Positions 1 to 64,000 of a stretch of DNA of 64,000 nucleotides are shown in pieces. This stretch comes from Vicinamibacteria bacterium. GTDB taxonomy: Bacteria > Acidobacteriota > Vicinamibacteria > Marinacidobacterales > Marinacidobacteraceae. The stretch is from contig OZ241322.1 of the NCBI GenBank assembly GCA_965199715.1, positions 1,504,001 through 1,568,000 of the forward strand, in the 5' to 3' direction. The position numbers and the translations under genes are program-made. Within the stretch, counting starts at the first letter, position 1; each line of letters starts with the position of its first letter. Under the pieces are notes generated by a model. That model saw nothing but the letters and a program-made list of their open reading frames with translations, made no database searches and was not told the DNA's origin.

Positions 1-1
1 G

Positions 2-487
2 CGGCGACTCCGGGACGGGAGCCAGCGCGCCCGTCACGACCACGCCGGCCCCGGCTGGAACAGCCGCCTCGACGAACTTCAGGCCGCCGTCCTCGAAGCG
101 CGGCTGCCGGGACTCGAACGAGCGAACGCGCGGCGCCGGGAGCTCCTCGAGCGCTACCGGGAGGGACTCGCCGGCCTTCCGGTTCGTGTCGTCAGGGCCG
201 GAACGCACGCGCGAAGCGCCGCGCACCTCGCCGTGCTCCGGGCGCGCCGGCGCGACGAGCTGCGGGCGTTCCTCGCCGAGGGCGGCGTGGAGACGCTCGT
301 CCACTACCCGATCCCGCTGGACCGCCAGGCCGCCTTCGCCGGGGACTCGCCGCCGTGTCTCGAGGCGGCGCGGGCGGCTCGCGAAGCGCTCAGCCTGCCG
401 CTGCGGCCCGACCTCGAGGATCGGGAGGCGGACGCGGTGGTTCGGCTGGTCCGGCGCTTCTTCGACCGCGCGGCGGCGCCAGAATAG
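2..487 (+). CDS. DegT/DnrJ/EryC1/StrS family PLP aminotransferase, C-terminal part (5' truncated by window edge)
   Basis: Frame reads GWNSRLDELQAAVL...GVETLVHYPIPL...ALSLPLRPDL, typical of the family C-terminus; TAG at 485-487. Confidence 0.85.
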   Translation, partial: RRLRDGSQRARHDHAGPGWNSRLDELQAAVLEARLPGLERANARRRELLERYREGLAGLPVRVVRAGTHARSAAHLAVLRARRRDELRAFLAEGGVETLVHYPIPLDRQAAFAGDSPPCLEAARAAREALSLPLRPDLEDREADAVVRLVRRFFDRAAAPE

Positions 488-493
488 GCCGCC

Positions 494-1333
494 ATGAGCT
501 CCGTTCGCCGCCGCACCGGCTCGGTGCTCTGCCCCGGCTGTGGCCAGTTGGTGGGCGTGCGGGACGCCGAGTGCCTCAACTGTGGGCGCCGCAATCCCGG
601 CATGTTCGGCTTCGCCGGGGCGTTGCGCTTCGAGGCTGCGGCCCTCGCCAACGTCATCCTCGGGGCCAACATCGGGCTGTTCCTGGTCTCGCTGCTGCTG
701 AGCGTGGGCCAGATCGGCATGTCCGGGTTCTTTCGGATGCTGAGCCCTTCGGGTGACGTCCTGTTCAACCTCGGCGCCGCGGGGGCGCTCCCGGTATTCG
801 CGCTCGGCAAGCTGTGGACGGTGATGAGCGCCGGCTGGCTCCACGGCGGGCTCCTCCACATCCTGTTCAACATGTACTGGGTGCGGAACCTGATCCCGCC
901 GGTGAGCGACGCCTTCGGCGCGGCGCGGACGCTCGTGATTCACCAGGTCTCAGCCGCGACCGGATTCCTGCTCTCGTCGTTCATGGGGGTGGCCGCTCCA
1001 GGGCTTCCCATCCTCGGCGGCGCGCCGAGCATCACCGTGGGCGCCTCGGCCTCGCTGTGCGGCCTGCTCGGGGCGCTTCTCTACTACGGGCGCCGCACCA
1101 GTTCGGAGATGGCGCGGTCGGTCTGGCGGGTCGTGCTCTTCCTCGGCGTCTTCGGCGCGCTGATGCCCGGAATCGACAACGCCGCGCACCTCGGCGGTTT
1201 CCTCGGCGGTTATCTGGTAGCTTCCCGGTTTGGCGCGTTTTCTCCGGAACGGGGAAAGCACGCCGTCCAGGGAGCGGCGCTGCTCGCACTGAGCGCCGTT
1301 GCGATCCTCTTGTCTCTGGCTACATCGCGCTGA
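494..1333 (+). CDS. Rhomboid family intramembrane serine protease with N-terminal Zn-ribbon
   Basis: HGGLLHILFNM, VGASA (catalytic Ser), AHLGG (catalytic His); N-terminal CPGC...CLNC. Confidence 0.9.
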   Translation: MSSVRRRTGSVLCPGCGQLVGVRDAECLNCGRRNPGMFGFAGALRFEAAALANVILGANIGLFLVSLLLSVGQIGMSGFFRMLSPSGDVLFNLGAAGALPVFALGKLWTVMSAGWLHGGLLHILFNMYWVRNLIPPVSDAFGAARTLVIHQVSAATGFLLSSFMGVAAPGLPILGGAPSITVGASASLCGLLGALLYYGRRTSSEMARSVWRVVLFLGVFGALMPGIDNAAHLGGFLGGYLVASRFGAFSPERGKHAVQGAALLALSAVAILLSLATSR

Positions 1334-1344
1334 GGAGGGAGATC

Positions 1345-1533
1345 ATGCCGAAGTTCGTGAGATCGAAGAAGAATCGATGGCTGCTCGGCGTGTGCGCGGG
1401 ACTCGCCTCCTGGTGGCAGGTGGACCGAAGGCTGGTCCGGCTGCTGTTCGTGCTGGTCAGCGTCTGCTCCGCGGCGTTCCCCGGAGTCCTCGTGTACCTG
1501 ATCCTCGCCACCGTCATGCCTCCCGGGGAGTGA
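1345..1533 (+). CDS. PspC domain-containing protein
   Basis: MPKFVRSKKNRWLLGVCAGLA...VRLLFV...YLILATVMP; SD GGAGG upstream. Confidence 0.9.
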   Translation: MPKFVRSKKNRWLLGVCAGLASWWQVDRRLVRLLFVLVSVCSAAFPGVLVYLILATVMPPGE

Positions 1534-2234
1534 ACCCGCTGGAGGATCGCCTCCTCCACCCCGACGGGCGGCTCCTCGTCCGGCTCGAGCGCTCGGCGGG
1601 CCGCCGCGAGGAGCTCAAGGCGCTCGCTCGATGGTCCCGCGGAACCAATCGCGCCGTCGTCGCGCTTCCCGCCGAGGAACCGCTCTACGCCGATTTCCGG
1701 GCGCTCGGCTTCGAGGACGCCGGGCCGCTCGCCCGATTCGAGGCTCCGACCGCGCCGGGCCGGCTTCGCCGCGCGGCCCTCAAGCTGTTCAAGCCGTCGC
1801 TGCGGCCGCCGTCCGGCGCCGCAGTCTCGACCGAGCCGCTGGGTTCCCGAGAAGAATCTGCGCTGCGGGAGCGGCTCCGGCCCGGCTTCGGGGCGCTTCC
1901 GGCGCCCGGTCCGACGGATCCTGCGGGGGTGACGATTTCCATCGGCGGCGAGCCGGTCGCGTTCGCGCGCTTCGCGCCGGGGGAGGAAATCGTCCGCGAA
2001 TGGCTCGCGCCGGCCGACGCGCCGGACCTCGCGGGGCTTCTCGCGCTCGAGACGGCCCGCCGCGCGGGAGGGCGCCGGGTCGCGTTCGAGACCTCGCACG
2101 TCCGGCTCGGCCACGGGCTGGTCCTCGGCGGGTTCCTGCCGGCGCGGGCGCGGGCGCGCGTCCTCGTGCGGGGCGGCGAGCAGGCGGACGCGGCGACGTT
2201 TGGGCTGACGCGTCCCCTGGATGTGATGTGTTAA
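1530..2234 (+). CDS. Hypothetical protein, possibly divergent GNAT-like fold
   Basis: GTG overlaps upstream stop (GTGA); ...LYADFRALGFEDAG... weakly resembles a GNAT motif. Confidence 0.5.
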   Translation: MNPLEDRLLHPDGRLLVRLERSAGRREELKALARWSRGTNRAVVALPAEEPLYADFRALGFEDAGPLARFEAPTAPGRLRRAALKLFKPSLRPPSGAAVSTEPLGSREESALRERLRPGFGALPAPGPTDPAGVTISIGGEPVAFARFAPGEEIVREWLAPADAPDLAGLLALETARRAGGRRVAFETSHVRLGHGLVLGGFLPARARARVLVRGGEQADAATFGLTRPLDVMC

Positions 2235-2260
2235 ACTCCCGCGTTGCGACTTCGGTCGGG

Positions 2261-2335
2261 GCCGCTATCGTCTAGGGGTTAGGACGGGTGGTTCTCAGCC
2301 ATCAAACCGGGGTTCGAATCCCCGTAGCGGTACCA
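2261..2335 (+). tRNA. tRNA-Glu(CTC)
   Basis: Cloverleaf GCCGCTA...TAGCGGT-A-CCA; anticodon loop TT-CTC-AG; T-loop GTTCGAATC. Confidence 0.95.
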
Positions 2336-2355
2336 CCGACCCCGGGCTTCGCGTC

Positions 2356-2431
2356 GCGCCCTTAGCTCAGCGGATAGAGCAACAGGCTACGAACCTGTAG
2401 GTCGGGTGTTCGAATCGCCCAGGGCGCGCCA
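2356..2431 (+). tRNA. tRNA-Arg(ACG)
   Basis: GCGCCCT/AGGGCGC acceptor stem, anticodon arm ACAGG-CT-ACG-AA-CCTGT, encoded CCA. Confidence 0.95.
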
Positions 2432-2455
2432 TCCGCTGGCTATCATCGGTGCGCC

Positions 2456-4327
2456 ATGAGTCACCCAATTCCGCGCATCGCGCTCGCCGTCCTGCTGTTC
2501 GCCGCGGCTTCCGAAGCGCGAGGCCAGGACGAGACCCAGCCGCCCTCCCACCAGGAACGCGTCGTCGTGACGGCGGAGCGCGGCGAGGAGCCGATCGTGG
2601 ACTCGGTCGCGCTCGTGACCTCGCTCGATTCCGAGGACATCGCCGAATCGCCCGGCCTGCTGCTGGACGAGGCGCTCGGGCGCGTGCCCGGATTCGGCCT
2701 CTTCCGCCGCAACACCAGCCTGATCTCGCACCCGACGACCACCGGGGTCTCGCTGCGGGGGATCGGTCCGAGCGGCGCCAGCCGCACCCTCGTCCTTCGC
2801 GACGGAATTCCGGTGAACGACCCCTTCGGCAACTGGGTGTACTGGAACCGGCTGCCGACGCTGCTGCTGGACCGGGTCGAGGTCGCGCGCGGCGCGGCGA
2901 GTCCGCTGTACGGGAGCTCAGCGCTCGGCGGCGCGATCCAGTTGCTGACCCGCGACGCCGAGGCCTCGACGCTGCGGGGCCGGGCCGCGCTCGGCGGTCT
3001 CGGGGTCCGCGACGGCGAGGTTCTCGCTTCGCACCGGGTCGGCGACGTCGGGTTCATCGGCGCCACCCGGCTCTTCAACGGCGAGGGATACCACCGGATC
3101 CGCGAGGCCGAGCGCGGCGCGGTGGACCAGCCCGCCGGCGTGGACTTCCGTTCCGCCTACGGGCGCGTCGACGCCGGGGACGCGCACGTCGGCGTGAATT
3201 ACTACGCCGAGGACCGCCGCAACGGCACCCCGGTTCAGGTGAACGACTCGGGCATGCTCGCCTTCGACGCCGGCGTGCGGCGCGACGACTGGGAGCTGCT
3301 CGCGTTCACCCACTCCGCCCACCTGAACAGCGACTTCTCCCGCCTGCTCCCCGGCCGCGACGTCGAGATCCTCACCTCCCAGCAGTCCTACGAGTACGGC
3401 GGCCAGGGGGCGGTCTTCTCGGCGCGGATCGGGGAGGGCCGGCAGGTCGGAGCGGACTGGACCCGGTCGAGTTGGGACGACCACGCCCAGAACCGCGCCG
3501 GCCTCTTCGTCCAGCAACGCGCGGAACTGAACAGCCGCATCGAGCTGCTGGCCGACGGGCGGGTGGATCTGTGGCAGAACGCCGGCACCAGGGCGACCCT
3601 GAACCCGCGTCTCGCGATGGTCGCGCAGCCTACCGAGACCGCCTCGATCCGGGCGTCCGCCTATCGCGGCTTCCGGGCGCCGTCGCTGAACGAGCTGTAC
3701 CGGCCCTTCCGGGTGGGCAACGTGCGGGTCGCCGCCAACGACGAGCTCGGCGAGGAGACCCTCTACGGGGCCGAGGGCGGGTTCGACTTCTACCCGGCTC
3801 GTTCGCTCCTGATCCGCGGAAACGTCTTCTGGAACACGATGCGCGACGTCGTCGGGAACGTCACGCTCGAGGTGAACGACCAGGGCGTGTTCCGCCAGCG
3901 TCAGAACATCGGCGAGGCCGATGTCCGGGGCGCCGAAGCGGAGATATGGGTCCAGATCGACGACCGCACCGAGCTGTTCGGCTCGTGGCTCGTGTCCAGC
4001 AGTACGGTCGCCGAGACCGGCCTCCGGCTGCCGCAGGTTCCGCTGCACCAGGGGGTCGTGGGGATCCGCTGGGACGGCCCGGTGTTCGTCCGCGCCGATG
4101 TCCGCTTCATGGGCGAACAGTTCGAGGATGACCGCAACGAGCTTCCGATGGACGGGTTCGCCTCGGTCGGGGTGCGGGCGTCGGTTCCGTTCGGCGACGT
4201 GGTGAGCCTCTACGTGGCCGGCGAGAACCTGCTCGACGCCGAGATCGTCACCGCCCGCACGCCGATCGAGACGCTGGGCACGCCCCGGGCGGTGCACGTG
4301 GGCCTCGACTTCCGGCTGGATCCATGA
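2456..4327 (+). CDS. TonB-dependent receptor
   Basis: Signal peptide, TonB-box-like ERVVVTA, plug motifs (LVLRDGIP, RVEVARGAASPLYGSSALGGAIQL), FRAPSLNELY, ENLLD. Confidence 0.9.
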   Translation: MSHPIPRIALAVLLFAAASEARGQDETQPPSHQERVVVTAERGEEPIVDSVALVTSLDSEDIAESPGLLLDEALGRVPGFGLFRRNTSLISHPTTTGVSLRGIGPSGASRTLVLRDGIPVNDPFGNWVYWNRLPTLLLDRVEVARGAASPLYGSSALGGAIQLLTRDAEASTLRGRAALGGLGVRDGEVLASHRVGDVGFIGATRLFNGEGYHRIREAERGAVDQPAGVDFRSAYGRVDAGDAHVGVNYYAEDRRNGTPVQVNDSGMLAFDAGVRRDDWELLAFTHSAHLNSDFSRLLPGRDVEILTSQQSYEYGGQGAVFSARIGEGRQVGADWTRSSWDDHAQNRAGLFVQQRAELNSRIELLADGRVDLWQNAGTRATLNPRLAMVAQPTETASIRASAYRGFRAPSLNELYRPFRVGNVRVAANDELGEETLYGAEGGFDFYPARSLLIRGNVFWNTMRDVVGNVTLEVNDQGVFRQRQNIGEADVRGAEAEIWVQIDDRTELFGSWLVSSSTVAETGLRLPQVPLHQGVVGIRWDGPVFVRADVRFMGEQFEDDRNELPMDGFASVGVRASVPFGDVVSLYVAGENLLDAEIVTARTPIETLGTPRAVHVGLDFRLDP

Positions 4328-6432
4328 AGCGGCTCGCGTTCCTCGCCGCCCTGCTCGGGTGCGGCGCTCCGCCGGAAGAGGCTGTAAACCCCTACGAGGA
4401 CCGATCCGGCTGGCCGGTCCAGGAACTGCGCCATGAGGCGTTCGACGTGCTCCACTACCGGGTGGAGCTGGATCTCCGGGAGGAGACGAAGAGCCTCGAC
4501 GGCCGCGCCTCGATCCTGCTTCGGGCGCGGGAAGCCATCGACGCGCTCGCGCTCGACGCCGAGTCGTTCGAGGTGACCGGGGTCCGCTCCGGCGAAACCG
4601 ACCTCGACTTCGTCTACGCGGACGGCGTCCTCGAAGTCGCCCTCGCCGAAACCCTGGAGGCGGAAGCCGAGCTCACGCTCGACGTGGCCTACGCGGCCAC
4701 GGGCATGGACGTGGACGCGACCCGCTTCGGGATGCCCGCGAGCTACGACCTCGGTCTCGACTTCAAGGCGGAGACCGACGCGAACCCCGGACTCGTGAAC
4801 ACGCTCTCGTTTCCCGAGGGCGCCCGCCACTGGTACCCGTCGGTGGACCACCCCGCCGACCGCGCCACCTTCGAGCTGCTGGCCACCGTCCGCGAGGACT
4901 GGAAGGTGCTCTCGAACGGCCTTCTCGTGGAGATCCGTCCCGGGGCCCGCCCGGGAACCCGCACCCACCACTGGCGGCTCGACGACCCGCATCCGACCTA
5001 CCTGTCGGTGCTCGCCGCCGGCCCCTACGAGGTGATCGAGGACGCGCTCGGGGACGTCCCGGTCAACTACTGGGTCTATCCGAAGGACGTGGAGGACGCG
5101 GACCGCAGCTTCCACAAGACCCCGGCGATGATGGCGTTCTTCGGCGAGGAGTTCGGGGTCCCGTACCCGTGGAACAAGTACGACCAAGTGACGATCCCCG
5201 GCATCGGGGGCGGCGCCGAGAGCACGACGGCCACGGTGCTCGGCCAGAGCACGATCCACGACGAGCGCGCCGAGCAGGACTTCCCGAGCCACGGCCTCGT
5301 GGCCCACGAGGCCGCCCACCACTGGTGGGGCAACCTCGTTTCCTACCGCGACTGGGGCGAGACCTGGCTCAGCGAGAGCTTCGCGACGTGGTCCGAGTAC
5401 CGCTGGCACGCCGAGGAGCTCGGGCCCGACGAGGCGGGCGAGAACATGCGCCGCAAGCGCGCGTCGTACCTGCGGCAGGCGCAGACGGTGCGACGCCCGG
5501 TCGTGAGCGACCGCTGGCGGCGCCCGAACGACAACTTCGACGCGCACACCTACCCGAAGGGGGCGGCGCTGATCCGCCTGCTCCGCCATGCGGTCGGCCC
5601 CGACGACTTCGACCGCGCCCTCCAGCACTTCCTCCAAAAGCACGCGTTCCAGCCGGTGGACACCGAGGACTTCATCGCCGCCTTCGCCGAGTCCGCCGGA
5701 GCCGACATCCGCTGGTTCGTGGACATGTGGCTGCGCAGTCCCGGCCACCCGGTGCTCGAAATCGAGTCCTCGTGGTCCGACGGCGAGCTGGAGCTGCGCA
5801 TCCGGCAGGTCCAGCGCCCCGAGGCGAGCATGGGCGAGGTTCCGTCGGCGTACCGGGCGCCGCTGTCGATCCGGGCGGGATCCGAGGTCCATTCGTTCTG
5901 GCTCGAGGGCCGGGAGCAGACGCTGCGCTTCCCGGTCGCCGAGGAGCCGCGCTTCGTCCGCTTCGACGCGGACGACGTGCTGTTGGCCGAGCTGCGGATC
6001 GACAAGTCCGAGGCGGAGTGGATCGCGCAGCTTCAAGACGACGACGCGGCCGGACGGCGGCGCGCGGCGGTCGCGCTCGAGGATCAGGACGCGCTGCGCG
6101 ACGCGGCGCTCGCCGATCCCTTCTGGGCGGTGCGCCAGGCCGCGGCGGCGGGTCTCGACCCGTCCGATCCGGCGCTCCTGCGGATCGCCCGGGACGACCC
6201 GAAGTCGGATGTGCGGACCGAGGCGCTGACCCGGCTCGGGGCGGGCGCCGGAGCGGAATTCCTCATCGAGCGCTTCCGCGCGGACACGAGCTACCGGGCG
6301 CAGGCGGCGGCCGTCGCCGCGCTCGGCGCGATCGGGGGCGAAGCGGTCCGGCCGGTCCTGGAGGAGGCCGCGGCGATGGTCTCGCCCCGGGACGTCGTGG
6401 CCCGCGCCGCCCGCGAGGCGCTTGGACGGTAA
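4324..6432 (+). CDS. M1 family aminopeptidase with C-terminal HEAT-like repeats (lipoprotein)
   Basis: Lipobox LLGC; GGAES exopeptidase-like motif; HEAAH...WLSE zinc motif; YPKGA. Confidence 0.9.
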   Translation: MKRLAFLAALLGCGAPPEEAVNPYEDRSGWPVQELRHEAFDVLHYRVELDLREETKSLDGRASILLRAREAIDALALDAESFEVTGVRSGETDLDFVYADGVLEVALAETLEAEAELTLDVAYAATGMDVDATRFGMPASYDLGLDFKAETDANPGLVNTLSFPEGARHWYPSVDHPADRATFELLATVREDWKVLSNGLLVEIRPGARPGTRTHHWRLDDPHPTYLSVLAAGPYEVIEDALGDVPVNYWVYPKDVEDADRSFHKTPAMMAFFGEEFGVPYPWNKYDQVTIPGIGGGAESTTATVLGQSTIHDERAEQDFPSHGLVAHEAAHHWWGNLVSYRDWGETWLSESFATWSEYRWHAEELGPDEAGENMRRKRASYLRQAQTVRRPVVSDRWRRPNDNFDAHTYPKGAALIRLLRHAVGPDDFDRALQHFLQKHAFQPVDTEDFIAAFAESAGADIRWFVDMWLRSPGHPVLEIESSWSDGELELRIRQVQRPEASMGEVPSAYRAPLSIRAGSEVHSFWLEGREQTLRFPVAEEPRFVRFDADDVLLAELRIDKSEAEWIAQLQDDDAAGRRRAAVALEDQDALRDAALADPFWAVRQAAAAGLDPSDPALLRIARDDPKSDVRTEALTRLGAGAGAEFLIERFRADTSYRAQAAAVAALGAIGGEAVRPVLEEAAAMVSPRDVVARAAREALGR

Positions 6433-7306
6433 GCGTCCCATCCTGCTGGCGCACGCCGGCGCGTGGGCGATCCCCGAGGACGAACGGGACGCGCACCTCG
6501 CCGGCGTCGCGGCCGCGCTCTCGGCCGGCTGGGCCGTTCTCGAAGCCGGGGGATCGGCGCTCGACGCGGTCGAGCGCGCCGTCGTCTCGCTCGAGGACGA
6601 TCCGGCGCTGAACGCGGGGGTCGGGGCCGTCCTTGACCGGGACGGGGCGGTCTCGCTGGACGCCGGGATCATGGATGGAGACACGCTGCGCGCCGGCGGG
6701 GTGGCGGGGGTTCGCACCGTGCGGAACCCGATCCGCGCGGCGCGGCGCGTGCTCGAGGAGACGCCCCACGTCCTGCTCGTGGGGGCCGGGGCGGAACGCT
6801 TCGCCGGCGACCCGATCGATCCTTCCGAATTGGTCGTCCAGCGGGAACGCGACCGCCTCGCCGGCCGGCCGGCGGACACCGTCGGGGCGCTCGCGCTGGA
6901 CGCGGACGGGCGGATCGCGGCCGCCGGCTCCACCGGGGGCACGGTCGGGAAGATCCCCGGCCGCGCCGGCGACACGCCGCAGGTAGGGGCCGGGTTCTAC
7001 GCCGACTCCGCGGTCGGCGGGGCGCTCGCCACCGGCTGGGGCGAGGGAGCGATCCGGATGGGCCTGTGCCGGGCGGCGATCTCCCGCCTCGAAATGGGCT
7101 CCGCGCCCCAGGCCGCCGCGGACGGGCTGCTCGGGCGCCTGCGGGAGCGGCTTCAGGGCCGCGCCGGGTTGCTGCTCCTCACTCCCGACGGCCGCCTCGC
7201 GGCGGCCCACACGACGCAGTTCCTCGCGTGGGGGTTCACCGACGGGGATCCGCCGCGGGCGTTTCTCGATTCGGGCCGATCTCGATCTCCGTCACGTGGA
7301 GGCTGA
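6422..7306 (+). CDS. Isoaspartyl peptidase/L-asparaginase (Ntn hydrolase)
   Basis: HAGAW, LEDDPALNAGVG, D-TVGA autoproteolysis site, STGG, GRAGD. Confidence 0.9.
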   Translation: MDGKRPILLAHAGAWAIPEDERDAHLAGVAAALSAGWAVLEAGGSALDAVERAVVSLEDDPALNAGVGAVLDRDGAVSLDAGIMDGDTLRAGGVAGVRTVRNPIRAARRVLEETPHVLLVGAGAERFAGDPIDPSELVVQRERDRLAGRPADTVGALALDADGRIAAAGSTGGTVGKIPGRAGDTPQVGAGFYADSAVGGALATGWGEGAIRMGLCRAAISRLEMGSAPQAAADGLLGRLRERLQGRAGLLLLTPDGRLAAAHTTQFLAWGFTDGDPPRAFLDSGRSRSPSRGG

Positions 7307-7853
7307 GGCCCGCCCCCGCCCGGATCCCGATCACGCCGTCGAGCGCTTCATCTCGTTCGGCGATTCGGACGCCGTTCAGCCAGTACGCGGCCCGGTCTCC
7401 GCGCACGCCCACCTCGAACTCGTTGCGCACCGGCCCGGAGTCGTCGGGGCCGACCGTGACCACCGCGTCGTGCGCCGTCCAGTCGCCGCCGGAGACGCGG
7501 AAGCGTCCGTCGTCGCGCAGCTCGAACAGGGCGTGTCCGACGTCCCCCTCCAGGTCGCTCCCGCCGAGGAACAGCCCGAACGGAGCGTCCAGCCGTGCGG
7601 ACCCGGACGCCTCGGGATCGCCCTCGGAGAACAGGAACACGGTGGCGCGCACCGAATAGTCGCCCGACGCGAAGCTGACCGGATCCCAGAAGAGCCCGCC
7701 GGGGTCGGCGAAGACGCGCCACCCCGGCCGCATCACGACGAAGCGTCGCTCCTCGCTCCCGCCGTCGTCGTAGCGGGCCTTCCAGTGCGCCGGGCGCTCG
7801 AGGTCGTGCCCGGACTGCGCGAGCGCGAGGATCAGGAAGAGGAGGAGCTTCAC
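7236..7853 (-). CDS. Hypothetical exported protein (beta-sandwich-like)
   Basis: GTG overlapping upstream stop; signal peptide KLLLFLILALAQ; coding-like composition. Confidence 0.6.
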   Translation of the reverse strand: MKLLLFLILALAQSGHDLERPAHWKARYDDGGSEERRFVVMRPGWRVFADPGGLFWDPVSFASGDYSVRATVFLFSEGDPEASGSARLDAPFGLFLGGSDLEGDVGHALFELRDDGRFRVSGGDWTAHDAVVTVGPDDSGPVRNEFEVGVRGDRAAYWLNGVRIAERDEALDGVIGIRAGAGLSLHVTEIEIGPNRETPAADPRR

Positions 7854-8923
7854 CCGCCGAAGATCTCGCCGAAGTAGCGCAGCCAGTTGCCGCCGAGAAT
7901 GCGAGCGATATCGACCTCGGACACGCCGCGCCGGTCGAGCGCGTGCGCGACGTTGCGGAAGCGCTCCGGCTCGTCCAGCCCCTCGATGAAAGGAGGCCAG
8001 CGGACCCGGTAGCTCGGCTTGAAGAAGCGCAGCCGCGGCTCGTACCAGTTCTCGCGGGTCGCCCACGAGCGCAGGCCGCGGATCGCGTGGTCGGTCGAGA
8101 CTCCCACGTGCTCGATCCCGCCGACGTCCACGGCGTGCAGGATGTGGTTCACGTAGTCGTCGAGCGACGCGTCCGGGTCCGGGCCGACGAAGTAGCCGAG
8201 GCTCGCAATCCCGGTGATCCCGCCCTTGTCGGACATCGCCTGGATCTGGGCGTCGGTCTTGGCCCGGGGGTGGTCGTTGTAGATCGCCTCGCAGAAGGTG
8301 TGGGTGAACGCCGGCGGCCGCATCGAGACTTCGATCCCGTCCATGGAGGTCTTCCGCCCGCAGTGCGACAGGTCCACGACGATCCCGAGCTCGTTCAGCC
8401 GGTGGACGACCTCGACCCCGAAGTCGGAGAGGCCGCCGTCCACCCGCTCGGTGCAGCCGCTGCCGAGCCGGTTCTGCGAGTTGTAGGTGAGCTGGACGCA
8501 GCGCGTGCCCAGTTCGTGGAGCGGGTCGAGGTTCCGCAGATCCCCCTCGAGCATCGTGGCGTTCTGGAAGCCGAAGACGACCGCCATCTTCCCCTCGGCC
8601 TTCGCCTGCTCGACGTGCGCGGCGCGAGTGGCGAGCAGCAGCCGGTCGGGGTTCTCGCGGATGCGCCGCCGCCACTCGGCGAGCGCCCGCATCGCAGTCG
8701 GGAAGTCGTTGCTCGGCAACGTGGTCTGGATGCCGGTGTAGCCGGACCGCTCGACCGCCTCGTACTCGACCTCGTCCCACTCGTGTCCGACCGCCAGTGC
8801 GTCGATGACCACCGAGCGGTCGTAGAGCGCGTCGATCGCCGGATTCCGCGGCGGCTCCTGGCCGAAGCTCCGGGAGAGCGCCAGCCACCCGGCGAGGCCG
8901 CCGAGGAACGTCCGGCGGGTCAC
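7850..8923 (-). CDS. Membrane dipeptidase (M19 family), Tat-exported
   Basis: TRRTFL Tat motif; QLTYN, LSDFG, VDLSHC, THT, HPRAKTD, GGNWLR. Confidence 0.88.
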   Translation of the reverse strand: MTRRTFLGGLAGWLALSRSFGQEPPRNPAIDALYDRSVVIDALAVGHEWDEVEYEAVERSGYTGIQTTLPSNDFPTAMRALAEWRRRIRENPDRLLLATRAAHVEQAKAEGKMAVVFGFQNATMLEGDLRNLDPLHELGTRCVQLTYNSQNRLGSGCTERVDGGLSDFGVEVVHRLNELGIVVDLSHCGRKTSMDGIEVSMRPPAFTHTFCEAIYNDHPRAKTDAQIQAMSDKGGITGIASLGYFVGPDPDASLDDYVNHILHAVDVGGIEHVGVSTDHAIRGLRSWATRENWYEPRLRFFKPSYRVRWPPFIEGLDEPERFRNVAHALDRRGVSEVDIARILGGNWLRYFGEIFGG

Positions 8924-10620
8924 GCGTTCGCTTCGGCGGCGAACGCTTCCGCCGCCCGGACGGCGGTGCCGGCGTCGGGGAAGAACCGCACGTTGCGGTC
9001 CTGGCGCAGGCCGAGCTGGTGCATCACTTCGCCCACTTCCGGCTGGATTCCGAAGAAGAAGCAGGTCGTTCCTCTGTCCACGAGGCTCTGCACGAGGTCG
9101 GCCAGCGCGATGCACGCGGTCGGATCGATGAAATAGACGTTGCGCATCCCGAACACGCACGAGGTGCGCAGTTCTCCGGTGTCGGCGAGCAGGTCCGAGA
9201 GGCTGTTCACGGTGCCGTAGAAGAGCGCGCCCCGGAAGGTGATGACCTCGACCTTCGGGGGCAGGCTGATCGGCAGCGGCTCCGGATCGACGATGAGCTC
9301 CTCCGAGTCCATGAGCGCGGTGTCGCCCCGCCGGACGATGAAGACCTCCGAGATCCGCTGGATGAAGACGACCGCCCCCGTCAGCAAGCCCACCGGGATG
9401 ACCCAGCGGATGTCCCAGAACAGCGTCGTGCCCAGCGAGACCCCGAGGATGACGCGCTCGCCGAGCGGCGCCCGCCAGATGGCCCGCATCCGGTCGATCT
9501 CGATCATGCGCGCCGCGACCACGAGCAGCACCGCGGCGAGCGACGCGAGCGGGATGTATTCGAGCGCCCACGAGAAGAACAGGACGAAGAGCGCGACGAA
9601 GATCGCGTGGAACGCTCCCGCGAGCGGCGACTTCGCTCCCGACGAGAGGCAGGTCGCGGTCCGGGCGACGCAGCCGCCGACCGGGAAGCCGCCCCAGACG
9701 GCGGCGGCGATGTTGCCGAACCCGAGCGCGACGAACTCCTCGTTGGGACTGCTCGGCACGCCCCGCGCCCGGCTCGCCATCGAGGCCGCGAGCAGCGACT
9801 CGCTGCTCGACAGGAACGCGATGGCCAGCGCGTAGGGCGCGAGTTCGAACATCAGCTCCGGGATCGCCGGGCGCGGGAACCGGTTCGGCAGCTCGCCGAA
9901 GGTGCTGCCGATCGTGTCCACCGGAAGACCGGCCCACGCCACCGCCACCGCGCCGACCGCGAGTCCCACGACGTAGGCGGGAACGCGCGGCAGGAAACGC
10001 CAGGCGAGGAGCACGGCTCCGAGCGACGCGAAGCCGATGACCGCGGTGCTCGGGTCGAACCCGTCGAGCCGGCTGATCACCCCCTCGACGATGAACATGA
10101 AGTTGTGCGAGTGGGCCTCGCCGTGGCCGTGCGCGTGGTCGTGGGCGGTGTTCCCGAGCCCGAGGAACGGCACGATCTGTCCGGCGAAGATGATGATCCC
10201 CATGCCGGTCACGAACCCGCTGATGACCGCCTGCGGCATGGACTCGATCAGGATCCCGATGCGGGCGAACGCCATCAGCAGCAGGAAAATCCCGGCGAGC
10301 AGCGTCGCCGACATGAGTCCCGAGTAGCCCCAGCCCTCGATCACCACCACCGCGATCAGGATGCAGGCCTCGGTGGGGCCGCCGATCTGGAAGCGGCTCG
10401 CGGTGAACAGCGCGATCACGAGCCCGCCCACGATGATGCCGACGAGGCCCTTGTCGGGGGTCGCGCCCGCGGCGATCGCCACTACGAGCCCGAGCGGCAC
10501 CGCGACCACCGAGACGGTGAGTCCGGCCGTCAGGTCGGTCCCGAGGTCGGACGTCGAGTAGCCGACGGGAATGATGCGGCGGTAGGTCGCCACGAGGAGC
10601 TGCCGCAGTTGCCAGATCAT
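8920..10620 (-). CDS. SulP family anion transporter with STAS domain
   Basis: DLTAGLTV, QIGGPT, NEEFVALGFGNI, GAKSPLAG; C-terminal STAS (GALFYG, VYFIDPT). Confidence 0.92.
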   Translation of the reverse strand: MIWQLRQLLVATYRRIIPVGYSTSDLGTDLTAGLTVSVVAVPLGLVVAIAAGATPDKGLVGIIVGGLVIALFTASRFQIGGPTEACILIAVVVIEGWGYSGLMSATLLAGIFLLLMAFARIGILIESMPQAVISGFVTGMGIIIFAGQIVPFLGLGNTAHDHAHGHGEAHSHNFMFIVEGVISRLDGFDPSTAVIGFASLGAVLLAWRFLPRVPAYVVGLAVGAVAVAWAGLPVDTIGSTFGELPNRFPRPAIPELMFELAPYALAIAFLSSSESLLAASMASRARGVPSSPNEEFVALGFGNIAAAVWGGFPVGGCVARTATCLSSGAKSPLAGAFHAIFVALFVLFFSWALEYIPLASLAAVLLVVAARMIEIDRMRAIWRAPLGERVILGVSLGTTLFWDIRWVIPVGLLTGAVVFIQRISEVFIVRRGDTALMDSEELIVDPEPLPISLPPKVEVITFRGALFYGTVNSLSDLLADTGELRTSCVFGMRNVYFIDPTACIALADLVQSLVDRGTTCFFFGIQPEVGEVMHQLGLRQDRNVRFFPDAGTAVRAAEAFAAEANA

Positions 10621-11405
10621 GCGAGGAGCACCTCGATCGGGGGAAGGGCGTCGTCCGCCGCCTCGGCGGAATACCGCTCGCCGGCGCGGCAGTCGAGCGG
10701 CGGGGTGAGGGTGCCGGTCGTGATCACCTCGCCGGCCTCGAGCGGATGGCCGCCGGCCCGGGCGAGCTCGCCGAGCCGCCCCACGGCGTCCAGCGGGTTG
10801 CCCATGACGAGATCGCCGCGCCCGTCGGCGACCTTCGTCCCGTCAAGGCGCATGGTCAGGGTGAGGTCCCGCAACCGCTCCGACATCTCGTCGGGATCGG
10901 CGATCCGGACCATCGGGCCGAGCGCGAGCGCATGGTGGATGCCCCCCGCCGCGATCGCGTCCGCCGGACGCATCTTCCAGCCGGGATACGGCGAGTCCAC
11001 GACCTCGAATCCGAAACCGACCTCGGCGACCCGCCGGGCGACCGCCGCGCCTCGCTCGCCGTCTTCCGGCGCGGAGGCGAGACGGACGACCACCTCGCAC
11101 TCGATCTTGGGTTCGCGGGCGCCGTCCATCGACATCGGAACGCCGGTCGCGAGCACCGATTCCGCGTACATGCAGCCCCAGACCGGACGATCGAGGCCGG
11201 CGGCTTCCCACAGCGACCGGTTCGTGAACCCGATCTTGCGCCCGACGACCGGGGAGCGCCCGGCCCGCCGGCAGGCGAGCATTCCGGCGATCCGGTAGGC
11301 GTCGTCAAGCCCGAATTCGGGGACGCGCGCGGAAAACGGGGTCAACTTCGTCCCGGCGGCGCGCGCCGCCTCGATCTCGGCGCAAATCGCCTCCGGTTCC
11401 AGCAT
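10617..11405 (-). CDS. 2-keto-4-pentenoate hydratase / FAA hydrolase family protein
   Basis: GRKIGFTN, PKIECE, FEVVDS, GNPLDAV, GEVITTGTLT. Confidence 0.88.
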   Translation of the reverse strand: MLEPEAICAEIEAARAAGTKLTPFSARVPEFGLDDAYRIAGMLACRRAGRSPVVGRKIGFTNRSLWEAAGLDRPVWGCMYAESVLATGVPMSMDGAREPKIECEVVVRLASAPEDGERGAAVARRVAEVGFGFEVVDSPYPGWKMRPADAIAAGGIHHALALGPMVRIADPDEMSERLRDLTLTMRLDGTKVADGRGDLVMGNPLDAVGRLGELARAGGHPLEAGEVITTGTLTPPLDCRAGERYSAEAADDALPPIEVLLA

Positions 11406-11448
11406 CGGTCGTTCGATGCAAAGTGTACGGCTACGCTTCCCCGTTTCC

Positions 11449-11823
11449 ATGTTCGCGATCGCCGTCCGCGACCATTTCATGTGTTCGCACTCGCTTCCGG
11501 GCGAAGTCTTCGGCCCGGCGCAGAACCGCCACGGCGCGACGTACGCCGTCACCGTCGAGTTCCGGACCGAGGCGCTCGACGAGCACAACATCGTCCTCGA
11601 CCTCGCTTGGGCGAAGGACGCGCTGGGCGACGCGCTCGCGCCGCTTCGTTACGCCGATCTGGACGAGCTCTTCCCCGGGGAGTTCACCACGACCGAGTTC
11701 CTCTGCCGCCGCATCCACCAGGCGGTCGCAACCCGCCTTCCCGATTCCTTCCGGGGGTCCGTCCGGGTCCAGTTGGACGAGAACCCCCAGATGTACGCCT
11801 CCTACGAGGCCGCCGCGCCATGA
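11449..11823 (+). CDS. 6-pyruvoyl-tetrahydropterin synthase family (COG0720) protein
   Basis: VRDHFMCSHS...FGPAQNRHGATY...TTEF...LDENP. Confidence 0.85.
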   Translation: MFAIAVRDHFMCSHSLPGEVFGPAQNRHGATYAVTVEFRTEALDEHNIVLDLAWAKDALGDALAPLRYADLDELFPGEFTTTEFLCRRIHQAVATRLPDSFRGSVRVQLDENPQMYASYEAAAP

Positions 11824-12962
11824 CCAAATCCCTCGACACCCGGGCGATCCACGAGGGCGCCCTCGACCCGCGCCCGCTCGGGGCGGTCTCGACCCCGGTC
11901 TTCCAGACCGCGAATTTCGAGTACCACGGCGAGCAGTACCACGACGTGGGCTACCTCCGGCTCTCGAACAGCCCGAACCACCGGGTGCTCCACGCCCGGA
12001 TCGCCTCGCTGGAGGCGGCCGAGGACGCGCTCGTCACCGGCAGCGGCATGGCCGCGATCAGCGGCGCGCTCTTCGCGTTCCTGAGCGCCGGCGACCACCT
12101 GCTGGTCCAGGACGTGGTGTACGGCGGCACCGCGAACCTGCTCCAGCGCGACCTGCCCCGGTTCGGGATCTCGCACACGCGCATCGATCCGCAGGACCCG
12201 GACTCGTGGGAACCGGCGCTCACCCCGGCGACCCGGATGATCTACGTCGAGACGCTCACGAACCCGCTGGTGCAGATGGCCGACCTCGAGGCGGTGGTCC
12301 GCTTCGCCCGCGACCGGGGCCTTCTCTCGCTGATCGACAACACGTTCGCGAGCCCAGTGCTGTGCCGCCCGGCCGCGCTCGGCTTCGACCTCGTCATGGA
12401 GAGCGCGACCAAGTACATGAATGGCCACAACGACCTCGTGGCCGGCGCGGTCTCGGGGTCCGCCGAGCGCATCCGGGCGATCAAGCACGTCCTCGACCAC
12501 CTCGGCGGATCGCTCGACCCCCACGCCTGCGTGCTGCTCGAGCGCGGCCTCAAGACCATCGGCCTTCGGGTGCGCCGGCAGTCGGCCACCGCGCTCGCGC
12601 TGGCGCGGTTCCTCGAAGGGAGGCCCGAAGTCGCCCGGGTCCACTATCCCGGACTCGAGTCGCACCCCTCGTACGAGCGGGCGGCGCGGCTCCTCGACGG
12701 CGGGTTCGGCGGGATGATGGCCTTCGAGCTGTCCGGCGGCGCGGAGGCCGCCGAGCGGTTCCAGGCGAAGCTGACGTTGCCGGCGGTGGCGGCGAGCCTC
12801 GGCGGCGTGGAGTCGCTCATCGTGCGCCCGGCGGCGGCGATCCACAGCGGCCTCTCGCCCGGGGAGCGCGCGTCGCAGGGGATTTCGGAGGGGCTCATGC
12901 GGTTTTCGACCGGAGTCGAGTCGGCCGAAGACCTCATCGCCGACTTCACGAACGCGCTCTGA
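11820..12962 (+). CDS. Cys/Met metabolism PLP-dependent lyase (cystathionine gamma-synthase/lyase family)
   Basis: SGMAAI, YGGT, IDNTFASP, SATKYMNGH (PLP Lys), SLGGVESL. Confidence 0.92.
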   Translation: MTKSLDTRAIHEGALDPRPLGAVSTPVFQTANFEYHGEQYHDVGYLRLSNSPNHRVLHARIASLEAAEDALVTGSGMAAISGALFAFLSAGDHLLVQDVVYGGTANLLQRDLPRFGISHTRIDPQDPDSWEPALTPATRMIYVETLTNPLVQMADLEAVVRFARDRGLLSLIDNTFASPVLCRPAALGFDLVMESATKYMNGHNDLVAGAVSGSAERIRAIKHVLDHLGGSLDPHACVLLERGLKTIGLRVRRQSATALALARFLEGRPEVARVHYPGLESHPSYERAARLLDGGFGGMMAFELSGGAEAAERFQAKLTLPAVAASLGGVESLIVRPAAAIHSGLSPGERASQGISEGLMRFSTGVESAEDLIADFTNAL

Positions 12963-14202
12963 GGAACCCCTCCCGGACCAGGAACGCGACCGCGTCGGGG
13001 TCCGAGCCGACGGGGTTGCGGAAGACCGGGGCGAGCGCGATCCCCCGGAACCGGTGGACCGGGCGCCGCCCGGGACGCGCGACGACCGTCGCCGGGACGA
13101 TCCAGTCCCCCCGAAGCACGCCCTCGGTCGCGACCCCGGCCCCGGGCGCGGGTTCGAGCGTTCCGCCGCCGGCGGGCGGCGGCGGCCGCGGCGGCCGGGA
13201 GCGGGCGCGCCAGAACGGCGCCTCGGCGTAGCGGGTTTCGGCGGCGTAGGTCGCTCCGATCCGCTCCTCGGCGTCCCGGGCGAGGCCGGCCTCGCGCAGC
13301 CGACAGTAGCGGAACGCGAGCTCGGCGCATTCCGGCCGCTCCAGCGCGGTGCGGATCGCGACCGCGGCGGTGAGGCCGGAGTCCATGGCCTTGAGCGCTC
13401 CCTGCCCGGTCAGCGGATCGAGCGCGCTCCATGCGTCGCCCACCGCGAGCGCCGGTGCGTCCGTATCCAGCCGGTAGGGGGTCACGTCGGCGGCCCGTGC
13501 GGGGCCCAACGGCCCGCCGACCACGAATCCGTCCAGATCGACCTGGCGGAGCGCGTCCTCGAACCCGCTTCTCGCGTCGCCGGCGTCCACCATCACGGTC
13601 ACGTCCCGCTCCCGCCGGCGCCCGACGATCGGGGCGGTCCACAGCCATCCGCGCTCGAACGAGGCCACGAGCGTCGCGTTCCTCGGGCCGGGCCGGAAGT
13701 GCGCGGTCAGCGCCGTGGTGCGGAAGCCGGGCCGGATGCGATGGTCCCGGGTGAGCGCGCCGCGCCGCCCGGTCGCATCGACCAGGATACCGGCCTCGAT
13801 GCGCCGGCCGCCGACCCGGATGCGCTCCGGTCCGTCCGGCTGCGCGCTTCCCGGAAGGACCTCCGCGCCGGCCCGCGCCGCCGCCTCGACCGCCCAGGCG
13901 TCCAGGCGGTCGCGCCGGACGAGCCGCTGCCCCTCGCCGGACTCGGGCTGGGCCGCGATCCGGTCCTCGCGCCCGCCCCAGCGCACGATGTGGTCCGGCG
14001 GTCGCGGGGCGAAGACCGCGGAGGGAAGCTCCAGCCCGTAGGATGCGAGCAGCCGGACCGAGGATGTCGCGAGGCTCTCGCCTAGGTGGTGCAGGAACCG
14101 CCGCCGTCCCTGGACCAGCAGCGCCCGCACGCCGTACCGGGCGAGCTGCCGGGCGGCCAGCGCCCCCGCCGGACCGGCGCCGACGACGGCGACCGGAAAC
14201 AC
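12946..14202 (-). CDS. FAD-dependent oxidoreductase (halogenase/LodB-like)
   Basis: VVGAGPAG Rossmann motif, GESL, DATGR, GWLWTAP, GDAWSALDPLTGQG, ETRY...PFW. Confidence 0.82.
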   Translation of the reverse strand: MFPVAVVGAGPAGALAARQLARYGVRALLVQGRRRFLHHLGESLATSSVRLLASYGLELPSAVFAPRPPDHIVRWGGREDRIAAQPESGEGQRLVRRDRLDAWAVEAAARAGAEVLPGSAQPDGPERIRVGGRRIEAGILVDATGRRGALTRDHRIRPGFRTTALTAHFRPGPRNATLVASFERGWLWTAPIVGRRRERDVTVMVDAGDARSGFEDALRQVDLDGFVVGGPLGPARAADVTPYRLDTDAPALAVGDAWSALDPLTGQGALKAMDSGLTAAVAIRTALERPECAELAFRYCRLREAGLARDAEERIGATYAAETRYAEAPFWRARSRPPRPPPPAGGGTLEPAPGAGVATEGVLRGDWIVPATVVARPGRRPVHRFRGIALAPVFRNPVGSDPDAVAFLVREGFLRARS

Positions 14203-16634
14203 TACCGGCGGGCGACCCGTTCGAGCGCCTCGCGCACTCCTTCGAGCACGAGCTCCCGCTGGGCCTCGTCGTCCCAATCGTCCCGGCGCTCCATGGCCGC
14301 GCCGAACTCGCGGATGCGCTCCTCCATGTAGGCCCGGTCCGCCTCGACCGCGATCCCGCGTCCGTCGAGCACGACGTACACCGGCGAGGAGTGCGCGAAC
14401 AACTGGCTGTCGGTCGTCCAGTGCGAGCGCGGCCCCTCGGCCCGCAGCGCGATCCACGCGCTCTCCTCGACCAGCAGGTCGCCGTCGAGGCGCAGCTCGA
14501 ACGGCCCGTCGCCCGCCAGCGCTTCGGCGACGGCCGTCCGCGCCGGCCTTCCGTTCACGAGAAGCTCCAGCCGCTCCATCGGGACCGCCGAGACCGCCCG
14601 CGCCCGAATTGAGAGCGTCGCCGGCCCGTCCCGGCGAATCTCGTCGCCCATCCCGAGGCCTTCGACCTCGAGCTCCAGCAGTGGCCCGTTGGTGGCGAAG
14701 CTGCGCCCGGCCCGAAGCGCCTCCCCCCACGCCGGCACGGTGAGCTCGCCCTCGACGAGCGCGTAGGTGCGCCCGGTGCCGAGCGGCGGATCCCGCGACG
14801 TGTCCGAGAAGGTGTCCGACCCGCCGGCCGCCGCGAGCCGGAATCCGGCGTTGAGGAGCCGCGCATAGATCGCCGCCGCCCCGATCTCGGAGCTGGGGAT
14901 GCAGTTGACGTCGAAGAAGTCGGCGACGCCGAGCGCCGCGTCCACCGGAATCTCCGACGGCGACGCGCCGGCGAACGGCTCGCCCTCGGCGAGGTAGCCG
15001 AAGTACGGGTGCGGCATCCCGACCACGAGGTGGTCGCCCTGCTCGGCCCGGATCCGCCGGACGTACTCGAACAGCGGCGGGAACGGCGCCGCCCGGGCGG
15101 TCCCCGGAACGCCGGTGGCCAGCGGATAGAAGAGCCGCTCCGGGTTCAGGAACGTCCGGTGGCCGAAGGGCATCCGGTACTCCTGCCCGTAGCGCAGCAG
15201 CACCCCGCCCCGGGAGGCGGGATGGACCCCGGCGACGAACCGCGCCGGGTCGCCCATCGTGCGGGTGCCGTCCACGTGGATGAGCGCGTGCACCACCCGG
15301 ACCGCCTCGGCCTCGGCCTGCGCCACCAGATCCTCGGGGGTGATCCGAAGGTCGCCGGCGTGGAGGTCGTGGACGTGGGTGTCGCCGGAGTGCCAGTTCC
15401 GGTCGGCGAGGTCGATGAACCGGGTGAACGCGGCGTCGATCACGGTTTCCTCGCCGGACACGATCTCGACCTCCTCCTCCCACGGCAGGAACTCCACTCC
15501 GCGCTTCAGGCGCACCGTCGCTGTCCCCGGCGGAAGCTCCACCGTGAACGCTCCCGAGACGTGGAAGTAGTGGGTCTCGGTGTACGAGACGATCCGCCGG
15601 AAGACGCCCCGGGGCGCGTGCGCCAGCCCGTCCGCGCCGAGCACCGTCGCCCGCGCCGGGGCCGCCGGGCGCACGGTCAGCCGCCCCCACGCCGGGCCGT
15701 CGCGCCGCAGGCCGGTGATCGGAACCGGGCGCGCCGAGCCGCCCTCCACGCCGATGATCTCGAGTCGGGGGTCGCCGTCCCGGTTCGTCGCGTACGCGAT
15801 CTCCCGGCTGTCCGGCGACCACGAGGGATCGCGCTCGTCCCAGTCCTCGTCGCGGGTCAGCCGGAACGGGTGTCCGCCCGAGGCCGGCAGCAGGTACAGG
15901 TCGTAGGCGCCCCGCGCGTCCGAGGCGAAGGCGATCCGGCGGCCGTCGGGGGAGACCGCGGGCCGGGTTCGGAAGGTGGTCTCCTCGGTGTGGATCTCGG
16001 TGAAGTCCGTCGGCCCCTCGACCCGGAAGATTCCGCCGGTCCCGGGCGCGTCGGACCTCGACGAGACCGCCACGACGAACCCGGGCCCCGGATCCGGCTG
16101 GATCTCGTTGCTCGAGCCGCCGAAGACGAGCGAGTCCGAGCCGTCCGGAGCGACGAGGCGGATGTCGAAACTCCCGGACTCCGCCGAAGAATAGAGGACG
16201 CCGCCGTCGGCGCGGGCCTTCGGGTGGAAGTCCATCGCCGCGTCCGTCGTCAGTTGGACCGCGGTCCCGCCCTCCGCCGGAACCCGCCAGATATCGAGGT
16301 TTCCGTCCGTGTCGCGGGAAAACACGATCGCCCGTCCGTCCGGGGTCCAGTCCGGCTCGAAGTCGTAGGTCGCCGCCCCGCCGGTGATCTGGTGCGCCTC
16401 GCCGCCCGCGACCGGAACCGCCCAGATCCGCCCGTCCATCGAGAACGCGATCTCCCGGCCGTCCGGCGACCACGCCGGATACGCCGGCCACGACGTGACC
16501 CGGGGCACGAGGTAGTTCTCGATCCGGATCTGCCCGCCGGCCACCGGCGGATAGCGGAGCGGGGACATCTGCGCCCCGGCGCTCGCGGCGACCGAGAGGA
16601 CCGCGGCGAGGATCAGGTGGCGACGATCTGGCAA
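14202..16634 (-). CDS. CehA/McbA-like metallohydrolase with N-terminal TolB-like (PD40) beta-propeller
   Basis: Signal peptide after a TTG start; repeated PAWSPDG/PDWTPDG/PSWSPDS; WHSGDTHVH, GQEY, GGSD, ATNGP, FAHSSP. Confidence 0.82.
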   Translation of the reverse strand: MPDRRHLILAAVLSVAASAGAQMSPLRYPPVAGGQIRIENYLVPRVTSWPAYPAWSPDGREIAFSMDGRIWAVPVAGGEAHQITGGAATYDFEPDWTPDGRAIVFSRDTDGNLDIWRVPAEGGTAVQLTTDAAMDFHPKARADGGVLYSSAESGSFDIRLVAPDGSDSLVFGGSSNEIQPDPGPGFVVAVSSRSDAPGTGGIFRVEGPTDFTEIHTEETTFRTRPAVSPDGRRIAFASDARGAYDLYLLPASGGHPFRLTRDEDWDERDPSWSPDSREIAYATNRDGDPRLEIIGVEGGSARPVPITGLRRDGPAWGRLTVRPAAPARATVLGADGLAHAPRGVFRRIVSYTETHYFHVSGAFTVELPPGTATVRLKRGVEFLPWEEEVEIVSGEETVIDAAFTRFIDLADRNWHSGDTHVHDLHAGDLRITPEDLVAQAEAEAVRVVHALIHVDGTRTMGDPARFVAGVHPASRGGVLLRYGQEYRMPFGHRTFLNPERLFYPLATGVPGTARAAPFPPLFEYVRRIRAEQGDHLVVGMPHPYFGYLAEGEPFAGASPSEIPVDAALGVADFFDVNCIPSSEIGAAAIYARLLNAGFRLAAAGGSDTFSDTSRDPPLGTGRTYALVEGELTVPAWGEALRAGRSFATNGPLLELEVEGLGMGDEIRRDGPATLSIRARAVSAVPMERLELLVNGRPARTAVAEALAGDGPFELRLDGDLLVEESAWIALRAEGPRSHWTTDSQLFAHSSPVYVVLDGRGIAVEADRAYMEERIREFGAAMERRDDWDDEAQRELVLEGVREALERVARR

Positions 16635-17521
16635 GAGTCGTGGGGGCTGTGGACCTCGGAGGACTCCGGCTGGATCGTCACGTGGCGGATGCCGAAGTCG
16701 TCCCGCAGCATGGCGTGCGCGGCTCGCAGGATCACGTCCGGGGCGACCTCGCCATCGATTTCGGCGTGGCACGAAAGCGACACGAAGTCGTTGTTCACGG
16801 TCCAGATGTGGAGATCGTGGATTCCGGTGACTCCGGGCAGCGCCGCGAGCCGTTCGCGGACCGCCGCTGAATCCACGTGCTCCGGGGTCGTGAGCATCAG
16901 CACCGAGACGCTGTCGCGCAGCAGGCGGGCCGCCGAGACCACCAGCAGCGCGGCGATGCCGAGCGACGCCAGCGCGTCCACCGGCGTCCAGCCGGTGAAA
17001 TGGATCACGATCGCCGACGCGATGACCCCGGCGGAGCCGAGCGCGTCGCCGAGGACGTGCAGGAAGGCGCCCCGGATGTTCAGGTTGCTGTGATGGTGCC
17101 CGCCGAGCAGGTGGAGCGCGAAGAGGTTCACGAGAAGCCCGATGATCGCGATCACGAGCACCGGCAGCGCCGCGATCTCCACGTCGGACCCGAGCCGGGG
17201 AATCGCCCGGACGGCGACCCACGCCGAAATCGCGAGCAGGAAGCCCGCGTTCACGAGCGCGGCGAGGACTTCGGCCCGGTGGAAGCCGAAGGTGCGCTTG
17301 GCGGTCAGGGGCCGGGCCGCGAGCCACGAAGCCAGCAGCGCGACCCCGAGCGCCGCGGCGTCGGTGACCATGTGGCCGGCGTCGCCCTGGAGCGCGAGGC
17401 TGTTCGCCCAGACGCCGCCGATGAACTGCGCGGCCGCCAGCAGCAACGTGCAGCACAGCGTGAGCAGCAGCGTCTTCGGGGACGTGCGATGCGTGTGCCC
17501 GTGGTCGTGCGCGTCACTCAT
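16613..17521 (-). CDS. Cation diffusion facilitator (CzcD/ZitB-like Zn/Co/Cd efflux)
   Basis: His-rich N-terminus, SLALQGDAGHMVTD, AFLHVLGD, HDLHIW, HVTIQPE. Confidence 0.93.
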   Translation of the reverse strand: MSDAHDHGHTHRTSPKTLLLTLCCTLLLAAAQFIGGVWANSLALQGDAGHMVTDAAALGVALLASWLAARPLTAKRTFGFHRAEVLAALVNAGFLLAISAWVAVRAIPRLGSDVEIAALPVLVIAIIGLLVNLFALHLLGGHHHSNLNIRGAFLHVLGDALGSAGVIASAIVIHFTGWTPVDALASLGIAALLVVSAARLLRDSVSVLMLTTPEHVDSAAVRERLAALPGVTGIHDLHIWTVNNDFVSLSCHAEIDGEVAPDVILRAAHAMLRDDFGIRHVTIQPESSEVHSPHDSCQIVAT

Positions 17522-17608
17522 CGGGTTCGGAACATAACGCACCCGCGCCGGAAGGAGCCGTCGCTAGAATCCGGCCCCGAACAACCCGTTCCCGAGAGGA
17601 GGAGTCCC

Positions 17609-17941
17609 ATGGCGGAAGGCAAGGTCATCGAACTGACCTCATCCAACTTTGACGCGACCGTTTCCGGCTCGAAGCCGAGCCTCGTGGATTTCTGGGCCGA
17701 GTGGTGCGGACCCTGCAGGATGATCGCCCCCACGATCAGCGAGCTCGCCGACGATTTCGACGGGCGCGCCAGCGTCGGCAAGGTGAACGTGGACGACGAG
17801 CCCCGGATCGCGGAGAAGTTCCGCGTCCGCTCGATCCCGACCCTCCTCTTCTTCCGCGACGGCGAGGTCGTCGGCCAGATCGTCGGCGTCCAGTCGAAGC
17901 CGAAGCTCGCCGCTCGCCTGGAGCAGCTCGTCAGCGCCTGA
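17609..17941 (+). CDS. trxA: Thioredoxin
   Basis: WAEWCGPC; SD AGGAGG; -10-like TAGAAT at 17565-17570. Confidence 0.95.
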   Translation: MAEGKVIELTSSNFDATVSGSKPSLVDFWAEWCGPCRMIAPTISELADDFDGRASVGKVNVDDEPRIAEKFRVRSIPTLLFFRDGEVVGQIVGVQSKPKLAARLEQLVSA

Positions 17942-17954
17942 GCGGAGGCGACTC

Positions 17955-19475
17955 TTGACCCGGACGCCCGGGTCTTCCGGGCTCCTTCTGGCGGCGCTTC
18001 TCGGGGCGGCGTGCGGCTCGGGGCAGCCGGGCCTCCGGATCGGGAACGCCCGGGTCGCCGACGGAACCGGAGCGCCGATCTTCTCCGGCGCGGTCCGGGT
18101 CGAGGCCGGCGCGATCGTCGCTGTCGGCCCGGACGTGGAGTCAGTCGCCGGGGACGTCGTCGTGGACGCGGGCGGCATGGTGCTTGCCCCGGGGTTCATC
18201 GACGTCCACAGCCACGCCGACCGCGAACTGCTGGACACGACCGACGCCGCGGCCGCCGTGAGCCAGGGCGCGACGACGCTGGTCGTCGGACAGGACGGCG
18301 GCTCCCCGTGGCCGCTCGCCGACTTCCGGGCGAAGTTCGAGTCCTCCCCCGCGCCCGTGAACGTGGCCAGCTACGCCGGCCACAACACGTTGCGCCTCAA
18401 GGCGATGGGCGAGGACTACAAGCGCGCGGCCACGCCCGGCGAGATCGCCCGGATGGCGGAGCTGCTCCGGGAAGAGCTCGCGGCCGGGGCGCTCGGCCTT
18501 TCCACCGGGCTCGAGTACGACCCCGGCGTCTACTCCTCGACCGAAGAGGTGATCGAGCTCGCTCGGGTCGCGGCGGAAGCCGGCGGGCGCTACATCAGCC
18601 ATCTCCGCAGCGAGGACCGCTGGTTCCACGACGCGCTCGACGAGCTTCTCCGGATCGGCGAGGAGACCGGCATGCCGATCCAGTGGACGCACGCGAAGCT
18701 CGCGCTCCGCAGCCTCTGGGGCGGCGCCGGCGAGGCGATCGCGAAGCTGGAGGCGGCCCGCGCCCGGGGCGTGGACGTCACGCTGGACGTCTATCCGTGG
18801 CGTCACTGGCAATCCACCCTCACCGTCCTGTTCCCGGAGCGCGACTTCGAGGATCTGGAGGAGGCGCGCTTCGTTGTCGATCAGCTCGCGCAGCCCGAGG
18901 AGATCCTCCTCCCGGTCTTCGCGCCCGAGCCCGCCTACGAGGGCCGCACGCTCCAGGACGTCGCCGACGAGCGCGGCGAGGAGCCGGCGGCGGCGCTGCT
19001 CGCGCTCATCCGCGACGCCGAGGCCATGCGCGCCCAGTCGCCTTCGGGCCCGGTCGAGACGGTGATCGCCGCCAGCATGCACGAGGACGACGTCGCGACG
19101 CTGTTCGCCTGGGAGCACGCGAGCCTGTCCACCGACGGCTCGCTCCTCGGGGCGCATCCCCGGGGCTGGGGATCGTTCCCCAGGGCGATCCGCCAGTTCG
19201 TCCGGGAGCGCCAGGACCTCACCCTCGGGGAGGCGATCCGCCGGATGACCTGGAACGCCGCCCGGCAGATGGGCTTCGACGATCGGGGCCGGATCGCGCC
19301 CGGATTCGTCGCCGACCTCGTGCTCTTCGACCCCGAGACGATCTCGGACCGGGCCACGTTCGAAGAACCCCACCTCGCGTCGGCCGGCGTCTTGCGTGTC
19401 TTCGTGGCCGGCGAAACCGTCTTCGAGAATGGCCGCGTCACCGCCGCCCGACCGGGCAGGTTCCTCGTTCCCTGA
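17955..19475 (+). CDS. N-acyl-D-amino-acid deacylase (D-aminoacylase), lipoprotein
   Basis: PGFIDVHSH, GLSTGLEY, SHLRSE, HPRGWGSFPR, ADLVLFDP. Confidence 0.9.
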   Translation: MTRTPGSSGLLLAALLGAACGSGQPGLRIGNARVADGTGAPIFSGAVRVEAGAIVAVGPDVESVAGDVVVDAGGMVLAPGFIDVHSHADRELLDTTDAAAAVSQGATTLVVGQDGGSPWPLADFRAKFESSPAPVNVASYAGHNTLRLKAMGEDYKRAATPGEIARMAELLREELAAGALGLSTGLEYDPGVYSSTEEVIELARVAAEAGGRYISHLRSEDRWFHDALDELLRIGEETGMPIQWTHAKLALRSLWGGAGEAIAKLEAARARGVDVTLDVYPWRHWQSTLTVLFPERDFEDLEEARFVVDQLAQPEEILLPVFAPEPAYEGRTLQDVADERGEEPAAALLALIRDAEAMRAQSPSGPVETVIAASMHEDDVATLFAWEHASLSTDGSLLGAHPRGWGSFPRAIRQFVRERQDLTLGEAIRRMTWNAARQMGFDDRGRIAPGFVADLVLFDPETISDRATFEEPHLASAGVLRVFVAGETVFENGRVTAARPGRFLVP

Positions 19476-19477
19476 CC

Positions 19478-20248
19478 ATGCGCTTGATTCCCCTTGTCTT
19501 CGTCCTCGGCGTCGCGGCCTGCGGCTCGGACGAGTCCAGTCCGACCACGCCGGCCCCCGCCGTTCCGCCCGCGCTCGACGTTCCCTTCGGGATCACGGAC
19601 CTGGAAGTCGGTGCCGGGCCCGAAATGGAGCCCGGACACCTCGTAGCGATCACCTACATCGGCTTCGAGTACGACCCGTCCGCCGCCGGCCGCCGGGGAA
19701 CCGAGCTGTTCTCGAACGGCGCGGCCCAGTTCCGCATCGGCAGCGGCGAACTCGTGCCCGGAGTCGATATGGCCGTCGCGGGGATGCGCGTCGGCGGCAA
19801 GCGCCAGGCGGTCATCCCCCCCGATCTCGCCTTCGGAGCCGTGGGAACCGCCGAGATTCCCCCGAACGCCACGCTGCTTCTCGAGATCGATCTCGACGCC
19901 GGCGAGCCGGCTCCCTTCAGCATGGCCGACATCGAGGTCGGGACCGGCGCGGCAGCGGCGGCCGGCAGCAATCTCACGGTCACGTACAGCGGCTGGCTCT
20001 ACGACCTGCTGGCCGAGGACCAGCGCGGCGAGCTCTTCGACTCCACCTCCACGGCGGACCCGTTCCGGTTCCAGTTGGGGACCGGCGCCGTCATCGAGGG
20101 ATGGGACCTCGGCGTGGTCGGCATGCGGGCCGGCGGGAGGCGCCGCCTCGTGATCCCCCATCCGCTCGCCTACGGCGCCCAGAGCCGCGGGGCCATACCC
20201 CCCTACGCCACGCTGCTGTTCGAGGTGGAGTTGCTGGAAGTCCAGTGA
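19478..20248 (+). CDS. Tandem FKBP-type peptidyl-prolyl isomerase, lipoprotein
   Basis: Lipobox VAAC; two FKBP domains (GMRVGGKR...IPPNATL; VIEGWD...GMRAGGRR...IPPYATL). Confidence 0.92.
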   Translation: MRLIPLVFVLGVAACGSDESSPTTPAPAVPPALDVPFGITDLEVGAGPEMEPGHLVAITYIGFEYDPSAAGRRGTELFSNGAAQFRIGSGELVPGVDMAVAGMRVGGKRQAVIPPDLAFGAVGTAEIPPNATLLLEIDLDAGEPAPFSMADIEVGTGAAAAAGSNLTVTYSGWLYDLLAEDQRGELFDSTSTADPFRFQLGTGAVIEGWDLGVVGMRAGGRRRLVIPHPLAYGAQSRGAIPPYATLLFEVELLEVQ

Positions 20249-21264
20249 GCCCCTCCGACCGCTTCGGCCGTCCGCTGCGCAGCCTGCGGCTCTCGGTGAC
20301 CGACCGCTGCAACCTCCGCTGCCAGTACTGCATGCCCGAGGCGGAGTACGTCTGGCTGCCCCGCAAGGACCTCCTCACCTTCGAGGAGACCGCCTTCCTC
20401 GTCGCCCGCTTCGTGGCGCTCGGCGTTTCCCGGCTGCGGATCACCGGCGGGGAGCCGCTCGTCCGGCCGCATCTCCCCGAGCTGGTGCGCCAGCTCGCCG
20501 CCGTGCCCGGAATCGAGGACGTCGCGCTCACCACGAACGGCCTGCTTCTCGAGGACCTGGCGCAGCCGCTTCAGGACGCCGGCCTCCAGCGGATCACGGT
20601 GAGCCTCGACACGCTGCGCGAGGACCGGTTCCGGGAGCTGACCCAGCGCGACGGACTCGACCGGGTGCATGCCGGGGTCGCCGCCGCTGCGGCCGCGGGG
20701 CTCCACCCGATGAAGCTGGACACGGTCGTCCTCGCCGGGGTTAACGACGACGAGCTCACGGATCTCTTCGAATACGCCGCCCGCCACGAAGCGGAAGTGC
20801 GCTTCATCGAGTACATGGACGTGGGCGGCGCCACCCGCTGGCGTCCGGACGGGGTTTTCCCCGCCGCGTCGATCCGCGAGGTCTTCGAGCGTCGCTACGG
20901 CGCGATCGAACCGGTCCCGACCGACGCCGCCGCGCCGGCGCGCCGCTGGCGGGTGCCCGACGGCCGGACCTTCGGCGTCATCGCGTCGGTCACCGAGCCC
21001 TTCTGCCGCTCCTGCGACCGCAGCCGGATCACCGCCGACGGGCGCTGGTTCCGCTGCCTGTACGCGGCTTCCGGGACGGATCTCCGCGGCCAGGTGCGCA
21101 GCGGCATGGACGCCGGGGATCTCGAAGCCCTCATCGCCTCGACGTGGATCGGGCGCGCCGACCGGGGTGCCGAGGAGCGCGCCGCGCTCGAGAACCGGGC
21201 GCCCATCGACGCCGAGACCCTGCGGCGGGATCCGCACCTCGAGATGCACACCCGAGGCGGCTGA
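20245..21264 (+). CDS. moaA: GTP 3',8-cyclase (molybdenum cofactor biosynthesis)
   Basis: LRLSVTDRCNLRCQYC radical-SAM motif, FCRSCDR...C second cluster, C-terminal GG. Confidence 0.95.
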   Translation: MSPSDRFGRPLRSLRLSVTDRCNLRCQYCMPEAEYVWLPRKDLLTFEETAFLVARFVALGVSRLRITGGEPLVRPHLPELVRQLAAVPGIEDVALTTNGLLLEDLAQPLQDAGLQRITVSLDTLREDRFRELTQRDGLDRVHAGVAAAAAAGLHPMKLDTVVLAGVNDDELTDLFEYAARHEAEVRFIEYMDVGGATRWRPDGVFPAASIREVFERRYGAIEPVPTDAAAPARRWRVPDGRTFGVIASVTEPFCRSCDRSRITADGRWFRCLYAASGTDLRGQVRSGMDAGDLEALIASTWIGRADRGAEERAALENRAPIDAETLRRDPHLEMHTRGG

Positions 21265-22209
21265 CTACGGGCTGACCGCCGCCGCCTCGAGCCGGAGCTC
21301 GATGATCGCGTTCTCGCGCAGCTCCTGGACGAAGTTGCCCATCTCCGTGTTCAGCTTCTCGCCGTAGATGCTCTCGGCGAGCTGGTTGCGCACCTCGTTC
21401 AGCGGGATCGTGGACTCCTCGGTCCGCTCGTCCACCGAGAGCAGGTAGAACGAGTCCCCGAGCCGGACCGGCTCGGACACCGCCCCGACTTCGACCGCGG
21501 CCACCGCGACCCGCAGGTTCTCGTCCAGCTCCCCGACCCGGAACAGCCCGAGCGCCCCACCGCTCTCGCCGGAGTCCGACTCGGAGTGGACCTTGGCGAC
21601 TTCCGCGAACTCGGTCCCCGCCTCGATGAGCCGCCGCGCCTCGCCGATCTTCGCTTCGGCGGCGGCCTCGCCGTCCTCGCCCACGTGGACCACGAGCTCG
21701 CGCAGCCGCACCTGCGGCGGCTCGACGAACTCCTCGATCCGGTCGCGGTACGCCTGCTCGATCTCCGGCTCGCTGACCTGGACCTTCTCCTCGATGTCCT
21801 GCCGTCGGATCTCCTGGATCAGCACGCCCTCCATGAACTGCTTCTTCAGTTCGTCCATGGTGGTTCCCTGGAGCTCGACCTGGCGGATGAATTCCTCCTC
21901 GTCGGCGAGGTTCATCTCCTGGATCGTCTGGTTCTTCCACTCGTCGAAGTAGCGATCGGGCACCCGCAGCCCCCGGTCGGCGGCGACTTGCAGGATGAGC
22001 GCGTTATCGACCATGCCCTCGAGCACTTGGCCCCGGAGCGTCTCGACCATCTCCGGGTCGTCGGGCACGCCGAGGCGCTCCCGCTGGACGACGACCTGCC
22101 GCTCCAGTTCGCTGAGCGTGATCATCTCGCCGTTCACGAGCGCCACGACCCGGTCCAGAACCTCCACGTCCTGCGCGAACAGGAGCGCGGCGAGAAGGAT
22201 GGTCGGCAT
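21265..22209 (-). CDS. SurA-like parvulin peptidyl-prolyl isomerase/chaperone
   Basis: DRVVALVNGEMIT SurA N-domain; FAEVAKVHS...GGALG parvulin domain. Confidence 0.88.
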   Translation of the reverse strand: MPTILLAALLFAQDVEVLDRVVALVNGEMITLSELERQVVVQRERLGVPDDPEMVETLRGQVLEGMVDNALILQVAADRGLRVPDRYFDEWKNQTIQEMNLADEEEFIRQVELQGTTMDELKKQFMEGVLIQEIRRQDIEEKVQVSEPEIEQAYRDRIEEFVEPPQVRLRELVVHVGEDGEAAAEAKIGEARRLIEAGTEFAEVAKVHSESDSGESGGALGLFRVGELDENLRVAVAAVEVGAVSEPVRLGDSFYLLSVDERTEESTIPLNEVRNQLAESIYGEKLNTEMGNFVQELRENAIIELRLEAAAVSP

Positions 22210-22240
22210 GCGCCGATTCTAGGCCGGGGAGAATCCCCGC

Positions 22241-23233
22241 GTGCCCGAGTACCCGGAAATGGAGCTCTACCGGTGGGCCGTCGAGCGCCGCGTCGCGGGA
22301 TCGAGGCTCGCCGACTTCCGCATCGGGGCGCCGCACCTGCTGGTCTCGCTGACCCCGCCGTCGGACCTCGTCGGGAAGGAGGTCGCGGCCGTGGGGCGCA
22401 TCGGCAAGCAACTGCTGATGAGCTTCTCGGACGACTTCCACTGCGCGGTCCACCTCGGCGTGGCCGGCCGGCTCCACTGGACCGAGGGCGCGAAGGAGGC
22501 GCGGGTTTCGCCCCGGGGCAACCTCGCCGTCTGGAGCTTCGACCGGGGCTCGTTGCGGCTCCTCGAGCGCAGCCGGAAGAAGCGCGCCTCGATCCGGATC
22601 GGGAGCGGCGCGGACTTCCTCCGGGAGATCGACCGGGGCGGGCTGGAGATTCCCGGAAGCGCGCTCGCCGACTTCCGCGCCCGGCTCGCCGGCGTCACCC
22701 GCACGCTGAAGCGGGCGCTCACCGAGCCTTCGCGTTTCTCCGGAATCGGGAACGCCTGGTCGGACGAGATCCTGCACCGGGCGCGGCTCTCGCCGACCCG
22801 GCGCGCCGGATCGCTCGGCGAGGACGAGTCGGAGCGCCTCCACGAGGCCGCGCGAAGCGTCTTCCGCGAGTGGCGCCAGCGGCTGATCGAGGAGTGCGGC
22901 GACGGATTTCCCACCGGGGTGACCGCGTTCCGCGACGGGATGGCGGTCCACGGCCGCTTCGGCGAGCCCTGTCCGGTCTGCGGCAGCCCGGTCCAGCGGC
23001 TCGTCCGGGCCGAGAACGAGGTGGACTACTGCGCGACCTGCCAGACGGGCGGGAAGCTGCTGCGCGACCGGTCGCTCTCGAAGCTCCTCAAGAAGAGCTG
23101 GCCCCGCACGCTGGCGGAGGCCGAGGAACGGCGCCGGCGGCTCAGCGCCCGGCAAGCGTCCGGAACGCGTCGGCGATCCGGTCCGGAGTCCACCCCGCCC
23201 CGAGCGCCGCCGAAAGGAGCATCCGGGCCTTGA
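22241..23233 (+). CDS. Fpg/Nei family DNA glycosylase
   Basis: N-terminal PEYPE, GIGNAWSDEIL (H2TH), zinc finger CPVC...CATCQ. Confidence 0.9.
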   Translation: MPEYPEMELYRWAVERRVAGSRLADFRIGAPHLLVSLTPPSDLVGKEVAAVGRIGKQLLMSFSDDFHCAVHLGVAGRLHWTEGAKEARVSPRGNLAVWSFDRGSLRLLERSRKKRASIRIGSGADFLREIDRGGLEIPGSALADFRARLAGVTRTLKRALTEPSRFSGIGNAWSDEILHRARLSPTRRAGSLGEDESERLHEAARSVFREWRQRLIEECGDGFPTGVTAFRDGMAVHGRFGEPCPVCGSPVQRLVRAENEVDYCATCQTGGKLLRDRSLSKLLKKSWPRTLAEAEERRRRLSARQASGTRRRSGPESTPPRAPPKGASGP

Positions 23234-24137
23234 GGCCGTCGAGGTCCTCCCCCGAAACGATCCCGCGCTCGCGCTGGCCCTCGGAGAGGACGACCCGGCC
23301 GCCGCCGGTCCGGGTGACGTACGCGACGACCGCTCCGGCGCCGAGCGCGAAGTCCACCGCCTCCGAGGCCTCCGGCGGGACGTTCCCCCGTCCGAAGGCC
23401 TCCACCACGATCCCCCGGAACCCGGCCTCGGCGAGCGCCCGGATCTCGGTTCCGCCGCCGCCCGCGGTCAGCCGCACGAGGCCCACCGCCGGCTCGACCG
23501 CGTCGGTCTCGACGTGGACGCGCCGCCGGGGTTCGGCGAAGAGCAGCAGTTCGCCCTCATCGACCATGCCGATCGGCCCGGTGTCCGGCGACGCGAAGGC
23601 GTGGATCGCGATGGAGTGCGTCTTCTTCGCTTCCCGCGCGGCGTGGATCTGGCCGTTCAGGACGACCAGCACGCCGAGATCGCGCATGCGCGGCGCGCCG
23701 GCGACCCGGATCGCGTCGAGCAGGTTGCGCGGCCCGTCCGAGTCCTCGTACCGGGGCGGGCGCTGCGCCGCGGCGAACACGACCGGCCGTCCGGAAGGAA
23801 GCAGCAGGTCCAGCAGGAACGCGGTCTCCTCCAGCGAGTCGGTGCCGTGGGTGACGACCACGCCGGCGAGGTCCGGATCGGCGGCGAGGACGTCCCGGAT
23901 CCGCCCGGCGAGGCCGTGCTGGAGCTCGGGGTGCATCCGCGAACTCCCGATCCGGACGAAGTCCTCGGTCGTGACCGTCGCGACCTCGTCGAGGCCCGGC
24001 AGCGCCGCCCGGAGAGCAGCGGCGTCGAGCGGCCCGTCGGCGCCGCCGGAGATGGTTCCGCCGGTCCCGATCAGGTGCACGCGGGGGAGCGGCTGGGCCG
24101 AAAGCGCCGCGGCGAGCGCGAGGAAAAGGAAAGTCAT
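23142..24137 (-). CDS. L-asparaginase (exported, type II-like)
   Basis: Signal peptide; IGTGGTIS, VTHGTDSLEETA, DGPRNL. Confidence 0.9.
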   Translation of the reverse strand: MTFLFLALAAALSAQPLPRVHLIGTGGTISGGADGPLDAAALRAALPGLDEVATVTTEDFVRIGSSRMHPELQHGLAGRIRDVLAADPDLAGVVVTHGTDSLEETAFLLDLLLPSGRPVVFAAAQRPPRYEDSDGPRNLLDAIRVAGAPRMRDLGVLVVLNGQIHAAREAKKTHSIAIHAFASPDTGPIGMVDEGELLLFAEPRRRVHVETDAVEPAVGLVRLTAGGGGTEIRALAEAGFRGIVVEAFGRGNVPPEASEAVDFALGAGAVVAYVTRTGGGRVVLSEGQRERGIVSGEDLDGLKARMLLSAALGAGWTPDRIADAFRTLAGR

Positions 24138-24172
24138 GCGGAGGGGTACACTGCCCGCTTCGGAATGGTCCG

Positions 24173-24262
24173 GGAGGGGTGCAAGAGTGGCTGAATTGGC
24201 CAGCTTGGAAAGCTGGTGTACCGGCAACGGTACCGTGGGTTCGAATCCCACCCCCTCCGCCA
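24173..24262 (+). tRNA. tRNA-Ser(GGA)
   Basis: GGAGGGG/CCCCTCC acceptor stem, anticodon arm CCAGC-TT-GGA-AA-GCTGG, long variable arm, CCA. Confidence 0.95.
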
Positions 24263-24269
24263 GACGCCG

Positions 24270-25613
24270 ATGAGCGGACTCTTCGGCCCCCCTCCGGCCC
24301 CGCCCTCGGAGCCTGAGCCGGAACCGCCCCCCAGGCCGGAACCGAAGCCCGCCGCCGGGTACAAGGTCCTCGCTCTCGCCTACCGCCCGCAGACCTTCGC
24401 CGACCTGATCGGCCAGGACCCGATCGTCCGCACCCTTCAGAACGCGATCCGGAAGGATCGGGTCTGGCACGCCTTCCTCTTCGCCGGCCCCCGCGGCGTG
24501 GGCAAGACGACCGCCGCCCGCGTCCTCGCCAAGGCGCTCAACTGCCACGCGACCGGTGGGCCGAACCCGGAGCCCTGCGGCGGCTGCCCGTCGTGCTCGG
24601 AGATCGCCGCCGGGGTCTCGCGCGACGTTCCCGAGATCGACGGCGCGAGCAACAACAGCGTCGAGAAGGCCCGCGAGATCATCGAGGCGGCCCAGTACGC
24701 GCCGTCCCGCGACCGCTTCAAGATCTACCTCGTGGACGAGGTCCACATGCTCAGCTCGGGCGCCTTCAACGCGCTCCTCAAGACGCTCGAAGAGCCGCCG
24801 GCGCACGTGAAGTTCATCTTCGCGACCACCGAGCTCCACAAGATCCCCGAAACCATCCTCTCGCGCTGCCAGGAGTTCGAGTTCCGCACGGTCAGCCCGC
24901 GCCAGATCATGCACCGGCTCGCGCACATCGTCGAGGACCAGGGCTTTTCGATCACCCGCGACGCGCTCGCCCAGATCGCCCGTTTCGGGCAGGGGAGCGT
25001 CCGGGACCCGCTTTCGGCGCTGGACCAGGTCCTCGCCGGAGCGGATCGGGAGGTCACGCTGGCCGACGTCAACTCGGTGCTCGGCGTTCCCGATGTCTCG
25101 CTGTGCCGCAAGACCACCGAAGCGGTCCTCAAGGGCGACCGCAAGGCGATCTTCGAGGTCGTGAACGATCTCGTCCGCGACGGCCGCGACCTGCGCCACT
25201 TCGTCACCATGCTGCTGCACTACCTGCGCGACGTGGTGGTCCGCCGGGCGGCCCCGGACGCGCCCGAGCTCCTCGAGTGGAGCGACGAGGCGGAGTCGCT
25301 GCGCGAGTTCGCCGGGCAGTTCAGCGAGGCCGACCTGCTACGCAGCCTCGACGCGCTCACCCGGGCCGACGACGGCCTGCGCTTCGCCCCCGAGCCGCGC
25401 TTCCATCTCGAGATGGCGCTGCTCCGCCTCGTGGAGCTGCCGCGCCTCGCCGAATTCGACGCGCTCGTCGACCGCCTCGACCGCCCGGCGCCCGCTCCGC
25501 GCCCGCCGCCGAAACCCCGGGAGTCCGCTGAGCCGACCGCCGTCGTCCGCGAATATCGGGCCAGTTTCGGAGGCGATATTGTCCCCGTCGGTCCGGGCGC
25601 GAAGCCCGCCTGA
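24270..25613 (+). CDS. dnaX: DNA polymerase III subunit gamma/tau
   Basis: YRPQTF, GPRGVGKT, Zn-binding cysteines, DEVHML, SRC. Confidence 0.95.
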   Translation: MSGLFGPPPAPPSEPEPEPPPRPEPKPAAGYKVLALAYRPQTFADLIGQDPIVRTLQNAIRKDRVWHAFLFAGPRGVGKTTAARVLAKALNCHATGGPNPEPCGGCPSCSEIAAGVSRDVPEIDGASNNSVEKAREIIEAAQYAPSRDRFKIYLVDEVHMLSSGAFNALLKTLEEPPAHVKFIFATTELHKIPETILSRCQEFEFRTVSPRQIMHRLAHIVEDQGFSITRDALAQIARFGQGSVRDPLSALDQVLAGADREVTLADVNSVLGVPDVSLCRKTTEAVLKGDRKAIFEVVNDLVRDGRDLRHFVTMLLHYLRDVVVRRAAPDAPELLEWSDEAESLREFAGQFSEADLLRSLDALTRADDGLRFAPEPRFHLEMALLRLVELPRLAEFDALVDRLDRPAPAPRPPPKPRESAEPTAVVREYRASFGGDIVPVGPGAKPA

Positions 25614-25625
25614 GGAACCGCGCCC

Positions 25626-25922
25626 ATGATCGCCCGAGCCTCCCAGATGGCCCGTCAGATGCGCCAGATGCGCAAGCTGAAGAAGCAGATCGAGGCCATC
25701 ACCGCCGAGGGCTCCGCCGGCGGCGGGATGGTCAAGGTGCAAGTCACCGGCGGGCGCAACGTGCGCCGGGTCGAGATCGACCCCTCGGTCGTCGAGAAGG
25801 GCGACGTGGAGCTCCTCGAGAGCCTCGTCAAGGCCGCCTCGAACGACGCGATGCGCCGCCTTGAGAAGAAACTCTCCCAGGAGCCGGCGCTCCGCGACCT
25901 CGGGGGACTGATGGGGAGCTGA
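25626..25922 (+). CDS. ybaB: YbaB/EbfC nucleoid-associated protein
   Basis: GSAGGGMVKV...IDP...LLESLVKAASNDA; lies between dnaX and recR. Confidence 0.9.
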   Translation: MIARASQMARQMRQMRKLKKQIEAITAEGSAGGGMVKVQVTGGRNVRRVEIDPSVVEKGDVELLESLVKAASNDAMRRLEKKLSQEPALRDLGGLMGS

Positions 25923-26509
25923 TGAGCCTCCCCGAGCCGCTCGTCCGACTCATCGTCGAGTTCCGCGCGCTGCCGGGGATCGGCGAGAAATCGGCGGAAC
26001 GGATCGCGTTCCACCTCCTCGCCGCCGACCCCGACGGCGTCCGGGCCTTCGGAACCGCGCTGGCCGAACTGCACCAGCAGGTCCGCAAGTGCATGAACTG
26101 CGGCAACTTCGCCGACGGCGAGGCATGCGGCTTCTGCCGGGACCCGGACCGCAGCGACGCCAGCATCTGCGTCGTCGAGGCCCCCGCCGACATCGCCGCG
26201 GTCGAGCGTGCGCGGACGTTCCGGGGGCGCTACTTCGTGCTCGGCGCACGGCCGTCCGGCGGCCCGCTCGAACCCGAGCGCCTCGAACCGCTCGTGCGGC
26301 GGATCCGCGCCGGCGGCGTGGAGGAGGTCGTGGTCGCGACGAACCCGACGCACGCGGGCGAGAGCGCCGCCGGCTGGCTCGCGCACGCGCTGCGTCCCGA
26401 GGGCGTGCGCATCACCCGCATCGGTATCGGGGTCCCGATCGGCAGCGAACTGGTCCACGCCGACGCCGGCACGATGAGCGAGGCGTTCGCCCATCGCAGC
26501 CCGCTCTGA
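25922..26509 (+). CDS. recR: Recombination mediator RecR
   Basis: LPGIGEKSAERIAF HhH, CMNC...CGFC zinc finger, ICVVE, EVVVATNP Toprim. Confidence 0.92.
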   Translation: MSLPEPLVRLIVEFRALPGIGEKSAERIAFHLLAADPDGVRAFGTALAELHQQVRKCMNCGNFADGEACGFCRDPDRSDASICVVEAPADIAAVERARTFRGRYFVLGARPSGGPLEPERLEPLVRRIRAGGVEEVVVATNPTHAGESAAGWLAHALRPEGVRITRIGIGVPIGSELVHADAGTMSEAFAHRSPL

Positions 26510-26557
26510 CCCGCCGCCGGGATAAGCTAGCCGCCCTTGCGGGATCGCTTCCGGGAT

Positions 26558-26629
26558 TCCACGGTAGCTCAATGGCAGAGCAGCGGACTGTTAATCCGTT
26601 GGTTGTAGGTTCAAGTCCTACCCGTGGAG
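26558..26629 (+). tRNA. tRNA-Asn(GTT), CCA not encoded
   Basis: TCCACGG/CCGTGGA acceptor stem, anticodon loop CT-GTT-AA, T-arm GTAGG-TTCAAGT-CCTAC; discriminator G followed by CCC. Confidence 0.92.
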
Positions 26630-27540
26630 CCCGGGTCGGCCTCCTCGCGGTTCTGGCGCTTCTCGCCGCGGCCCCCGCGCTCCCCCAGTCGAACGAGCCG
26701 CGCACCCACCTGCGGCTTCGCGGCCGGCACATCTACAACAGCCTCACCGAGGACGTCACCACCGAGCGCCTCACCGTCTGGACGGACACCCGCATCGGCG
26801 ACCGCATCCAAATCCGCGGGGTCTGGGACGTGGGCGAGACCCGCGTCCACGACCTGTGGGCGCAATACCGGGCGAACGACTGGCTGCGCATCCGCGCCGG
26901 GCGCGCCGCCCCGCTGTGGCTGCCCGAGTTCACCGAACCCCCGTTCGCCTTCCAGATGGTCGGCTCGAACCCCGGCTCCGCGCTCACCCGGCCCCGGGAG
27001 ACGGCGCTCATGTTCCTCGTGGATCGGGGCCGCTACACCGGCGCCTTCCACCTCGTGAACGGGACCGGGTTCGCCCCCGAGGACAACGACTTCAAGGACG
27101 TGCTGCTGGGAGTGGGCCGCTTCCTCGGCGACGACTGGAAGCTCGACCTCGGCCACTACGAGGGACGCGACGGTCCCGACGCGGACGTCCCGCGCCGCCA
27201 GACCGCGGTGCACCTCGACGGAAGCCCGGGCCGCGACGCCACGATCCGGGCGGCGCTCCACCGCAGCGAACTGAGCGGCGCCGAGCGCTTCGGCGGCTTC
27301 GTCCGGGTGCGGCGTTTCCTTCCCGAGCACCGGATGTGGGGCGCCCTCGAACTCGGAACCGAGACGAACCACGACGACTCCCACCAAAGCCACGTCATCG
27401 CCGGCGTCCGCTACGAGCTCCCGTGGACGCTGAGCCACGTCGCGGCGGACTACCGCCGGCGATTCGGGGCGGTGAGCGACAACGCGCTTCTCGTCATGAT
27501 CCAGTGGGTGCTGGACTTCCGCGCGCCGCGCCGGCCGTGA
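26572..27540 (+). CDS. Putative outer-membrane beta-barrel/porin (OprO/P-like); start uncertain, overlaps tRNA-Asn
   Basis: Hydrophobic signal segment GLLAVLALLAAAPALPQ; alternating beta-strand pattern (DLWAQY...LRIRAGR, NGTG...DNDFKD). Confidence 0.6.
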   Translation: MAEQRTVNPLVVGSSPTRGARVGLLAVLALLAAAPALPQSNEPRTHLRLRGRHIYNSLTEDVTTERLTVWTDTRIGDRIQIRGVWDVGETRVHDLWAQYRANDWLRIRAGRAAPLWLPEFTEPPFAFQMVGSNPGSALTRPRETALMFLVDRGRYTGAFHLVNGTGFAPEDNDFKDVLLGVGRFLGDDWKLDLGHYEGRDGPDADVPRRQTAVHLDGSPGRDATIRAALHRSELSGAERFGGFVRVRRFLPEHRMWGALELGTETNHDDSHQSHVIAGVRYELPWTLSHVAADYRRRFGAVSDNALLVMIQWVLDFRAPRRP

Positions 27541-27945
27541 CTACGGCTTCCTCTCGAGGAACGTCACCAGCTCCTCCGCCACGGCCCCCGGATCGGACAG
27601 CTCGCATTCCCACACGGTGAACCCGGCCCACCCGGCCGCTTCCAGACGCTCCCGCTGCTCGGCGTCGCGCTCGACGTTGCGGGCGATCTTCGCCCGCCAG
27701 TACTCCGCGTTCGTCTTCGGCTGACGGCTTCCGCGCGGACATGCATGCCCGTGCCAGAAGCACCCGTTCACGAAGACGACCTTGCGGCGCGGGCCGAACA
27801 CGATGTCCGGCGTGCCGGGCAGGTCCTTCCGGTGGAGGCGGTATCGGTAGCCGCGCCGGTGCAGCATCCGCCGCACTTCCTTCTCGGGCTTCGTGTCGCG
27901 ACTCTTGACCGCGCGCATGATCCGGCTGCGCTGCTCGGAGGTCAC
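27541..27945 (-). CDS. vsr: Very short patch repair endonuclease
   Basis: QRSRIMRAVKSRDTKPE, LPGTPDI, FVNGCFWHGH, VWECE. Confidence 0.93.
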   Translation of the reverse strand: MTSEQRSRIMRAVKSRDTKPEKEVRRMLHRRGYRYRLHRKDLPGTPDIVFGPRRKVVFVNGCFWHGHACPRGSRQPKTNAEYWRAKIARNVERDAEQRERLEAAGWAGFTVWECELSDPGAVAEELVTFLERKP

Positions 27946-28853
27946 GCCGACGAGGCCTGACGAATCCCCTCTCCCACGCGCTTCGCCAGATCCACCGGCA
28001 CCGCGTTCCCGATCAGAAGCTCCAGCTCGGCGTTCCGGTTCGACCGCTCGAACCCCCAGTCCCAGTCGCGCGGAAACGTCTGGATGCGGCTGCGCTCCAG
28101 CGACGTCAGCGGCCGCACCGCTTCCGGGTCGGCGCTGTCGAGGTGGTTCCGGCGGTAGTTCGGCGGAACCGGCCGGTTCACGCCCCGGATCGTGGGCGAC
28201 GGCTCCTCGACCGAGAAGATGGCGCGGCGCGAGTAGTTCCTCGGATGCCGGTAGTAGTAGTCCACGTCGATCTCGTCGCCGAGGTACTGCTTCACGGTCA
28301 GCCGCTCCACGGACTCGGCGTCCCGCATCCAGTCGTGGAACCGCCGCGCCGGGGCGCTGTCGCCGAGCCACCCGACCATGAAGAACCGTCGCCGCAGTTG
28401 CGGAACGCCGAAGCGGCTCGCGTCCAGCACCGACTCGGCCACCCGGTAGTCCCACTCCCGCAGCAACGACCGCACCCTCGCGTAGGTGTGGCTGCGGCGC
28501 GCCTGCGGCACGTTCTCCATCAGCACGATCGGCGGCCGGCACCGCTCGACGATCCGGGCGAAGCTCAGCGTCAGGTTCGCCCGGTCGCCCTCGACGCGCT
28601 TGCCCGCGGTCGAGAAGTCCTGGCACGGCGGGCCGCCGGCGATGACGTCCGGCCGATGCGCGGCCAGCGCCTCGGCGGACGCCTCCACGTCGGCGAGGTC
28701 GAACCGCTCCACGTGGTCGCCGAGATTCCGGCGGTAGGTCTCGACCGCCGCCGGCCAGTGGTCGCAGGCGGCGACGACCTCGATCCCCGCGGCGTTCAGG
28801 CCGGCGCTCAGGCCGCCGGCCCCGCAGAAGAGATCGACCGCGGAAAGGCGCAC
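27942..28853 (-). CDS. dcm: DNA (cytosine-5)-methyltransferase
   Basis: DLFCGAGG (motif I), GGPPCQDFS (IV), ENV (VI), PQLRRR (VIII), RIQTFP, IGNAVP (X). Confidence 0.93.
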   Translation of the reverse strand: MRLSAVDLFCGAGGLSAGLNAAGIEVVAACDHWPAAVETYRRNLGDHVERFDLADVEASAEALAAHRPDVIAGGPPCQDFSTAGKRVEGDRANLTLSFARIVERCRPPIVLMENVPQARRSHTYARVRSLLREWDYRVAESVLDASRFGVPQLRRRFFMVGWLGDSAPARRFHDWMRDAESVERLTVKQYLGDEIDVDYYYRHPRNYSRRAIFSVEEPSPTIRGVNRPVPPNYRRNHLDSADPEAVRPLTSLERSRIQTFPRDWDWGFERSNRNAELELLIGNAVPVDLAKRVGEGIRQASSA

Positions 28854-28905
28854 GTCGGCGCCAATGCTACCGGGCTACCCTTCCGGCCCCGCAGGAGAAC
28901 GCCTC

Positions 28906-29397
28906 ATGGCCAAGGCCGAGCACTACATCCCCCCGCGCGCCAGCGCGGTCACGCCCTATCTCGTCGTCCCCGCCGACGGGCGCGCGGCGCTCGACTGGTA
29001 CCAGAGCGCGCTCGGCGCCGAGCTGGAGTCGGTCATGGAGGGTCCCGGCGGCGCGATCATGCATGCCGAGATCCGCCTCGGCGACTCGCAGATCTACCTG
29101 TCGCAGGAGTTCCCGGGGCCGGGCGGCTACGTCTCGCCGGCCACGCTCAAGGGCACGACGGTCAGCATCCACGCCTATGTCCCGGACGTGGACGCCGCCT
29201 TCGCGAAGGCGATCAAGGCCGGCGCCACGGAGATCCAGCCGCCGACCGACCAGTTCTGGGGCGACCGCCACAGCGTCGTGCTGGACCCCTTCGGCCACCG
29301 CTGGGGCCTCTCGACGCACAAGGAGACCCTCACTGGCGAGGAGGTCGCCGAGCGCGAGAAGGCGTTCTTCGCCGAGATGGCGAAGAACGCCGGCTAG
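28906..29397 (+). CDS. VOC/glyoxalase (PhnB-like) family protein
   Basis: VTPYL, IMHAEIRLGDS, QFWGDR, DPFGHRW; SD AGGAG. Confidence 0.9.
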   Translation: MAKAEHYIPPRASAVTPYLVVPADGRAALDWYQSALGAELESVMEGPGGAIMHAEIRLGDSQIYLSQEFPGPGGYVSPATLKGTTVSIHAYVPDVDAAFAKAIKAGATEIQPPTDQFWGDRHSVVLDPFGHRWGLSTHKETLTGEEVAEREKAFFAEMAKNAG

Positions 29398-31013
29398 AGC
29401 GACTTCAGGAACGCGACCAGCGCGGCGAGGTCCGCCTCGCTGACCGTTGATCCGTGCCCGGGGTGGCGCGCCAGCACTTCCTCGAGCGAACCCGCCGAGG
29501 CGTCGTGGAAGAGCGTGCGCCGGAAGCGCACGCCGCGCAGCGACGGCGGGTTGAACCGCCGCTGGCCGCGCTCGTCCTCGAGCCCGACGTCGTGCGCACC
29601 GGCGGACGTGTACGTCGGAGCCGTGTGGCAGCGGTCGCACTCGTAGCGGGAGAACGCGTCGCGTCCTTCGGCCAGCCGGCCGCCCCCGGTCATCTCGGGC
29701 AATTCGAGGCTGCGGAGGTACGCGGCCAGGTCGGCGACCTCGCCGTCGGTGAGCTCCCGGCCCCGCAGCGTGGTGCGCACCGACTTGCGCACCTGATCCT
29801 CGAGGTTCCGGATCTTGCCGTTCCACGCGAACGGGCGCGTGTCGCGCACGCCGAGCAGCGAGAGCACGCGCTTCGGCGCGCCGTAGTCGCCGTCACCGAG
29901 CGTGTCCGAGAGCCGGTGGTTCGTGTGGCCGTCCACGTGGCAGCTCGCGCAGCTCATCCAGCCGCGCAGCGAGAGCGTCGCGTCGTGGAAGAGGCGCTCG
30001 CCCCGCGCCGCGGCGTCGAGCGTCCCGGCGGCGCCGAGCGACGTCCGGTGGGTCTCCTCGCCGGCCCGGACCACGGAGACCGAGTCGTCGAGGCGGTTCG
30101 CCGCGAAGAGCCGGTCGCCGTCGAACAGCAACGCGCCCGGCCCGTCGCCGACGGGCACGTGGCTCGACAGGTGCTTCCTGGTGCTCCCGAGCGCGATCCG
30201 CCCCACGCCGGCGAGCGAGACCGCGAACGAGTCCCCGCCGGTCGGAACCAGATGCGCGGGGTCACCGGACGGGATCACGACCCCGCCGAGGTCGAGGAGG
30301 CGCGTGCGCCGCTGAAGCCTCGGGTCGTCCGCGACCAGATCGTCGAGCGGGAACAGGCTGACGCTGTTCGTGATGAACACCCCCCAACGGATGTCGTCGT
30401 CGGTCGTGCGCATCCCCGAATGAAGCTGCTGATGCGCGAGCGCGACCGTGTCGCCGCCGACGACCGCCATGCCGCGCAACTGGTGGCCGGCGAGTTCGCG
30501 GACGTGGCGGATTTCCGTTCCGTCGAGAAGCGCGAGGCCCCCGCCGAACGCGTCGGCGACCAGCAGCAGGCGTTCGTCGAGGAACAACAGGTCCCGCGGC
30601 TCGAACGGAAGCGCGACCGAGGCGCCGTCGATCCGGACCTCCCGCGACCACAGGCACGAGACCGCGACCCGATCCCCGAAGACCGCCGCCTGCGACGGAT
30701 AGCGGCACGTCTCCCGCGACTTCTCGACCCGGACCGAGCCGTCGGGAAGCGCGCGCAGCTCGTGGAGGCGATGCCCGTCGTGATCGACCGCGAGCGCGCG
30801 CCCGTCCGGCAGCGGCGCGAGCGCGGTGACGTTCTCCCCGACCTGGGTCTCGCCCAGAAGCTCGAGGTCGGAAGCCCGGACGACGCTCACCGAGCCGGAC
30901 CGGTTGCCGACGAGCAGCAGCCCGTCGGTCAGGGCGAGCGCCTGCGGACGCCGCGGACCCGCGTCGGCGGCGACCGCGACCAGAACCGCCGCCGCGACGA
31001 GGAACCGCGTCAG
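29394..31013 (-). CDS. Exported beta-propeller (YVTN-like) + di-haem cytochrome c peroxidase-like protein; start approximate
   Basis: Signal peptide TRFLVAAAVLVAVAADA (only a CTG start is adjacent); propeller repeats; CASCH and CDRCH haem motifs; PSLRGV. Confidence 0.75.
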   Translation of the reverse strand: MTRFLVAAAVLVAVAADAGPRRPQALALTDGLLLVGNRSGSVSVVRASDLELLGETQVGENVTALAPLPDGRALAVDHDGHRLHELRALPDGSVRVEKSRETCRYPSQAAVFGDRVAVSCLWSREVRIDGASVALPFEPRDLLFLDERLLLVADAFGGGLALLDGTEIRHVRELAGHQLRGMAVVGGDTVALAHQQLHSGMRTTDDDIRWGVFITNSVSLFPLDDLVADDPRLQRRTRLLDLGGVVIPSGDPAHLVPTGGDSFAVSLAGVGRIALGSTRKHLSSHVPVGDGPGALLFDGDRLFAANRLDDSVSVVRAGEETHRTSLGAAGTLDAAARGERLFHDATLSLRGWMSCASCHVDGHTNHRLSDTLGDGDYGAPKRVLSLLGVRDTRPFAWNGKIRNLEDQVRKSVRTTLRGRELTDGEVADLAAYLRSLELPEMTGGGRLAEGRDAFSRYECDRCHTAPTYTSAGAHDVGLEDERGQRRFNPPSLRGVRFRRTLFHDASAGSLEEVLARHPGHGSTVSEADLAALVAFLKSL

Positions 31014-31073
31014 GAAAGCCGTCTGCGCTTCGCTACAATTCGGCGCGTTTCTTCCGAACCCCCGAGGTTGCCG

Positions 31074-31805
31074 ATGCACCCACCCATGATGATCGAGGCG
31101 AGCGGCCTGAGCAAGTACTACGGCCCGTTCGTGGCGGTCGAGGACGTGAGCTTCGCGATCCCCCAAGGGCAGATCGTGGCGTTCCTCGGCCCGAACGGAG
31201 CCGGCAAGACGACCACGATGAAGATGCTCACCGGATACCTCGCGCCCAGCCGGGGCGCCGCGAGCATCGCCGGGCGCGACGTCCGCCGCGACCGGCTGGA
31301 CGCATCGCGGCGCTTCGGCTACCTGCCCGAGAACGGTCCCCTCTACCCGGACATGACCGCCGTCGAGCTGCTCCGGTTCTTCGGCGCGGCGCGCGAGGTC
31401 GCTCCCGACCGGCTCGAAGGGCGCATCCGCGAGGTCAGCGCCCTCACCAGCCTCGCCGAGGTGCTCGAAAAGCCCATCGGCAAGCTCTCCCGCGGGCTGC
31501 GCCAGCGCGTCGGGCTGGCCCAGGCGCTGCTGCACGACCCCGACGTGCTCATCATGGACGAGCCCACCTCGGGGCTGGACCCGAACCAGATCCGCGAGTT
31601 CCGCCGGAACATCCGCCGCCTCGGCGAGGAGAAGACGGTCCTGATCTCAACCCACATCCTGCGCGAGGTCGAGGTCGTGGCCGACCGGGTGCTCGTGGTC
31701 CACCAGGGCCGGCTGGTCTTCGACGGCACCCCGGCCGAGCTGGAGCGCGACGGGTCGCTCGAGTCCAGCTTCTACGAGCTCACCGCGAACGGAGCGGCCG
31801 CCTGA
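31074..31805 (+). CDS. ABC transporter ATP-binding protein (GldA-like)
   Basis: GPNGAGKTT, LSRGLRQR, MDEPTSGLDPNQ, STH. Confidence 0.92.
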   Translation: MHPPMMIEASGLSKYYGPFVAVEDVSFAIPQGQIVAFLGPNGAGKTTTMKMLTGYLAPSRGAASIAGRDVRRDRLDASRRFGYLPENGPLYPDMTAVELLRFFGAAREVAPDRLEGRIREVSALTSLAEVLEKPIGKLSRGLRQRVGLAQALLHDPDVLIMDEPTSGLDPNQIREFRRNIRRLGEEKTVLISTHILREVEVVADRVLVVHQGRLVFDGTPAELERDGSLESSFYELTANGAAA

Positions 31806-34504
31806 TGCCCGGCCTCGTCGAAGTCCCGAAGGTCCGCCGCGGGGTGGTCGAGGCGCTCATGCGGCGTGACCTCCGCATGTACTTCTCGAACCCCTCGGGC
31901 TACGTCTTCCTCACGCTGTTCATCCTGCTCAGCGCCGCCGCGGCGTTCTGGCAGGACCGCTTCTTCCTCAACAACCTCGCGAACCTGGACCAGTTGAACT
32001 CGTGGTTCCCGTGGGTGCTGCTCTTCTTCATCCCGGCGCTGACCATGGCGGTCTGGGCGGAGGAGCGCCGCCTCGGCACCGACGAGCTGCTGCTGACGCT
32101 GCCGGCGACCGACGTGGAGATCGTGCTCGGCAAGTACGCCGCGGTACTCGGCGTCTATTCCGCCGCGCTCGTCCTCTCGCTCAGCCACGCGCTCGTGCTC
32201 ATGTTCCTCGGCAGCCCCGACTGGGGCCTGCTGTTCGCGAACTACGTCGGCTACTTCCTGCTCGGCGCGGCGCTCGCCGCCGCCGGAACCGCGGCCTCGC
32301 TGCTGACCTCGATCTCGACCGTCGCCTTCATCCTCGGCGCGGTCTTCTGCGCCGGGATCCTGCTGCTGGACCTCGTCGCCGGGGCCTTCAGCCCGACGCT
32401 CGCCGCGTTCCTCGAGCCGGTCTCCGCCCGCTTCCATTTCGCCGAGTTCGGACGCGGCCTCGTCCCCGTGACCTCGGTCCTCTATTTCGTCGCGGTCGCC
32501 GGGTTCTTCCTGTACCTGAACGTGCTGCTCATCGGCCGCCGCCACTGGCCGGCCGCCGCCGACGGCTACCGGATGTCCACCCACCACGCGATCCGGGCGG
32601 CTTCGACCGCGCTGCTGCTGCTGAGCGCGATCGTGCTGATCTCGCGGTTCGGGTTCCGGGTGGACGCCACCGCCGAGCGCCTCCACTCGATCGCCCCCGA
32701 GACCCGCGAGCTGCTCCGCTCGCTGCCCGACGACAGCCCGGTCTTCGTGCAGGCGTACCTCAGCCCCGACGTGCCCGAGCCGCTGGTCCAGACCCGCGCC
32801 ACGCTCGAGAGCGTGATGCGCGAGTTGGAGTCGGCGAGCGGCGGGCGGGTCCGGGTGCTCATCCGGGACACCGAGCCGTTCACCGAGGCCGCGCAGGAGG
32901 CCCGCGAGAAATTCGGGATCCAGCCCCGGCAGATTCCCGGGCTGAGCGCCGCCCGCGCCGCGGTCGCCGACGTGTTCATGGGGGTCGCCTTCACCCGCGC
33001 CGCCGAGGAGCAGGTGATCCCGTTCTTCGACCGCGGACTTCCGGTCGAGTACGAGCTGGCCCGCAGCATCCGGGTCGTGGCCAACGCCGAAAAGCGCCGG
33101 GTCGGGGTCATCTCGAAGGAGCTGCGCATCTTCGGCGGGCTGGACTTCCAGACCATGCAGAGCTCGCCCGAGTGGTCCGTGGTCGATGAGCTCCGCAAGC
33201 AGTACGAGGTGGTCCAGATCCAGCCGAACGCGACGATCACCGAGGAGCTCGACGGCCTGCTGGTCATCCTGCCCTCGACTCTCGCCCAGGACGAGATGGA
33301 CAACGTGCTCGACCGCATCCGCCAGGGCACGCCGGCGCTCCTGCTGGTGGACCCGCTCCCGGTCGTGAACATCGGCCTCGCGCCGGCCGAGCCGCCGGGC
33401 GCGTCGCGCAACCCGTTCATGAACCAGGGCAGCCCGCCGCCCGCGCCGAAGGGCGACGTCACCGGGCTGCTCGCCCAGCTCGGAATCTCGTGGGACCCGG
33501 GCTCGATCGTCTGGGACACCTACAACCCCCACCCGGACCTCGGCCACCTGCCGCCCGAGGTCGTGTTCCTCGGCGAGGGCAGCGGCAACTCGGCCGCGTT
33601 CGCCGAGGAATCGGTCGCGAGCGCCGGCCTCCAGCAGCTCGTCCTCATCTACCCGGGTTTCCTCGAGCCGCTCGCGGCTCCGGGCGCGGACTTCCAGCCG
33701 CTGCTCACCACCGGCGACTTCTCGGGGACGCTGCCGTACTTCGACATGGTCCAGCGCACGTTCCTCGGCTCGCAGCTCAACCCGAACCTCCCGCACCGCC
33801 CCGATCCCGCCACCTACGTGGTCGCCGCCGAGGCCCGCGCCTACCGGAACCCGGAGACCGGCGACGAGGAGCCCATGGACGACGCCGACAGCACCCGCGT
33901 CATCGCGATCGCCGACCTCGACTTCATCTCCGAGCAGTTCTTCGAGATCCGCCGGGTCGGCCCGCCGAACATGAACTTCGACAACGTCTCGTTCTTCCTG
34001 AACGCGATGGACGTGCTGGTCGGCGACGAGTCGTTCGTGAGCCTGCGCAACCGGCGGGTGCGCCACCGCACGCTCGAGCGCGTCGAGGGGCGCGTCCGCG
34101 ACTTCGTCGAGATCCGTTCCGCCGAGGAGGACGCCGCCGAGCGCAGCGCCGCCGACGCGCTCCGGTCCGCGCAGGAGCGTCTCGACCAGCGGGTCGCCGC
34201 CGTCGATCAGCGCGACGACCTCGACGCGCAGGCCAAGGCGATCATGGCCCGCAACCTCCAAGAGGTCGAGAACCGCCGCTTCGCGGTGCTCGAGGCCAAC
34301 ATCAACGCCGACAAGGACGCCGAAATCCGCGCCAGCGAGGAGCGGATGGAGGCCCAGGTCCGGCGCATCCAGAGCGGCATCCGCACCGGAGCGGTGCTCC
34401 TCCCCCCGATCCCGGTGTTCCTGCTGGGAGTCTTCGTCTTCGCGCGCCGCCGCCGGGCCGAGCGCGAGGGAGCGGCGGCCGCCCGCCGGCTCCGTCAGGG
34501 CTGA
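31805..34504 (+). CDS. Fused ABC-2 permease / GldG-like auxiliary component
   Basis: N-terminal GldF-like permease (WAEERRLGTDELLLT, LGKY) fused to a GldG-like domain (EYELARSI, NVSFFLNAMD) and coiled coil. Confidence 0.85.
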   Translation: MPGLVEVPKVRRGVVEALMRRDLRMYFSNPSGYVFLTLFILLSAAAAFWQDRFFLNNLANLDQLNSWFPWVLLFFIPALTMAVWAEERRLGTDELLLTLPATDVEIVLGKYAAVLGVYSAALVLSLSHALVLMFLGSPDWGLLFANYVGYFLLGAALAAAGTAASLLTSISTVAFILGAVFCAGILLLDLVAGAFSPTLAAFLEPVSARFHFAEFGRGLVPVTSVLYFVAVAGFFLYLNVLLIGRRHWPAAADGYRMSTHHAIRAASTALLLLSAIVLISRFGFRVDATAERLHSIAPETRELLRSLPDDSPVFVQAYLSPDVPEPLVQTRATLESVMRELESASGGRVRVLIRDTEPFTEAAQEAREKFGIQPRQIPGLSAARAAVADVFMGVAFTRAAEEQVIPFFDRGLPVEYELARSIRVVANAEKRRVGVISKELRIFGGLDFQTMQSSPEWSVVDELRKQYEVVQIQPNATITEELDGLLVILPSTLAQDEMDNVLDRIRQGTPALLLVDPLPVVNIGLAPAEPPGASRNPFMNQGSPPPAPKGDVTGLLAQLGISWDPGSIVWDTYNPHPDLGHLPPEVVFLGEGSGNSAAFAEESVASAGLQQLVLIYPGFLEPLAAPGADFQPLLTTGDFSGTLPYFDMVQRTFLGSQLNPNLPHRPDPATYVVAAEARAYRNPETGDEEPMDDADSTRVIAIADLDFISEQFFEIRRVGPPNMNFDNVSFFLNAMDVLVGDESFVSLRNRRVRHRTLERVEGRVRDFVEIRSAEEDAAERSAADALRSAQERLDQRVAAVDQRDDLDAQAKAIMARNLQEVENRRFAVLEANINADKDAEIRASEERMEAQVRRIQSGIRTGAVLLPPIPVFLLGVFVFARRRRAEREGAAAARRLRQG

Positions 34505-34514
34505 GGAAAGCGAC

Positions 34515-35885
34515 ATGGCAGAAACCACCGGTCCCGAACTCCGCCGCACCCAGACCATCGCCGGGGCGGCCCTCCTGCTCGCGGTGCTGGCCTTCGTCAG
34601 CGCCCCGCGCAACCCCGAGCCGAGCGACTTCGTGGACGTCGGCGAGCGCTTCTTCCCCGACTTCAACGATCCGGAGGAGGCGGTCTCGCTCGAGGTCATC
34701 GAGTTCAACGAGGAGACCGCGGAGGCGCGGCCCTTCCGCGTCCAGAACGTGAACGGCGTCTGGACGATCCCGAGCCACCACGACTACCCCGCGGACGGCG
34801 CCGACCGGCTCGCCCAGACGGCCGCCGGCGTGATGCTGCTGGAGAAGGCCGACTTCCGCTCCGAGAACGTGGCCGACCATCCGGCGCTCGGGGTCGTGGA
34901 TCCGCTCGACGAGGGGTCCGTGTCGCTCGTCGGGCGCGGCCGCCGGGTGACCGTCAAGGCGTCCGGCGAGCGGGTGCTCGCCGACCTCATCATCGGCCGC
35001 CAGGTCGAGGACCGCGAGGGCTACTGGTTCGTGCGGGTTCCCGGCCAGAAGCGGGTATATGTCTCCGATCTCGGAGTCGAGATCTCCGCCCGCTTCGCCG
35101 ACTGGATCGAGCGCGATCTGCTCCTCATGGACCGCGACCGGGTGACCGACGTGACGCTCGAGGACTACACGATCAACGAACGCACGTTCCGGGTGGACCG
35201 CCGCGGCGTCCTCGAGCTCACGAAGGAGGACGGGACGTGGACCGCGGCCGGCCTCGGAAGCGACGAGGAGGTGGATTCCTTCCGCATCTCCGAGACGCTG
35301 CGGGCGGCGGACGAGCTGGAGATCGTCGGCGTGCGGCCCAAGCCCGACGGGATCGCAGCGTCGCTCACCGGGGACGTCGCCGGGATCTCCAACGCCGACA
35401 TCCTCTCGCTGCAGGACCGCGGCTACTACCTGACCCAGACCGGCAGCCTGCTCTCGAACGAGGGCGAGGTCCGCATCGAGGCCGACGACGGCATCCGCTA
35501 CACGCTGCGCTTCGGCGAGGTGGTCTATGGTCGGGGCGACGGCCTCTCAGCGGGCGGCGCGACCGAACTGGACGCCGGGGCCGGCCCGGCCGAGAACCGC
35601 TTTCTCTTCGTCACCGCCGAGTTCGCGCCCGAGCGCTTCCCCGAGCCGCCCCGCCCGGCGAACCGCGACTACATGGACAAGGGGGCGGACGACCTCACCG
35701 ACGAGGACCGGGAGAACCGAACGCGGGCCCGCGACTGGGACCGCTGGGAGCGCGAGGTGACCGAGGGCCGGGAGCGCGAGGAGATGCTCACCCGGCGGTT
35801 CGCCGACTGGTACTACGTGATCTCGCAGGAGAGCTTCGAGAACATCCGCCAGACCCGCGACGACCTGATCCGCGAATCGTCCTAG
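34515..35885 (+). CDS. DUF4340-like protein
   Basis: N-terminal TM helix, WTIPSHHDYPAD, LIIG...FVRVPG; usual position after GldA/F/G-like genes. Confidence 0.75.
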   Translation: MAETTGPELRRTQTIAGAALLLAVLAFVSAPRNPEPSDFVDVGERFFPDFNDPEEAVSLEVIEFNEETAEARPFRVQNVNGVWTIPSHHDYPADGADRLAQTAAGVMLLEKADFRSENVADHPALGVVDPLDEGSVSLVGRGRRVTVKASGERVLADLIIGRQVEDREGYWFVRVPGQKRVYVSDLGVEISARFADWIERDLLLMDRDRVTDVTLEDYTINERTFRVDRRGVLELTKEDGTWTAAGLGSDEEVDSFRISETLRAADELEIVGVRPKPDGIAASLTGDVAGISNADILSLQDRGYYLTQTGSLLSNEGEVRIEADDGIRYTLRFGEVVYGRGDGLSAGGATELDAGAGPAENRFLFVTAEFAPERFPEPPRPANRDYMDKGADDLTDEDRENRTRARDWDRWEREVTEGREREEMLTRRFADWYYVISQESFENIRQTRDDLIRESS

Positions 35886-35980
35886 CGCCGGGGGAAGACG
35901 CAGCCGAGCGCCGCGACATCGGTCCACAGCCGCAAGCCCAAGCCCCCAGGCGAGAGCGCCGCACAAGAACCCGAAGCGCG

Positions 35981-36916
35981 TCAACTGCATAAGCGGAACA
36001 CGAGCCGGACGCCCCGGTCAGACCGGGCGAACAGCCCCATCGCCAGGACCACCGCCCAGACCTTGCGCCGCGAAATCTTCGCCGGCGCTCCCGGGTTCTT
36101 CTGGACCTCGCGAAGCGTGAGCATGGCGAGCGCGAGCGGCCACAGGCACGACCGCCGGATTCCGGTCTCGCTCCGGGGAATCGCGAGGCAGTAGGCGAGC
36201 CCCTGGCGGAGCTTCGCTCGGGCGATCCCCACGAGACGGCGCACCGCGGACACGTATCGGGGCGACCCCGGCTTGCGCCGCGCCACATCGCGCGGCATCC
36301 ACGAGACCCCGCGCTTCCGGTCGGCCTCGATGTCCTTCAGCACGTTCACCATCTGGAGCCCCTGGCCGAACGCCCGGGCATGCCGCTCGAGTTCCTTGCG
36401 CCGCTCCGCCGTGCGGGGCGAGTACGCGCAGTAGAGCTCGGTGAGCGTCTCCCCCACGACTCCGGCGACGTAGTAGCAGTAGCGCTCGAGCTGGTCGTGG
36501 TCGGCGAGGCCGGCGGGGCCGCGGATCCGGGCGAACTCCAGCATCCCCCCGGTCATGATCCGGATGCAGCGCTCCATCGCGGCGCGCGAGTCCGGGTCGA
36601 GCCGCCGGGTGATCGCGAGCGCCCGCGGGGTCTCGGCGACGAGCTTCCGCTCGGCGCCCTTCGTGACGTGCGGCGCGAGGTCCTCGGCGAACGACTCGGG
36701 GTCGCCGGCTCCCTCGACCGCGGCGATGAACCGCTCGCCGAAGGAGTCGCGGTCCTCGATTCCGGGGTCGTCCTCGATCGTGTCCGCGATCCGAGCCAGC
36801 AGGTACAGGTTCATCACCGCCGGCCGCAGCCCCAAGGGCAGCGGCTTCAGCGTCAGCGCGAACGTGCGCGCGGTGGCGTCGAGGTGCTCCTGCTGGAAGC
36901 GGTCGTCGGAGGTCAC
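35981..36916 (-). CDS. Squalene/phytoene synthase family protein
   Basis: ARTFAL, RIADTIEDD, YCYYVAGVVG, GLQMVNVLKDIEAD. Confidence 0.9.
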   Translation of the reverse strand: MTSDDRFQQEHLDATARTFALTLKPLPLGLRPAVMNLYLLARIADTIEDDPGIEDRDSFGERFIAAVEGAGDPESFAEDLAPHVTKGAERKLVAETPRALAITRRLDPDSRAAMERCIRIMTGGMLEFARIRGPAGLADHDQLERYCYYVAGVVGETLTELYCAYSPRTAERRKELERHARAFGQGLQMVNVLKDIEADRKRGVSWMPRDVARRKPGSPRYVSAVRRLVGIARAKLRQGLAYCLAIPRSETGIRRSCLWPLALAMLTLREVQKNPGAPAKISRRKVWAVVLAMGLFARSDRGVRLVFRLCS

Positions 36917-37782
36917 GGCAGCCGGGCGAGCGCGCGCTCGCAGCGGTCGGCGTCCGGGCTCCGCCCGGCGTCGCGCAGCACCGAGCAGGCGTCCTCGAGC
37001 GCGGGCCGCGCGATCGTCCGGATCGGTTCGCCGTCCCCGATGCGGCGCTCCCACAAGAGCACCGCTTCGCGAAGGTGGACCAGCGCCTCGCGCTCCCCGA
37101 ACCGGTGGAGCGCCCGCCCGAGCCGGTAGCGAACGAGCGGCTCGTCGGGCGCTTCCTCGAGCGCGAGCCGGTACGACTGGATCGCCCGGGGGACGTCGCC
37201 GGCGTCGTCGAACGCCACGCCGGTCCGCAGGTGGGTTTCCGCCCGCTCGGCTTCGGCGGCGGCCGCGACTTCCCGCGCCGCCCGCAGCGTCGCGGGATCG
37301 GCGGTGAGCAAGGCGCGCATCTCGTCGGACCGGGCGAGGCTGACCGCGGTCTCGCCGTTTCGCGCGGGGACGGCCGGGTCGGCTCCGGCGGCCATGAGGA
37401 GGCGCGCCGCTTCGGCGTGGCCCCGCTCGACGGCGCTCATCAGCGCGGTCGCCCCCCAGTCGGCGGCGGCGTCCACTTCCGCGCCGGCGTCGAGCAGCAT
37501 CCGGATCGTCCCGAGGTGGCCCCCGAGCGCGGCCCGATGGAGCGGGCGGATTCCGTTGCCCGCCGGGTCGTTCGCGTCGGCCCCCCGATCCAGGAACAGC
37601 CGGACGAACTCCTCGCGCCCGAGCACCGCCGCGACGTGCAGCGCGGTCATCCCGTTCGGCGCCTTCGCGTCCGCCGGCAGCCCGCCGTCGAGCGCCCCCA
37701 TGACGACTTCCATCTCACCGTCGCGGATCCCGTTCAGCAGGGCTTCCAGCTCCGGGTCGATGCGTGGCGGCTGCGGAGGCAC
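36913..37782 (-). CDS. Ankyrin-repeat + TPR protein
   Basis: GMTALHVAA, GIRPLHRAA, GATALMSA, GETAVSLA repeats followed by TPR-like helices. Confidence 0.88.
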   Translation of the reverse strand: MPPQPPRIDPELEALLNGIRDGEMEVVMGALDGGLPADAKAPNGMTALHVAAVLGREEFVRLFLDRGADANDPAGNGIRPLHRAALGGHLGTIRMLLDAGAEVDAAADWGATALMSAVERGHAEAARLLMAAGADPAVPARNGETAVSLARSDEMRALLTADPATLRAAREVAAAAEAERAETHLRTGVAFDDAGDVPRAIQSYRLALEEAPDEPLVRYRLGRALHRFGEREALVHLREAVLLWERRIGDGEPIRTIARPALEDACSVLRDAGRSPDADRCERALARLP

Positions 37783-37804
37783 GCCGCAACCATACAATCG
37801 CCCC
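37783..37804. promoter_or_regulatory. Overlapping divergent -10 elements of two leaderless genes
   Basis: TACAAT (37793-37798, +) 6 nt before GTG 37805; TATGGT (37794-37789, -) 6 nt before GTG 37782. Confidence 0.6.
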
Positions 37805-38356
37805 GTGACTCTTCCGCGCCGCCGATTCCTGAAGTCGTCGGGCCTGGTCGCCGCCGCGGTGGCGGCGCCCGTCGCCGCCCGCGCCCAGTCATCCGCGCTG
37901 CTCCAGGCCGTGGCCGAGGCGGTGCTCCCCGAGGAGATCGGCCCCGACGGAGTCCGCGCCGCGGTCGAGGATTTCACGCGCTGGCTCGACGGCTTCGAGC
38001 CGGTCAAGGCGCAGAACTACGCGTATCTGAACTCGGACGTCGTCCGCTACGGCCCCCCCGATCCGGCGCCGGCGTGGAACGCCCAGCTCGAGGCGCTGGA
38101 TCTCCTCGCCCGGCGGACCCGCGAGCGCGGCTTCGAGGAGCTGTCGCTCGCCGAGCGGCGGGAGCTTCTCGCCGGCGAACTGGACCGGCTCGCCCCCGGC
38201 GACGCGCTGCCGTCGCCGATCCACGCGCCCCATGTCGCCGTCGCCCTGATGGCCCGCTGGGGGAGCCGTCCGGGAAGCGTCGATCTCGCCTACGGCGCCC
38301 GCATCAACCCTCGGGGCTGCCGGGGCCTTCCGAGTGGCGCGGAGCGTCCGTCATGA
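37805..38356 (+). CDS. Tat-exported gluconate-2-dehydrogenase subunit-3-like partner protein
   Basis: PRRRFLK Tat motif; FEELSLAERRELL; directly upstream of a GMC oxidoreductase. Confidence 0.7.
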   Translation: MTLPRRRFLKSSGLVAAAVAAPVAARAQSSALLQAVAEAVLPEEIGPDGVRAAVEDFTRWLDGFEPVKAQNYAYLNSDVVRYGPPDPAPAWNAQLEALDLLARRTRERGFEELSLAERRELLAGELDRLAPGDALPSPIHAPHVAVALMARWGSRPGSVDLAYGARINPRGCRGLPSGAERPS

Positions 38357-39942
38357 CCGTCATCGAGGCCGACGTCGCGATCCTCGGAGCGGGGATCAGC
38401 GCGGCCATGGTCGCCGAGCGCCTCGCCGCGGACACGTCCGCCAGCATCGCGGTCGTCGAGGCCGGAAACCGCATCTTCGACTTCGAGAACCGGTTCGAGA
38501 CCCGCCGCCGGATGCTCGAATACGGCGACAACCCCTACGACCCGGCGCACATCCCCGGCCACTGGTGCCGGAACGGGCAGTCGCGGTCCATGTCGGTGGG
38601 CGGGCTCGCGATGCACTGGGGCGGGACCACGCCGCGGTACTCGCCCGAGGACTTCCGGCTGCGTTCGCTGTTCGGGGCCGGGCGCGACTGGCCGATCGAC
38701 TACGACGACCTCCAGCCGTTCTACCAGGAGGCCGAGGAGCGGATCGGGGTCGCGGGCGAGCAGGGGCCGGCGGAGTACGACCCGAGGAGCGCGGCGTATC
38801 CGATGGATCCGCTGCCGGTCTCGTGGAACCTCGCGCAGGCGCTCAAGTGGACCGAGGGCTCGGGGATCCCCTACTGGCGCAACCCGGTCTCCAAGAACTC
38901 CCGCGCGTACCGGGGCCGGCGCGAGTGCCTGCGCTGCGACACGTGCTCGATCTGCCCGACCGGCGCCAAGTACAGCCCCGACTTCACCTTCATCGAGCTG
39001 CTCGAGGCGAACCGGATCGCGCTCCACGACCGGACCATGATCCGCAGGCTGAAGGTCGCCGCCGGCGGCAACGCGATCGAGGAGGCCGAGGCGTTCCACC
39101 GCGACCGCCCCGACGAGCCGGTGCGCATCCGGGCGCGGCAGTTCGTGCTGGCCGCCGGATACGCGTGGTCGTCGCACCTGCTGCTGACGAGCGCCGACAG
39201 CCGCCACCCCCACGGCGTCGCGAACCGCTCGGGGACGGTCGGGCGCTACGTCACCGGGCACCGGTGGGTGAACGCCTTCGTCTCGGTTCCGATGCGTCTC
39301 TTTCCGGGCGTGTACGGCTCCGACAGCCTTCTCTCCAAGCGCTTCCAGCACAAGGACGACGAGGCTCAGCCCGACGGGAAGTACATCCGCCACGACATGC
39401 GGATCTGGGAATCCAGCTTCGGCCGCGGCCCGCGCCTGCGCGACGACCGGGGCGGGCTGCTGCTCGGCGACCGGATGCTCGCCGACTGGCGCGACCGCGC
39501 CCGGACCGGCGCGCTGCGGATGCGGGCGTACTACGACGTGATCCCCGACCGCGCGAGCGCCCTGACCCTCGAGCCGAAGCGGAAGAACCGCTGGGGGGAT
39601 CCGCTGCCGCGGATCGATTACGTGGACGACCCGGTCTCGGCGGAACTGCGCGGCTACACCGAGAACAAGATCGAGGAGCGCTTCCGGGAGATCCTGAGCG
39701 CGGGCGGCGGCGAGATCATGGACATCCAGTACGCCGACCACTACGACCATCCCGGCGGCGGCTGCCGCATGGGCGACGATCCGGCCGACAGCGTGGTGGA
39801 CGCATGGGGCCGGGCGCACGACCACCCGAACCTGTGGGTGGCGGGAGCGCCGACGATCGTCTCGTCCGGCTGCAACAACGGCACGCTCACGTTCGCCGCG
39901 CTCTCGCTCCGGACCGCCTCGCAGCTCGCCGGCGAGGTCTAG
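38353..39942 (+). CDS. GMC family FAD oxidoreductase
   Basis: ILGAG Rossmann motif, VGGLAMHW, WPIDY, CLRCDTCSICP Cys cluster, HPGGGCRMG. Confidence 0.9.
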   Translation: MTVIEADVAILGAGISAAMVAERLAADTSASIAVVEAGNRIFDFENRFETRRRMLEYGDNPYDPAHIPGHWCRNGQSRSMSVGGLAMHWGGTTPRYSPEDFRLRSLFGAGRDWPIDYDDLQPFYQEAEERIGVAGEQGPAEYDPRSAAYPMDPLPVSWNLAQALKWTEGSGIPYWRNPVSKNSRAYRGRRECLRCDTCSICPTGAKYSPDFTFIELLEANRIALHDRTMIRRLKVAAGGNAIEEAEAFHRDRPDEPVRIRARQFVLAAGYAWSSHLLLTSADSRHPHGVANRSGTVGRYVTGHRWVNAFVSVPMRLFPGVYGSDSLLSKRFQHKDDEAQPDGKYIRHDMRIWESSFGRGPRLRDDRGGLLLGDRMLADWRDRARTGALRMRAYYDVIPDRASALTLEPKRKNRWGDPLPRIDYVDDPVSAELRGYTENKIEERFREILSAGGGEIMDIQYADHYDHPGGGCRMGDDPADSVVDAWGRAHDHPNLWVAGAPTIVSSGCNNGTLTFAALSLRTASQLAGEV

Positions 39943-39945
39943 GTT

Positions 39946-41139
39946 TTGCGGCGCGGCCTCCTCCTCGCGCTGCTCGTCGGCTGCGGGACAACCCCGCCGG
40001 ACACCGATGTCCTCGTCCTGACCGCGGACCTCGTGCTCGACGGCCGGGGCGCGGCGCTCACCGGCCACGGCGTGGCCGTCCGGGATGGCCGGATCGTCGC
40101 CGTAGCGCCGGTGGCCGAGCTTCCGTCCGGCGAGCGCCGCGACTTCCCCGGCGGGACGATCCTGCCGGGATTCATCGATACTCACGTCCACCTCGACTGG
40201 CATTTCGACGAGAGCGGCAAGCTGGCGCGGGGCGCTTCCGGCGACACGGCGGCGATGGCCGCCGTCGAGAACGGTCTCGCCATGCTGGACGCCGGGTTCA
40301 CCACCGTCCAGAGCCTCGGCAGCCCGGTGGACGGCCCGGTGCGCGACGCGATCCACCGCGGAACCGTGCCCGGCCCCCGAGTGCTGACCACGCTCGGCCA
40401 ACTCGGCGCGGGGACCGGCGGCCCCGACGAACTCGCGGCGGAAGTGCATCGGCTCGCCGACGCGGGAGCCGACGCGATCAAGATCTTCGCGTCCGAGAGC
40501 ATCCGGGTCGGCGGCGGCCCGACGCTCTCGCTGGAGCAACTGGAGGCGGCCTGCGGCGCGTCGAGCGAGCGCGGCCTGCGGACGCTGGTCCACGCCCACG
40601 GCCCCGAGAGCGCCGCCCGCGCCTCGAACGCCGGGTGCACCGCGATCGAGCACGGGGCGCTGCTCGACCAGGCGACGCTCGACCTGCTGGCGGCCAACGG
40701 GACGTACTACGACCCGAACACGTACCTCATCTTCGCGAACTATTTCGAGAACCGGGACCGCTACCTCGGGATCGGGAACTACACCGAGGAGGGATTCGCG
40801 GCGATGGAAGCGGGCGGCGTCCGCGCCATGGAGACCTTCCAAATGGCGCTTGAGACGGAGGGGCTCAAGATCGTCTTCGGAACCGATGCGGTCGCCGGAG
40901 CCCACGGCCAGAACATCCGGGAAGCCACGGCGCGGGTGCGCGACGGCGGGCAGGACCCGGCGGACGTGATCGTCGGGCTCACGTCGCTTGCGGCGGAGTC
41001 GCTCGGAATGGGCGACGAGATCGGGACGCTGGCTGCGGGCTACGCGGCGGACGTGGTGGTCGTGGACGGGAACCCGCTTGCGGAAGTCGAGGCGCTTGGG
41101 CGCGTGCTGCTGGTGATGCGAGACGGTAGGATCCGGTAA
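39946..41139 (+). CDS. Amidohydrolase family protein (lipoprotein)
   Basis: Lipobox LVGC; PGFIDTHVH, IKIFA, HAH, IEHG, FGTD, ADVVVVDGNP. Confidence 0.9.
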   Translation: MRRGLLLALLVGCGTTPPDTDVLVLTADLVLDGRGAALTGHGVAVRDGRIVAVAPVAELPSGERRDFPGGTILPGFIDTHVHLDWHFDESGKLARGASGDTAAMAAVENGLAMLDAGFTTVQSLGSPVDGPVRDAIHRGTVPGPRVLTTLGQLGAGTGGPDELAAEVHRLADAGADAIKIFASESIRVGGGPTLSLEQLEAACGASSERGLRTLVHAHGPESAARASNAGCTAIEHGALLDQATLDLLAANGTYYDPNTYLIFANYFENRDRYLGIGNYTEEGFAAMEAGGVRAMETFQMALETEGLKIVFGTDAVAGAHGQNIREATARVRDGGQDPADVIVGLTSLAAESLGMGDEIGTLAAGYAADVVVVDGNPLAEVEALGRVLLVMRDGRIR

Positions 41140-41146
41140 GCACAAC

Positions 41147-43689
41147 ATGGCACGGAGCTTGCGCCCGCCCGCCCGCCCGCCCGTTCTAGGTCTCGAGGCC
41201 GGAAATTAGAAAGCTACGTCCATGAAGGGGCGGAGCGCCTCAACGCCCCGCCGGTCGGACTTGTCACCGCGGATACCGATTTTGCGCCGGAGCGGAAACG
41301 CTGGGATCACGACCCGCATCTCGACCCCACGCTCCAGTGGGCGGGCAAGGTTGAAGGAACCTCATTCGAGATTCCAACCGTCTCGCTGCACGTGCACGAG
41401 CGGATAGACCCCCGGACGATCATCGAGGCGGTACGCCGCCAACCGGAACCGGCTCAACAGTCCCTGTTCCAGTCAAGCCTGCCGCTGCGGCAGGCGATTG
41501 ACTTCTACGGTCACCGGGACGACTGGAGCAATCGGCTGATCGCGGGCGACAGCCTGCTGGTCATGAACAGCCTCCTCGAGAAGGAGGGCATGGGCGGCAA
41601 GGTCCAGATGGTCTATGTGGACCCGCCGTATGGGATCAAGTACGGCTCCAACTTCCAGCCGTTCGTCAACAAGCGGGAAGTCACCGACAACGACCTGACC
41701 CGGGAGCCGGAGACGCTCAAGGCGTTCCGCGACACGTGGGAACTCGGCATCCACTCGTGGCTGACCTACCTCCGGGACCGCCTGCGCCTCGCCCGGGAAC
41801 TCCTCACCGAGTCCGGGAGCGTCTTCGTCCAGATCGGCGACGAGAACCTCGACCTCGTGCTCGGGCTCATGGGGGACGTGTTCGGACGTGAGAACCGCGT
41901 GGCCACGATCAGTTTTGTCAAGACCGGCGGCAGTTCCAGCAGCCGGTTACCCAAGGCCGCCGATTACCTCGCCTGGTTCGCCAAGAACATCAACAAGCTC
42001 AAGTACCGACAGATCTACGAGGAGTTGACTCGCGAGGAGACGGTTGAACTCTTCAGTTCCTACGCCATGGTGGAGAGGGATGGGCGCTCGCTCCCCCTGA
42101 CCAAGGAGGAGCGGCGAGAGCTGCCGACCGACGCTCGCATTTTCCGTCGGGAACGCCTCGTTTCGCCGGGCACTTCGACGACCGGGCGGTCCGCCCCCTA
42201 TCGATGGGACGGGGTCACCTACCCCTGTCCCGCGGGTCAGCAGTGGCGCGTATCGCCGGAAGGCATGAATCGGCTTGCGCAGCTCGGGCGGCTGACTTCG
42301 GTCGGAGCGGGTTCCGAGCTCTCGTGGAAACGGTACGAGAGCGAAGTTCCCGGGCGCCGCCTCCACAACATCTGGCCGGACCAGATGTCTGCCCCGGGCC
42401 CGCGTTACGTCGTCGAGACGTACACCAAGGTCATCCAGCGATGCCTGCTGATGACCACCGACCCCGGCGATCTCGCGCTCGACATCACCTGCGGTTCCGG
42501 TGTCACCGCCTTCGTCGCCGAGCAATGGGGCCGCCGCTGGATCACCTGCGACACGTCGCGGGTCGCGGTCACGCTCGCCCGCCAGCGGCTCATGGCCGCG
42601 CACTTCGACTATTACAAGCTGGCCCATCCGGACGAGGGCGTGGGTAGCGGCTTCGAGTACCACTCGGTCCCGAAGGTCTCCGCCGGCAGCCTCGCCTATG
42701 ACCGCAACGAGGTCACTACCCTCTACGACCGGCCTCACATCGACAGGAAGAAGGTCCGGGTCACCGGCCCCTTTACCGTCGAAGCCGTCCCGGCCCCGAC
42801 CGTTCGTTCGCTGGACGAGTCCGACCCGCAGCCCGCCGACGCCTCGGTGGGCCGCAGCGGCGCCACCGTGCGCGAGGCCGACTGGCGCGACGAGCTGTTG
42901 CGCACCGGCATTCGCGGACGCGGCGGCCACAAGCTGCGGTTCTCCCGGCTGGAGCCGCTGGGAGCGCGGTGGCTCCACGCCGATGGCGAGACGCTCGCCG
43001 AGGACGAGCCGGCCCAGATGGCCGCCGAACCGGCGGCGTCCTTCGATTCCGAGCGGGTCGTCGTCTCCTTCGGCCCCGACCACGCGCCGCTGGACAGGAC
43101 CCAGGTCGAACTCGCCCGCGAGGAGGCCCTGAAGCTCGTCCCCCGTCCGAAGATCATCGTCTTCTGCGCCTTCCAGTTCGATCCCGAGGCCGCGAAGGAC
43201 ATCGACGAGACCCGCTGGGCCGGCGTGACGCTGCTCAAGGCGCAGATGAACGCGGATCTCCTGACCGAGGACCTGAAGCGCAAGCGCGCCGGCAACGAGA
43301 GCTTCTGGCTGGTCGGCCAGCCCGACGCGGACGTGGAGGAGCTTGACGACGGCGAGGTCCGGGTGACCGTCCGGGGCTTCGATTACTTCGATGTCCGCTC
43401 CGGCGAGTTGGATTCGGGCGGCCCCGATCGAATCGCGATCTGGATGCTCGACCCCGACTACGACGGGCGCAGCCTCTTCCCCTGGCAGGCGTTCTTTCCG
43501 CAGGCCGACGCGAAGGGCGGTTGGGCGCGGCTCGCGAAGTCGCTCAACGCCGAGATCGACCCCGACCGAATCGAGGCGTACCGGGGCACGGTCTCGCTTC
43601 CGTTCAAACCCGGCAAGCACCGCCGGGCGGCGGTCAAGATCGTGGACGACCGCGGGATCGAGAGCCTGAAGCTGCTGGACCTGCCGTGA
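41147..43689 (+). CDS. mod: Type III R-M methyltransferase (Mod); frameshifted at a (GCCC)5 tract near the 5' end
   Basis: DPPY and DITCGSG motifs. Mod-like N-terminal sequence (ESYVHE...NAPPVGLVT...DPHLDPTLQWAGK) is in the main frame upstream of the first in-frame GTG (41392). ATG 41147 is out of frame and stops at 41207-41209. Confidence 0.85.
41163..41182 (+). repeat. Simple sequence repeat (GCCC)5
   Basis: Perfect gccc x5 starting 16 nt after the A of ATG 41147. Confidence 0.95.
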
Positions 43690-46364
43690 CCCGCAAGCGG
43701 GCGATCGACGAACTCATCATCGCCTCGGCGTGGAGCGCCCCGACCGAGCACTGGCGGTACGACCGCGACGAGCGGACGTTCGAGCGCAACGCCGGGCGCC
43801 GTCCGGCGGGCTACCACGTGGCAGCCGAGACCGACGATCCCCACGATCCGGGAAGGTTCGTCGAGCTTCCGCTCGTGAACGCGATCCGCAAGCGCGTGGC
43901 CGACTGGCGCGACGCCGGCTGGCCGGGAACCACCGGGACCACCCGGCGGCTGCTGGAGCACTGGCGCCGTCCCGAGCGCGATCCGCGTCTTTTCTTCTGT
44001 CAGCTCGAGGCCGCCGAAACCCTGATCTGGCACGCCGAGGCCCCCGAGACCGCCCGCACCGGCATCCACGTCCCCGGCGACGGCGGGCCGTTTCCGCGCC
44101 TGTGCTCCAAGATGGCCACCGGCACCGGCAAGACCGTGGTGATGGCCATGGCGATCGCCTGGCACGTCCTGAACCGGATCGCCTCGCCGAGGGACCCGCG
44201 CTTCTCCCGCAACGTGCTCGTCATGGCCCCGGGCCTGACGGTGCGCGATCGGCTTCGGGTGCTCGATCCGTCCGCTTCCGGCAACTACTACGCGGAGTTC
44301 GACCTGGTGCCGTCGGCGCTGCGCGAGCGGCTCCGGCGCGGCCGGGTGGTCGTGCGTAACTGGCACTCGCTGGACGTGAAACCCAAGCAGGCGAAGAGCG
44401 TGGACAAGCGCGGCCCGAAGAGCGACGCGGCGTGGGTGCGGGACGTTCTCGGAGAGATGGCGCGGGAGAAGCGCATCCTCGTCGTCAACGACGAGGCGCA
44501 CCACGCCTGGCGGCTCCCCGAGGGCGCGAAGGCGAAAAAGACGCTCGTGGACCAGACGAAGTGGATCGGCGCGCTGGACCGCCTGCACCGCGTCCGGGGC
44601 GTGCTCGGCTGCCTCGACTTCTCGGCGACTCCCTTCACGCCGGCGCTCTCGAACCGCAGCGAGGCGCTCTTCGCCTGGACGGTCAGCGACTTCGGCCTCA
44701 ACGACGCCATCGAGTCCGGCCTCGTCAAGACGCCGCGGGTCGTCGTCAAGGACGACGCCTCGACCGACCGCTCGCGCCTCTTCCACATCTACAAGGACGA
44801 CGAGGTCAAGGAGGACCTGAACCGGAGGTCGCAGCCGGGAGACCCGCTCCCGGACCTGGTGCTGAACGCCTACGACCTGCTCGGCCACGACTGGGACCGC
44901 ACGCGGCGCAAGTGGGAGGAGCTCGGGCACGCGACCCGGCCGGTGCTCATCACGGTCGCGAACCGCACTGAGACGGCGGCTCGCATCAAGCGCGCCTTCG
45001 ATGCCGGCAAGGTCCGGATCGCCGCGCTCAAGGACCCGGGCCGGACGCTCCACATCGACTCGAAGGTGCTCGAGGCCGCCGAGAAAGTGGAGGGCGTCCG
45101 CTCCGGGAACGCCAACCAGAAGGAGCGCGCCGAGAAGCTGCGCCGGCAGGTGGACACCGTCGGCAAGCCGGGCGCGCCCGGCGAGCGCATCCAGAACGTG
45201 ATCTCGGTGGACATGCTCTCCGAGGGCTGGGACGCACGGACGGTGACCCACATCATGGGCCTGCGGGCGTTCACGAGCCAGCTTCTCTGCGAGCAGGCGG
45301 TCGGGCGGGGGCTGCGGCGGATCTCGTGGGACGTGGACAAGGAGACGAGACGGTTCGCCCCGGAGTACGTGAACGTCTTCGGGATCCCGTTTCCGTTCCT
45401 GCCGCACGAGGAGGACGGTCCCGAGCCGCCGCCGCCAAAGCCGAGGCGCATGGTGGCGACGGTTCCGGGCCGGGAGCGCTTTCGAATCGCGTGGCCGAAC
45501 GTCGTCCGGGTCGCGCCTTCCTATCGACCCCTGCTGTCGCTCGGCGACTTCGAGCCGCTGGAGCTCGACGCGGCGAAGACGGCGCGGGCCGCCGAACTGG
45601 CGGAGATCGTGGACGGCGTTCCCGACGAAGAGCGGCTCAGCCGGATCGAACTCGCGCCGGAGCCACGTTTTCAGCAGGTTCTGTTCGAGGCCGCCGCCGA
45701 CGTGTACGCACGGATCCAGCCCGACTGGCGAGGGGAGCGGGGGGAGCTACTCGCTCAGGTCGCGCGGCTCGTCGAGCAGGCGCTTCGGCCGGACCGCATC
45801 CGGGTGGTCCCGGACCGCGGCGCCCGGTGGCGGAGGCTCGTCGTCACGTTCAACATGACGCGGATCGTCCAGCACCTCTGGCAGGCGATTCGCTTCGAGA
45901 GCGTGGAGCGGTTCGAGCTGGTGCTGGACCCCGACGAGCCGATGCGCTCGACCGGCGACATGGCGGCCTGGCACACGAGCCGGCCCTGCCACGAGTCGAA
46001 GCGGAGCCACGTCAACCTCTCCGTGTGCGACAGCGGCTGGGAGCGAACGGTGGCGGAGGCGCTCGATCGCAGCCCGGTCGTCGGGGCGTGGGTCACGAAC
46101 GACCACCTCGGGTTCGATATCGGATACATCCACAAGGGGGTGATGCGCAAGTACGTCCCCGACTTCCTGATCCGGTTGACGAACGGGCGACGTCTCGTGC
46201 TCGAAGTCAAGGGCGTGGACAGCCCGAAGGACCGGACCAAGCGCGAGTTCCTCGACGAGTGGGTCAAGGGGGTCAACGCCGACGGGCGGTTCGGCGAGTG
46301 GGCGTGGGACGTGCTGTTCGACCCGGACGAGATCGACGGGTTGCTGGCGCGGGCCGCCGCGTAG
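43686..46364 (+). CDS. res: Type III restriction enzyme Res subunit (DEAD/H helicase + PD-(D/E)xK nuclease)
   Basis: FFCQLEA, KMATGTGKT, NDEAHH, SATP, MLSEGWD, QAVGRGLRR, YVPDF...LEVKG; coupled to mod (GTGA). Confidence 0.92.
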   Translation: MTRKRAIDELIIASAWSAPTEHWRYDRDERTFERNAGRRPAGYHVAAETDDPHDPGRFVELPLVNAIRKRVADWRDAGWPGTTGTTRRLLEHWRRPERDPRLFFCQLEAAETLIWHAEAPETARTGIHVPGDGGPFPRLCSKMATGTGKTVVMAMAIAWHVLNRIASPRDPRFSRNVLVMAPGLTVRDRLRVLDPSASGNYYAEFDLVPSALRERLRRGRVVVRNWHSLDVKPKQAKSVDKRGPKSDAAWVRDVLGEMAREKRILVVNDEAHHAWRLPEGAKAKKTLVDQTKWIGALDRLHRVRGVLGCLDFSATPFTPALSNRSEALFAWTVSDFGLNDAIESGLVKTPRVVVKDDASTDRSRLFHIYKDDEVKEDLNRRSQPGDPLPDLVLNAYDLLGHDWDRTRRKWEELGHATRPVLITVANRTETAARIKRAFDAGKVRIAALKDPGRTLHIDSKVLEAAEKVEGVRSGNANQKERAEKLRRQVDTVGKPGAPGERIQNVISVDMLSEGWDARTVTHIMGLRAFTSQLLCEQAVGRGLRRISWDVDKETRRFAPEYVNVFGIPFPFLPHEEDGPEPPPPKPRRMVATVPGRERFRIAWPNVVRVAPSYRPLLSLGDFEPLELDAAKTARAAELAEIVDGVPDEERLSRIELAPEPRFQQVLFEAAADVYARIQPDWRGERGELLAQVARLVEQALRPDRIRVVPDRGARWRRLVVTFNMTRIVQHLWQAIRFESVERFELVLDPDEPMRSTGDMAAWHTSRPCHESKRSHVNLSVCDSGWERTVAEALDRSPVVGAWVTNDHLGFDIGYIHKGVMRKYVPDFLIRLTNGRRLVLEVKGVDSPKDRTKREFLDEWVKGVNADGRFGEWAWDVLFDPDEIDGLLARAAA

Positions 46365-46369
46365 TCAGG

Positions 46370-46510
46370 CGGCCTTCGCCGACGATCACGACCCGCTGCC
46401 ACAGCGTGACCAACGGGCGCTTCGGGCACCCGGACCCCGAGCAGGTCCGCCGGATCTCGATGCGGGAGGCCGCCCGGCTGCGTTCCGCGACGACTACGTG
46501 TTCCATCCGG
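46370..46510 (+). pseudogene. Relic of the C-terminal part of a C5 DNA methyltransferase
   Basis: RPSPTITTRCHSVTNGRFGHPDPEQVRRISMREAARL, then after a frameshift DDYVFHP; no start and no catalytic motifs. Confidence 0.75.
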
Positions 46511-46679
46511 TGCGTCCGTGAACTCCGCCACGTAAGGGCGCGGCTGGTTGTCGCCCAACCACGCGGGCTCCAGGCGGGGAGACGTTTCGCAGGCGCGAGG
46601 TGGGAGTTGTCGCTACCGAGGGTCAGGATTCGTCAGTGCTCCCCGGACGGTCCGCGCGTGCTGGGCAGTCCACTGGCCC

Positions 46680-49600
46680 CTACTCCTCCTCCGGGTCGGG
46701 AGGACGCGCGCGGTCCATCCGGATCGACGTTCCGCCGAAGAACGCGCTCGACGTGCGCTTGACCTCATGCTCGCCGTCCAGCAGGTACTGCAGGATCGCC
46801 TGGTCCCACGCGAGTCCCGCCGATGCGACCGTCACCATCCAGTCGCCGCGCGCCGGTTCGTCGGGGGCTTCGGTGCCGCCTGACCAGATCGTGATCTTCG
46901 GGTCGTACCCGCCGAAGCCGCCGCCGTCGCCCGGCTGGGCGCGCTGACCCTTGATCGGCATCTGGATGTTCACGCCGTTGTGGAGGTCCATCCGGAACAC
47001 GTCGGGATCGAGGTCCATGCCGTAGCGCCGGTATCGGTCGTAGTTGCGCTCGTTCATGGCCCGGACGATGTCCGTGTCCTGGATCGCGTTCGTGATGTAG
47101 CGCCGGATCTTGAGGTGCTCCTCCTTGTGGCGGGGCAGCTCGGGATCGTCCACGAACATGAATCCGGGCATGAACCAGCCCTTGTTCATGCCCCAGTTGC
47201 GCTCGGTGCGGCGCCCGGCGCGGACGAGGCCGCTGAACTCGCTGAAGAGCTGCACGAGCTGGTGCGCCGGATACCCGTGCGGGTTCAGGAACACGTCCGG
47301 CAGCCACATCCGCCAGAGCCGGGGCCGCACCCCGGCCTCGGGGTACAGCGGCATCGGATCGCCCGCTCCCGACGTGGAGTCGATCCCGAGCGAGCCCCAG
47401 TACCCGGCGTGGAGGATGTGCTCCGGATTCACCTGATGCATGTCCCACGCGAGCCGCGCGCCGTCGGGGTTCTGGACCGGATGCACGATCACGTTCACCC
47501 GATCCAGCTTCTTCCGCTCCTCGGGGTCGGTCAGCAGCAGTTCCGCAAGCCGCAGTACGTGCGACGTCGAGGAGACCTCGTTCGCGTGCTGGCGGGCGCT
47601 GTACAGGATGGTCGGCTTCAGCAGGCTCGCCTTCCGCCGGGACCAGTGGCTCGCCTCCATCGGCGGCATGAGATCCATCGCCCAGACCGGCTTGCCGAGG
47701 TAGCTCTCGCCGATCCGATACACGGTCGCCTCGGGGTAGTCGGCCATCCGGGCGAGGATCCCGAGCGCCTCCGTCGGCGCGATCGGCGTATCCCATTGGA
47801 CGAGGCGCTCGTCGTCGCCGGTCTCGCCCCGAAACGCCGTGACGTCCGGCGGGGGCGGCGCCTGCCCGTTCGCGGCCAGCGTCGCCGTCCGCTCGTCGCC
47901 GGGCTCCCACGTCCACGAGGCCGCGAGCTCCAGTTCGCCGAGGCCGGCGAAGGCCAGTTCGTCAGCGTAGAGGCCCGCCGCGCGCAGCTCGCCCAGCAGC
48001 TCCAGCGTCCGCGTCGCCTGCGCCGCCGAGAGGATGCGCTCGTCGGCGCGGTCCTCGCCGTGGCGGGCGACGTAGTACGCCCGCTCGTCGGCGTCGGTGT
48101 CCACCTTCACCGCGAGTCGAAGCGCGGCCACGCCCGCCTCGCCGGCGCGGACCCGGGCGGCGACCGCCGACGGGCGCTCCACCTCGACGTTCGGGAGGTT
48201 GCGCCGCACCGATCCGGCGCGCCCGTCCTCCGTCACGTAATCCACGACGATCGCGGGGCGGCCGGTGCGGAACCCGGTGAGCCGGATCTTCGCGGTTCCG
48301 GGCGTGCCGTCGGTCTTCGGATGCATCCACGGGAGGACCCGGCCCGACCACGTCAGCTCGGTCCCGAGCGAGTTGCGCCCGATGTGCCGCATCAGGCTGT
48401 GGGTGACGAAGTAGATGTCCTCGTGAAGCGCGTCGTGGGTGGACTCGATCTCGCGCTCGACCCCGAGCAGTCGTTCGGGTTCCGACAGCGACAGGTCCAC
48501 CCGCAGTTCCCCGAAGAAGGGAGCGTCCACCGGCCCGCGGGGCTTGCCCTGGTGGACCTCCATGACGTGGTCGTAAAGACGCGCCAGCGTGTCCGACTGG
48601 AAGTGGTCCCAGAACGCCTCGGCGTCGGTGCGGATGCGCTCGTCCACGATCTCGCGCCCGTCGATCTCGGCGCGGAGGCTCCCGGTCGTCACTTGGACCA
48701 GCTCGTAATCGGGATAGCGGTCGAAGAACGGCCGGGTCACGAGGCGCGGCTCGAAGGTCTCGTTCAACAACACCTCCCCGTCGGCCCCCTCGGCCACGAC
48801 CTGGTACGCCGGCGCGTCCGGCTCGGTGCGCATCTCGTAGCCCACGTCGTCGAGACCCAGCCCGAGCGCCTCGACCAGGATCTCGTCCGCGGGGAACATC
48901 GCGTGCTGCCAGCGCAGCGGCGTGTGCATCGCCTGCTGCGGCCACTCCGGCGGCGGCCGGTGCTCCCGGAACAGGAGCCGCACCCGCGCCGGGCGAAGCT
49001 CGATCAGCCGCGGCAGCAGCGCCTCCTCGATCCAGCCGTAGCCCTGCCGGAACGCCGACAGGACCACGACGTCGGCCTCGCCGCCGCGCGCCTCGATCTC
49101 GCCGCGAAGCTCGTCGCGAAGCCGCTCCCGCACCTCGCGCGGCTCGCTCAGGATCGCCTCGACCCGAACCGGGTCGCCCGGCCCGACCTCGGGCAGCACC
49201 CGCTCCTCGACGAGCGCCCGGAAAGCGTCCACCTCGAAGGGAACCGAGAACTCCTCCTCGTGGAGAATCCGCGCCCGCTCCACGTTCCGGTCGTCCAGCT
49301 CCACGGTCGCGGCCCCGAGGCCGAGCCGCTCGGCCGCCGCCCGAAGGAAGTCGTCCAGCCCCGGAGCCGGATCCTTCACCGACACGAGGATGCGCGACTC
49401 CCGGACGCCGAGGTGGGCGATTTCGGCGGCGATCCGCTCCAGCTTGTAGGCGGCGGTCGCCGCCTGGCCGCCCGGCGTCCGCGCCGAGAGGAACTTCCAC
49501 GCCGCGAACTCGACCGCGTCCGCCGTGGGATGGTCCGTCCCCCGGTTCGCCTCGTCGAGGTGCGGGAACGCGACCGCGGTCTGCCGCAGCGCCCGCGCCA

Positions 49601-50594
49601 GCCCGTCCCGGTCGCCCCCGGTCACGACCAGCGTCGGCTTGTCGTCGCGAGAAGCGACGCCGACCCAGCCCTCGCCCGGCCCGAGAGCCGGTACGTCGAG
49701 GTCCGCGAGCAGCGGGTTCCCTTCCGCCGTTCCCACGACGACCGCGGCGCCTTCGGGTTCCTCAGCCGAGACCGGAAACGTCAGGCCCGCGGACTCGAGC
49801 CCCAGCCGGGTCGCGAGCGCGAGGACTCCTTCCGGATCCTCGGCGGAGACCGAGAGCTGCGCGTCCAGCCGGTCGGGGATGCGGTCGCCGTTCGAGTCGC
49901 CGAGCAGCCCGTCCGGCTGGTAGAGAACCGACAGGTCGAGGTCGTCCTTCGACCCGGTCCCCGGGCGCGCCGGGATCGGCCCCGGCTCGGGCGCCGGCGG
50001 ATCGTGGGCGAACTCGGCGCGGGAGTCGCCGGCGGTGACGACGAGCGTCCGCAAGCCGTCGAAGCGGAGCTCGTCGGGAATCGCGTCGGCTGCGACCTCG
50101 GCCAGCGCGAGCGCGTCGGCCCCGGCCTCCACCTCGACGCGAATCACCCGCGCGCCGTCCCCGACCGCCGCCTCCACGTCGGCGAGCGAATCCCCTTCGA
50201 CCCCGAAGACGTGCGGCGCCCGGGCGGCGAGCCAGTGCGCCGCGGCGGCGAGACCCGCGGCGTCGCCCCCGGTCACCCGCACGCCGTCGTCGAGCGAGAC
50301 CTCCCCGCGCCCGGCGGGCAGGTCGCCGAGACCGACGCGGATCAAGACCTCGGCGGTCTCGGGAAGCGGCAGGTCCGCCGCGAGCGTCTCGAACCCGAGC
50401 CGGGCCGCGATCTCGGCGCCGGCGGCGACCTCGGCGGCGCTCGCCCCGTCGGCCAGAACCACGCGGGCGCGCAGCCGGTCGGGGACGCCGTCGCCGTTTT
50501 CGTCCGCGACGGCGGCCTCATAGAGGGTCGCGAGCGAGTCCGGTTGGGCCAGCGCGGCCCCCGGCGTCAGCAGAAGGACGAGAACGAGACGCAT
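46680..50594 (-). CDS. Large exported M14 zinc carboxypeptidase-domain protein
   Basis: Signal peptide; C-terminal SARQHANE, NPDG, NPHG motifs. Confidence 0.82.
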   Translation of the reverse strand: MRLVLVLLLTPGAALAQPDSLATLYEAAVADENGDGVPDRLRARVVLADGASAAEVAAGAEIAARLGFETLAADLPLPETAEVLIRVGLGDLPAGRGEVSLDDGVRVTGGDAAGLAAAAHWLAARAPHVFGVEGDSLADVEAAVGDGARVIRVEVEAGADALALAEVAADAIPDELRFDGLRTLVVTAGDSRAEFAHDPPAPEPGPIPARPGTGSKDDLDLSVLYQPDGLLGDSNGDRIPDRLDAQLSVSAEDPEGVLALATRLGLESAGLTFPVSAEEPEGAAVVVGTAEGNPLLADLDVPALGPGEGWVGVASRDDKPTLVVTGGDRDGLARALRQTAVAFPHLDEANRGTDHPTADAVEFAAWKFLSARTPGGQAATAAYKLERIAAEIAHLGVRESRILVSVKDPAPGLDDFLRAAAERLGLGAATVELDDRNVERARILHEEEFSVPFEVDAFRALVEERVLPEVGPGDPVRVEAILSEPREVRERLRDELRGEIEARGGEADVVVLSAFRQGYGWIEEALLPRLIELRPARVRLLFREHRPPPEWPQQAMHTPLRWQHAMFPADEILVEALGLGLDDVGYEMRTEPDAPAYQVVAEGADGEVLLNETFEPRLVTRPFFDRYPDYELVQVTTGSLRAEIDGREIVDERIRTDAEAFWDHFQSDTLARLYDHVMEVHQGKPRGPVDAPFFGELRVDLSLSEPERLLGVEREIESTHDALHEDIYFVTHSLMRHIGRNSLGTELTWSGRVLPWMHPKTDGTPGTAKIRLTGFRTGRPAIVVDYVTEDGRAGSVRRNLPNVEVERPSAVAARVRAGEAGVAALRLAVKVDTDADERAYYVARHGEDRADERILSAAQATRTLELLGELRAAGLYADELAFAGLGELELAASWTWEPGDERTATLAANGQAPPPPDVTAFRGETGDDERLVQWDTPIAPTEALGILARMADYPEATVYRIGESYLGKPVWAMDLMPPMEASHWSRRKASLLKPTILYSARQHANEVSSTSHVLRLAELLLTDPEERKKLDRVNVIVHPVQNPDGARLAWDMHQVNPEHILHAGYWGSLGIDSTSGAGDPMPLYPEAGVRPRLWRMWLPDVFLNPHGYPAHQLVQLFSEFSGLVRAGRRTERNWGMNKGWFMPGFMFVDDPELPRHKEEHLKIRRYITNAIQDTDIVRAMNERNYDRYRRYGMDLDPDVFRMDLHNGVNIQMPIKGQRAQPGDGGGFGGYDPKITIWSGGTEAPDEPARGDWMVTVASAGLAWDQAILQYLLDGEHEVKRTSSAFFGGTSIRMDRARPPDPEEE

Positions 50595-50604
50595 GAACCG
50601 GATT

Positions 50605-51372
50605 CTATGGATCGAGCGGGCCCTCCACAGCGACGCGAGTTCCGCGGACGTCCGCGCGGACTTCGTGCACCTCGGCGAGGCGCTCCCGGGTGAGCGTCTC
50701 CCCGGGCGATCCGTCGGCGACGAGCCGGCCCTCGCGCATCCACAGCAGGCGGTCGGCGTAGCGGGCGGCGAGATCCAGATCATGCAGCACGGCGAGCGCC
50801 CCGCCGCCCGCGTCCACGAAGCGGCGCAGCAGCCGCATCACCCGGTGCTGGTGGAGCGGGTCCAGCGCCGCGACCGGCTCGTCGGCCAGAAGCAGCGGCG
50901 TTCCCGCGGCGAAGGCGCGGGCCACGTGCATGCGGGCGGTCTCGCCGCCCGACAGCGTGTCCGCGGCGCGGTCGGCGAGGCCCTCGAGGTCCGCGTCCCG
51001 CAGCGCTCGCTCGGTCGCGGCGCGGTCCTCGGGTCCGAGCCGGGCCGGGGAGCCGCCGAACGCGAACCGCCCGAGCGCCACCACGTCCCGGACGCGGTTG
51101 GGCCACGCGAGCGGGCGCTGCTGCGGCAGGTAGGCCACGCGGCGGGCGCGCTCCTCCGGGCGGAAGCGGAAGACGTCGCGCCCGTCCAGCCGCGCCGTTC
51201 CGGCGGCCGGGCGGATCATCCCGAGCGCGGCCCGCAGCAGCGTCGTCTTGCCCGCGCCGTTCGGGCCGACCAGCGCGGCGAGTTCGCCGGCGCCGAGGTC
51301 GAGCCCGACCCCGTCGAGGATGGTCCGCCCGCCGGCCCGGACGCGGAGGTTCCGGACCGAGAGCAACCTCAC
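50605..51372 (-). CDS. ABC transporter ATP-binding protein (FepC/BtuD-like)
   Basis: GPNGAGKTT, AYLPQ, LSGGE, LADEPVAALD, LHDLDLA. Confidence 0.9.
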   Translation of the reverse strand: MRLLSVRNLRVRAGGRTILDGVGLDLGAGELAALVGPNGAGKTTLLRAALGMIRPAAGTARLDGRDVFRFRPEERARRVAYLPQQRPLAWPNRVRDVVALGRFAFGGSPARLGPEDRAATERALRDADLEGLADRAADTLSGGETARMHVARAFAAGTPLLLADEPVAALDPLHQHRVMRLLRRFVDAGGGALAVLHDLDLAARYADRLLWMREGRLVADGSPGETLTRERLAEVHEVRADVRGTRVAVEGPLDP

Positions 51373-52016
51373 GCGACCGCGATCCGGAATTCCGCCCGGA
51401 GTCCGGACCCCGCGTCCCCGGCGACGGTCGCGAGCTGCCGCGCGACCCCGTCCCGGAAGCCGCCGTCGCCCTCGTTGGTCGTCGGATTCGGGCCGCGCCC
51501 GGCGTACGCGCCCGAGCGGTGCACCGCGCTGACCTCGTCCGGAAACGCGATCTGGGTGACGCTGGGCGGGCGCCCGCCGCGGGCGCCCTCGACGTGGACG
51601 TGCGCGGCCCGGCCCCGGTACCAGCCGGGGTAGATCGTGAGGAAGGAGGCCCGGCCGGCGGCGTCCGTGGGCTGCGAGCCCCGCAGCCACGAGTCCGAGG
51701 CCGCCCCGCCGTACTGCGAGTGGTCCCCGTCGGCGTTCACCTGCCAGATCGAGACCTCCGCGCCGCTCACCGGCGCGCAGCCGCCGTCCACGACCGGGAT
51801 CGACAGTTCGAGGTCCGCGCCGGCCCGTCCCCCGCGGACGAACTCGCCGATCGTCGGGAACGGCCCGCGGGTCTCCATGGGGGTCGGCGGGCACGCCGCG
51901 GAGGACGGGGGAGCGGGCGCGGCCGGTGACGGGCCGTCGTCGTCGCAGGCGGACTCGACCGCGGCGCCCAGCGCGACGAGCGCGTGGCGACGGGACAGGC
52001 GGACGGGCGACCTCAA
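51369..52016 (-). CDS. Intradiol ring-cleavage dioxygenase-like protein, Tat-like signal
   Basis: SRRHAL; LRGSQPTD...FLTIYPGWYRGRAAHVH; TTG start overlapping the phoD stop. Confidence 0.8.
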   Translation of the reverse strand: MRSPVRLSRRHALVALGAAVESACDDDGPSPAAPAPPSSAACPPTPMETRGPFPTIGEFVRGGRAGADLELSIPVVDGGCAPVSGAEVSIWQVNADGDHSQYGGAASDSWLRGSQPTDAAGRASFLTIYPGWYRGRAAHVHVEGARGGRPPSVTQIAFPDEVSAVHRSGAYAGRGPNPTTNEGDGGFRDGVARQLATVAGDAGSGLRAEFRIAVA

Positions 52017-53563
52017 TCCGACTCGCTTTCGGCGCGGACGGCGTGGCGGGTTCCGTGGCCCACGACGAGCCCCGCCGCCCAGCGCTGCTCGTCGGTGCGC
52101 TCCTCCACCGTCGGGACGAAGTACCAGTCGTTGCGCACCCTTCCCGGCTTGAGGTCGAGCACCGAGTAGCCCCGGTGGAAGCCGTCTCCGAAGCTCGCGT
52201 GCGGGTTCGCCGCCTCGATGGCCTCGACTTCCTTCCTCACCTCGGCCTCGGTCTCGAGCCTCCGGAGCAGCGAGCTCGGCGACGAGACCGCGGTGGTCAC
52301 GAAGTCCACCCCGTAGGAGCCGGCGCCGGTGGCCGGGTCGTAACCCGCGAGCGGGTTCCGCGGGACGTCCATGCCCCACGACTGGTGGACGTCGCCGGTG
52401 AGCACCACGAGGTTGTCGATCCGCTCCCGGTCGAGCAGGTCCAAGAGCCGGTTCCGGCTGGCGGCGTAGCCGTCCCACTGGTCGGGGTTCTGCATCCGGC
52501 CGTCGGCGTCGAGGAAGTGCCCCATCATCACCTGCTGGCCGAGCACCGGCCAGCGGATCCCGTCGCGCTTGGACGCGATCAGCTCCTTGAACAGCCACGC
52601 CTCCTGCCGCGCGCCGAGCAGCGTCCGGCCCGGATGCGCCATCGCCTCCACGTCGCCCCACTCGGCCTGCCGCGACCGCCCCACGAGGCGGGTGTCGAGC
52701 ATGACGAGGTCGAGGAGCTTGCCGAACCGGAACGTGCGCCAGGTGCGCTGGCTCGGCCACGGCTCCGGCTCGCGGATGGGCATCCATTCGAAGTACGCCC
52801 GCACCGCGGCCTCGCGGCGGACGAACCAGTCGCCCTCCTCCTCGTCGATCTGGTGGTTCTGCGCCCCGTCGGTCCACGCGTTGTTCGTGATCTCGTGGTC
52901 GTCCCAGACGGTGATGAACGGATGCAGCCGGTGGACCTCCTGGAGATCCGCGTCCGACTTGTACTGGGCGTGGCGGGTCCGGTAGTCGGCGAGCGTGGTG
53001 ATCTCCTTGTTCGGCTCGGGGGCCCGCCCGAACCGGGTTCCGTCGCCGTAGCTCCGGTTGGGGTACTCGTAGAGGTAGTCGCCGAGGTGGAGGACCGCGT
53101 CGAGGTCGTTCCGCTCGGCGATCCGCCGATACACGTTGAAGTAGCCGAAGGGCAGGTTCGAACACGACACGAAGGCGAGCCGGACGTGGTTCGGGTCCCG
53201 GGGCAGCGTCCGCGTGCGTCCCACCGGCGAGCGCTCGCCGAGCGCCTCGAACCGGTAGAAGCACGTCGTCCCCGCCCGCAGCCCGGGGACGGTGACCTTG
53301 AACGTCCAGTCGCGCTCGGGGCCGGTATGGCCCTCGCCGGCGCCGACGACCTCGCGCATCGCCGGATCGACGGCGACCGTCCAGCGCACCGCAACCCGGT
53401 CGTTCGTCCCCGAGACCCGGGTCCACAGCAGCACCCGATCCGTCAGCGGATCGCCGCTCGCGACCCCGTGTCGGAAGGCCGGGCCCTGGGCGAAGGCGGG
53501 AAGGGCGCGCACCGCCGGGAAGGCGGCCGCGGCTCGGAGGAAATGGCGTCGGGAAGGCAGCAT
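52013..53563 (-). CDS. phoD: Alkaline phosphatase D, Tat-exported
   Basis: SRRHFL; FRHGVASGDP, HLGDYLYE, WDDHE, DQWDGY, LTGDVH. Confidence 0.93.
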   Translation of the reverse strand: MLPSRRHFLRAAAAFPAVRALPAFAQGPAFRHGVASGDPLTDRVLLWTRVSGTNDRVAVRWTVAVDPAMREVVGAGEGHTGPERDWTFKVTVPGLRAGTTCFYRFEALGERSPVGRTRTLPRDPNHVRLAFVSCSNLPFGYFNVYRRIAERNDLDAVLHLGDYLYEYPNRSYGDGTRFGRAPEPNKEITTLADYRTRHAQYKSDADLQEVHRLHPFITVWDDHEITNNAWTDGAQNHQIDEEEGDWFVRREAAVRAYFEWMPIREPEPWPSQRTWRTFRFGKLLDLVMLDTRLVGRSRQAEWGDVEAMAHPGRTLLGARQEAWLFKELIASKRDGIRWPVLGQQVMMGHFLDADGRMQNPDQWDGYAASRNRLLDLLDRERIDNLVVLTGDVHQSWGMDVPRNPLAGYDPATGAGSYGVDFVTTAVSSPSSLLRRLETEAEVRKEVEAIEAANPHASFGDGFHRGYSVLDLKPGRVRNDWYFVPTVEERTDEQRWAAGLVVGHGTRHAVRAESESD

Positions 53564-53590
53564 TGCATCCGCCAATATACGCGGGGCGCG

Positions 53591-54598
53591 ATGAACGAAC
53601 TGGCGTTTCAGGCGAAGATGCTGCAGCGGGTCTCCCGTACCTACGCCCGCACGATCCCCGTGCTCCCCGACGGGCTGCGCCACGTCGTCGCGAACGCCTA
53701 CCTCCTCTGCCGGCTCGCGGACACCATCGAGGACGAGCCGCAACTCCCGCTCCCGGAGAAGGAAGCGCTCTGGGAGCGGCTCGTCGGGCTCGTGTCCGGC
53801 GGCCCGGGCGGAAGCGACTTCGCCCGCGATCTCGCCGCCGCGCTCTCGGCCGCCTCGCCGCCGGCCGAGCGCGAGCTGGCCCGGGGCGCCGACCGCATCC
53901 TCCGGATCACGTCGCGGTTCCCGCCGGCGCACCGCTTGGCCGAGGAGCGCTGCATCCGGATCATGTGCGAGGGCATGGTCGAGTTCCAGGGCGCCGGAAC
54001 CGGCCTCCGCGACCTCGACCAGCTCGACCGCTACTGCTACGTGGCCGCCGGGGTCGTCGGCGAGCTCATGGTCGATCTGCTGTGCGCGCACTCCGAGGAG
54101 ATCGCCGTGCGGCGCAAGGACCTCCTCGGGCTGGCGCGGTCCCACGCCGAGGGCCTCCAGCTCACCAACATCCTCGTGGACGTCTGGGACGACCGGGACG
54201 AGGGCCGCTGCTGGCTGCCGCGCGAGGTCTTCGAGGCCGAGGGGTTCGATCTCGACCGCCTCGCCCGGGGCGCGCCGCATCCCGGGTTCGACCGGGGGAT
54301 GGACCGCCTCGTCGGAGTCGCCCGGGGCCACCTCGAGGACGCGATCCGCTTCACCCTGCTGATTCCGGCGCGGGAGACCGGAATCCGCCGGCACCTGCTG
54401 TGGGGGATCTGCCTCGCGGTGCTCGCGCTCCGGCGCGTGCATCGGCAGCGGTCGTTCCGCCGGGGCGAGAACGTAAGGCTCTCGCGCTGGCGGGTGGGCG
54501 CGGCGATCCTCGTCGCGAGCGCGGTCGCCGCGCACGACCGGCTGCTGCGGGCCGCGTTCCGCGCCGCGACCCGCGGCCTGGGTCAGCGCTCCGGCTGA
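53591..54598 (+). CDS. Squalene/phytoene synthase family protein (second paralogue)
   Basis: VSRTYA, CRLADTIEDE, YCYVAAGVVG, GLQLTNILVDVWDD. Confidence 0.9.
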   Translation: MNELAFQAKMLQRVSRTYARTIPVLPDGLRHVVANAYLLCRLADTIEDEPQLPLPEKEALWERLVGLVSGGPGGSDFARDLAAALSAASPPAERELARGADRILRITSRFPPAHRLAEERCIRIMCEGMVEFQGAGTGLRDLDQLDRYCYVAAGVVGELMVDLLCAHSEEIAVRRKDLLGLARSHAEGLQLTNILVDVWDDRDEGRCWLPREVFEAEGFDLDRLARGAPHPGFDRGMDRLVGVARGHLEDAIRFTLLIPARETGIRRHLLWGICLAVLALRRVHRQRSFRRGENVRLSRWRVGAAILVASAVAAHDRLLRAAFRAATRGLGQRSG

Positions 54599-57006
54599 GT
54601 CGTCATCTCCGCCCGCGGCGCGGCGTTCTTGACGTGCCGCTCCAGCCACTCGTGCTGCTCCCACAGCGTGTGCATGACCGACTCGCGGGCGACGTAGCCG
54701 TGGCTCTCGTGCGGAAGCATCACGAGCCGCGCCACCGCGCCGTGCCCCTTCAGCGCGTGGTAGTAGCGCCGGCTCTGGACCGGGAAGGTCCCTGAGTTGT
54801 TGTCCACGATCCCGTGGATCAGCAGGATCGGCTCGTTCACCTGGTGGGCGTGCATGAACGGCGACATCCGGAAGTAGATCTCGGGCGCCTCCCAGAAGGT
54901 GCGCGGCTCGCTCTGGAAGCCGAAGGGCGTGAGCGTGCGGTTGAACGCGCCGCTGCGGGCGATCCCGGCCCGGAACACGTCCGAGTGCGAGAGCAGGTTC
55001 GCCGTCATGAACGCCCCGTAGGAATGACCGGCGATGGCCGTCCGGTCGGGGTCGGCGACGCCGCGGCGGACCGCCTCATCGACCGCGGCGCGGGCGCTCC
55101 CGACGAGCTGCTCGACGTAGCTGTCGTTCGGCTCCTCGTCCCCCTCGCCGATGATCGGGATCGTGGCGTTCTCCATGACCGCGTAGCCCTGCGTCAGCCA
55201 GTAGAGCGCCGAGCCCCAGCTCACGAAGCTGAACCGCTGCGGCGAGTCCCGCACCTGGGCCGCGGCCGCCGCGCTCTTGTACTCGCGGGGATACGCCCAG
55301 ACGATCAGCGGGAGCCGTCCGTCGGTCGCCGGGTCGTAGCCGGGCGGGGTGTGCAGCAGCGCGTTCAGCTCCACGCCGTCGGCGCGCTGGTAGCGGATCA
55401 GCTCGCGGCCGGCGCCCTGAAGCCCCGGGTAGGGATGCGGGAAGTCGGTCAGGGCGCGGGCCTCCCCGCCGAGATCGCGCAGGAAGTAGTTCGGCGGCGC
55501 AGTCCGGGTCTCCTTGCGGGTGAGGAGCAGCCCGGCTTCGGGATCGAGCAGCGCCATCGGCTGCTCGAAGGAGTCCGCGTCCGACTGGAAGAGCCGGCGC
55601 CGCTCGCCGCTCTCGAGGTCCCACTCGTCCACGAAGGGCCGGTTGCCCTCGGGAGACGCGCCCTCGGCGGTCAGGTACGCCTTCGAGCCGTCGGCGGACG
55701 TGAGCAGCGCGCGCGCTCCCCGCTCGTTCGTTGTGGTGAGCGGCATGCCCGGTGCGGCGTAGCGGTCCTCGTAGGAGACGTCGAACGCGAGCGTCGGCTC
55801 GCCCGAAGCCGGAATCGTCCAGATCTGCTCGGCGCGGGTGATCCACCAGCGGGTGATCGCGACCCCCCGGTCGTCGCCGAACATCGCCGCCGACATCCGC
55901 AGCGGAACCTGGAGGACGACCTCGGGATCGCCGTCGAACGGCGCGGCGAGCTGCATGAGCTCGTCCCTGACCGGCGCTTCGCGGTGCGGATCGCCGCCGT
56001 CGCGGGCCTCGATCCAGGTGAGCGTCGCGTCGTGGTCGCCCCGCCAGTCCACCGAGCGCGGCCCGGTGGGCGCGGAGTCCCGCCCGATGGGGATCTCCTC
56101 GTGGAGGGGAAGCTCGGCGACCTGGCGCCGGACGTCGCCGTTCGCGTCGCGCACCTCGATCCGCTGCGGGAACCGCGACCAGGGCACGAGCCACGAGAAC
56201 GGTTCGAGGACCGTGGTGACGAGGAAGTGCTCGCCGTCGGGGGCGGGGACGAAGCCGGAGATGAGCGCCGGTCCGGCGATCTCGGTCGCATTCCCGGAGA
56301 GATCGGCGACCACCGCCCGGGCGGCCCCGTAGTAGGCGAACAGCGCGTTGTCGTGCGGGCTCGCGAGCAGGTCCTGGTAGGTCCGGGCAGGGGCGACCCG
56401 CCCGGTGGACTCCTGGATCACCGGCGTGCGGGGCACCGCCGGAGCCTCCGGCGCCATGCCGCGATCCGGATCCACGATACGGACGGCGAGGCGCACGCCG
56501 TCGCTCATCCACCGGTACGGCGACCCGCGGAAGATCGCGTTCACCCCGGAGAGCACCTGGCTGGCGTCGCCGCTCGCGGCCTCGACGACCCAAAGCTCCA
56601 TCGCGTCGTCCCCGGTGTGGGTGAAGGCGAAGCGGGACCCGTCGGGCGACCAGCTCAGGTGGTCGCCCCGCAGCGGATCGGGCAGGCCGGCGATCTCCAC
56701 CGCGCCGCCGTCGATCCGCTGGAGCGTGAGATCCCGGAACATCCGCCGCCGGCTGGCCGCGGTCGCCGCGGGATCGATGCGCAGCCCGGCGAGCCGCAGT
56801 TCGGCGCGGGCGAGCTCGGCCAGCGGCACGAGGCTCGACCGGTGGGTCAGGACCGCGTGGGCCTTGTCGGGCGAGACCGAGATGCCGGGAGTCGGCGAGG
56901 CCTCGGCGATCCGCCGGATCTCCTCGGGAGGGGTCTGGTAGCCCTCCTGCGCGGCGGCGGTCAGCGCGAGCGCGGCGGCCGGAACGATCAGCAGTCGGTG
57001 GCGCAT
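54583..57006 (-). CDS. S9 family prolyl oligopeptidase (glutamyl-peptidase-like)
   Basis: Signal peptide; GHSYG nucleophile, IHGIVDNN, ESHGY. Confidence 0.92.
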   Translation of the reverse strand: MRHRLLIVPAAALALTAAAQEGYQTPPEEIRRIAEASPTPGISVSPDKAHAVLTHRSSLVPLAELARAELRLAGLRIDPAATAASRRRMFRDLTLQRIDGGAVEIAGLPDPLRGDHLSWSPDGSRFAFTHTGDDAMELWVVEAASGDASQVLSGVNAIFRGSPYRWMSDGVRLAVRIVDPDRGMAPEAPAVPRTPVIQESTGRVAPARTYQDLLASPHDNALFAYYGAARAVVADLSGNATEIAGPALISGFVPAPDGEHFLVTTVLEPFSWLVPWSRFPQRIEVRDANGDVRRQVAELPLHEEIPIGRDSAPTGPRSVDWRGDHDATLTWIEARDGGDPHREAPVRDELMQLAAPFDGDPEVVLQVPLRMSAAMFGDDRGVAITRWWITRAEQIWTIPASGEPTLAFDVSYEDRYAAPGMPLTTTNERGARALLTSADGSKAYLTAEGASPEGNRPFVDEWDLESGERRRLFQSDADSFEQPMALLDPEAGLLLTRKETRTAPPNYFLRDLGGEARALTDFPHPYPGLQGAGRELIRYQRADGVELNALLHTPPGYDPATDGRLPLIVWAYPREYKSAAAAAQVRDSPQRFSFVSWGSALYWLTQGYAVMENATIPIIGEGDEEPNDSYVEQLVGSARAAVDEAVRRGVADPDRTAIAGHSYGAFMTANLLSHSDVFRAGIARSGAFNRTLTPFGFQSEPRTFWEAPEIYFRMSPFMHAHQVNEPILLIHGIVDNNSGTFPVQSRRYYHALKGHGAVARLVMLPHESHGYVARESVMHTLWEQHEWLERHVKNAAPRAEMTTQPER

Positions 57007-57059
57007 GAGGAACCCTCCTGGGGGGAACCGCCAATCCTACGCCGGATACGATTCGGAAC

Positions 57060-57977
57060 GTGTCCCGCCTCGCCGTCGTCCTCCTCGCGTGCCTCCTGCT
57101 CGGCGGACAGGAAGCCCCGCTCCGCACCGCCGATCCGTTCCAGCGGGGCCTGACCGAGGCCGATTTTCCGCGGGTGCGGGAGCTCGCGCCCGGCGTGTAC
57201 TCCTACGCGCAGCTTCGTTCGGCCGGGGAGGAGCTCTTCACCACGGTGAGCCTCTTCGTCGTGACCGACGAGGGCGTGCTCGTGGCCGACGGGCAGGGCG
57301 ACTTCGAGGAGACGTCGCGGATGGTCGAGATGATCGGCGGGATCACCGACCAGCCGATCACCCACGTCGTGATCTGCTCGGACCACGGCGACCACACCGC
57401 CGGCAACGGCGCGTTCCCCGAGGGAGTCGAGTACGTCGTCCACGAGAATTCGGTCGCGCCGATGGAGGCGATGGTGGAGCGCATCCCCGGGATCCCCATG
57501 CCGCGAACGGTGATCGGTGACCGGCTCGACCTGACGCTCGGCGGCCGGGAGATCCAGGTCCGCTTCCTCGGGCGGGCGCACACCGGCGGCGATCTGGTGG
57601 TGTTCCTGCCCGAGGAGAGCGTGCTGTTCCTCGGCGAGACCTTCCTCCACCGGGTGTACCCGGCGATGCGCTCGGCCTACCCCACCGAGTGGGTCGCGAT
57701 GCTCCGGGCCGCCCAGGCCTTGGGGGCGCGTTGGAACGTGCCCGGGCACGGGTTCGTGGACGACCCCGACGTCCTCGAGGAGGAGCTCGGCGTCGCGGTC
57801 GAGGCCATCGAGACGGTGATCGCCGAATCCACCCGCCTCCACGGCCTCGGCCTCTCCCCGGAGGAAGCGCTGGAGCGGGCCGACTTCGGCGATCTGGAGA
57901 CCTGGTCGCTGCGGGACAGCCAGCGCGGCATGGCGCTGCGGCGCGTCTATCTGGAGCTCGACGGCGAACTGCCTTGA
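57060..57977 (+). CDS. MBL-fold metallo-hydrolase, exported
   Basis: SDHGDH variant motif, AHTGGD, VPGHG. Confidence 0.82.
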   Translation: MSRLAVVLLACLLLGGQEAPLRTADPFQRGLTEADFPRVRELAPGVYSYAQLRSAGEELFTTVSLFVVTDEGVLVADGQGDFEETSRMVEMIGGITDQPITHVVICSDHGDHTAGNGAFPEGVEYVVHENSVAPMEAMVERIPGIPMPRTVIGDRLDLTLGGREIQVRFLGRAHTGGDLVVFLPEESVLFLGETFLHRVYPAMRSAYPTEWVAMLRAAQALGARWNVPGHGFVDDPDVLEEELGVAVEAIETVIAESTRLHGLGLSPEEALERADFGDLETWSLRDSQRGMALRRVYLELDGELP

Positions 57978-60202
57978 ACCGGACGGCTCTCGTCCTGGGG
58001 CTGCTTCTCCCCGCCGGGGCCCAGGCGCAGAACCGGATAAGCGGACAGGTCGTGGTCGAGCCGACCGGGCGCCCCGCCGCCGGGGCGGAGGTCGCGCTCG
58101 CCGGGACCGGGATCGAGGTTCGGGCGGACGAGGAGGGCCGGTTTGTTTTCGAGGACGTGGAAGTCGGCGCTTCGGTCTCGGTGCGCGTCCGTCTCGGCCC
58201 GCTCGCGGGCGAGGTCGCCGTCGCTGCGACTCCGGGGACCGACGTGACGCTGGATCCCATTCGGATCGGGATCGCGGGCGCCGCCCACGAACACGTGACG
58301 GTGCACGCGCTCGGAGGGCGGACTTCGACCTTCGGCGCGGTCACTTCGTTCGAGGGCGCGCAGTTGGTCGAGGGGTCGCCGACTCTCGCCGAACTCCTCG
58401 AAGGCGCCCCGGGCGTATCCATCCGGAGCCTCGGTCCCGGCCCGGCGCGCCCGATCATCCGCGGCTTCGACGGCGACCGGGTGGTCATCCTCGAGGACGG
58501 CGTCCGCACCGGCGACCTGAGCAGCCAGGCGGCGGAGCACGGCATGGCGCTCGATCCGGCGCGGGCGGAGCGCGTCGAAGTCATGCGCGCCCCGGCCTCG
58601 CTGCTCTACTCGTCGAGCGCGGTCGGCGGCGCGGTGCAGATCGTCTCGCCGGTCTCCGAGTCGTCCGCCATCGACGGCTTCGAGGGCCGCGCCAGCCTCG
58701 GCCTGACCGGCGCCGACGGGGGGCGCCATGGGAGCGCCCGGTTCGAGACCGGCGACGGGAGGTGGCTCGCGTGGAGCGGCGGGAGCGTCCGGCGGACCTC
58801 GGACTACCGCTCGCCGCTCGGAACCGTGTCCGGGTCGGCGACGGAAATGCGCCAGGGAGAGGCGGGGCTCGCGCTCCACGCCGACCACGCCCGGCTCGCC
58901 CTGAGCGCCCGCATGGACGACAGCCGCTTCGGCGTGCCGATGGCGGGCATGCTGCACGGCGCGGGGGACGAGGGCGTATCCGTGGACGTCGAGACCGCCC
59001 GGCGGCAGTTGCGCGCCGACGTGGGGCTCCGGGATCTCGGCCCGATCGCCGACGAGGCGCGTTTCGTGTTTCATTTCAGCGACTTCCGGCAGGATGAGGT
59101 CGAGACCGAGGGGAGCGGCCCGCCCGCGCTGGAGACCCGCCACGACAACCGCTCGCTGGTCGTGCGCGCCGACGTCCTCCGACGGGGCTCCCGCATCGAG
59201 AGCCGCGTCGGATTCTGGGGGCAGCTCCGGGACTTCGGTTCGGCCGGCCCGGAGGCGCTGGCGCCCGACGTGACGCACGTCGCGATCGCGGCGTTCGGCC
59301 TCGGCGAGATGCGGGTCGCCGACCGCCTCGCGCTGCTGCTCGGCGCGCGCCTCGAACAGAACGCGTACCACGCCGGGAATCGGGGGAGCCGCGAGGACGA
59401 TGACGACGAAGGGCCCGAGCTCGAGGCGCCGGTCGCCATTGACCGGGAGTTCGCCGGAGCCTCGGCGAGCGCCGGCTTCTCGTTCGATCTCGGCGGCGAC
59501 GCCGCGGTCGCGCTGAACGGAACCTTCGCGTCGCGGGCTCCGGCGCTCGAGGAGCTCTACAACTTCGGCCTCGACGCCGGCGTCCAGGCGTTCGAGGTCG
59601 GCGACCCGCACCTCGACGAGGAATCCATCCGGGGCGTGGATCTCAGCGTTCGCCGCGACGCGGACGCCGGATCGGGGAGCCTCACCTTCTTCCGGTACGC
59701 GATCGCGAACGCGACGTGGGGCGCGGCGCGCGCGGGGGCGGACGGCGTCGCCCTCATCGAGACCATGCAGGCGGACGCCGTGTATCTCGGGACGGAGCTG
59801 GACGCCCGCATCCGGATCGGGAGCGCGACGCTGCGCGCCACGGCCTCCTGGGTGGACGCGAAGTTTCCTGGCCGGTCACGGTTCGCCCCGCGGATTCCTC
59901 CGCTCCATGGCCGGATGCGGCTGGACCTTCCGGTCGCCGGAATGCGGTTCTCGCCGGCGCTGCGCTGGGCGCTGCGGATGGACCGCGTCCACGAGAGCGA
60001 GACCCCGACCGACGGCTTCGCGGTCTGGGACGCGACGCTCTCCCGGCTGTGGATCGTCGGCGGCGCCGAGCACCACGTCTCGCTCGTGGCCAGAAACCTC
60101 GCCGACTCGGTCTATCGCCGTCACACATCGGTCATCAAGGACGTGGCCGCGCAGGCCGGCCGCGGCGTCAACGTGGCGTGGGCCATCCGCTTCCGCCGTT
60201 GA
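57974..60202 (+). CDS. TonB-dependent receptor (ZnuD-like), paralogue 1
   Basis: TTG overlapping upstream stop; N-terminal carboxypeptidase-regulatory-like domain; RPIIRGFDGDRV, RAPALEELY, RIPPL. Confidence 0.88.
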   Translation: MNRTALVLGLLLPAGAQAQNRISGQVVVEPTGRPAAGAEVALAGTGIEVRADEEGRFVFEDVEVGASVSVRVRLGPLAGEVAVAATPGTDVTLDPIRIGIAGAAHEHVTVHALGGRTSTFGAVTSFEGAQLVEGSPTLAELLEGAPGVSIRSLGPGPARPIIRGFDGDRVVILEDGVRTGDLSSQAAEHGMALDPARAERVEVMRAPASLLYSSSAVGGAVQIVSPVSESSAIDGFEGRASLGLTGADGGRHGSARFETGDGRWLAWSGGSVRRTSDYRSPLGTVSGSATEMRQGEAGLALHADHARLALSARMDDSRFGVPMAGMLHGAGDEGVSVDVETARRQLRADVGLRDLGPIADEARFVFHFSDFRQDEVETEGSGPPALETRHDNRSLVVRADVLRRGSRIESRVGFWGQLRDFGSAGPEALAPDVTHVAIAAFGLGEMRVADRLALLLGARLEQNAYHAGNRGSREDDDDEGPELEAPVAIDREFAGASASAGFSFDLGGDAAVALNGTFASRAPALEELYNFGLDAGVQAFEVGDPHLDEESIRGVDLSVRRDADAGSGSLTFFRYAIANATWGAARAGADGVALIETMQADAVYLGTELDARIRIGSATLRATASWVDAKFPGRSRFAPRIPPLHGRMRLDLPVAGMRFSPALRWALRMDRVHESETPTDGFAVWDATLSRLWIVGGAEHHVSLVARNLADSVYRRHTSVIKDVAAQAGRGVNVAWAIRFRR

Positions 60203-60207
60203 CGTGC

Positions 60208-60216
60208 TGCTAACAT
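60208..60216 (+). promoter_or_regulatory. Putative extended -10 element (TGC-TAACAT) of leader ORF 1
   Basis: 11 nt upstream of ATG 60228; same motif and spacing as in copy 2. Confidence 0.55.
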
Positions 60217-60227
60217 GGTCGGCCGCC

Positions 60228-60491
60228 ATGCCTCCCCGCGCCCGATTCCTCGTAGTCGGGCTCGCGGCCTGCCTGCTGGTCGCCGCGCCCCTCGCGCTGG
60301 CCCTGCATGAGCACGAGGCGGAAGAGCACTGCGATCCGTGTCGCATGGGCGGTCCCTCGCTCGGGGCCCTCCGGTTCGACCCCGTTCTGGTCACGGCGCC
60401 GCAGCCCGAGGAATGCGTCCTCGAGGCGCACCCGGCCCCGCGTTCGGAAGCGCGATCGACCACGTGCGGTCCACGCGCTCCGCCGGCCTGA
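60228..60491 (+). CDS. DUF2946-like leader protein 1 (signal/TM, His-rich + CxxC, C-terminal RAPPA)
   Basis: MPPRARFLVVGLAACLLVAAPLALALHEHEAEEHCDPC...GPRAPPA*. Confidence 0.8.
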   Translation: MPPRARFLVVGLAACLLVAAPLALALHEHEAEEHCDPCRMGGPSLGALRFDPVLVTAPQPEECVLEAHPAPRSEARSTTCGPRAPPA

Positions 60492-60500
60492 CGGTCGGCG
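60481..60500 (+). promoter_or_regulatory. Hairpin with leader stop codon in the loop (copy 1)
   Basis: CGCCGGCC-TGAC-GGTCGGCG, 8-bp stem with one G-U. Confidence 0.65.
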
Positions 60501-60584
60501 CGCAAACTCTCGGGATCGGGCCGCCCCCGCCGGCGGGCCTCTAGCAGTTCGTCCCTCCATGTCCTCACGCAGGAGGTGCGTTCA

Positions 60585-62999
60585 ATGTCGAGGAGACTCT
60601 CTCCCTTTCTTTCTTGTTGTTGTTGCGGGCTGGCCCTCGCCGCTCCCGCCGCAGCCCAGACCCTGACCGGGACCGTCGCCTTCGAGGCGAGCGGTGCGCC
60701 GGCCCGCTCCGCCGAGGTGGTCGTGCTCGAGACCGATCAGGTCACCCATACCGAGAGCGACGGCCGGTTCGAGATCGAGCTCGCCGAGCGGCTCGACGAG
60801 TACACCGTCCACGTGGAGCTCGCGTTCCACACCGCGCAGAACACCGTCGCCGTGGAGCCCGATCAGTCCATGATCGAGCTTCAGGTTCCCATCCTGCTCC
60901 GCCTCGGCCGCCTGCATGAGCGGGTGACCGTGAGCGCGTCGGCCAGCGCCGAGGCCCCGCTGGAGGCGTTCGGATCGCTGCACGCTCTTTCCGGCGTCGA
61001 GCTCCAGAACGTGCCCGCCCGCAATCTGGCCGAACTTCTCGAGGGCACGCCGGGAATCGCGATCCGCAGCTACGGACCCGGCGCCGCACGCCCGATCGTG
61101 CGCGGGTTCGACGGCGACCGCGTCCTCATCATGGAGGACGGCGTCGGCACCGGCGATCTTGGAAGCAACTCCGCCGACCACGGCGTGCCCGTGGATCCGC
61201 TCCAGGCGGAGCGGGTCGAGGTCGTGCGGGGGCCGGCGACGCTGCTCTACGGCTCGAACGCGATCGGCGGCGCGGTGAACGTGATCTCGATGGCGTCGCA
61301 CCTGTCGAACGGGCCCCCGCCGGGGTTCCGGGGACACGCCAACGTGGATTACTCGACGGCCGACGAGGGACGCCGGGGCGGCGCCCGGTTCCAGGCCGCC
61401 GGAAGCGGCTGGTTCGCTTGGGGCGGCGGAAACTCGAACCGCACCGGCGACTACGAGTCGCCGACCGGCGTGGTGCCCAACTCCGAGACCTCGATGGACC
61501 AGGGCGAGGCCGGATTGGGCGTCTTCGGCGACCGGGCGTGGTTCTCCGGCAGCGTCCGGATCGACGACTACAGCTACGGCGTCCCGTACGCCGGCGAGTT
61601 CCACGGTTCGCACGACCACCACGGGCACGGCGAGGAGATGGGCCATGACGACCACGGGCGCGACGAACGCATGGAGGAGGAAGGCCACGAGGAGGAGCTC
61701 CAGATCGACGTGACCATGAACCGCCGCCAGTTACGCTCGGATTTCGGCGTCCGCGAGCTCGGCGCGGTCTTCGACGAGGCCGAGCTCACCGTTCGGTATA
61801 GCGATTACGACCAGGACGAGGGGGAGCTGTTCGCCGGCGCGACGGAAGAGGTCCTCGCCACGCACTTCGACAACCGCTCGCTCGTCCTCCGGGGCGAGCT
61901 CAAGAAGCCCGCCGGCCGCTGGACCAGCCGGGTCGGGCTGTGGAGCCACTTCCGCGAATACCAGGCGTCGGGGGAGGAATCGCTCGCGCCGAAGACGCGG
62001 CAGAATGCCTTCGCGGCCTTCGCCTACAACGAGTTCGAGACCAACGACCGGCTCTCGTTCCTCATCGGCGCGCGACTGGGGCGCAACGCCTACGACCCCG
62101 AGGCTCGGGTCGAGTCGGATGGGCATGGTCGTGAAGAGGCGGTGGAGGAAGGCCACGAGGGGCACGACCACGGCCATGACCACGGGCACGAGGAGGAAGA
62201 GGCGCACGAAGAGGAGCGCGAAGCCCCGGCGCCCATCGACCGGGACTTCATCGCCGTCTCCGGCAGCGCCGGGGCCCGCCTGTCGCTGACCGACGACACC
62301 GCGCTGGTCGGCACCGCCAGCCTCTCGACCCGCGCGCCCTCGATCGAGGAGCTCTACAACTTCGGCCTCCACGGCGGGACCCGGTCCTTCGACATCGGGA
62401 ACCCGAGCCTCGACCCCGAGCGGTCGCTCGGCCTCGAACTGGGCCTGCGCCACAGCTCGGACATGTTCTCCGGCAGCGCGAGCTTCTTCCGCTACGACAT
62501 CGCCGACTTCATCTTCGGCGTGGACACGGGGGAACGGGTGGAAGGACTCTCCGTGCTCCGGTTCTTGCAGTCGGACGCCGTCTATCAGGGATACGAGGTG
62601 GAGGGGCACGCCGACCTCGGGCCGGCGGAGCTCGTGGCGAACGCCTCCTACGTGGACGCGACGCTCACCCAGACCGACGAGAGCGCACCGCGCATCCCGC
62701 CGCTCCAGGGCCAGTTGCGGCTCGACGTGCCCTTCGGCGAACTCCGGCTCTCGCCCCGGCTTCGCTGGGCGTCTCGCATGGACCGGCTCTACCGGAACGA
62801 GGAGGCGACCGACGGCTACGCGGTGTTCGACTTCACGGCGTCGTACGTGATCGTCACCGGAAGCGCCGTCTCGAACATCTCGCTGCGGGCCTACAACGTC
62901 ACCGACGCCGAGTACCGGTTCCACACCTCGCTCATCAAGGATCTCGCCCCGCAGATGGGCCGCGGGTTCCGGATCAGCTATTCGATCCAGTTCTTCTAG
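60585..62999 (+). CDS. TonB-dependent receptor (ZnuD-like) with two His/Glu-rich loops, paralogue 2
   Basis: SD AGGAGGT 60571-60577; RPIVRGFDGDRV; HGSHDHHGHG and GHEGHDHGHDHGHE loops; terminal F. Confidence 0.92.
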   Translation: MSRRLSPFLSCCCCGLALAAPAAAQTLTGTVAFEASGAPARSAEVVVLETDQVTHTESDGRFEIELAERLDEYTVHVELAFHTAQNTVAVEPDQSMIELQVPILLRLGRLHERVTVSASASAEAPLEAFGSLHALSGVELQNVPARNLAELLEGTPGIAIRSYGPGAARPIVRGFDGDRVLIMEDGVGTGDLGSNSADHGVPVDPLQAERVEVVRGPATLLYGSNAIGGAVNVISMASHLSNGPPPGFRGHANVDYSTADEGRRGGARFQAAGSGWFAWGGGNSNRTGDYESPTGVVPNSETSMDQGEAGLGVFGDRAWFSGSVRIDDYSYGVPYAGEFHGSHDHHGHGEEMGHDDHGRDERMEEEGHEEELQIDVTMNRRQLRSDFGVRELGAVFDEAELTVRYSDYDQDEGELFAGATEEVLATHFDNRSLVLRGELKKPAGRWTSRVGLWSHFREYQASGEESLAPKTRQNAFAAFAYNEFETNDRLSFLIGARLGRNAYDPEARVESDGHGREEAVEEGHEGHDHGHDHGHEEEEAHEEEREAPAPIDRDFIAVSGSAGARLSLTDDTALVGTASLSTRAPSIEELYNFGLHGGTRSFDIGNPSLDPERSLGLELGLRHSSDMFSGSASFFRYDIADFIFGVDTGERVEGLSVLRFLQSDAVYQGYEVEGHADLGPAELVANASYVDATLTQTDESAPRIPPLQGQLRLDVPFGELRLSPRLRWASRMDRLYRNEEATDGYAVFDFTASYVIVTGSAVSNISLRAYNVTDAEYRFHTSLIKDLAPQMGRGFRISYSIQFF

Positions 63000-63009
63000 G
63001 GGGTCGCCG

Positions 63010-63037
63010 GGCGGCGGGGCTCCGGCTCCCGCCGTCC
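63010..63037 (+). terminator. GC-rich hairpin after receptor 2 (possible terminator or stabiliser, no U-tract)
   Basis: GGGCGGCGGGG...CTCCCGCCGTCC inverted repeat. Confidence 0.4.
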
Positions 63038-63045
63038 ACCGATGG

Positions 63046-63054
63046 TGCTAGCAT
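63046..63054 (+). promoter_or_regulatory. Putative extended -10 element (TGC-TAGCAT) of leader ORF 2
   Basis: 11 nt upstream of ATG 63066, mirroring copy 1. Confidence 0.55.
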
Positions 63055-63065
63055 CGCCGGACGCC

Positions 63066-63314
63066 ATGGCTCGGTCGGTTCGGTTCGTCGTCTTGGGGGT
63101 CGTGGCTTGCCTGCTGGTCGCCGCGCCCCTCGCGCTCGCCCTGCACGACCACGCGGAGTCGCGCTGCCACGGCTGCGAGACGCCGTCGGCGTCGGCGGTC
63201 GAGGCCCCGCCCGGCCTCGCGCCCGCGCCCGAGGCCGGCGAGCGCCCGGAACGCAATGTCCAGGCTCCCGCCCCTCCCGCAAACTCCCGGAATCCGCGCG
63301 CGCCGCCGGCCTGA
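63066..63314 (+). CDS. DUF2946-like leader protein 2 (signal/TM, HDH + CxxC, C-terminal RAPPA)
   Basis: MARSVRFVVLGVVACLLVAAPLALALHDHAESRCHGC...NPRAPPA*. Confidence 0.8.
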   Translation: MARSVRFVVLGVVACLLVAAPLALALHDHAESRCHGCETPSASAVEAPPGLAPAPEAGERPERNVQAPAPPANSRNPRAPPA

Positions 63315-63323
63315 GGGCCGGCG
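63304..63323 (+). promoter_or_regulatory. Hairpin with leader stop codon in the loop (copy 2)
   Basis: CGCCGGCC-TGAG-GGCCGGCG, perfect 8-bp stem. Confidence 0.65.
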
Positions 63324-63396
63324 ATCCTGCGTTCGGGAGCGGAATGCCCCGCCCGCGGGCCTTCCTTCCCTTTCGAGAGCGCCCGGAGGTGCCCTC

Positions 63397-64000
63397 ATGT
63401 CGCGAACGACCCTTCTCCTTGCGTGCGCCCTCGCGCTGACCGGCGGCGCCGCCGCCCAGACCATCTCCGGAAGCGTCGTGATCGGCGCGAACAGGGAACC
63501 GGCGCACGGCGCCGAGGTCGCGGTGATCGAGACGAACCAGCTCGCCCACACCGGCGAAGACGGCCGATTCGAGATCGAGCTCGCCGAGCGGCATGACGAC
63601 GTCACGCTTCACGTGGAACTGGGATTCCTCGCCGCGAACCACAGCGTCGTCACGGCGGGCCAGGACATGGTCGAGATCGAGGGCTCCATCGTGCTCCACG
63701 CCGGCCACCGCCACGAGCAGGTGACGGTGAGCGCGTCGGCCCGCGACGTCGTTCCGCTCGAGGCGTTCGGGTCCCTGCACGCCCTCTCCGGGCTCGAGCT
63801 CCAGCACGTTCCGGCCCGCAACGTGGCGGAGCTGCTGGAAGGCACGCCCGGCGTGGCGGTGCGCAGCTTCGGTCCCGGTTCGGCCCGCCCGATCGTGCGC
63901 GGGTTCGACGGGGACCGGGTCCTCGTCATGGAGGACGGAATCCGCACCGGGGATCTCGCGAGCCAGTCGGCGGACCACGGCGTGCCGGTGGACCCCCTCC
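63397..64000 (+). CDS. TonB-dependent receptor, paralogue 3 (3' truncated by window edge)
   Basis: SD GGAGGT; MSRTTLLLACALALTGGAAAQ...RPIVRGFDGDRV, very similar to paralogue 2. Confidence 0.9.
   Translation, partial: MSRTTLLLACALALTGGAAAQTISGSVVIGANREPAHGAEVAVIETNQLAHTGEDGRFEIELAERHDDVTLHVELGFLAANHSVVTAGQDMVEIEGSIVLHAGHRHEQVTVSASARDVVPLEAFGSLHALSGLELQHVPARNVAELLEGTPGVAVRSFGPGSARPIVRGFDGDRVLVMEDGIRTGDLASQSADHGVPVDPL

Follow-up and report, generated by a model that had tools for sequence, protein, structure and literature searches.

A tetranucleotide repeat at the broken start of a Type III-like mod gene as a candidate phase switch in a sponge-associated acidobacterium

In a small-genome acidobacterium, the methyltransferase gene (mod) of a Type III-like restriction–modification (R–M) system is out of frame with its own conserved start codon, and the break lies at a tract of five GCCC units. 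The tract is rare in its genome, the rest of mod and the adjoining res gene are intact, and the closest homologue, from another member of the Vicinamibacteria, carries a parallel tract. We consider a slippage-driven switch on this R–M system, caught in its OFF state, to be the best reading of these observations, and favor it with modest confidence. The DNA that we analyzed (hereafter the window) is a 64-kb stretch of a genome of 2,656,567 bases (2.66 Mb) and 71.5% GC, from an uncultured organism and assembled into 2 contigs. Matching DNA is present in sponge-metagenome runs, and the bacterium is a sponge-associated acidobacterium with a small genome. That repeats switch Type III methylases ON and OFF in host-adapted pathogens is well documented, and an earlier note on this DNA had described the lineage as unlike those pathogens. 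This holds for taxonomy and base composition (a distant phylum, Acidobacteriota, at 71.5% GC) but not for lifestyle, since a small genome and sponge-metagenome DNA indicate association with a host, a setting in which contingency loci are to be expected.

The break is visible on translation of the forward strand. From the ATG at 41147–41149 (“MAR...”), a dead-end frame (41147–41209) reads MARSLRPPARPPVLGLEAGN over 20 codons and ends at a TAG (41207–41209), crossing five perfect GCCC units on the way. From 41140, just 3′ of the TAA of the upstream gene (41137–41139), the Mod frame stays open to a TGA at 43687–43689, and its 849 codons (P0001, 41140–43689), without an internal stop, encode a Type III-like N6-adenine methyltransferase. 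The first ATG, GTG or TTG in this frame is the GTG at 41392, and the stretch 5′ of it encodes KLESYVHEGAERLNAPPVGLVT...DPHLDPTLQWAGK, including at 41200–41391 a conserved Mod N-terminus (IExYxH..ERxNxPPVGLVT..DPHLDP..WAGK..PTVSLHV) that, as assembled, has no in-frame start. The ATG stands in phase 2, Mod in phase 1; a gain of 4 nt (six units) or a loss of 8 nt (three units) thus joins the two; the six-unit reading is MARSLRPPARPPARSRSRGRKLESY, and such an ON reading gives a basic “MAR...” tail of a length typical for the family. The frame break is confined to 41150–41206. Translation, Tandem Repeats Finder and frame arithmetic thus bear out what the earlier note had said of the early stop, of the startless Mod-like stretch, and of the six or three units that restore one frame.

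Comparison with homologues places the true start at the out-of-frame ATG. Its context, ACATGGCAC, aligns with the start of the closest homologue (L022), homologue starts read MA(K/R)..., and a PPVGLV motif follows the start by 15–45 residues in 114 of the 120 homologues listed (the window’s called protein included), while an ATG is found 15–50 codons upstream in 136 of the 139 homologous loci whose 5′ end is visible. Such alignment supports the proposed N-terminus, and with it a frame break at the tetranucleotide tract that separates the conserved mod start from the enzyme. The GTG at 41392 is the conserved internal Val of SLHVHERIDP and not a family start; the ORF of 765 aa given by gene callers from this codon (P0003, 41392–43689) is probably not a real product.

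The tract comprises five GCCC units at 41163–41182 on the forward strand, within codons 6–12 of mod, and its periodicity extends over 22 nt (41162–41183; Tandem Repeats Finder: period 4, 5.5 copies, 100% matches). It provides the only period-4 row among the 68 Tandem Repeats Finder rows in the window. Genome-wide, 63 period-4 tracts reach at least 12 nt, 10 reach at least 14 nt, and a single one reaches at least 16 nt, namely the mod tract, located exactly in the frame-break interval. When 60 genomes were generated from an order-3 Markov model, a tract reached 20 nt in one and 22 nt in none; the mod tract exceeds chance expectation. In the Atack et al. 2018 survey (PMC5909438), a gene is treated as phase-variable if its ORF or promoter contains a simple sequence repeat (SSR) no shorter than lengths shown to vary, namely at least three units for units of at least 3 nt. 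(GCCC)5 in mod reaches that length, and by frame arithmetic a change in unit number moves the conserved start into (three or six units) or out of (five units) the Mod frame. We share the caveat, raised earlier, that five units make a short tract: the survey quotes a rate of about 0.5–2 × 10^-6 for three units (PMC5909438), and switching would therefore be slow.

Further comparative support comes from L022, a 72% identical homologue in another Vicinamibacteria MAG with a 7.4 Mb genome. Its 5′ end reads ATG GCA CAG GAT TTG C(CCGA)5, a stop follows 15 codons in, and Mod goes on in another frame, which 4 or 7 units would restore; its res is intact (1049 bits), with an ATGA overlap of mod stop and res start. 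The two tracts align in register with five units each, the unit differing by one base (CGCC vs CGAC), and (CCGA)≥4 occurs at this one place only in the L022 genome. Among the 139 loci, L022 is the only one with a tetranucleotide repeat of at least three units near the 5′ end; L025, which lacks a nearby ATG, has no repeat there, and P0017 (MARDLRTD...) and P0123 (MPRDLRTD...) are full length without an expanded tract. Because the closest homologue shows the same arrangement, the switch reading is strengthened.

The assignment of mod as Type III-like, also made in the earlier note, is upheld by several lines of evidence. The product has the make-up of a Type III Mod, i.e., a beta-class N6-adenine methyltransferase with motif IV (VDPPYG) before motif I (CGSG), both present, and a target recognition domain (TRD) between them. 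It matches PADLOC MTase_III (PDLC03632) at 454.7 bits, and among solved structures its nearest relatives are the Mod of 6k0w and that of EcoP15I (4zcf; E 1e-11 for EcoP15I). Pfam PF01555 (N6_N4_Mtase) covers residues 155–480; as its 221-position profile is spread over this span, a large insert is implied. The downstream res (43686–46364, forward strand, 892 codons, GTG start) encodes a BPTD_3080-family restriction endonuclease, a name for which our literature search gave no match. That res is intact, as previously stated, is confirmed by NCBIfam NF046055 (966.8 bits vs a cut-off of 800; model positions 2–968 of 970). Pfam ResIII lies at residues 161–332 of the 947-aa frame (E 1.7e-7), residues 835–910 give a weak TnsA-like nuclease match, PADLOC REase_III models match weakly (29.4 and 25.1 bits), and no solved relative of Res was found by sequence. 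The GTG start of res overlaps the mod stop (GTGA), an arrangement that implies translational coupling of res to mod. Together the two genes form a forward-strand island of ~5.5 kb (41140–46680) with a GC content of 64–70%, against 72–77% outside, between a convergent amidohydrolase gene (39946–41139, forward strand) and an M14-peptidase-domain gene (46680–50783, reverse strand); these flanking genes are ~120 nt apart in the same-genus genome G003 and ~2 kb apart in G001 and G002. By composition and context, the cassette is an insertion. A promoter and terminator scan of 40500–47000 was uninformative (no promoter-like site; within res, a single terminator-like site, a count below the mean of the shuffles).

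In the proposed switch, a putatively horizontally acquired cassette would carry the slippage-prone tract near the start of mod, and slipped-strand mispairing during replication would add or remove GCCC units. At 3, 6 or 9 units, the ATG at 41147 would be in frame and a full-length Mod of ~845 aa would be made; at 4, 5, 7 or 8 units the Mod frame would be left, and at five units, where translation would stop after 20 codons, Mod with its conserved N-terminus could not be made. Type III Res requires Mod for target recognition. Because Res needs Mod and the res start overlaps the mod stop, the OFF state would silence both methylation and restriction without self-killing. We infer that the tract may still be varying at a useful rate, that ON cells may exist, and that switching may be selected, whether as bet-hedging between defense and DNA uptake or for methylome heterogeneity. 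Since res is intact and translationally coupled, a dedicated phasevarion seems no more likely than an ON/OFF defense system.

Two further R–M genes of the same genome change frame at repeats. A paralogous mod is split at a run of 12 G (G12), exactly where its frame changes, and in an MmeI-like Type IIG gene the MmeI_C domain is frame-shifted after a run of 10 C (C10). On contig C1 of this genome, G12 occupies 1102503–1102514 and C10 occupies 2255960–2255969. Among 40 relatives, the G12 mod had only two weak partial matches and no closer strain. Runs of 14 and 12 C (C14 and C12) were rejected as switches, both being intergenic. A C9 run at 887073, one of five G/C runs of 8–9 nt at which the coding frame does not change, lies in sequence that by eye resembles a tRNA arm. 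The lengths of G12 and C10 are such that a long-read assembly could have miscounted them. A third methyltransferase gene carries an IS5-like insertion; R–M decay thus occurs in this genome, as it does in this family. Tentatively, and at less than an even chance, several independent repeat-tract switches may act on R–M genes here (the GCCC mod, the G12 mod and the C10 MmeI-like gene), the tetranucleotide tract being long-lived and shared with a sister gene 28% diverged in protein, and contingency loci being part of the life of a non-pathogenic symbiont.

The main rival to a maintained switch takes the tract as the mutational cause of a one-way inactivation: slippage would have broken a recently acquired mod, the OFF state would have become fixed, and the R–M system would be a young pseudogene in the course of being lost from a small symbiont genome. 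We regard this as a credible account, if on balance a doubtful one. At the locus, 4 of 12 listed runs were examined, and five units is the only allele seen: an independently built contig of run X8 is identical to 40472–42400, and among the protein-database matches listed the identical truncated call is found on two contigs, with no full-length allele closer than 70%. No tract-length variant was observed in the X8 contig or in raw reads of X10 and X11, where depth over the tract was 0 and about 2–3×, too thin for allele counts. In run X1, a near-identical contig begins at 41175, within the tract, and a strain diverging by ~5% shows 339 letters instead of 349; the contigs are fragmented there, and neither is readable as a length variant. 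For the stochastic switching suggested by the earlier note, the frame break at the tract and the newly found L022 parallel speak in favor; length variation was not seen. A comparison of the tract across related genomes, which the note had called for, likewise yielded the matching five-unit tract in L022 but no closer strain, whether among 40 relatives of the window’s genome (best 69% nucleotide identity, at another locus), among genome contigs (79 loci; maximum 72%) or among metagenome contigs (80 loci; maximum 67%). Among 40 relatives of the L022 genome, 7 match at E ≤ 1e-20 (8/41 with G041 itself) and none reaches the 5′ end, and a second protein search with L022 Mod as query found nothing closer than 82%.

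Inactivation also draws support from the shortness of the tract, from the IS-disrupted methyltransferase, and from the state of the repeat-bearing genes, as all three in this genome are out of frame and both mod genes with a tetranucleotide tract are OFF. Ten family loci were picked because their open frame was short or their match over-long; nine are interrupted by insertions, frameshifts or stops (L017 nevertheless keeps a 1006-codon open frame across its extra DNA), and L063 is open over 972 codons. In addition, P0001 deviates at 24/382 conserved columns, against a control mean of ~5, which could reflect relaxed constraint or only an outlying lineage. However, the catalytic motifs are intact, neither mod (849 codons) nor res (892 codons) has a further lesion, and the untranslated N-terminal stretch (41200–41391), with 29 of 32 columns conserved at ≥95% matched and 3 deviating, is not more decayed than the body, which deviates at 21/350. 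Inactivation also leaves unexplained the in-register five-unit tract of L022, both genomes being otherwise without such tracts.

A sequencing or assembly error, with a true tract of six or three units and mod simply ON, is very improbable. Repeats can be miscalled when an uncultured organism is assembled, here into 2 contigs, and G12 and C10 are homopolymers of the kind that long reads miscount, but errors do not typically fall at a 20-nt tetranucleotide repeat, and the frame does not switch at the five G/C runs of 8–9 nt that are flanked on both sides by a single coding frame. The X8 contig from another run matches over 1929 nt with 0 differences, the five units included, so this state is not an assembler artefact, and an error, raised earlier as what would overturn the switch, is contradicted at the tract itself; the truncated protein on record from two contigs and the same kind of break in the unrelated L022 assembly point the same way. 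Equally remote is the expression of the gene as it stands, through an active truncated Mod from GTG 41392 or a ribosomal frameshift on the GC-rich tract: gene callers do give the 765-aa ORF and the catalytic domain lies downstream of that codon, but the Val sits within a stretch of 32 columns conserved at ≥95%, no purine-rich ribosome-binding site was seen by eye before it, no established frameshift signal was apparent, and a shared programmed frameshift is unlikely because a −1 shift would be needed in the window but a +1 shift in L022. Non-canonical starts in the Mod frame (by eye only ACG, ATT and CTG codons, each still truncating conserved sequence) and reinitiation after TAG 41207 (no start codon before 41392) were also considered and rejected.

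If the switch is real, the symbiont population would be a mix of restricting and non-restricting cells, with bearing on phage resistance, on gene flow between symbionts, and on how methylation data from metagenomes are read. The truncated 765-aa and 802-aa “methyltransferases” reported by gene callers at the two tract-bearing mod loci would then hide it. If several such switches operate, contingency loci and mixed defense and methylome states may belong to the life of non-pathogenic symbionts in dense, phage-rich host tissue rather than being a speciality of pathogens. Two studies describe R–M genes as enriched in the sponge microbiome (PMC5649159, PMC5099237), and in the literature searched we found no description of phase-variable R–M genes in the sponge microbiome or in Acidobacteriota; the present case would extend repeat-driven mod switching to both.

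Compared with the classical Type III systems EcoP15I and EcoPI, the cassette has the same mod–res order, a beta-class N6-adenine Mod in which DPPY precedes the SAM-binding motif, a TRD lying between the two, and a Res that combines a helicase-like ResIII domain with a nuclease-like region at the C-terminus. Unlike them, its Mod carries ~85 aa of additional conserved sequence at the N-terminus and a long C-terminal region, and its Res is matched weakly by the PADLOC models for Type III REase (29 and 25 bits) and is without a solved relative. Poly-G/C contingency tracts occur in R–M genes of Helicobacter pylori and Campylobacter, and the G12 and C10 runs resemble these in each lying at an exact frame change, whereas their lengths, read from the assembly alone, may be long-read miscounts. 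Characterized modA tracts are usually longer than five units. The window tract differs from modA in having just five, and is known from sequence rather than from length variants or a regulon; its Mod and Res belong to a distinct subfamily (BPTD_3080-family Res; EcoP15I match of Mod at E 1e-11), its res is intact and coupled so that it looks like a working defense system and not an orphaned regulator, and its host is an uncultured, sponge-associated Acidobacteriota member of 71.5% GC. Type III mod genes that are phase-variable were the subject of a REBASE survey by Atack et al. 2018, which gives SSR switching, inferred from sequence alone, for 17.4% of REBASE mod genes, some environmental species included (PMC5909438). 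With such systems the genome shares several SSR-bearing methylase genes in one small host-associated genome, and, as with AGCC and AGTC in known mod genes, the unit sequence differs between related genes (window and L022). As in modA alleles, the ends are conserved and the central TRD is variable, here between P0017 and P0011, and as in phase-variable modA a Type III-type mod has a tetranucleotide repeat in its 5′ coding region, where the number of units sets the frame.

The earlier note had read ATG 41147 as running across five GCCC units into an early stop, and translation of the methyltransferase gene (mod) bears this out: the frame encodes MARSLRPPARPPVLGLEAGN and ends at TAG 41207-41209, crossing five perfect GCCC units (41163-41182) that form part of a period-4 stretch of 5.5 copies (41162-41183, 100%). 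The amidohydrolase gene upstream ends at TAA 41137-41139; right behind it the Mod frame opens at 41140, and it continues without a stop up to TGA 43687-43689. Its earliest ATG, GTG or TTG is GTG 41392, as had been claimed, and the gain of one unit or the loss of two joins ATG 41147 to it, i.e., six or three units restore one frame, also as proposed.

Homologue alignment likewise placed the conserved Mod N-terminus upstream of GTG 41392. Among 120 listed proteins, which include the window's own called protein, 114 carry PPVGLV 15-45 residues from the N-terminus, where it follows a short and basic 'MA(K/R)...' tail; the N-terminal extension is longer in three, and another three lack the region (the window's 765-aa call, P0011, and P0088). 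In the window, the conserved segment (KLESYVHEGAERLNAPPVGLVT...PTVSLHVHERIDPR) is encoded 5' of GTG 41392, a codon that corresponds to a conserved Val in SLHVHERIDP. In the 120-sequence alignment, the window Mod agrees at 29 of 32 N-terminal columns and 329 of 350 body columns that are at least 95% conserved, so the unstarted N-terminal segment is no more decayed than the body. Control sequences showed mean deviations of 0.7 and 4.2 (body maxima 11, and one of 27); overall, the window Mod strays from the consensus more than these controls, an excess that would fit either an outlying lineage or some relaxed constraint.

The pair formed by mod and the downstream endonuclease gene (res) is best called Type III-like on sequence criteria, since the Type III assignment made earlier held for Mod (454.7 bits on the PADLOC Type III methyltransferase model; closest solved relatives 6k0w Mod and EcoP15I Mod) and only in part for Res, whose product has a ResIII domain and weak matches to PADLOC Type III REase models. 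In Mod, Pfam N6_N4_Mtase is spread across residues 155-480 of the 849-codon frame, which indicates an inserted TRD. The claim that res is intact stood: its product matches NCBIfam NF046055 'BPTD_3080 family restriction endonuclease' over its full length (966.8 bits, cut-off 800), and a search for a solved relative of this product returned none. Its start, GTG 43686, overlaps the mod stop (GTGA). The pair is an insertion of ~5.5 kb (41140-46680) between the amidohydrolase gene and a peptidase gene, which are neighbours in same-genus genomes. The end of the amidohydrolase gene lies ~120 nt from the peptidase gene in same-genus genome G003, and the two genes are ~2 kb apart in G001 and G002; GC content is 64-70% inside the cassette vs 72-77% in the flanks. 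Because ATG 41147 falls only 7 nt past the amidohydrolase stop, mod is probably transcribed by read-through or from a promoter within the amidohydrolase gene.

We then compared the DNA of related loci from genome contigs (79) and metagenome contigs (80). An ATG stands 15-50 codons ahead of the PPVGLV codons at 136 of 139 visible 5' ends; 13 of the 139 bear A8-A9 runs in lysine codons, and a single one bears a tetranucleotide repeat of at least three units. This locus, L022, from a Vicinamibacterales MAG, is also the closest relative among the loci compared (72% identity). Its 5' end reads ATG GCA CAG GAT TTG C(CCGA)5 CAA CAG TAG while its Mod carries on in another frame (PTDRPTDNSSPRKGRRGRAVEPYTH...); with four or seven units the two would be in one frame. 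The public protein of L022 (P0011) is an N-truncated call too. The L022 res is intact (1049 bits), its start overlapping the stop codon of mod (ATGA), and no other (CCGA)≥4 was found in the 7.4 Mb genome. When the two loci were aligned with MAFFT, the start codons coincided and the tracts fell in register once a 2-nt gap was opened, their units differing by one base (CGCC in the window, CGAC in L022). Two further relatives of L022, P0017 (MARDLRTD...) and P0123 (MPRDLRTD...), are full length and lack an expanded tract; P0017 is 82% identical to the L022 Mod; the two are almost the same at both ends and diverge in the central TRD. Thus, a five-unit tract occupies the same site in two of four known subclade members, and both are out of frame but otherwise intact.

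Ordinary decay of Mod-family genes is not rare, since nine of ten loci chosen for a short open frame or over-long match (L024, L027, L044, L094, L017, L040, L074, L056, L067, and L063) are broken up by an insertion, a frameshift, or an in-frame stop, the exception being L063 (open for 972 codons). L017 keeps a long open frame (1006 codons) across extra DNA, and the sole junction at a repeat is an A7 run in L040. Other tracts noted in the family were C12 (L016 5708-5719) and C10 (L079 751-760 and L150 751-760) within intact mods, (AGTGGAC)3 within two related mods (L058 4288-4308 and L123 1788-1808), and C17 (L040 3612-3628) and C11 (L025 3448-3458), each a few hundred nt 5' of mod. Tracts thus seem to have emerged more than once among these Mod genes.

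Next, we evaluated how unusual the tract is in its own genome (2 contigs, 2,656,567 bases, 71.5% GC). This genome contains 63 period-4 tracts of ≥12 nt, 10 of ≥14 nt, and one of ≥16 nt, the last being the 22-nt mod tract. Against 60 genomes simulated under an order-3 Markov model, with a mean of 183 tracts at ≥12 nt, such tracts are depleted; a length of 20 nt was attained once in the simulations and 22 nt never. The mod tract falls within the ~57-nt interval that must contain the frame break, and it is not a chance occurrence.

PF01555 matched eight places in this genome. A paralogous Type III-like system on contig C1 (1098722-1104245, outside the window) combines an intact BPTD_3080-family res (1098722-1101643; 571.5 bits on NF046055) with a mod (1101427-1104245; L011 1928-4745) 41% identical to the window Mod in its N-half and 30% in its C-half. 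This mod is in two frames, split exactly at a G12 run (1102503-1102514); with G11 or G14 they would be one. In an MmeI-like Type IIG gene (C1:2253500-2256260; L015 1-2762), a single 907-codon frame holds the N, helicase-spacer, MTase, and TRD domains, and the MmeI_C domain (98.3 bits) lies in another, directly behind a C10 run (L015 2461-2470) that C11 or C8 would bridge. The genome thus has three R-M genes out of frame at their own repeat tracts. A long-read assembly could miscount G12 and C10, unlike the tetranucleotide tract. A third N6_N4 MTase gene (C1:1635586-1638421, minus strand; L187 3586-6421) is interrupted by an IS5-like element present in three copies in the genome (99.7-100% identity). 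Five G/C runs of 8-9 nt with one coding frame on both sides showed no frame change, and the C9 at 887073 resembles, by eye, what we take to be part of a tRNA arm. Among longer runs, C14 (C1:412569-412582) is intergenic between a convergent TPR gene and a VWA-domain gene and followed by a G7 with which it could pair, C12 is intergenic and was set aside, and C15 (C1:1697352-1697366) shows a weak coding signal without a family match. The longest repeat tract, a perfect 60-nt (GGGCTC)10 (C1:937736-937795), keeps the reading frame.

For tract length in other data, four of 12 listed runs were aligned to 40400-42400. A 2072-nt contig from run X8 showed zero differences over 40472-42400, indicating that the five-unit state is real and present in a second assembly; raw reads over the tract numbered 0 in X10 and ~2-3 in X11. 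In X1, a sponge metagenome, a near-identical contig begins at 41175, within the tract, and gives no unit count; a ~5% divergent strain has 339 letters for the 349 of 41133-41481, a difference not convertible to units. Together, this strain and contig start suggest that the mod 5' end is a strain-variable spot, although the letters themselves are not visible. In the protein database, the truncated call occurs on two contigs, and no full-length allele >70% identical was found among the listed matches.

Taken together, we lean towards the view that slippage switches the frame of a Type III-like R-M system, seen here in its OFF state, in which Mod would be inactive, and Res as well, through coupling and its dependence on Mod. 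The same slippage may instead have been one-way, so that mod would be a recent pseudogene, in a genome where other R-M genes are being lost as well; this reading is possible, but we doubt it: the short tract and the failure to observe a length variant, with the X8 contig identical and few or no raw reads over the tract, speak for it, whereas the in-register five-unit tract of the nearest homologue, the lack of a second lesion in mod and res of either genome, and the fact that the rare long tracts here are concentrated in R-M genes speak against it and tip the balance towards a maintained switch. An assembly error is very improbable, as is expression of mod as it stands.

The locus's sampled words were recovered at 33-56% in sponge-metagenome runs and at 64-100% in runs of two coded organisms, and MAGs of taxa typical of sponges are the source of many homologous loci. 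A literature search on phase variation and phasevarions in sponges, judged by titles, returned no report of phase-variable restriction-modification in sponge symbionts. In the strict sense of a switched regulon, the locus is a candidate phasevarion. A REBASE survey (PMC5909438) detected repeats in 662 of the 3805 Type III mod genes that it covered, environmental species and opportunists being among the carriers; for units of at least 3 nt its threshold was three units, and it notes as many as four such genes per genome. The window mod is therefore one more case of a known kind. Its novelty lies in the lineage and habitat, in the subfamily of Mod and Res, and in the sister gene's parallel tract.

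Follow-up and report, generated by a model that had tools for sequence, protein, structure and literature searches.

[quoted passage not shown]

Two short ORFs, each directly upstream of a paralogous TonB-dependent receptor gene, probably represent regulatory upstream ORFs of the CruR/CutF kind; we put the probability of this reading, including the proposed arrest and metal response, at roughly 0.7. They were identified in a window of 64,000 nt from a Vicinamibacteria bacterium (GCA_965199715.1, OZ241322.1:1504001-1568000). As the initial annotation had proposed, both resemble CruR and CutF in that a predicted exported nascent peptide carries a metal site at a set distance from a C-terminal RAPP and is followed by a TonB receptor. 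The features of the locus are listed in Table 1.

Table 1. Features of the leader-receptor locus, in window coordinates.
Feature	Coordinates	Strand	Length	Description
MBL-fold (metallo-beta-lactamase superfamily) exported protein	57060..57977	+		Pfam Lactamase_B, 1.1e-8
Receptor R1	57974..60202	+		TTG start overlapping the MBL stop (TTGA)
TGCTAACAT	60208..60216	+		Extended -10-like motif; 3' end 11 nt upstream of leader 1 ATG
Leader 1	60228-60491	+	87 aa	Signal-like segment, H27-E-H29, C35-D-P-C38, 44-residue spacer, P82-R-A-P-P-A87, TGA
Structured intergenic region 1 (predicted)	60492..60584	+		Post-stop GUCGGC 60494-60499 pairs with GCCGGC 60529-60534
Receptor R2	60585..62999	+		ZnuD-like TonB-dependent receptor, N-terminal CarboxypepD_reg domain
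TGCTAGCAT	63046..63054	+		Extended -10-like motif; 3' end 11 nt upstream of leader 2 ATG
Leader 2	63066-63314	+	82 aa	Signal-like segment, H27-D-H29, C34-H-G-C37, 40-residue spacer, PRAPPA, TGA
Structured intergenic region 2 (predicted)	63315..63396	+		Post-stop GCCGGC 63317-63322 with GCCCGC 63351-63356, 5/6 pairs; SD GGAGG 63385-63389
Receptor R3	63397..64000	+	783 aa	Extends beyond the window, to a position equivalent to 65748

Re-translation reproduced the coordinates and lengths of both ORFs exactly. The translated leaders have ACLLVAAPLALALH in common, followed by HEHEAEEH-CDPC in leader 1 and HDH-AESR-CHGC in leader 2, and both end in PRAPPA before TGA. All elements originally described for them (export segment, HxH, CxxC, divergent Pro-rich spacer and PRAPPA-stop) were found in both. 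Their position, given earlier as about 80-95 nt 5' of paralogous TonB receptors, was measured as 93 and 82 nt, the two receptors being 72.6% identical. An alternative start of leader 2 at ATG 63042 yields 90 aa, the form present in a public protein set (P0057). A TG(C/T)TA..AT-like motif occurs upstream of most of the 17 leaders aligned below, and we regard the extended -10-like motifs 5' of the leaders as putative promoters. A sigma-70 consensus scan returned 0 sites, and leader 1 has no SD upstream. RNA-library contigs cover the locus and are uninformative on transcription, strand or ends.

Collecting homologous leader-receptor pairs had been suggested at the outset as a check. Homologous leaders numbered 17, from 14 Vicinamibacteria genomes; of 27 other genomes in the family, 13 contained a match to leader 2 as query. 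Residues M1, P21, H27, C35, C38, P82, R83, P85 and P86 are invariant in all 17 aligned leaders, and H29 is nearly so. The spacer between CxxC and RAPP is poorly conserved in sequence and near-constant in length (44 aa in 15 of the 17 leaders; leader 2 has 40 and one other has 45). Third codon positions vary synonymously (Ala GCA/GCG/GCT, Pro CCG/CCC/CCA/CCT) with P-R-A-P-P kept, and every leader stops with TGA, one residue past RAPP. Because the His, Cys-x-x-Cys and P-R-x-P-P residues are invariant, codons vary synonymously and the spacer is near-fixed, we consider the leader ORFs to be real.

RAPP itself is not rare in this genome of 71.5% GC, with 1683 occurrences in six frames, 98 of them within three residues of a stop. 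Such frequent chance RAPP motifs and long spurious ORFs could suggest that the ORFs are chance open frames in GC-rich DNA and that only non-coding regulatory DNA or RNA is conserved. However, amino acids stay invariant despite synonymous codon change, frame and length are kept in 17/17, and a leader-family profile finds 73 relatives (E<=1e-3) among 1.84 billion protein representatives, which leaves this explanation close to refuted already and with next to no weight. Across the whole genome, a CxxC 38-48 residues upstream of a C-terminal R[AG]PP occurs four times, and leaders 1 and 2 are two of these.

The relation of the leaders to DUF2946 (PF11162) is distant. An HMM search had been proposed to establish membership, and it failed to do so: neither leader matched even at E<=1 (gathering threshold 23.7 bits), and both were absent from a whole-genome search for the family at E<=10. 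Among the 73 profile matches, 25 fit PF11162 at E<=0.1, three of them above the 23.7-bit cut-off, and all of these alignments start at the metal site and run through to the model's RAPP end. In hhalign, the leader alignment paired with 12 of these matches at 98.8% (E 7.8e-17), a comparison set that had itself been retrieved with the same profile. A CxxC-RAPP spacing of 45 ± 1-2 is reported for >2000 DUF2946 proteins, where it matters for regulation (PMC9426467); the same motif pair, expected ~45 ± 2 apart, occurs in both leaders, with 44 intervening residues in leader 1 and with 40 in leader 2. Given this hhalign value and the three proteins above the DUF2946 threshold that the profile reaches, we read the leaders as a divergent, distant and unannotated branch of the CruR/CutF superfamily. 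The His residues had been taken for added ligands, but distant relatives, those passing the DUF2946 threshold among them, also have an HxH, with CxxC following 6-11 residues later. Different ligand sets with one sensor per metal had been suggested as well; both leaders, however, carry the same invariant H, H, C and C, and their 72.6% identical receptors have the same kind of His-rich segments.

CruR (Bp2923) of Bordetella pertussis is the DUF2946/PF11162 leader of cruR-bfrG-bp2921 (PMC9426467). Like CruR, the leaders are small predicted exported proteins with a CxxC, a ~45-residue spacer and a C-terminal RAPP; their ORFs share the strand of a TonB-dependent transporter gene that follows immediately, and the genome contains a Rho gene. 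They differ in length (145 aa in CruR, 82-87 aa and below the Pfam threshold here), in the number of residues after RAPP (three in CruR, one here), in phylum (Pseudomonadota versus Acidobacteriota), and in the intergenic region, which is 162 nt with a rut site in CruR and 82-93 nt, predicted to be strongly structured and with an anti-SD, here. The receptor is ZnuD-like and His-rich, unlike that of CruR. CutF of Rhodobacter capsulatus is likewise described as an exported sensor that acts while nascent and governs the following gene by stalling (PMC9973294; bioRxiv 10.1101/2025.02.05.636593), but it has CxxxC and an EF-P-dependent PPP motif in place of CxxC and RAPP, precedes a multicopper oxidase, and is induced to stall by metal. 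The initial description of such leaders as CxxC plus RAPP therefore holds for CruR and not, according to the preprint, for CutF.

The arrangement had also been thought to be without a characterised example. RAPP/CutF-like uORFs 5' of TonB receptors, and the proposal of non-copper metals, are in fact already published (PMC9973294, PMC12992588): TonB-like genes are a top neighbour in a set of 5,334 CutF-like proteins, whose sites are Cys, His or mixed and for which non-copper metals are proposed (PMC9973294), and RAPP/RGPP uORFs are over-represented upstream of TonB receptors across Gram-negative phyla (PMC12992588). These classes share the C-terminal RAPP, signal sequence and downstream TonB receptor with the leaders; mixed Cys/His sites and non-copper metals are proposed for them, and no member is known to have been characterised for zinc.

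The RAPP motif is also shared with ApdA and ApdP (PMC7897499, PMC10951233). These are Sec/YidC monitors that are not known to have metal ligands and are encoded upstream of protein-localisation genes, a description that the leaders do not fit. Export-capacity monitoring of the ApdA, ApdP and SecM type, with Sec pull rather than metal releasing the RAPP arrest and receptor synthesis coupled to the condition of the secretion apparatus, would suit the signal-like N-terminus and the C-terminal RAPP, and the first RAPP arrest peptides to be described precede Sec and YidC genes (PMC7897499, PMC10951233). We nevertheless consider it very unlikely: the downstream genes encode TonB receptors and ABC transporters rather than sec or yidC, and outside the signal segment and RAPP only H27, C35 and C38 are invariant (H29 nearly), at a constant distance to RAPP, which counts against a pure monitor because it needs none. 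The signal-like segment and conserved His2Cys2 cluster, always encoded beside a transporter, are equally what functional exported metal binders such as periplasmic metallochaperones would show, with RAPP having no regulatory role. Such a function is very unlikely, as the sequence between metal site and RAPP is poorly conserved yet fixed in length, all 17 proteins end one residue after RAPP, and CruR and CutF are reported to be undetectable or rapidly degraded and to act in cis (PMC9426467, PMC9973294). Highly improbable, in our view, is that the CxxC senses periplasmic thiol-redox state through Dsb disulfide formation instead of metal. RAPP/RGPP uORFs with conserved Cys pairs are reported upstream of DsbA and thioredoxin-domain genes (PMC12992588), but here HxH is conserved next to CxxC, and what is encoded downstream is importers of metal type rather than redox enzymes.

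Across the leaders and their relatives, a spacer RNA of 82-108 nt separates the leader from the TonB receptor, which is preceded by a strong SD. In region 1, GCCGGC 60529-60534 forms part of a long hairpin's loop, followed by an anti-SD CCUCC (60554-60558) and the SD GGAGG (60572-60576). The structure tested on 18 sequences combined the long hairpin with the post-stop:loop helix and left out the SD pairing. For this structure, derived from the same sequences, 89.9% of cells were paired versus 26-53% when slid, six pairs changed on both sides (6/500 shuffles reach that) and the covariation score was 0.160 versus 0.129 (3/500 shuffles). The sliding and shuffle controls flatter the structure, because it came from the same related sequences. 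Each pair of the anti-SD:SD helix (CCUCC:GGAGG) is retained by 14-16 of the 17 sequences, with no compensatory changes among them; RNAalifold on a second alignment chose a different SD partner, and single-sequence folds were no better than shuffles (z -0.3, -0.7). Taken as a comparative prediction, the intergenic RNA is conserved and structured. An RNA stem-loop is described as masking the downstream ribosome-binding site in CutF, and the CCUCC:GGAGG pairing is predicted and conserved here. Unlike in CutF, the putatively masked SD lies at least 55 nt from the stalled ribosome, and a simple thermodynamic melting model showed no effect: a ribosome placed at RAPP did not open the SD (mean P(SD unpaired) 0.21 free versus 0.24 stalled, 17 loci). 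C predominates at the 3' end of the leader (C 0.45-0.60, G 0.25-0.40); the spacer RNA, short and predicted to be structured, has C 0.33-0.41 and G 0.28-0.35.

For leaders of the CruR/CutF kind, we propose the following mechanism. The ribosome would stall once the two Pro codons occupy its P and A sites, the position that toeprinting gave for the RAPP arrest of CruR (PMC12992588). The 44-residue spacer would then occupy the exit tunnel and translocon, so that the His2Cys2 site would lie just outside, where bound metal could alter the duration of arrest. An arrested ribosome would cover the first 4-5 nt past the stop codon and would therefore overlap the conserved post-stop hexamer, which, when free, would pair with the intergenic hairpin's loop. 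The presence or absence of the ribosome could in this way set the fold of the spacer RNA or Rho access to the C-rich leader end, and through either the level of receptor expression. CruR logic seems likely for an uptake receptor: scarce metal would prolong arrest and keep the receptor on, and bound metal would bring release and switch it off. We infer this direction, the metal and the output route.

Pfam Plug, TonB barrel and CarboxypepD_reg domains were found in both R2 and R3. The description of these receptors as ZnuD-like and His-rich was borne out: ZnuD (NF038289) is their top NCBIfam match, at 204.4 and 216.8 bits where the cut-off is 950 bits, and among solved structures Neisseria ZnuD matches best (4rdr, 6.3e-33, versus ~1e-16 for heme receptors). 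R2 has two His/Asp/Glu-rich segments, spanning roughly residues 322-379 and 505-562 in the numbering from GTG 60576, R3 has the same segments, and they recur in three orthologues. R2 starts at ATG 60585, with an SD aggagg at 60571-60576; an alternative start at GTG 60576 would leave a gap of 84 nt. R3 starts at ATG 63397. R1 is an older paralogue, 42-45% identical to R2/R3, with neither a leader nor His-rich segments; such segments are also lacking in R4. The MBL-fold gene, whose NCBIfam matches all fall below cut-off, heads the unit that includes R1. An MBL homologue lies directly 5' of the leader in two same-genus genomes (the flanks of G001 and G003a end with a homologous C-terminus). Elsewhere in the genome, leader 3 precedes an ABC ATPase and two ABC-2/DUF3526 permeases. 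The receptor behind leader 4 is of siderophore type, scoring above cut-off for TIGR01783 with 266 bits. Third-type leaders in a relative precede FecCD/Peripla_BP_2 chelate importers.

Zinc is the most likely metal, a tentative choice to which we give slightly less than even odds. It is favoured by ZnuD being both the best family and the best structure for R2/R3, by the His-rich segments, and by the ZnuGHI-like ABC-2 system behind leader 3. Caulobacter znuGHI is a Zur-repressed zinc system of the ABC-2 type (PMC4176598), and Caulobacter alone among 14 control genomes had DUF3526 matches. As in Caulobacter, whose zinc systems comprise ZnuK/L/M and ZnuGHI, no ZnuA family gene was found in the genome; the ABC-2/DUF3526 importer here is leader-headed. 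ZnuD and the Caulobacter Znu systems are reported as Zur-repressed, whereas no Zur-like gene or operator was found in this genome; the only FUR-family gene found has Fur as its best matches. Against zinc stand the ZnuD scores far below 950 bits, the siderophore-type receptor behind leader 4, the FecCD/Peripla_BP_2 importers behind third-type leaders in a relative, and the CxxC, which is CruR's proven copper site. Copper comes second and is unlikely; Ni, Co or Fe rank after it.

It is possible, if rather doubtful, that this sponge-associated Vicinamibacteria family runs zinc/metallophore uptake with a set of nascent-peptide sensors rather than a Zur-type repressor. The set would consist of four His2Cys2-RAPP leaders here and several more, in arrays, in relatives, each driven by a separate near-leaderless promoter and followed by a conserved spacer RNA that folds as a pseudoknot. 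Individual leaders would gate receptors, ZnuD-like or in one case siderophore-type, and importers, one a ZnuGHI-like ABC-2 system and others of FecCD type. If this is true, it would be the first zinc-responsive ribosome-arrest regulon.

Both leaders (leader 1 and leader 2) were recovered with the coordinates and anatomy given in the initial annotation, on which the ORF list and the raw sequence agreed. They share ACLLVAAPLALALH, followed by H-x-H, CxxC, a variable Pro/Ala-rich stretch, PRAPPA and a TGA stop. The TonB receptors placed just 3' of both leaders were likewise confirmed, each (R2 after leader 1, R3 after leader 2) with the CarboxypepD_reg-Plug-barrel architecture. The start of R2 is most likely the ATG at 60585, because aggagg lies at 60571-60576; with this start and the ATG of R3 at 63397, the leader-to-receptor spacers measure 93 and 82 nt. 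The upstream receptor R1 lacks a leader and is an older paralogue, 42-45% identical to R2 and R3; R2 and R3 share 72.6% identity. The TTG start codon of R1 runs into the TGA stop of the MBL-fold gene (TTGA, 57974-57977), which suggests translational coupling of the two genes. In two genomes of the same genus, a leader in place of R1 comes immediately after the MBL homologue. Divergent from the MBL gene, the minus strand (52016-57006) encodes a PhoD-like phosphatase of 1020 aa and an 807-aa member of the S9 prolyl-oligopeptidase family, for which we saw no tie to the leader-receptor units. The genome (G000; 2.66 Mb, 71.5% GC, 93% complete) has as its nearest named relatives, in a search with R2, MAGs labelled Candidatus Marinacidobacterium and Vicinamibacteria bacterium, and the sequencing runs containing the DNA of the window are labelled sponge metagenome.

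Features of the leader-receptor locus and of the two further leaders of the same genome
Feature	Position	Strand	Description
MBL-fold gene	57060-57977	+	upstream of R1
R1	57974-60202	+	third paralogous receptor, upstream; no leader
-10-like motif	60208-60216	+	TGCTA(A/G)CAT (TGCTAGCAT-like), upstream of leader 1
Leader 1	60228-60491	+	87 aa; ORF list and raw sequence
R2	60585-62999	+	TonB receptor after leader 1; most likely start
-10-like motif	63046-63054	+	TGCTA(A/G)CAT (TGCTAGCAT-like), upstream of leader 2
Leader 2	63066-63314	+	82 aa; ORF list and raw sequence
R3	start ATG 63397	+	TonB receptor after leader 2
Third leader	G000:C1:1766986-1767231 (L038:2986-3231)		outside window; 81 aa, HFH, CVLC, 47-residue spacer, PRAPPA-stop
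Fourth leader	G000:C1:697140-697397 (L037:3140-3397)		outside window; 85 aa, HEDH, CAGC, RAPPA-stop

By itself, RAPP was not informative in this genome, where it occurred 1683 times in the six-frame translation (98 within three residues of a stop). Only four times did a CxxC precede a terminal R[AG]PP by 38-48 residues, two of the cases being leaders 1 and 2. As a query, leader 2 matched in 13 of 27 other genomes of its family, and outside the family only in f3 (1 of 19 genomes). The collection of homologues proposed in the initial annotation yielded 17 leader ORFs from 14 genomes, all recovered at loci matched by leader 2; two weakly matching loci with no RAPP-terminal ORF were left out of the alignment (L024 in G043, E 0.0098; L028 in G024, with internal stops). 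M1, P21, H27, C35, C38, P82, R83, P85 and P86 were invariant. The spacer from CxxC to RAPP measured 44 residues in 15 of the 17 leaders; leader 2 has 40 and one relative 45. The gap from H-x-H to CxxC was seven residues in 13. In every case a single residue (11 Ala, 5 Ser, 1 Cys) stood between RAPP and the TGA stop. Across P-R-A-P-P, the third codon positions varied (Ala: GCA 10, GCG 4, GCT 1; first Pro: CCG 8, CCC 3, CCA 3, CCT 3), whereas the amino acids were constant except for two Gly in place of Ala. We take the leaders to be translated, selected ORFs because of this constancy of amino acids with varying third positions, conservation being the decisive evidence against chance.

Pfam and NCBIfam gave nothing usable for leaders 1 and 2 (sole match DUF7155, E 0.12), and the comparison with DUF2946 proposed at the outset failed in its direct form, as that model misses both leaders in G000 even at E <= 10. 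A single-sequence search of a 5.8-billion protein set returned 14 candidates, none scoring; an alignment search of the same set returned 46 proteins, about 92 aa long and all lacking a Pfam label. Profile search of 1.84 billion representatives gave 73 matches at E <= 1e-3, and a phylum-wide profile search, in which 17 candidates per genome were scored, matched at least six of 300 other genomes. The nearer profile matches belonged to the same family as the leaders, and the remote ones retained the hydrophobic segment, H-x-H, CxxC, about 45 residues and PRAPP near the end. PF11162, the model of DUF2946, matched 25 of the 73 at E <= 0.1, always over the part from the metal site to RAPP, with three above its cut-off. 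An hhalign comparison of the leader alignment with 12 PF11162-scoring proteins gave 98.8%, which is corroboration and no independent test, as the 12 had been retrieved with the same leader profile. We conclude from these sequence comparisons that the leaders belong to the DUF2946/CutF-like superfamily as a divergent branch, one overlooked by the current Pfam model.

The initial annotation knew of no characterised example of this kind, but the principle and the gene arrangement are already known, since excerpts of PMC9426467, PMC9973294 and PMC12992588 describe them. Expression of BfrG, a TonB transporter, depends on the RAPP of Bordetella CruR, and copper control on its CxxC; a 45-residue spacing is conserved in the family and matters (PMC9426467). 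Rhodobacter CutF stalls in response to copper, with opening of a stem-loop that masks the following RBS (PMC9973294 and a follow-up preprint). Excerpts of PMC9973294 sort 5,334 CutF-like proteins into 29 clusters whose sites consist of Cys, of His or of both, name TonB-like genes among the commonest neighbours and propose nickel or cobalt for His-only clusters. CruR was shown to arrest in vitro, the Pro-Pro pair occupying the P and A sites, and RAPP/RGPP small proteins, nearly all with signal sequences, are over-represented upstream of TonB receptors in Gram-negative phyla (both in the parts of PMC12992588 consulted). A literature search whose reach stopped short of supplementary member tables returned no paper on a zinc-responsive example or on a case from Acidobacteriota or Vicinamibacteria. 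We commit to a CruR/CutF-like switch as the class of mechanism; its output route and the sign of the output we infer.

The core of the initial annotation, metal-binding arrest leaders gating receptor expression, is supported by homology and anatomy, and its extensions were in part rejected. The His ligands, described as added here, are no addition peculiar to this locus: distant relatives too, including those passing the DUF2946 threshold, have an H-x-H at 6-11 residues ahead of CxxC. Nor do leaders 1 and 2 differ in their conserved ligand sets, as they share the same invariant positions and the extra His and Cys lie in unconserved ones. We rejected one sensor per metal on the basis of these shared ligands, the same two His/Asp/Glu-rich segments in R2 and R3 (kept in three orthologues) and the identity of the two receptors.

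The duplication of the leader-receptor unit looks recent and lineage-specific, because R2 and R3 are closer to each other than to their sister-species orthologues (62-70%). Duplicated cassettes were seen again in two other genomes, as a leader and receptor remnant adjoining an intact unit (G022) and as two units at separate loci (G003). Leaders 1 and 2 are only about 44-52% identical as proteins, despite a 29-nt identical stretch in their signal-segment codons (60270-60298 and 63108-63136). One DNA contig of run X1 links 60295 to 63117, with just 23 nt on its short side, and may represent a variant with a single cassette or an assembly join driven by the repeat.

Two further leaders were found in the genome. 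The third lies about 75 nt upstream of an ABC ATPase and two ABC-2/DUF3526 permeases, an operon resembling Caulobacter znuGHI. The fourth, whose ATG is preceded at 9 nt by a TATAAC box, lies about 190 nt upstream of a siderophore-type TonB receptor (TIGR01783 above cut-off). Homologues of each were present in 19 of 27 family genomes, those of the third leader often in several copies. The lineage has expanded this type of switch. A leader array occupies about 14 kb in one genome, G018 (L073, G018:C1:1017001-1036500), with three leaders confirmed by pattern and a fourth represented by a match at 1027702; the genes downstream are Peripla_BP_2/amidohydrolase/FecCD, Peripla_BP_2 with a TonB receptor, and an ABC-2/DUF3526 system.

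Several observations bear on which metal is sensed. In favour of zinc, His2Cys2 is a classical site for this metal, and the His-rich segments of R2 and R3 are kept in three orthologues. ZnuD ranked first among NCBIfam families for both receptors, although its scores (205-217 bits) lie below the 950-bit cut-off, and it was also the best-matching solved structure (4rdr, 6.3e-33, versus about 1e-16 for heme receptors). No ZnuA-family gene was found in the 93% complete genome, and the Caulobacter control likewise had no ZnuA match; Caulobacter alone among 14 control genomes matched DUF3526. There, a Zur-repressed ABC-2 system, znuGHI, adjoins the zinc receptor gene znuK (excerpts of PMC4176598). 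The only FUR-family gene in G000 (C2:58718-59074, adjoining a LarC gene) had Fur as its best matches, and no Zur-type operator was apparent by eye upstream of the aligned leaders, where the sole conserved element was the -10-like motif. Against zinc, leaders of the third type in G018 precede Peripla_BP_2/FecCD chelate importers, and CxxC is a proven copper site in CruR (excerpts of PMC9426467). We put zinc at somewhat under even odds (about 45%) and regard copper as a possible but rather unlikely sensed metal, the rest falling to other metals.

No SD was found before the leaders, and the receptors have AGGAGG. An extended -10-like motif, TG(C/T)TA..AT, was conserved upstream of the leaders, as read by eye in the aligned upstream flanks, and ended 9-11 nt before the ATG at all four leaders of the genome. 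We read TGCTA(A/G)CAT as a putative extended -10; its core TGCTAGCA happens to be palindromic, and an operator is a possible second reading. An extended -10 would give a nearly leaderless leader mRNA, because the motif ends so close to the leader ATG. The promoter reading is a lead only, since a sigma-70 consensus scan of 57000-64000 returned zero promoters, and the nearly leaderless mRNA is likewise a lead. RNA-library contigs (runs X6 and X7) span leader 1 to R2 and R2 through leader 2 to R3; they cannot prove transcription, their depth being flat over 7 kb and DNA carry-over possible. A single X7 contig ends at 60521, 30 nt past the leader 1 stop, and continues into an A-rich unmatched tail; it may mark a 3' end within the spacer or be artefactual, and we draw no conclusion from it.

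The spacer RNA was conserved in an alignment of 18 loci. A hexamer 3 nt past the stop (GUCGGC; 60494-60499 and 63317-63322) complements a similar hexamer within the loop of a long, imperfect hairpin. The helix between the two was 97% paired, with UG/CG/UA and GU/GC/AU alternation, and together with the hairpin 89.9% of cells paired, compared to 26-53% for slid partners. Six pairs were changed on both sides (reached by 6 of 500 shuffles) and the covariation score was 0.160 versus 0.129 (3 of 500 shuffles), both controls being lenient, as the structure was derived from the same related sequences as were tested. Single-sequence folds were no better than shuffles. Further downstream, the invariant AGGAGG of the receptor has a possible partner in UUCCUCC, a pairing kept in 14-16 of 17 sequences with zero compensatory changes; a second alignment offered GGCCUCU as an alternative partner. 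A stalled ribosome holding Pro-Pro in its P and A sites would extend about 4-5 nt beyond the stop codon and thereby onto the first half of the post-stop helix, so that the RNA fold could respond to its presence. Placing a ribosome at RAPP in a partition-function model brought no gain in SD accessibility (0.21 versus 0.24). The alternative output would be the CruR route via Rho; a Rho gene is present in the genome, and the last 60 nt of the leaders have C at 0.45-0.60 and G at 0.25-0.40.

The zinc-type cargo, the presence of multiple leaders in the lineage and the conserved spacer RNA add modest interest over the known kind; the value of the finding is incremental because the kind has been published and recently surveyed. 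The reading of a metal by an exported nascent chain still in the ribosome, the principle behind CruR and CutF, would extend to Acidobacteriota, to leaders missed by Pfam models and to receptors resembling zinc rather than copper importers. With two diverged leader-receptor cassettes side by side and a conserved spacer RNA whose first helix would lie at the edge of the arrested ribosome, the locus is a compact test system, in which the metal sensed by the His2Cys2 site and the choice between output via SD masking and via Rho become testable.

Follow-up and report, generated by a model that had tools for sequence, protein, structure and literature searches.

Upstream open reading frames (ORFs) that end in RAPP and precede TonB-dependent receptor genes have already been published, as the accessible part of that study reports (PMC12992588), and RAPP leaders are now recognised as widespread in front of these receptors and of other metal genes. 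The way in which the mRNA reads out the arrested ribosome has been worked out for only two cases, through Rho in CruR and through a Shine-Dalgarno (SD) stem-loop in CutF. In the CruR-bfrG (crtA) operon of Bordetella pertussis, the one characterised pair of RAPP leader and receptor, CruR is a DUF2946 upstream ORF of 145 aa, and the sections of the report available to us place Rho-dependent termination in the 162-nt spacer (PMC9426467). That spacer is described as "probably highly structured," and the accessible portions of the CruR literature give no conserved fold for it. The general idea of an arrest peptide coupled to an expression platform is known from CutF-cutO of Rhodobacter capsulatus, also of the DUF2946 type: as far as the accessible part of that report goes (PMC9973294), CutF is an exported peptide, Pro-rich at its C-terminus, that senses metal while nascent; the downstream gene is masked by an anti-SD/SD stem-loop close behind the leader, the ribosome is proposed to melt this stem-loop, and metal prolongs stalling. 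In SecM-secA, MifM-yidC2, and VemP-secDF2, which sense the translocation machinery, the leader carries a localisation signal at its N-terminus and an arrest peptide near its C-terminus, the spacer sequesters the SD, and the SD helix is in direct overlap with the arrested ribosome. In TnaC-tnaA, a ribosome held at the leader end hides a Rho entry site beside the stop codon; sensing of the ligand takes place inside the tunnel, at a stop codon, and the leader has no localisation signal.

Here we describe two copies of a leader, spacer, and receptor in a window of 64,000 nt from a Vicinamibacteria bacterium (contig OZ241322.1, positions 1,504,001 to 1,568,000); all features lie on the forward strand, and positions are those of the window. 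Like CruR-bfrG in the available account, the locus has a long G+C-rich spacer and a region with C > G at the leader end. Unlike CruR, the leaders are shorter (82-87 aa), carry an extra invariant HxH, and fall under the Pfam cut-off; the spacer measures 82-93 nt, and the receptors, which have His-rich loops, resemble ZnuD and heme types. With CutF-cutO, as described in the portion of the report at hand, the locus would share a metal-sensing, exported nascent peptide with a Pro-rich C-terminus, and it shares the masking of the downstream gene by an anti-SD. The anti-SD here, unlike that of CutF, lies about 60 nt beyond the ribosome footprint and behind a separate hairpin, and the logic would be expected to run the opposite way, as the gene that follows encodes an uptake receptor. 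The putative arrest motif near the C-terminus, the N-terminal localisation signal, and the SD sequestration recall SecM, MifM, and VemP, without the direct overlap of ribosome and SD helix, and the hidden Rho entry site that we propose recalls TnaC, with which the leaders share neither sensing inside the tunnel nor the lack of a localisation signal. In our assessment, the spacer element would be a novel RNA version of a switch that is already known.

Leader ORFs and their putative arrest motif

Leader ORF 1 (60228..60491, 87 aa) reads as a hydrophobic N-terminal anchor followed by HEH, CxxC, and a C-terminal RAPPA before TGA (60489-60491); leader ORF 2 (63066..63314, 82 aa) has the same build and the same RAPPA-TGA terminus. 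They precede TonB-dependent receptor 2 (60585..62999, start ATG 60585-60587), with two His-rich loops, and TonB-dependent receptor 3 (63397..64000), which continues past the window end. By analogy with ApdA/ApdP (PMC10951233), the RAPP codons of leader 1 (60474..60485) would hold the ribosome with 60480-60482 in the P site and 60483-60485 in the A site. The two window leaders are 56% identical to each other and 29-35% identical to the other two paralogues; as they are each other's closest relatives, their agreement is inherited and does not count as independent evidence. In an alignment of 33 leader members, H27, H29, C35, and C38 are invariant, as are the R and both P residues of RAPP, with the A nearly so. 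In 55 of 61 members of the leader family, a single residue separates RAPP or RGPP from the stop, and in 6 of the 61 the stop is shifted downstream. The leader family is present in 24 of the 27 other genomes of the bacterial family (f1), and downstream of its members stand TonB receptors or an ABC ATPase; in grouping the homologues, 4 out-of-frame regex matches were removed and 2 rows were moved between groups. Genome-wide, 114 frames end in RAPP, of which just 4 are built like the leaders; three identical transposase-like frames with LLRAPPA at the end, found in the same scan, were set aside as chance.

The commonest weak Pfam match is DUF2946 (PF11162), seen in 23 of 33 members at E<=1 (best 3.2e-4) and in 2 of 4 paralogues at E 0.28. 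Its gathering score was reached by no leader member, neither window leader matched a Pfam family at E<=0.001, and leader 1 gave no DUF2946 match. Judging from the membrane anchor, HxH, CxxC, and C-terminal RAPP, the leaders are probably divergent CruR/CutF-like (DUF2946-type) upstream ORFs.

Conserved RNA elements in the spacer

Searching with a covariance model gave 33 homologous spacers, spread over 27 of the 28 genomes of family f1, and none in 8 genomes of family f2 or 19 genomes of family f3; all 33 belong to a single family and are not independent of one another. The blocks that the initial annotation had reported as common to both window copies, TCGGGA, CCCCGCC.GCGGGCCT, and GGAGGTGC before ATGTCG, are indeed present. 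The alignment shows a hexamer, b1 (GYCGRC), whose start lies 15-16 nt beyond the first position of the Pro codon in the P site. Its core is GTCGGC at 60494..60499 in copy 1 (+15 to +20 on the same count; alignment columns 52-57) and GCCGGC at 63317-63322 in copy 2, where it lies inside the stop-codon hairpin. The distance between b1 and RAPP is kept even in a locus with a displaced stop (L072). A P1-P2 hairpin lies at 60512..60555 in copy 1 (-19.1 kcal/mol), where it is no more stable than shuffles (z +0.19) and draws its support from homologues, and at 63335..63370 in copy 2 (-20.1 kcal/mol, z -1.86), where it lacks a 13-nt internal segment. The apical part of the hairpin in copy 1 holds b2 (GCCGGC, 60529..60534), which is complementary to b1; the equivalent in the copy 2 hairpin is GCCCGC at 63351-63356.

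Our comparison of homologues showed that on a MAFFT alignment 90.9% of the P1/P1b/P2 cells are paired, against 21-65% when the arms are slid, and that 5 pairs changed on both sides, against 1.4 in shuffles (1/500). On the model-fitted alignment of the 33 spacers, the corresponding values are 92.5% paired and 7 both-side changes against 2.7 (1/500). Between b1 and b2, 98.5% of cells are paired, fully so in 30/33, and b2 is the best partner of b1 across the whole alignment (next best 81%, 3/33); five sequences have GCCGAC as b1, which complements b2 GUCGGC exactly and is not a copy of it. The support for b1:b2 is conservation and complementarity, with one cell changed on both sides, and both words are near-palindromes, so that two copies pair by construction. 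Linker and loop sequences are free to vary, whereas b1, b2, and the anti-SD are fixed. Two distant loci (L216 and L225) retain b1, a 10-bp P1, and b2, and lack the CCUCC anti-SD. Taken together, the compensatory changes in P1-P2 and the 33 instances in 27/28 genomes support the view that the spacer is under selection as RNA.

This comparative structure is not favoured by single-sequence thermodynamics. Mean pair probabilities are 0.16 for P1, 0.37 for P2, and 0.05-0.09 for b1:b2, the last being 0.00 in both window copies, and the whole spacers have no extra stability over shuffles (z -0.53 and -0.97). A wider search by degenerate pattern gave 91 genome stretches, of which 80 were made into loci and searched, and 75 from metagenomes, of which 4 were model-positive, three of these sharing one score. 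Of the 80 genome loci, 16 were model-positive, and only L216 was new, and weak. Roughly ten matches fell in Achromobacter; all six that were inspected were out of frame within a larger gene and were rejected as false. An Rfam search over 57000-64000 returned four matches (E 6.9-10), all under their gathering scores and none in either spacer; one, an NLPC-P60 match at 63043-63100 at the 5' end of leader 2 (20 bits, E 6.9, gathering score 53.7), was dismissed as sub-threshold. No sigma-70 promoter was found in either spacer.

Masking of the receptor Shine-Dalgarno sequence

In copy 1, the anti-SD CCTCC (60554..60558) lies at the 3' foot of P1, with which the anti-SD shares two C's, and the SD of receptor 2 is GGAGG (60572..60576). 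Copy 2 has an anti-SD-like CCTTC (63364-63368) within the 3' arm of its P1-P2 hairpin, and a separate SD hairpin had been proposed for it, GAGAGCGCC-CGGA-GGTGCCCTC (63375..63396). All these elements can be read in the sequence as the initial annotation gave them, and its claim that the SD can be sequestered in each copy holds fully for copy 1 (predicted unpaired probability 0.00) and in part for copy 2, where the SD (GGAGG 63385-63389) is partly masked (0.57), lying only partly within the stem with its GGA in the loop. The SD hairpin of copy 1 (-13.0 kcal/mol, z -2.56) was equalled in stability by 2/200 shuffles, and that of copy 2 (-11.7 kcal/mol, z -1.04) by 30/200. Among the homologues, 97% of cells are paired between the CCUCC anti-SD and the receptor SD, fully so in 29/33. 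The median probability of an unpaired SD is 0.026 in the spacer set versus 0.235 in 108 other genes of the genome, and CCTCC lies upstream in 28/33 spacers versus 11/108 other genes. These data support SD masking by an upstream CCUCC as conserved and above the genome background.

The stop-codon hairpin and the arrested ribosome

Two 8-bp stem-loops with TGA in the loop, CGCCGGCC-TGAC-GGTCGGCG (60481..60500) and CGCCGGCC-TGAG-GGCCGGCG (63304..63323), are present as had been described. The first, which pairs the leader end (b0) with b1, reaches -17.6 kcal/mol (z -2.24; 5/200 shuffles equally stable) and the second -18.4 kcal/mol (z -1.86; 11/200). Their proposed role as conserved architecture did not survive the comparison with homologues: all 8 of 8 pairs form in 2/33, which are the two window copies, the centre pair forms in 8/33, covariation among the 33 is absent, and same-genus relatives have just 4/8 pairs. 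The single stem difference, U or C at 60495/63318, does pair with G either way; it is a one-sided change, however, and suits the alternative partner b2 equally well. On the alignment, the stop-codon hairpin is apparently a local peculiarity of the window genome and not a conserved part. In our reading, the strong 8-bp stem reinforces the b0:b1 alternative in this lineage specifically, and the device has its core elsewhere. Another helix, between the leader end with its stop (CCUGA) and the 5' foot of P1 (UCRGG), was considered for a 1:2/2:3/3:4 chain and rejected, as it forms 5/5 pairs in only 14/33 and the middle C breaks 8.

The initial annotation also proposed that a ribosome at RAPP melts the stop hairpin and refolds the spacer. 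This agrees with the window copies as far as the leader end is concerned: the footprint would cover the 5' arm and free the 3' arm, b1, which has in b2 a conserved second partner. It does not agree in its consequence, since the footprint did not open the SD (mean SD accessibility 0.09 free and 0.10 stalled in nested thermodynamic folding). Footprint-constrained nested folding recovers the comparative structure poorly, and this value is therefore weak evidence either way. In the alignment of 33, the footprint region showed no conserved pairing with either the anti-SD or the SD, and the position of the anti-SD puts that strand of the SD helix outside the reach of the arrested ribosome. The broader proposal that the spacer is the expression platform of the switch is favoured by the conserved RNA, the compensatory changes in P1-P2, and the conserved SD masking, but the stop hairpin as a conserved element and the opening of the SD fall away from it.

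A putative mechanism and its alternatives

Based on our findings, we propose that a CruR/CutF-type arrest-peptide switch has its expression platforms in the two spacers, a tentative reading to which we give a probability of roughly 45%. It draws on the anatomy of the locus, its conservation, the P1-P2 covariation, and the SD masking above background. The leader would be a membrane-anchored peptide, and the conserved RNA parts would be b1 at the leading edge of the arrested ribosome, the covarying P1-P1b-P2, b2 in the apical loop, and the CCUCC anti-SD. The arrested ribosome would cover the C-rich leader end (b0), leaving b1 free to dock on b2; with b1 docked, transcription and translation of the receptor would continue. 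Metal binding would end the arrest: The ribosome would advance two codons to the stop, meet b1, and leave. The bare C-rich leader tail and the masked SD would then lead to no initiation and/or to Rho-dependent termination in the spacer. In this scheme, the arrest, the metal, the direction in which the switch works, and the split between translational control and Rho are inferred. In a more specific form, which we regard as rather unlikely, the b1/P1-P2(b2)/anti-SD element would be a sensor of ribosome position. With its start exactly at the leading edge of the RAPP-held ribosome, b1 could dock on the hairpin loop only during arrest and would be unwound once the ribosome moves two codons.

Under a purely transcriptional attenuation of the CruR type, the arrested ribosome would shield a C-rich Rho-loading site at the leader end and, after its release, Rho would terminate in the structured spacer; the hairpin would be a pause or stop zone, and SD masking would merely keep ribosomes off the spacer. 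CruR-bfrG, with the same gene pair and motif, offers the precedent of termination mapped to the spacer, in the accessible part of its report (PMC9426467). In the 33 sequences, C outnumbers G over a stretch beneath the inferred footprint, about -60 to 0 as counted from the stop (23-33 of 33 per 30-nt window), and again downstream of the leader end. A Rho gene was found in the genome, and intrinsic terminators (a G+C-rich stem with a U run) are absent from both spacers, two terminator-like sites outside them being at the chance rate. RNA-library contigs bridge leader, spacer, and receptor, their gaps in cover not being interpretable; one stops at 60521 and carries an untemplated A-rich tail, a weak sign of termination, but another passes straight through the spacer. 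A G+C-rich, structured spacer is also a poor Rho substrate, and this model needs no conserved anti-SD, b1, or b2. As the whole explanation we hold it to be doubtful, if with a sizeable chance; Rho-dependent attenuation as such, known from CruR, is an equally good candidate.

If instead the stop hairpin were the sensor helix, a RAPP-stalled ribosome would melt it, the spacer would refold, and the SD would open, with purely translational control as in CutF or SecM. The hairpins do form in the free window RNAs (probability 0.65 and 1.00) and vanish under the footprint, the SD is masked, and CutF-cutO supplies a precedent for melting of an SD stem-loop by the ribosome, as described in the accessible part of PMC9973294. 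This explanation is distinctly unlikely, given a hairpin that is complete in 2/33, has its centre pair in 8/33, lacks covariation, and is half formed in same-genus relatives, a stop that is displaced in 6/61 family members, an SD that stays paired under the footprint mask, and an anti-SD about 60 nt past the footprint without a conserved link to it. Least probable, and very unlikely in our view, are folds without a switching role, which would arise as side effects of Pro/Ala codons, a G+C content of 71%, and palindromic words like GCCGGC, or would simply serve stability or processing. The shuffle-like stability of the whole spacers and of the copy 1 hairpin, the near-palindromes b1 and b2, and the failure of single-sequence folding to recover the consensus structure speak for such folds; the compensatory changes in P1/P1b/P2 above shuffle and slide controls, the fixed b1, b2, and anti-SD amid freely varying linkers and loops, and the b1-RAPP distance held where the stop moved (L072) argue against them.

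Implications

Our preferred reading, the expression platform of an arrest-peptide switch, comes with a compact, covariation-supported spacer motif whose delimited blocks allow concrete compensatory mutants for telling the readouts apart. If the element does sense ribosome position, a 6-nt displacement would switch a gene about 90 nt away on or off, and this would explain control by RAPP leaders without an adjacent SD hairpin (compare ApcA, ApdA, and ApdP). The metal sensed may differ from copper, given the ZnuD/heme-type receptors with His-rich loops. The extra HxH in the leaders and the ZnuD-like His-rich receptors suggest that the device has possibly been retuned to a non-copper metal.

Conserved elements of the leader–receptor spacer

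Comparison of homologues shows that the conserved parts of the spacer, the RNA between the stop of each leader (a small ORF ending in the arrest motif RAPP) and the start of its receptor, are three: a hexamer past the arrest site (b1), a covarying hairpin that carries the complement of b1 in its loop (b2), and an anti-Shine-Dalgarno sequence, CCUCC (anti-SD). The initial annotation had instead put forward an 8-bp stem with TGA in a 4-nt loop (60481-60500 in copy 1 and 63304-63323 in copy 2) as conserved architecture. Its coordinates and strings were all correct on reading the sequence, and the hairpin folds in both copies, with −17.6 kcal/mol (z −2.24, 5/200 shuffles as good) in copy 1 and −18.4 kcal/mol (z −1.86, 11/200) in copy 2; the complete spacers showed no extra stability over shuffles (z −0.53 and −0.97, respectively). 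A covariance model trained on 22 spacers of the leader group that includes the window copies (group A) recovered 33 such spacers, spread over 27 of the 28 genomes searched in the source family, with no match in the 8 and 19 genomes of two other sets searched. In these 33 homologues, the eight stem pairs formed in 71% of alignment cells, the centre pair in 8/33, and the covariation check supported none of the eight. All eight pairs are present in only 2 sequences, both of them the window copies; 7 pairs are formed in 5 sequences, 6 in 14, 5 in 5 and 4 in 7, and same-genus relatives have 4/8. Since each window copy is the nearest relative of the other, their agreement counts as one observation. 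All eight pairs can form only when the second Pro codon reads CCG and GCC follows. A weak closure around the stop is common, seen in 15/22 minimum-energy folds (innermost stems of 1–4 bp), as expected from the CC at the end of the last codon and the GG with which b1 starts. The stop-in-loop hairpin is specific to the duplicated pair of the source genome; what was observed holds up, though just half of it is of consequence.

The 3′ arm of the stop hairpin is b1, the conserved hexamer GYCGRC. Counted from the first nucleotide of the P-site codon, its core lies at +15 to +20 in 22/33 sequences and at +16 to +21 in 11/33; in one homologue (L072) the stop is shifted 21 nt downstream, yet the distance from b1 to the arrest motif is kept. 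RNAalifold paired b1 with b2, a second copy about 50 nt downstream. This pairing forms in 98.5% of cells (30/33 full) and is the best for b1 anywhere in the alignment; the next-best partner reaches 81% (3/33 full), and the 5′ arm of the stop hairpin 72% (2/33 full). Nearly all changes in b1:b2 are one-sided (U-G to C-G, G-U to G-C or A-U). Pairing, rather than a simple direct repeat, is favored by 5 sequences in which b1 GCCGAC is the Watson-Crick complement of b2 GUCGGC, with 7–9 perfect pairs, although the near-palindromic nature of both blocks keeps this short of statistical proof.

The b2 block is located in the apical loop of a hairpin, P1-P1b-P2, that shows genuine covariation. In the MAFFT alignment, 90.9% of its cells are paired, versus 21–65% when the strands are slid, and 5 pairs change on both sides versus 1.4 in shuffles (1/500); a model-fitted alignment, which leans towards the structure, gives 92.5% and 7 pairs versus 2.7 (1/500). 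Sequence varies freely among the homologues in the linkers and in the loop between anti-SD and SD. In two distant homologues (L216 and L225), b1, b2 and a 10-bp P1 are retained, and CCUCC is absent. The spacer matched no Rfam family, and no description of a comparable spacer motif was found in Rfam or in the available main text of the literature mentioning DUF2946.

Masking of the Shine-Dalgarno sequence

The proposal that the SD is sequestered in each copy holds for copy 1 (−13.0 kcal/mol, z −2.56; predicted unpaired probability 0.00) and in part for copy 2 (−11.7 kcal/mol, z −1.04; 0.57), where GGA of the SD is left in the loop. The final two C's of P1 double as the start of the anti-SD, which is paired with the SD of the receptor gene in 97% of cells (29/33 full), and a second anti-SD-like sequence, CCUCU, overlaps the P2 3′ arm in 26/33. 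The median SD-unpaired probability is 0.026 in the 33 spacers versus 0.235 in 108 other genes with a GGAGG SD in the same genome, and CCTCC occurs within 50 nt upstream in 28/33 versus 11/108; the masking difference is exaggerated by the Mann-Whitney P (6e-8), since the 33 spacers are mutually related.

An arrested ribosome covers about +12 to +15 nt, and a duplex is possible from about +12 onward, as known from toeprinting and helicase work. With this extent forced single-stranded and SD pairing recomputed, the mean SD-unpaired probability was 0.09 in the free RNA, 0.10 with the ribosome arrested and 0.10 with it at the stop. The suggestion that a stalled ribosome refolds the spacer to open the SD therefore found no support, in a test that is weak in both directions because nested single-sequence folding did not recover the comparative structure. 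In the 33-homologue alignment, the ribosome-covered region had no conserved complementarity with the anti-SD or the SD. A CCUGA:P1-foot helix was rejected as too poorly kept in homologues.

The leader family

Both window leaders have a hydrophobic N-terminus, HEH or HDH, CxxC, about 45 variable residues and a PRAPPA-TGA end. Two further leaders of this TM-HxH-CxxC...RAPPA build, both RAPPA-stop, lie outside the window in the same genome (G000 contig C1, 697140-697397 and 1766986-1767231). In one, a TAA stop is followed by a long spacer and a receptor-like ORF; downstream of the other is an ABC-transporter ATPase whose SD lies within a tight CUCCC/GGGAG hairpin that follows a palindromic hairpin of 10 bp. 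A profile of these four leaders detected the family in 24/27 other genomes of the source family, with only marginal matches elsewhere in the order. After removal of 4 out-of-frame regex matches and reassignment of 2 rows, the members fell into group A (...PRAPP[A/S]-TGA, spacer of 82–102 nt, receptor downstream), group B (...RRPARAPPA-TAG, long spacer) and group C (...GGSRAPPA-TGA, ABC ATPase downstream). The invariant columns among 33 aligned members are H, H, C, C, R, P and P. Pfam DUF2946 was the most frequent weak match (23/33 at E ≤ 1, best E 3.2e-4), its cut-off being reached by none of the 33.

The ORF continues 7–16 codons past RAPP-x in 4/23 members of group B (L005, L006, L011, L033), 1/33 of group A and 1/5 of group C (L072 and L040 making up these two), a sense codon replacing the stop and the frame reading through the spacer RNA of relatives. 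Where the stop lies is therefore not critical, and the run-on frames fit translation that, in effect, normally ends at RAPP. Two metagenome contigs (L124 and L135) carry a different small ORF, …CHLKSPTHCSAC…RAGRAPPA-stop, with its own hairpin directly 3′ of the stop and a UCUCC...GGGG arrangement 5′ of the next gene; it is a further lineage of RAPP leaders, and its spacer is built differently.

Gene order and receptors

The genes at the window end form one plus-strand run, from an MBL-fold ORF (57060-57977) through a first TonB-dependent receptor without a leader (TTG start at 57974), leader 1 (60228-60491), receptor 2 (60585-62999) and leader 2 (63066-63314) to receptor 3 (from 63397, past the window end), the latter two receptors also being TonB-dependent. 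The TTG of the first receptor overlaps the TGA of the MBL-fold ORF as TTGA (57974-57977); this overlap and the missing leader suggest translational coupling instead of leader control. A 9-mer common to both leaders, TGCTA[A/G]CAT (60208-60216 and 63046-63054), ends exactly 12 nt 5′ of each ATG and may be a −10-like element of a very short 5′ leader; a simple sigma-70 scan found no promoter. The domain search found Plug and barrel domains in the receptors. The best NCBIfam match of all three was the zinc receptor ZnuD, far under its cut-off (204 versus 950 bits for receptor 2), and receptor 2 has two long His/Glu/Asp-rich loops (61600-61700, HDHHGHGEEMGHDDHG...; 62130-62225, HEGHDHGHDHGHEEEE...). 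From these loops and the sub-cut-off ZnuD match, the sensed metal may be zinc rather than copper.

Possible readout of the arrest

Upstream ORFs with RAPP/RGPP and localisation signals are enriched 5′ of metal genes, those for TonB-dependent receptors among them (PMC12992588). CruR of Bordetella pertussis, a DUF2946 protein with CXXC and RAPP, acts on its downstream receptor through a 162-nt spacer in which Rho terminates transcription; Rho enters within a C>G region at the leader end, and the accessible text calls the spacer no more than probably highly structured (PMC9426467). In Rhodobacter capsulatus, CutF controls cutO through an SD stem-loop that melts with the help of the ribosome (PMC9973294; bioRxiv 10.1101/2025.02.05.636593), and ApcA, ApdA and ApdP are described, in the part available, as having no predictable SD hairpin (PMC7897499). 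At our locus, C outnumbers G from about −60 up to the stop. Rho is encoded in the genome, and no intrinsic terminator was found at the locus. Contigs from two RNA libraries span leader 1, spacer and receptor 2 (60124-61063), and receptor 2, leader 2, spacer and receptor 3 (62470-63512), DNA carry-over being possible in both cases. In a single metatranscriptome contig, from run X7, the match to the genome stops at 60521 within the spacer hairpin, and an A-rich stretch absent from the genome follows; this may be the tailed 3′ end of a shortened transcript or an assembly artefact. The arrest may be read out by SD unmasking, Rho shielding or both. The spacer is very probably a cis-regulatory RNA of an arrest switch of the CruR-bfrG/CutF-cutO type.
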